A stretch of DNA of 12,834 nt from Candidatus Thorarchaeota archaeon SMTZ1-45. GTDB lineage: Archaea > Asgardarchaeota > Thorarchaeia > Thorarchaeales > Thorarchaeaceae. The translations under genes were made by a program, and so were the position numbers. The notes under the pieces were generated by a model. That model had not been told where the DNA came from and ran no database searches. It saw nothing but the letters and a program-made list of their open reading frames with translations. Below are positions 1 to 12,834 of this stretch, in pieces (positions within the stretch are counted from its first letter, which is position 1; each line of letters begins with the position of its first letter). The DNA is taken from assembly GCA_001563335.1 (NCBI GenBank), contig LRSL01000096.1:1-12834 (forward strand), in the 5' to 3' direction.

Positions 1-3000
1 ACGATCCTCCAGGTCTAGGAACTCATGGTCTTACAATAGAAGCGACCAAGACAGGTTTTCAGAGCCAGATTAACAACACTGAAAGTCTAACAATCCAAAT
101 TGAGCCCACATCATTGCAACTCGATTGGTGGGTTTCAAACACCATAACCTATGTAGAACAAACTGTCCTCTATGTCAATTTCACTATGAGTAATGGATCC
201 GCTGTCGTTGGAGCTTTTGTGACTGCAGTTATTGGTTCAGCTAACAAGACATTTGAATGGAATTCAATTTCTGAAGTCTATAACCTCGTCCTGAGTGGAA
301 ATGACCCTGGATATGGTCTAGGCATACACACAGTGATGATCCAGGCGACACTTTTTGGATATCAGCAACAGAACGACAACACGCAGACACTTACAGTTCA
401 GGAGGAGCCAACTACTCTAACTCCATCATGGAGCGATGGAAATAGTATAACCTATGTGGAGAGTACTGTTCTTTCTGTCAGCTATGACATGAGTAATGGA
501 TCTGCAATAGCTGGAGCATTAGTTAATGTTACAATTGGTTTAGATGTCTGGATATTAGTATGGAATCCAATTTCAGAGGAGTATGAGTATTCATTCACGG
601 GATCAGATGTATCACCTGGTTTTGGAACTCACTCTCTATTGATTCAAGCATCATTGCTAGGCTTCCAAAATGCGAGTAATTCCTTAGAGTCTCTGACAAT
701 AACTCTTGAGCCCACAGATATGCTAGTCACTTGGTCCAATGGTGATAATATCAGCTACTTCTCACACACTTACCTTTTCGTTGATTATAGGATGAGTAAT
801 CTGACAACGATTAGAAATGCAATATTGAATGTGACAATCAAAGCGACGGTCTGGACAATGCAATGGAATGAAACAGCAGGATTATACCAGGTGCGGTTCA
901 ATGGGTCTGATACAACACCCGGAATTGGTACACACAACCTACTAATTCAGGCATGGAAATATGGGTATGTTTCAAGGTCAAACGATACTGAAACCCTGAC
1001 CCTTCCTGTCATCCCTACAACAATTCTCATTTCATGGTCTAATAGTAATAACATCACATTCGTTGAACAAACGACACTTATTGTTACATATTCAATGTTC
1101 AATGGAACAGCAATCCAAGGTGCCACCATTAATATTACAATTGACGCAACACTCTTTGAACTGGTCTGGAATGGCACTAGTGAAGCATATGAGTATGTCT
1201 TCAAGGGAACTGACAATCCACCAGGTTTGGGTTCAAACCCTGCTCACATCAATGCATGGCGAACTGACTTTCAACCGCACCTCGATATGGTCGATAGTTT
1301 TACTATCAATGAAGAACCAACTACCCTATTGATCACATGGTCAAATGGTTATAACATCTCATACGTTAGGGAAACCACACTCTCTGTTCAATATCAAATG
1401 AGTAATGCAACATCGATTCCTGAAGCAGTCCTTAATGTAACAATCAATGGTCGGCTCTGGAGTCTAACATGGAATCCAGTGAGTGAAGCATATGAGGTGG
1501 TAATCAGAGGAGATGACAATCCACCAGGCTACGGGACTCATGCTGTCGAGATTCGTGCATCGAAATATGGTTATGTATCAATTGCTGATACGACACAGGA
1601 GTTTACTATCAGACTTGAAGATACGAGTATTTCATTCACCTGGGACCCAAGTAGCACCATCACATACGTAGGAATGACAAAACTCAGAGTATCCTATCTC
1701 ATGAGTAACAGCACGCCCATTGTGGGTGCCATAGTGAACATAACGAGAGGACCGAGCATTTGGGTTGCTCTATGGAATGGTACGTCTCAAGCCTATGAGT
1801 ATTCATGGACGGGATCAGATGACCCGCCAGGACTTGGTACTCATTTGCTCCTCGTAAAAGCATGGAAAGTCAACTATGTTGGAATTAGTGATACATCTCA
1901 AACTTTGAGGATTAATGAGGAACAGACCTTTATCCAAGCTTTCTGGACTGATGGCGACTTGATTACATATGTACAATCAACAACGCTGCAGGTAAATTAC
2001 ACAGCGAGTGATGGTACTACTATATTAGGTGCACTTGTCGATGTCACAATTGGTACCGATAACTGGATATTATTGTGGAATGCGGGAAGTCAGCTATATG
2101 AGATTACCTTCTTGGGTTCTGACAATCCACCAGGACTAGGTACACATGGTCTCTCAATACGAGGCTGGCAATTTGGCTATGAAACGACTGTAGACACATC
2201 CATGACTCTAACAATTACAGGTGAAATGGGCAGTATATCAAGTGAGTTGATTGGTGGTAACACGATTTCATATGTGGGGTATACTGTTCTTGCTGTCAAC
2301 TACACAATGTCAAATGGAACAGCGATACCTCTAGCTACCGTAAATGTTACAATAAGTGGAATATTATGGAATCTTACTTGGCATGCAGCCAGTGGAACAT
2401 ATCGGATTCAATTCAATGGGACAGATAGTCCTCCAGGTCTAGGAACACATAATCTAATTGTAAAAGCATGGCGAAATGGGTTTGATGGGCAAACAGACTC
2501 GACGAAGTTCCTCACAATTGTTGAAGAATCTACAAGTCTGGTAATCTATTGGGGAGCCCCTAATTTCAACAACTTGACTTACTTTGAACACACGATACTC
2601 TATGTGGAGTATAGAATGAGCAATGGAACGGTCATTCAAGGAGCAAATGTCAATGTCACAATTGACTCAAACACTTGGGAACTTCAATGGAACTCGACTC
2701 AGGGAGCCTATTCACTTAGATTCAATGGCTCAGATTCTCCACCAGGGCTTGGAATGCACAGCCTAACTATTGAAGCAGAAAAGTTTGGATTCGAACATCG
2801 TGTAGTTTCAGATATTACACTTATTCTCTCCAAAGATCCAACATCCCTTGGTATTTCTTGGATTGGAGGGAATGATATAACGTATGTTGAACATACAATA
2901 CTCTCAGTCACCTACAAGATGAGTAATGGTTCTGACATTATTGGTGCTATTGTTAATGCAACCATTGGAGGAGCAACCTGGAGCCTTGCGTGGAACGGGA

Positions 3001-5879
3001 CAGCTGGGGCATATCAAATACAGTTCAATGGAAACCAGAATCCACCAGGACTTGGTTCTTTCACAGTGATCATCCAAGCCTCAGCTGATGTCTACGTGTC
3101 GAGGACAGGTGGTTCATCCCTCACGGTTCAAAACGAGAGCACAACAGCAACTCCATCATGGTCATCGTTCATATTTGATTGGACAGAGAGTACCATCTTG
3201 TCTATTGATTTCAGAAACTCATATGGTACCCCCATTGATGGAGCCACCACTAAATCGATTTTTGTAAATGGGACTCAATATGAACTGATGGGTACAAATG
3301 GCACATACTGGTTTGAGTTCAACAACACATTTGATCTAGGGCTTCATAATATATGGGCAAACCTCAGCAAGTATGGATATGATACAGCCACAGCGAGTTC
3401 AATAACTTTCACAATCGTTGAAGCACCAACTGCACTTACAGTTAGCTGGAGTTCTACGTCTATCGATTACCTCGGTCAATTTGACCTGACAGTAGACTAC
3501 TATATCACAGGTTCAGGTATGAGTGTACCAGCACTAGGAGTTCTAGTGAACATCACTATTGATAGCTCAACAACAGTTCCATTAACACTCCAAGAAGGAT
3601 TTTGGATTGCGAATCTCACTGGCGTATCACTAGATCTTGGTGACCATGATATAGTAATCAGAGCGTGGGCTTATGGCTATCAGTATAGTGAAACCTCGGA
3701 CATTGTAACTGTGAATGAAGTCACAACGAACTCATTGGTTGTATCATGGAACCCTGTGAATCTAACAATAGAATATATCGACTCTTTTGATCTCACAGTT
3801 GACTATACCTACTACGGAGGCGACGCCCCAAGTTCTTCGATTGTTAATGTTACGGTTGATGGAAGACTCTATGTTTTAGTATATTCTGCGGGTCTTTGGA
3901 GTGTGTCTATTCCAGGTGATGAATTGGGAATTGGATTGTATACAGCAACAGTTAATGCTTGGGCATATGGATACTCAATGCAATCAGATGTGACAGCCAA
4001 CCTTAATGTCACTGAGGCAGCAAACTCATTCTTGGTAACCTGGGAGCCATGGGACCTTGATGCATCATACATAGACTTGGTGAATGTATCTGTCATTTAT
4101 ACTCAGGATTTCATACCAATTGCTAATGCAACAGTACAACTCACAATCAATAGTACACCATACCAATTGACATACAATGATGTGGATAAGAAGTGGCATT
4201 TCAGTATACTAGCTACCAATATTGGTCTAGGAAATTGGAATGTGACTGTGACTGCAAATAAGACTGGTTATGCAGATGGATGGGATTCTAGAATCCTAAC
4301 AATATCTCCTGCAGCCACTAACCTAACCATAATTGTTTCTGCAACGAGCATATATTATGACGAGGATGTGACGATAGACATCTACTATCAGCTTCTAAAC
4401 ACAAGCATTGTTCCTGGAGCAATGTTGACACTTGAAGTAGACGGGTTCATGCAAATAGCAACTTTGGAGTTAGATCATTGGACATATACTCGGAGCGGCA
4501 GCAGTCTTGGGTTAGGCATTCATACAATCTATGTCAACACCACTGCTTCAGGATTCAATAGTGCAACAGATACCTTCGATATCTCAGTAGATGCAATTCC
4601 AACCTCAGTCAGTACTCCATTAGCTTCTCTCACAATATATGCATATGAATCTACAACAGTTTCATTCACATGGACTGATGAAAAGAATTCAGTTAATTTG
4701 AGCGGTTTTATTCCTGCAGTTACATGGCTCGATGCATATTCTGTGATTGACCATACAAATGGCACTTACAGTATCGAAATCTACAGCAATATGCTCCATG
4801 TTGGTAACTATGAACTTCAGGTCAACTTCATAGGTTTAGGATATGAGAATGGGAGTGCAATGGTCAACATCGATATAATCGAGTTGCCAATTGCATTAGT
4901 TCATTTGGATCAGATCGAGCAATTTGAAAACGAAACAATAATTGTGAACATTCAGATGTTTGAGGCACTCCATGCATCTGTTGTTGATTGGGGTGAGATC
5001 ATCGTAGAGCTGGAAGGCATCCAATATCCATTAGGCTATGATGAAGATACTGAGCAATATTATGTTGAAATCTGGCTAGGTGCATTACTCCCAGGAATAT
5101 ATATCCTTAATTTCACCGCCTCAGCAATCGATTGTGAAACGGAATTTGGAGAGATCGAATTAGAGATTGAAGCAAAGATCTCATACACACTCACCCTAGA
5201 GGTGGATGAAGAGGTTCTAACAGGGCAAGCAATTCAGATTGCAGTTTTAGCGACCTATGAATCAGGTGTAGCGCATGGTTTGCCACTGACTGTTCATGTA
5301 TTGATTGAGAGAGAACAGGGAGCAGCCGAAGACGCAACAGAAATCATAACGACAAACAGTGAAGGAATAGCCACAAGGACTTTCAATGTTCCATTGGACG
5401 CCACGGGATTTACGATCTGGGCTGAATTTGATGGTTCAATTGGAGAATGGCCAGCGATATCTAATATCATAAACCGAGAGGTTACACCTAGCGGGATGGA
5501 CATCCTCTCGTTCTTCATGTGGTTGTTTGGAAACCCAGTTTTTCTTATTATCATCGTGAGCCTTATTGGCGTTCCAGCTGGAGGAGTATTCATGCTACGT
5601 CGAAGACGTGGGAAAATTGCGAGTTCAGTAGTAGATATTGGTGATGCAATAATTAGCCCATCTTCAGCACCTACAGCACCAGCAGGAGAAATGGATAGTC
5701 TTAGAGATGTAATCAAGAAACATCCAGAGGGGATAAGCCGAGCAAATATTGCGAAGTCTCTTGAAATCTCAACGAGCAAAGCTTCAGCTTTAGTGAGAAA
5801 GCTTCTTGGATCAGACACGGGTTTTGAAGAGATAAAAGATGGAAATATTCGAAAAATCCGTTTCCGTGGAGAGGAATAA
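1..5879 (+). CDS. Giant repeat-rich cell-surface glycoprotein (5'-partial) with C-terminal TM helix and cytoplasmic winged-HTH domain
   Basis: The frame is open from position 3 (DPPGLGTHGLTIEATKTGFQSQINNTESLTIQIEPTSL...), so the TTG at 114 is an internal Leu and the true start lies upstream of the window. Contains Thr/Ser/Trp-rich beta repeats with many N-x-S/T sequons. The hydrophobic segment VFLIIIVSLIGVPAGGVFML is followed by RRRRGK (positive-inside). The C-terminus LRDVIKKHPEGISRANIAKSLEISTSKASALVRKL...FEEIKDGNIRKIRF fits a wHTH. Stop TAA at 5877-5879. Confidence 0.9.
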   Translation, partial: DPPGLGTHGLTIEATKTGFQSQINNTESLTIQIEPTSLQLDWWVSNTITYVEQTVLYVNFTMSNGSAVVGAFVTAVIGSANKTFEWNSISEVYNLVLSGNDPGYGLGIHTVMIQATLFGYQQQNDNTQTLTVQEEPTTLTPSWSDGNSITYVESTVLSVSYDMSNGSAIAGALVNVTIGLDVWILVWNPISEEYEYSFTGSDVSPGFGTHSLLIQASLLGFQNASNSLESLTITLEPTDMLVTWSNGDNISYFSHTYLFVDYRMSNLTTIRNAILNVTIKATVWTMQWNETAGLYQVRFNGSDTTPGIGTHNLLIQAWKYGYVSRSNDTETLTLPVIPTTILISWSNSNNITFVEQTTLIVTYSMFNGTAIQGATINITIDATLFELVWNGTSEAYEYVFKGTDNPPGLGSNPAHINAWRTDFQPHLDMVDSFTINEEPTTLLITWSNGYNISYVRETTLSVQYQMSNATSIPEAVLNVTINGRLWSLTWNPVSEAYEVVIRGDDNPPGYGTHAVEIRASKYGYVSIADTTQEFTIRLEDTSISFTWDPSSTITYVGMTKLRVSYLMSNSTPIVGAIVNITRGPSIWVALWNGTSQAYEYSWTGSDDPPGLGTHLLLVKAWKVNYVGISDTSQTLRINEEQTFIQAFWTDGDLITYVQSTTLQVNYTASDGTTILGALVDVTIGTDNWILLWNAGSQLYEITFLGSDNPPGLGTHGLSIRGWQFGYETTVDTSMTLTITGEMGSISSELIGGNTISYVGYTVLAVNYTMSNGTAIPLATVNVTISGILWNLTWHAASGTYRIQFNGTDSPPGLGTHNLIVKAWRNGFDGQTDSTKFLTIVEESTSLVIYWGAPNFNNLTYFEHTILYVEYRMSNGTVIQGANVNVTIDSNTWELQWNSTQGAYSLRFNGSDSPPGLGMHSLTIEAEKFGFEHRVVSDITLILSKDPTSLGISWIGGNDITYVEHTILSVTYKMSNGSDIIGAIVNATIGGATWSLAWNGTAGAYQIQFNGNQNPPGLGSFTVIIQASADVYVSRTGGSSLTVQNESTTATPSWSSFIFDWTESTILSIDFRNSYGTPIDGATTKSIFVNGTQYELMGTNGTYWFEFNNTFDLGLHNIWANLSKYGYDTATASSITFTIVEAPTALTVSWSSTSIDYLGQFDLTVDYYITGSGMSVPALGVLVNITIDSSTTVPLTLQEGFWIANLTGVSLDLGDHDIVIRAWAYGYQYSETSDIVTVNEVTTNSLVVSWNPVNLTIEYIDSFDLTVDYTYYGGDAPSSSIVNVTVDGRLYVLVYSAGLWSVSIPGDELGIGLYTATVNAWAYGYSMQSDVTANLNVTEAANSFLVTWEPWDLDASYIDLVNVSVIYTQDFIPIANATVQLTINSTPYQLTYNDVDKKWHFSILATNIGLGNWNVTVTANKTGYADGWDSRILTISPAATNLTIIVSATSIYYDEDVTIDIYYQLLNTSIVPGAMLTLEVDGFMQIATLELDHWTYTRSGSSLGLGIHTIYVNTTASGFNSATDTFDISVDAIPTSVSTPLASLTIYAYESTTVSFTWTDEKNSVNLSGFIPAVTWLDAYSVIDHTNGTYSIEIYSNMLHVGNYELQVNFIGLGYENGSAMVNIDIIELPIALVHLDQIEQFENETIIVNIQMFEALHASVVDWGEIIVELEGIQYPLGYDEDTEQYYVEIWLGALLPGIYILNFTASAIDCETEFGEIELEIEAKISYTLTLEVDEEVLTGQAIQIAVLATYESGVAHGLPLTVHVLIEREQGAAEDATEIITTNSEGIATRTFNVPLDATGFTIWAEFDGSIGEWPAISNIINREVTPSGMDILSFFMWLFGNPVFLIIIVSLIGVPAGGVFMLRRRRGKIASSVVDIGDAIISPSSAPTAPAGEMDSLRDVIKKHPEGISRANIAKSLEISTSKASALVRKLLGSDTGFEEIKDGNIRKIRFRGEE
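102..3137 (+). repeat. Ten complete tandem ~101-aa (303-bp) protein repeats, plus a partial copy at 1-101
   Basis: The D(x)PPGLG-type motif starts at 303, 606, 909, 1212, 1515, 1818, 2121, 2424, 2733 and 3036. The period is 303 bp, with one 309-bp unit. Consensus: EPTxLxxxWSNGxNITYxExTxLxVxYxMSNGxxIxGAxVNVTI...WxLxWN....YxxxFxGxDxPPGLGTHxLxIxAxKxGY...LTI. Confidence 0.95.
3138..5180 (+). repeat. About seven degenerate ~95-100-aa copies of the same beta-rich module
   Basis: Recurrent FDLGLHN / LDLGDHD / LGIGLYT / IGLGNWN / LGLGIHT / LHVGNYE / LLPGIYI motifs, mostly followed by A..xG[YF]. These copies lack the DxPP loop. Confidence 0.75.
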
Positions 5880-6201
5880 AACAGGATAGATCGATACATT
5901 GAACATCCAAAATCGCTAGATTCACCCTACTCAGATATTGTGATAATTCTGTAAAGTACTTGAATAAGTAAAAGAGCCAATCAGGTTCAGAAATCATGAA
6001 TCAACCCAAGGTGACACCCACAGTTTATTGATATGGCTATATGTTCTTGATAACGTACTTAACATGAGGCTCTTAGCACATCCTGAAAATGTTGAAAAGT
6101 AGACTAACTGGTCTAGACTTTGACTCTCTGATATAATTGAAGAAAGTACATTAAGTCAAGGACTGTTGTGCTGAGATAATCAATCATAACAACGTACCAT
6201 C

Positions 6202-6206
6202 GAGGA
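6202..6206 (+). promoter_or_regulatory. Possible Shine-Dalgarno-like GAGGA upstream of ORF2
   Basis: GAGGA ends 6 nt before the ATG at 6213. Confidence 0.35.
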
Positions 6207-6212
6207 TAGAAC

Positions 6213-9200
6213 ATGAGAAGAGTAATTATCTCAATCATTCTAATACTCTCACTTCTTAGTGTATCTTCAACTAGAGTGTCTACTCCTCTATCAACTTCAT
6301 CAAGTTCTACTCTTGATTATACTCCCACGAATTCAGTATTGATGTCCCAAATAACACATTCAGGGAGCAGTGTTCCTGTTAATCAATATCTGAATAGACT
6401 GTTCTCGGAACAAGTTCTTACAATATCAAATAGCTATGCTCTTCCAGACATACATGAGAATACAATTGATTTATCATCCTATCAAATACCAGGTTGGACG
6501 TTGTACAAAGTCATACTTGATTATGACAATATTACTGCAATTGAAGAGAGGGAAGTTGTTGGTTCGAATAGTACAACTTCTGCCAGTATCGCTTACGCAA
6601 TTTATGAGCATGATATTGACCTTTATTATGATCAACTTGCTCAAGGATTCTACAACATGGGTCACGATGGACAATTGCAGAATGTTTCGATATTGTACAT
6701 GTCTCCCACCTATGACCCGGCGAATCACAATTATGCATATATCGACATTAGATCAGACTATCAAGATGGATCTACTAATATGGTGTCCTCGGTACAACTA
6801 GAAAATGTTGGACTTTCCGCTACATGGGCAAACATAACAGAACCTGTCATTCTAGATTCCAGTACAACATACTATGTTGTTATGAATGGCAGCTTGCTGA
6901 TTGAATTCCTTACTTTCTATCCCGATATTCGATGGTACTACGAAAATGTTGCAGAATCTTTCCTGACTCGTCGTCATAACACAGATGGGGATACTTGGGG
7001 CTCAGACAGACCATTCGAAGCAATACTGAACTATACATACGTACCATGGAATAAAACATCGAACTCAGCTCTTGTCTATTCATATCCTGCTGATGTAAGC
7101 CTGATGCTCAATGGAACGCCTGTTTCTGGTTCTTCATGGAGTATTAGTTCTGGGACCAATATTACATCATTGCAGATTTCATCCGACCAATCTGTAAATG
7201 TCGTTTATAATCTAACATTATGCTATACACAGGACATATCAGCAAATTCACTTTGGAAAGCAAGCACTTCTGGCGCTCCTATCTTGTGGAATGTTACAAC
7301 AGACCTTTCCTATCCAGCAGTATCAAATATTGTGGCTCAATTCATGAACATAACAAACATCCCACTTGACTGGACTGAAACAGGGTTATACCTTGGCACC
7401 TCACCTGCTGGCTCTTATGTAAAATCAGGCACAGTCGTCACTTGTACTGGACTGAGTGATGGAACATGGACTTTCACATCTACAGCTCCAAACTATGCAG
7501 TGGACCTAGCATTATATGATTCATCAGATGATTCTCTCATAATTTACAAAGTGGCAAATCTAGTAATAATGGATGTCAATGCAACGATTGAAGATGGCGT
7601 TGGAACACCCATGACTGATGGCACAACCAATCTTTCAATATTGCAATTGACAAACCTCATCTACTCTCCTCTAGAGAAACCTGCAAGTAATGGAGCAGTT
7701 TCATTTTCATGGGATATTAGCTCAACAACAGATGGTAATAGCACTCATTCAGTAGAAGTTTATTGGATAAGTACTGATGAACTAGAAGCAGGATACATTA
7801 CTCAAAATGTCTTTGTATATCATTCAACAACATTAGTCGCAGATGATTTGAGTATTAGTGATTTCACTGAGGATTCTTTCACAATCGGTATCAATTTTGA
7901 TAAGATCAGTCCAGCACAAGGGCTGGATGATACTCTAGCGGATGTTACCTATTCGTTTGGAAGTACAATAAATGCTTCATTAACAGATGCAGGTGGAGGA
8001 AGATGGACTCAAATAATTGATACAACGGGTATGAGTAATGGCGTTCATCTCCTCACCGTTTACGCAGAGGGGTACGCACTTGAAAATCACAGTCTAGTAA
8101 TAACTGTAGACCTAGCTCATCAAACACAAGCTCTCAATTGGAGTTGGTCGAACACTGATAATATTACATATACTAACAGCACAAATCTCTCTATATCTTA
8201 CATTATGCAGGATGGGACAACTAGGATATCGGGAGCAACAGTCAATATAACAATAGAGGGAGTGCCCCATGATATGACATGGGATGGTTTGACCGGAACT
8301 TACTGGATCGAACTTACTGGTGAGAACTTCACAGGTGTGGGGACTTTTTCATTAGACGTCATTGCTTGGAAAGTGGGATATGAGCCGCAGACAAGTGAAA
8401 TTAACATCACAGTCCGAAGTGAAACAACTGGATTATTTTTCGATGTAGAATATAATCCGACGGATCTTAACATCTCTTACATCGAAAGTCTATTCATTCA
8501 AGTGACTTACAACTTCAACTCAATACCGATTAATAGTAGCACTCTTGTTAGAGTCACATTCAACGGCTCAACGCCAGTAGAGCTCATTTTTAATCCTGTA
8601 TCTTCAAAATGGGAAACAACTCTTTTGGGAATCGACTATCTAGGTGCATGGAACATATTGGTTCGAGCAACATCTGTTGGGTTCGATGCTATGAATGACA
8701 CAGCTGTTTTTTCAGTCTATGAAGATATTCCTATTTTGAGCAGTTCTTGGTCAGGAGATGTAGAAACCACGGATTATGCTACAAATGCCCCTCTGATTAT
8801 CACTCTTACAGATTCAAGCGGAACACCAATTACAGACGCAAATGTATCATTTACAGCATTTGGAACACCCTACTTACTATTAACTGGTCCAGGAGGACTT
8901 TATTCATTCAATATCGATCCTACTGAAACGAGAGGAGTTGAAACGTTCATAGTTTATGTCGTAAGAGAAGGTTTTGTATCATCTCAAATTAGCTTGAATC
9001 TTACAGTGGAAGCGACAACATCACTCCAGTTCCACAACTTGTTGAGTTCAGAATATGAGCAATGGAATCTCACTATCGAAGTAAGATACATGGACACTTT
9101 CTATAGTAGTGCAATAGAAAACGCAACAGTCATAGTAAACCTCGATGGTGTGGACTATATCCTTCAGTACTCATCTGCAGCTGAAGTCTACACAATCGAA

Positions 9201-10790
9201 ATCACTCTGGATTTAGATCCGGGAGATTATACAATCTATGTGTCAGCCTTTGCGGAGTATGCTGCGTATGCAACCAATCAAGCCGCATTCACAGTTAATG
9301 CGAAAGAGTATGTGTATCTTGAGGTGACCTTTGATGGAAACCTAATTGCTGGTCAGTTCATGGAAATCATTGCTACCCTGAGATCTAATAATACAGGTAA
9401 TCCCGCAATACCAGGTGAAACGATACGATTCGAGGTTTCTGTGTATTTTGAGAATGGTACAGTTCTACATTATACAGGTCCAACAATGATAGACTCCACC
9501 AATACAGAAGGTGTTGCATCGGTCGGTTTTGAAGTACCATTTGGAAATGTCGATAGACTCACTGCTCGTGCCATCTATGATGGTAGCAGAACTAGATGGG
9601 GAACAGAAAGAACTGAGGTAGCAGGCGTTGAAGTCAGTCTGCTCTCCCTTCTATTAGCGTTCTTTACGAGTGGTGTAGGTCTCATGATAGTAATCTCTAT
9701 GGCTCTTCTAGGCATAGTGGCAACGGGATACAACAAAGCAGTGAAGCCTAGGAAAAGAGCAGCTAGACTCAGCCTTGAGAACCAGCTTCAGATGTTCAAA
9801 GATCTTGAAACAGTACAACACTTTATGGCAGTATATCTTGACCGAGGGACCTGTGTATTCTATCATCCATTCACTGAGGATAGGATCCAACCAGATCTGA
9901 TCAGTGGATTTATCGCTGCAATCACAAGTGTGTATGGTGAGATTAAGGGAGATGGAGTCAGAGGAACCCTTGAAGAGATTCAATATCATGGATTACGCCT
10001 TAACAGTTACAGTGGTCAATACATCATTGGCATACTTATTTTGGAGGGTGAGATGACACCACTCCTGAGGGAGCGACTCCAGTTCTTCGTAGAGTTATTT
10101 GAGAACCAGTATGATCAGGACCTTGACGGTTGGACAGGGCTTATTGATTGTTTTGACCCTGAATGGGTAGTTTCTACATTGAACTCAGCCTTCAATTATG
10201 CATGGCATCTTCCACACAGATTTGGACCTACACAGAAAGTGTCTAAGACTGATGCTAGGATGCTGGACTATATCAGTGCAGTTAGAGATGACAAAAATGA
10301 GTTCTATATCAAGGATATAATATCACCATTGGCTGAAATGTTGGAGAAGACAGAACCAGAAGTTTTGGATAGATTACTCCTGTTACAAGATCGAGGAGTT
10401 ATAGTACCGATAGGTGTTCAAACCATTCTTCAACGCCAAGGATTGGCTCTGGTGGATGGCTCAGAGCAGCCTATGCTTGAACCGTCACAAATTGTGCGAG
10501 AAGAAAAAGTCGAGGATCAGATTGAGCCTGAAAAAGCAACACCAGAACATGCTGAAGAACTCGAGTTCGAGGAAATAAAAGAGGAAGTAACTATCGAACC
10601 TCAAGAGGAAGAAGTGGCTGAACCAGAACCTCAGATCGACCCGATGGATGCTTTTGTTCAAGATGTTGAATCACTTCTTGTTGAAAAGGCGAAAGAGGAG
10701 AAGAAAGAGAAGAAAAAGGACGACGAGTTGGATCAATTTGTGAAAGAGCTGAGAGCAAAGATAGGAGAAGATGAGGAAACAGAAGACTAG
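6213..10790 (+). CDS. Large single-pass cell-surface glycoprotein with cytoplasmic longin-like domain, wHTH-like domain and acidic tail
   Basis: Signal peptide MRRVIISIILILSLLSVSS, then a sequon-rich beta ectodomain with modules homologous to ORF1. TM region LLSLLLAFFTSGVGLMIVISMALLGIVATGY is followed by the basic KAVKPRKR. Next is VQHFMAVYLDRGTCVF...IQPDLISGFIAAITSVYGEI...LEEIQYHGLRL...GQYIIGILIL...LRERLQFFVELFE (longin-like beta-beta-alpha-beta-beta-beta-alpha-alpha). A wHTH-like segment and an E/D-rich tail follow. Confidence 0.9.
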   Translation: MRRVIISIILILSLLSVSSTRVSTPLSTSSSSTLDYTPTNSVLMSQITHSGSSVPVNQYLNRLFSEQVLTISNSYALPDIHENTIDLSSYQIPGWTLYKVILDYDNITAIEEREVVGSNSTTSASIAYAIYEHDIDLYYDQLAQGFYNMGHDGQLQNVSILYMSPTYDPANHNYAYIDIRSDYQDGSTNMVSSVQLENVGLSATWANITEPVILDSSTTYYVVMNGSLLIEFLTFYPDIRWYYENVAESFLTRRHNTDGDTWGSDRPFEAILNYTYVPWNKTSNSALVYSYPADVSLMLNGTPVSGSSWSISSGTNITSLQISSDQSVNVVYNLTLCYTQDISANSLWKASTSGAPILWNVTTDLSYPAVSNIVAQFMNITNIPLDWTETGLYLGTSPAGSYVKSGTVVTCTGLSDGTWTFTSTAPNYAVDLALYDSSDDSLIIYKVANLVIMDVNATIEDGVGTPMTDGTTNLSILQLTNLIYSPLEKPASNGAVSFSWDISSTTDGNSTHSVEVYWISTDELEAGYITQNVFVYHSTTLVADDLSISDFTEDSFTIGINFDKISPAQGLDDTLADVTYSFGSTINASLTDAGGGRWTQIIDTTGMSNGVHLLTVYAEGYALENHSLVITVDLAHQTQALNWSWSNTDNITYTNSTNLSISYIMQDGTTRISGATVNITIEGVPHDMTWDGLTGTYWIELTGENFTGVGTFSLDVIAWKVGYEPQTSEINITVRSETTGLFFDVEYNPTDLNISYIESLFIQVTYNFNSIPINSSTLVRVTFNGSTPVELIFNPVSSKWETTLLGIDYLGAWNILVRATSVGFDAMNDTAVFSVYEDIPILSSSWSGDVETTDYATNAPLIITLTDSSGTPITDANVSFTAFGTPYLLLTGPGGLYSFNIDPTETRGVETFIVYVVREGFVSSQISLNLTVEATTSLQFHNLLSSEYEQWNLTIEVRYMDTFYSSAIENATVIVNLDGVDYILQYSSAAEVYTIEITLDLDPGDYTIYVSAFAEYAAYATNQAAFTVNAKEYVYLEVTFDGNLIAGQFMEIIATLRSNNTGNPAIPGETIRFEVSVYFENGTVLHYTGPTMIDSTNTEGVASVGFEVPFGNVDRLTARAIYDGSRTRWGTERTEVAGVEVSLLSLLLAFFTSGVGLMIVISMALLGIVATGYNKAVKPRKRAARLSLENQLQMFKDLETVQHFMAVYLDRGTCVFYHPFTEDRIQPDLISGFIAAITSVYGEIKGDGVRGTLEEIQYHGLRLNSYSGQYIIGILILEGEMTPLLRERLQFFVELFENQYDQDLDGWTGLIDCFDPEWVVSTLNSAFNYAWHLPHRFGPTQKVSKTDARMLDYISAVRDDKNEFYIKDIISPLAEMLEKTEPEVLDRLLLLQDRGVIVPIGVQTILQRQGLALVDGSEQPMLEPSQIVREEKVEDQIEPEKATPEHAEELEFEEIKEEVTIEPQEEEVAEPEPQIDPMDAFVQDVESLLVEKAKEEKKEKKKDDELDQFVKELRAKIGEDEETED

Positions 10791-10863
10791 CTTCTACAAA
10801 GTGATGGCTTTCAAGCCAAGAACACTTATGTACATCACATAATGGACTCAGGTTGTGTATAGA

Positions 10864-11175
10864 ATGCCTTGGGACATCATTAGCTATAACATAGTCGATA
10901 ATCGCATCTTACATGTGGAAATTACCACTCCATTGATTGAATTCATGTATCTCAAGATTGATGATGTTAAGAAGGCCTGGGTGAAATTCCTGGGACAGTT
11001 TATTACAGACCAACCAGGCATTGACATGTCGTGGGAAATGGAGCCTCGAGATGATAACGCATTAGTGACCATTAAAATAGCAAAGATAGGGGATTTGCCT
11101 GAATTCAGTGCTGCAGAAGCCAAAAGTGCGATTGATGCTATTGATGCAGTTGATGGGTTACTTGAAGACTCATAG
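10864..11175 (+). CDS. Small hypothetical alpha/beta protein (~103 aa)
   Basis: Clean ORF filling the gap between ORF2 and the LarA-like gene, with a plausible globular composition. ATG at 10864 is preferred, and GTG at 10855 is an alternative. No family recognised. Confidence 0.7.
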   Translation: MPWDIISYNIVDNRILHVEITTPLIEFMYLKIDDVKKAWVKFLGQFITDQPGIDMSWEMEPRDDNALVTIKIAKIGDLPEFSAAEAKSAIDAIDAVDGLLEDS

Positions 11176-11176
11176 T

Positions 11177-12436
11177 CTAATTCCTAGATAACCTTGGAGT
11201 AGTCCTTATTCCATCATTCAAAATCGCCACCTTCCTACTAGATGCAAGCATGCTGTGAGCAACTTCAAAACCTTCTCTTGGATGACTCACAGCAGTACAG
11301 TGCAGTCGCTCTTCCACAAGTGAATTGCGAAGTTTACTACAGAGTATAATGTTTCGGGAACTCAAAATTTCCCAGAAGAATCGAGCTTTTTCCATTCCAA
11401 ATTCAAAATTTGTTTCAGAGGTGGCGATAAGGTCTTCTGCAGATGAGAATTCTGACATTCCATGCAGGAACCCCTTAGGTCCAACATCATCACTACACTC
11501 AGCCACAAGTACAATAAATCCTCCTTGCTCAGTAACCTCGAATGCGGAATAAAGGCAATCTATTGCATCATAAAGCGTTGAATCGTAGGGATGACCACCA
11601 GCACTAACTATTGCTATATCAGCCCGTCTGGTAAAGTCAGCCTTTGCTAGACTAGATGCTGCGTCTACTCCGTGCATCCAAGAGGTAAGGGGATTTCCAG
11701 CTACAAGGTGAGCAAGATTTCCATCCCAATCTGATACAGCATTGACAATAAAGTCTAAACCAGCGAGCTGTGATGTTTCTAGCATATCTACGCAGGATGG
11801 AGTTTCCATTTCAAAGGGACCAATGCGTCCTGACACTCGCAGCTTAGCATTACGACGGATTGTTCTGCTTCCTGAAACACTTGGAATCACAGACATGCGA
11901 CCACCAGTTGCTCCATAAAACAAATCAGGCCGAATCTCCCCCAAACCAATCTTAAGATCTGCACAAAGATAGCCTTCGTTTATGTGGACTGGTGTAGAGT
12001 GACTTGGAGTTTCGCCTAGGAATTTGAGAGATGATTTGTTCTTAGGGTTGTGAAGAAGGAGCAAGTGTCCTCTGGATTCAGGATTTCCCAAGTAGTCATC
12101 AACTTCAGTCTTTGAGATTCTCTCATTAATAGGATAGATAATCGAAACATTATCTGGATTGAACGCGAAGGTTTCTACGCTATTGAGGAGTGAGTGCAGA
12201 AGCTCCTCCATAAGCTCAAGGTGCTCAATCCGGTTTATAACGATAGCAATTGAGTCAACCTCTGATAGTCTTCTGGAGAATGGCTGAGAGTCTATTGGTG
12301 ATTCGATAACTCTAAGCAATTCAGATGAAACATTCGGGAGCTTGGTTACTGTCTTAGGGACAACCTGCTCAATGGTAAAATTATCACTCAAATCGAGTGG
12401 AAGAAAGCCCTCTCCATATCGCAGGTCGACTCTCAT
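11177..12436 (-). CDS. larA: LarA (nickel-pincer lactate racemase, DUF2088) family protein with degenerate active site
   Basis: N-terminal MRVDLRYGEG, plus FLGETPSHSTPVHINE, ADLKIGLGEIRP, GGRMSVIPSVS, LDFIVNAV, ADIAIVSAGGHPYDSTLY and GGFIVLVAECSDDVG, all match the LarA family scaffold. The length of 419 aa is typical. Catalytic residues are substituted (see findings), so lactate racemase activity is doubtful. Confidence 0.85.
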   Translation of the reverse strand: MRVDLRYGEGFLPLDLSDNFTIEQVVPKTVTKLPNVSSELLRVIESPIDSQPFSRRLSEVDSIAIVINRIEHLELMEELLHSLLNSVETFAFNPDNVSIIYPINERISKTEVDDYLGNPESRGHLLLLHNPKNKSSLKFLGETPSHSTPVHINEGYLCADLKIGLGEIRPDLFYGATGGRMSVIPSVSGSRTIRRNAKLRVSGRIGPFEMETPSCVDMLETSQLAGLDFIVNAVSDWDGNLAHLVAGNPLTSWMHGVDAASSLAKADFTRRADIAIVSAGGHPYDSTLYDAIDCLYSAFEVTEQGGFIVLVAECSDDVGPKGFLHGMSEFSSAEDLIATSETNFEFGMEKARFFWEILSSRNIILCSKLRNSLVEERLHCTAVSHPREGFEVAHSMLASSRKVAILNDGIRTTPRLSRN

Positions 12437-12547
12437 TCAGGTCATCCTATTTTCATTTATTCGATTTACCTCTTAAAGTTACCATCCTTCATTAAGTAAT
12501 GTTCTTATCTCGATTAAATGAGGGTCGAGTCAATGGGTTGGTAGCAG
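12437..12547. promoter_or_regulatory. Divergent promoter region between the larA-like and DedA-like genes
   Basis: 111-bp AT-rich gap between divergent starts. TATA-like TTTAAG on the minus strand at ~12472-12477, about 40 nt upstream of 12436. TTAAAT on the plus strand at 12514-12519, about 30 nt upstream of 12548. Confidence 0.4.
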
Positions 12548-12834
12548 ATGAGGAATGCAGACAGATTGCTACTATTGTCAGTGGCCGTTCTTCTTGTCTA
12601 TTTGATTCTAAGTTTGTTATTTCCGGATATAATAAGTCCATTCGGAGTGATCTATAATTGGCTATTAGACATCTCCCTATTGCTTGGGTACCTAGGAGCG
12701 TTCTTCATATCAATAATAGGAAATGCTACAATACTATTTCCTTTCCCTTATGTTGGAGTGGCTTTCATACTTGGAGGTCTAAGGAATGAAGTAACAATGA
12801 ACTTCGTTTTTAATCCTTGGCTAGTTGGTGCAGT
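12548..12834 (+). CDS. DedA / VTT-domain (SNARE-associated Golgi protein-like) membrane protein, 3'-partial
   Basis: Not in the ORF track because it runs off the window. My translation is MRNADRLLLLSVAVLLVYLILSLLFPDIISPFGVIYNWLLDISLLLGYLGAFFISIIGNATILFPFPYVGVAFILGG...FNPWLVGA. GYLGAF.IS.IGNATI.FP.PY followed by NPWLVG matches the archaeal DedA re-entrant helix pattern. There is an in-frame TAG just upstream, at 12542. Confidence 0.75.
   Translation, partial: MRNADRLLLLSVAVLLVYLILSLLFPDIISPFGVIYNWLLDISLLLGYLGAFFISIIGNATILFPFPYVGVAFILGGLRNEVTMNFVFNPWLVGA

Follow-up and report, generated by a model that had tools for sequence, protein, structure and literature searches.

What do two giant surface proteins, encoded in tandem in a Thorarchaeota genome, hold out on the inner side of the membrane, and how are the two related? 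The window, meaning the whole 12,834-nucleotide stretch analysed, is the entire contig, so the 5' end of ORF1 (3..5879) is missing; 1,958 aa of this longer member of the paralogous pair are visible, truncated at the contig end. ORF2 (6213..10790), the shorter member, is complete with 1,525 aa. Both genes, and all features given below, lie on the plus strand. ORF1 orthologues span about 2,860-3,390 aa, and those of ~3,370 aa suggest that ~1,400 residues of ORF1 are probably missing. The sequence-only reading of this DNA had proposed a synteny check across Thorarchaeota, and the tandem pair proved to be kept: an ORF1-type gene followed by an ORF2-type gene on one strand, 3-6 kb apart, was found in 14 genomes of four genera, with ORF maps checked at 7 loci. 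The downstream neighbour of the pair is a LarA-like gene, and no gene of the coat, ESCRT or actin machinery turned up next to the two.

All ten strings quoted in the sequence-only reading are present in the translations (ORF1 residues 1639, 1667, 1738, 1783 and 1804; ORF2 residues 947, 974, 1044, 1095 and 1117), and its claim that the membrane-proximal modules, or "stalks", align was borne out. With ORF1 residues 1629-1831 as the query against all 14,667 six-frame genome ORFs of at least 60 aa, phmmer returned ORF2 residues 948-1131 as the sole non-self match, colinear with the query (E 6.4e-10, 38.5 bits); the reverse search with the ORF2 stalk found nothing but itself at E <= 0.01 among these ORFs. 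BLASTP of the whole proteins aligned ORF1 1296-1873 colinearly with ORF2 595-1184, spanning stalk and TM (E 6e-16, 23% identity), and also gave E 3e-19 for the two proteins.

Both ectodomains are filled by a ~101-aa repeat, and the first quoted stalk block is its final copy. ORF1 has 17 visible tandem copies, rich in N-X-S/T sequons (residues 3-1690, 9..5072), versus four in ORF2 (residues 610-998, 8040..9206). The second half of the stalk is a membrane-proximal domain in ORF1 (residues ~1700-1830, 5100..5492) with a homologous counterpart in ORF2 (residues ~1010-1135, 9240..9617). At the other end, the ORF2 head (residues 24-609, 6282..8039) also opens full-length ORF1 orthologues, in which 20-25 repeat copies follow a ~610-aa head; the ORF2-type head is present in 14 of 20 ORF1 relatives (E 1e-86 to 2e-175). 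Pfam gives no match for this head, and a weak, unconfirmed Atlas lead points to archaeal lectin-like/Big clusters (0.85). Ectodomains and output modules had been proposed to be shuffled around a conserved stalk, and this part of the earlier claim was not borne out: with the same head, repeat type, membrane-proximal domain and TM, the ORF1 and ORF2 genes are, as judged from their sequences, paralogues along their entire length.

Each protein contains a single hydrophobic stretch of ~34 residues followed by a basic stop-transfer; a TM and a basic stop-transfer had been noticed from the letters in both. In ORF1 the anchor covers residues 1833-1866 (5499..5600), with GNP in mid-stretch and RRRRGK after it; in ORF2 it covers residues 1140-1174 (9630..9734), with SGVG inside and KAVKPRKRAAR after it. 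The predicted type I topology of the pair is supported by the ORF2 signal peptide (residues 1-23, 6213..6281), by the basic residues behind the anchors, and by the N-X-S/T sequons: all 60 of ORF1 and all 34 of ORF2 precede the TM, and neither tail has any.

The ORF2 tail had been described as longin-like, then wHTH-like, then acidic, and structure prediction agreed (AF2 pLDDT 90.7, pTM 0.84). A predicted cytoplasmic longin-fold domain (residues 1188-1332, 9774..10208) runs helix, two strands, helix, three strands, helix; a winged-helix-like domain that is not basic (pI 5.75; residues 1333-1408, 10209..10436) and an acidic tail with 42 D/E in 115 residues (10437..10787) follow. Foldseek matched the tail to TRAPP Bet5 (E 8.5e-5) and also to AP sigma, zeta-COP, Fuzzy, LAMTOR2 and MglB. 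In VIA comparisons the longin reached Z 12.0 with Fuzzy (rmsd 2.9 over 125 aligned residues) and Z 10.9 with a Lokiarchaeota Roadblock-Longin protein, and tail residues 146-223 reached Z 8.9 with a winged-helix/RRE domain; the Z against AP sigma was ~12. None of 39 family members reached the Pfam longin/roadblock models at E <= 0.01, and a profile search of PDB sequences returned nothing relevant (top match E 0.37). The longin assignment is thus a fold-level match only, made on a predicted model, and a fold in common does not mean a function in common. Across 56 orthologues the longin is the best-conserved part of ORF2 (mean identity 87%), compared with 68% for the wHTH, 45-49% for ectodomain regions and 31% for the acidic tail. 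Within this poorly conserved tail lies a conserved motif, DPMDAFVQDVESLL (residues 1476-1489, 10638..10679), with the consensus FVxDVESLL; it is present twice in some orthologues, and its DVESLL presumably fits the [DE]xxxL[LI] pattern.

The ORF1 tail likewise conformed to its first description, a linker plus a wHTH: the linker (residues 1867-1892, 5601..5678) is predicted to be disordered (pLDDT 48-59), and the terminal winged helix (residues 1893-1958, 5679..5876; H-H-H-beta-beta with a basic wing) was modelled with a pLDDT above 90; tail positions R47 and G81 do not vary among 21 sequences. Both tails are therefore predicted to hold folded domains in the cytoplasm. The two had also been said to diverge completely after the TM. 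This is true of the letters in the window, but it does not hold across genera: ORF1-position proteins of genus g12 end in the same wHTH but carry, ahead of it and behind the TM, a longin that is homologous to the ORF2 type (hmmsearch 26-31 bits; hhalign 97%, E 1e-10, 126 columns). ORF1 of the present genus and of genus g9 is without it. The ORF1 tail therefore looks like a reduced form of a TM-longin-wHTH plan, and the two tails appear to share a common origin. As ORF1 in the present genus does without a longin, its tail may serve something else.

Folded cytoplasmic domains are kept by the homologues: 111 of 116 homologue rows cover at least 89% of stalk, TM and tail, and a TM lies just upstream of the module in 200 of the 212 module-bearing proteins with room upstream. 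Of 301 Asgard genomes sampled, 255 contain the longin-wHTH module; Lokiarchaeum ossiferum WP_371805894.1 is one named example. In the present genome, soluble paralogues gave sub-threshold Pfam matches to Fuz_longin_1 (2e-4), HTH_47 (2.2e-6) and HTH_NPRL3 (8.8e-4). The genome also encodes ~20 giant proteins with long tails of several unrelated classes; in ~22 further large surface proteins the tail is 0-30 residues long. The idea of modular outputs thus stands in a broader sense, for the giant surface proteins of the genome, and not as shuffling between ORF1 and ORF2. In tail class D, each of the two giants has a convergent TPR-longin gene 20-38 bp away.

The longin is the fold that eukaryotes use to dock small GTPase switches, and the pair may connect the cell surface with the interior. 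A soluble 654-aa protein combines an Arf-like GTPase (Pfam Arf, E 4.3e-18) with a longin+wHTH module of the same sequence family (E 5.8e-9); 63 of the 87 genomes in the class retain this fusion at full length. It is the sole GTPase link: apart from it, no longin-module place (15 in the genome) has one of the 28 small-GTPase-like ORFs within 14 kb, which is weak evidence as the contigs are short. The beta1-beta2 loop of all family members listed lacks the GP motif of GAP-type longins, and ORF2 has DRGTC there. A second longin subfamily in the genome (contigs C10, C89, C16 and C76) has G-[LI]-P at the GP-motif site before strand 2.

Our preferred reading takes ORF1 and ORF2 as paralogous type I surface glycoproteins, conserved as a tandem pair, whose membrane-anchored longin-wHTH would form a docking platform on the inner membrane face. 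Outside, the same ~610-residue head would be borne on ~25 (ORF1) or four (ORF2) repeats of ~101 aa, above a common membrane-proximal domain and a single anchor. Inside, ORF2 would present its longin, non-basic winged helix and acidic tail with FVxDVESLL, and ORF1 of the present genus only the disordered linker and terminal winged helix. A conserved cytoplasmic Arf/Rab/Rag-like small GTPase, or another longin/roadblock protein, may be the partner, tying the position, clustering or engagement of the surface proteins to GTPase-controlled machinery in the cytoplasm; we infer both this partner and any direction of information flow. We put the probability of the whole at about 50%, docking mechanism included; domain anatomy, topology, homology, synteny and conservation pattern are its established part.

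Alternatively, longin, winged helix and FVxDVESLL may sort, place or anchor the giant glycoprotein itself, with no outside-to-inside signal, the possible targets being protrusions, vesicles, ESCRT or coat-like machinery, or the actin cytoskeleton. In favour of this, a short, acidic, LL-ending motif is conserved in an otherwise unconserved tail and doubled in some orthologues, and the nearest folds include cargo and coat parts (AP sigma, AP mu N-terminal domains, zeta-COP, Sec22, VAMP7). The unrelated tail classes on ~20 giants would suit a cell that must generally cope with very large surface proteins, and the TPR-longin gene beside both class D giants points the same way. However, the ~22 large surface proteins with minimal tails get by without such equipment, 87% longin identity across genera exceeds the usual need of a simple anchor, and the pair's neighbour is LarA-like rather than a coat, ESCRT or actin gene. 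We regard this explanation as possible but tentative.

The winged helices raise a further alternative, in which the proteins are membrane-tethered transcription regulators that bind DNA at the membrane or after proteolytic release of the tail, and through which surface contact would directly alter gene expression. The ORF1 terminal domain is a canonical winged helix, nearest to the DNA-binding domains of MarR, SlyA, MepR, ArsR/SmtB and DriD (rmsd 1.1-2.8 over ~60 residues for DriD, MarR, MepR and SmtB). Its basic wing, GRxRxIRF, is conserved, helices 2-3 carry an R that is invariant and a K that is nearly so, and its pI is 9.3. One source also labels some ORF2 relatives "DNA-binding Lrp family transcriptional regulator". 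Yet across 21 sequences the ORF1 winged helix carries a net charge of just -2 to +4, and its ORF2 counterpart is acidic to neutral (pI 5.75, net -1). Pfam HTH_24 was missed (12.8 bits vs a cut-off of 21.9), as was NirdL-like_HTH (15.8 bits, or 16.1 on the 240-aa core, vs 27). Regulators of the ToxR/CadC type have the opposite domain order, with the DNA-binding domain N-terminal, and the winged helices next to longins in NPRL2/3, like those of ESCRT-II, are protein-protein modules. Passages of PMC10936438 describe the ESCRT winged helix in this role. On balance, a function in transcription is unlikely. Least probable are purely structural envelope proteins or adhesins with partnerless evolutionary leftovers inside: the ORF1 longin was lost in the present genus and g9, so it is dispensable for at least one paralogue, and the pair has no linked partner gene, but leftovers would decay first, whereas no part of ORF2 is better conserved than the longin (87% vs 45-49%) and, phylum-wide, 200 of 212 relatives retain it behind a TM.

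The docking-platform reading can be set beside known systems. Liu et al. (bioRxiv 10.1101/2020.10.19.343400) described an Asgard "NPRL2-like longin", stated for most Thor MAGs, and other longin/roadblock families. As there, a longin is followed by a small C-terminal helical/winged-helix domain; the text passages deal with soluble proteins and fusions to two-component domains and carry no "transmembrane" or "receptor" wording, though figures or supplementary tables may list such architectures, whereas here the module forms the intracellular end of a 1,500-3,400-aa glycoprotein. The GAP-type longins FLCN, NPRL2 and SMCR8/C9orf72 share the fold, and NPRL2/3 too join it to C-terminal winged-helix-type domains; according to passages of PMC12290439, a GP motif goes with the GAP type, and some Asgard longins have motifs in common with these proteins. 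The ORF2 family lacks the GP motif before strand 2.

ORF2 residues 1200-1332 find their best structural matches among the eukaryotic longin GTPase platforms (Fuzzy-Inturned/CPLANE, Mon1-Ccz1, TRAPP Bet5/Trs23 and BLOC-3; Z 12.0 with 7q3d_C, 11.3 with 3cue_C and 9.6-9.8 with Mon1-Ccz1), but sequence similarity is absent in the Pfam models and the PDB-sequence profile search. These platforms are soluble hetero-oligomers recruited to membranes, whereas ORF2 would be an integral surface protein. Ragulator-Rag and MglB-MglA also hold a roadblock/longin-superfamily platform for a small GTPase at the membrane (Z 8.9-10.8 for LAMTOR, MglB and Asgard roadblocks). Ragulator has a lipid anchor via LAMTOR1 and MglB is soluble; here the anchor is the TM helix of a giant ectodomain, and no GTPase gene is adjacent. 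The longin SNAREs VAMP7, Sec22b and Ykt6 and the SRP receptor SRX-SRbeta place a longin at the membrane beside a TM anchor (Z 11.4 for Sec22, 11.1-11.2 for VAMP7 and 9.4-10.4 for SR alpha SRX). Longin SNAREs have an N-terminal longin and a C-terminal TM, with almost nothing outside, whereas ORF2 reverses this order, lacks a SNARE motif and has a huge ectodomain. Homology to integrins was not found, and integrin tails are short peptides rather than folded longin domains; the likeness to integrins and other type I adhesion receptors is one of analogy only, namely a large glycosylated ectodomain, an Ig-like stalk, one TM and an adaptor-recruiting tail.

Two long plus-strand ORFs occupy bases 3-10790 of the window, which is the entire contig C96 (12,834 bases) of a 3.54-Mb genome in 119 contigs with 42% G+C and 87.7% completeness. 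ORF1 (3..5879, +) is open at its 5' end, with 1,958 aa visible, and ORF2 (6213..10790, +) is complete and encodes 1,525 aa. They are followed by a candidate ORF of 106 aa without a Pfam match (10855-11175, +), by a LarA-like gene (11177-12436, -; Lar_N 7.2e-23, LarA_C 5.5e-15) and by a 3'-open ORF at the window end (12548-12832, +), which is probably the start of a multi-TM protein of ~250-290 aa like those downstream in relatives. A search for sequencing runs listed four, all of them DNA metagenomes, and no RNA run. Among seven ORF maps that were checked, a LarA-like gene follows the ORF2-type gene on the opposite strand at all five loci extending that far. The ORF in this position and orientation is 422-429 aa long in loci L026-L030, which represent three genera. 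The tandem itself, ORF1 then ORF2, is kept in 14 genomes of four genera, which bears out the synteny that the sequence-only reading had proposed to check.

That reading had described the two proteins as modular receptors, with ectodomains and output modules shuffled around a shared stalk. The ten sequence strings it quoted are all present at colinear positions, and the alignment of the membrane-proximal regions is real and well beyond chance. When ORF1 1629-1831 was compared with every one of the 14,667 six-frame ORFs in the genome, the sole non-self match was ORF2 948-1131 (E 6.4e-10), and BLASTP aligned ORF1 1296-1873 colinearly with ORF2 595-1184 (E 6e-16). The reverse query, with the ORF2 stalk against the same ORFs, did not report ORF1 at E <= 0.01. 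Using a profile seeded with one ORF1 unit, we detected 17 tandem repeats of ~101 aa in ORF1 (residues 3-1690) and four copies in ORF2 (residues 610-998). The copies are visible as protein only; Tandem Repeats Finder detected no repeats at the DNA level. The first of the two blocks previously taken as stalk is the last repeat, and the second is a separate membrane-proximal domain.

Twenty relatives of ORF1 were found, ten of them 3,359-3,389 aa long. Fourteen of the 20 begin with ~610 residues that match the ORF2 head, the N-terminal part of that protein, in a colinear way (E 1e-86 to 2e-175), and have 20-25 repeats behind this head. Because ORF1 relatives carry the ORF2 head together with the repeats, the two genes are paralogous end to end. 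Judged from these alignments, they are whole-length paralogues with one head, a long versus a short stalk, and a common membrane-proximal domain and anchor. Assuming that the repeats are Ig-like and ~4 nm each, the heads would stand roughly 100 nm versus 16 nm above the membrane. The head had no match in Pfam, and a weak lead in the ESM Atlas (< 0.9) to archaeal Lectin_like/Big clusters was not confirmed by the Pfam scan. Head identity was 41-49% within a genome's pair versus 34-43% between paralogues of different genomes. As this effect is small and concerns four pairs, we do not claim gene conversion of heads within a genome.

Each protein has one hydrophobic stretch of ~34 residues, which is kinked at a site containing G/P and has a basic cluster behind it. 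ORF2 begins with a signal peptide; the N-terminus of ORF1 is absent from the contig, and ORF1 orthologues have a signal-type start. All N-X-S/T sequons, 60 in ORF1 and 34 in ORF2, lie before the anchor, and none is found in the 92-aa and 352-aa tails. The signal peptide, the restriction of sequons to the region before the anchor and the basic residues behind it place the tails in the cytoplasm, in line with the type-I topology proposed previously. An anchor folded as a two-helix hairpin, which would leave the tail outside, was rejected: ~34 residues are too short for two spans, the tails are free of sequons, and the basic cluster comes after the stretch.

The ORF2 tail comprises a longin domain, a winged-helix-like domain and an acidic end. 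Its 240-residue core (window 9768-10487) was modelled from an alignment that included 38 relatives, with a pLDDT of 90.7 and a pTM of 0.84. Model residues 15-147 form a predicted longin fold, a five-stranded antiparallel sheet in the order beta-beta-alpha-beta-beta-beta-alpha (E16-23, E29-34, H42-60, E70-73, E76-82, E86-92, H98-114). Foldseek matched the model to TRAPP Bet5 (3cue_C; prob 1.00, E 8.5e-5) and further to AP sigma, zeta-COP, Fuzzy, LAMTOR2, MglB and an Asgard roadblock. VIA superposed 117-130 residues on Fuzzy, AP-3 sigma, Sec22, VAMP7 and a Loki longin at Z 10-12; the best were Fuzzy (Z 12.0, rmsd 2.9, 125 residues) and AP-3 (Z 11.8), followed by Sec22 (Z 11.4) and a Lokiarchaeota Roadblock-Longin protein (Z 10.9). 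Model residues 146-223 are winged-helix-like (VIA, TbtB RRE domain, Z 8.9). The last 115 residues of ORF2 are acidic and poorly conserved save for a short motif, DPMDAFVQDVESLL, which is present twice in some orthologues.

None of the 39 members of the core alignment matched the longin/roadblock families PF13774, PF19036 and PF03259 in Pfam at E <= 0.01, and a PDB sequence profile search returned nothing relevant. At the sequence level, the ORF2 longin domain thus belongs to no curated family. In Pfam, the whole proteins and the tails had sub-threshold hits only. The winged helix likewise stayed below the Pfam cut-off of 27 (NirdL-like_HTH, 15.8 bits, and 16.1 on the 240-aa core).

We then compared conservation along the protein as mean identity to the window protein in 56 ORF2 orthologues of similar length. 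The longin domain was the most conserved part (87%), followed by the winged helix (68%), the TM and the repeats (49% each), the stalk (46%), the head (45%) and the acidic tail (31%). The cytoplasmic longin is far more constrained than anything exposed outside, which argues for a conserved intracellular partner. Searching with the ORF2 stalk, TM and tail gave 116 matches in proteins of 1,389-2,172 aa, with identity down to 37%, and 111 of them covered at least 89%. Exhaustive search with the 240-aa core gave 505 clusters at E <= 1e-3. Where at least 60 upstream residues were available, a TM-like segment lay just before the module in 200 of 212 retrieved proteins, and also in 80 of 88 distant members with 25-31% identity. 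Distant members include proteins of Lokiarchaeum ossiferum (2,640 aa) and 'Harpocratesius repetitus' (3,025 aa); for the former, a cultured relative, the homologue has the accession WP_371805894.1. At E <= 1e-5, the core was found in 255 of 301 sampled genomes of the phylum and in 53 of 70 genera. Homologues therefore keep folded cytoplasmic domains behind the anchor, as had been supposed.

The ORF1 tail, modelled with 20 orthologous tails, consists of a disordered linker (pLDDT about 50) and a canonical winged helix (pLDDT above 90; H27-40, H47-53, H58-71, E75-80, E83-88), a three-helix bundle with the beta-hairpin wing of the MarR/ArsR/Lrp type. It superposed on DriD, MarR, SlyA, MepR and ArsR/SmtB with rmsd 1.1-2.8 over 59-65 columns (Foldseek E 1e-3 to 1e-2); in Pfam, HTH_24 (E 0.091, 12.8 bits) did not reach the cut-off of 21.9. 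The tail of the gene upstream of the ORF2-type gene measures 92 aa in the genus of the source genome (g1), and 154-157, 215-217 and 259-316 aa in three other genera (g9, g12 and g11, respectively), and the ORF1-type winged helix terminates it in all four. The g12 tails contain a homologue of the ORF2 longin (hmmsearch 26-31 bits; hhalign 97%, E 1e-10) over 126 columns, which is the whole longin. Matches were weaker in g11 (13.9 and 9.9 bits), and the g1 and g9 tails gave no match to the longin profile (E 0.2-1.4). On these profile matches, the ORF1 and ORF2 tails are of common origin and, by parsimony, ORF1 in the window would be a reduced TM-longin-wHTH protein. The receptor-like reading is thus kept in part: the pair are type-I proteins with folded inner domains, but the shuffling of modules around a stalk is contradicted by whole-length paralogues of which one has a reduced tail. 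A complex prediction for the ORF2 tail core with the ORF1 tail, from input without the acidic tail and TM, gave no answer (score 0.00) and speaks neither for nor against their contact.

At one further locus of the same genus (L030, G043:C13), the ORF1-type frame ends 7 residues after the TM, with one in-frame TGA. This early stop may represent a truncated allele, a sequencing error or further tail loss.

The stalk/TM profile is common to five further proteins of the genome, ORF1 and ORFs on contigs C10, C89, C16 and C76, and the latter four end in a second longin+wHTH subfamily. Cataloguing the attached cytoplasmic domains, as the sequence-only reading had suggested, with a crude hydropathy screen of genome ORFs of 700 aa or more, we found tails of 0-30 aa in about 22 surface proteins and of 90-400 aa in about 20. 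Several classes unrelated to one another can be told apart among the long tails. Carrying long folded tails is thus a general feature of giant surface proteins in this organism, and longin proteins turn up repeatedly with such giants, either fused or adjacent.

One tail class is common to three further tandem type-I giant pairs, on C81 (3,975 + 3,667 aa), C14 (2,431 + 3,168 aa) and C58 (2,589 + 2,567 aa). Tails of this class combine an RGK-PKP motif next to the membrane with a helical region that is conserved and with repeats of the form 'EELR..L...G.P..EIE.I..QA..LPREL'. A distinct helical class of ~110 aa is found on two giants, one of 4,674 aa (C66:4944-18965, +) and a 1,004-aa fragment (C70:2322-5333, -). 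At a distance of 20-38 bp, both have a convergent neighbour that encodes a soluble protein with TPR-like and longin-like parts (C66:18986-20029, -, and C70:803-2284, +).

Soluble longin+wHTH paralogues are encoded in the same genome, with Pfam matches below cut-off (Fuz_longin_1, 22.0 bits vs 26.1; Robl_LC7, 14.9 vs 23). Two genes for soluble longin-like proteins with double winged helices lie 8 bp apart on C37 (28291-29163 and 29171-29995, +); one product has sub-threshold matches to the C-terminal HTH of GATOR1 NPRL3 (E 8.8e-4, 19.6 bits vs 27.2) and to HTH_47. The only GTPase-longin fusion found is the soluble P0263 of this genome (654 aa; locus L031, C18:3235-5196, -). From the N-terminus, it is made up of a longin-like part, an Arf-like GTPase (Pfam Arf 4.3e-18) and a linker, followed by a longin-like domain and two winged helices. 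Of 87 genomes of the class, 63 keep it at full length in one frame (46-90% identity).

None of the 28 GTPase-like ORFs of the genome lies near the 15 places with longin modules: the closest lie at distances of 14 kb and 45 kb, most are on other contigs, and no GTPase-like ORF shares a contig with a membrane-anchored module. GAP-type longins (FLCN/NPRL2/SMCR8) are described as marked by a GP motif where the beta1-beta2 loop ends (PMC12290439). None of the ORF2 family members compared has it; the sequence at this place is DRGTC in ORF2 and xxG[TLV]x in the others. The R of the DRG loop, a candidate arginine-finger position only, is not conserved in distant members. With a soluble Arf fusion on one side, and no nearby GTPase and no GP motif on the other, we do not assign a partner to the ORF2 tail.

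The most likely function, to which we give a probability of about 0.5, is a membrane-anchored docking platform joining the surface glycoprotein to GTPase-type or longin-type cytoplasmic partners. The tail, whose fold matches include AP sigma and zeta-COP, might instead sort or anchor the surface protein itself; this tentative alternative and tethered DNA binding are the main rivals. It is rather doubtful that the long/short pair acts as a two-height contact sensor coupling head engagement to an Arf-like GTPase via the ORF2 tails. Here, the same head would be shown roughly 25 versus 4 Ig-like repeats above the membrane; when it met a partner cell or surface, the ORF2 longin-wHTH tails would cluster, and the clustered tails would recruit or switch an Arf-like GTPase at the contact spot. 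Such a sensor, if true, would foreshadow in a prokaryote both receptor-to-small-GTPase coupling and cargo-adaptor recognition, and would bear on how Asgard archaea organise protrusions and syntrophic contacts. Tethered DNA binding by the tails is still less likely: the conserved wing of ORF1 is basic, yet its winged helix has a net charge of just -2 to +4, and the ORF2 winged-helix-like domain is not basic (pI 5.75).

Longin/roadblock proteins and small GTPases are numerous in Asgard archaea, and how they are wired together has yet to be worked out; according to Zhu et al. (2025, PMC11914678), what regulates the Asgard Arf-like GTPases is still to be established. Most Thor MAGs contain NPRL2-like longin families, as reported by Liu et al. 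(bioRxiv 10.1101/2020.10.19.343400), in whose text we saw no mention of a membrane-anchored form. We found no giant surface protein with a membrane-anchored longin tail described in the literature; figures or supplements may show such architectures. Cryo-tomography of Lokiarchaeum ossiferum revealed numerous complex surface proteins and no S-layer (PMC9834061). As a docking platform, this phylum-wide family, with a strongly conserved longin directly behind the anchor of giant surface glycoproteins, would be a concrete, testable link from the cell surface to GTPase-type machinery in the archaea most closely related to eukaryotes. Long and short versions of one head, and stepwise longin loss in one paralogue, supply natural variants for experiments.

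Compared with known systems, the ORF2 family differs from GAP-type longins in its beta1-beta2 loop, which is without their GP motif. In MglB/Ragulator modules the partner GTPase is adjoining or fused, whereas the membrane-anchored modules stand apart from any GTPase gene. With type-I archaeal surface glycoproteins and adhesins, the pair shares a signal peptide, sequon-rich beta-sandwich repeats (CarboxypepD_reg is matched below cut-off in the whole proteins, E 2.4e-4, 21.8 bits vs 32.3), a single C-terminal TM and a positive-inside flank. Adhesins of this type typically end a few residues after the TM, whereas ORF1 and ORF2 continue into the cytoplasm for 92 and 352 aa.
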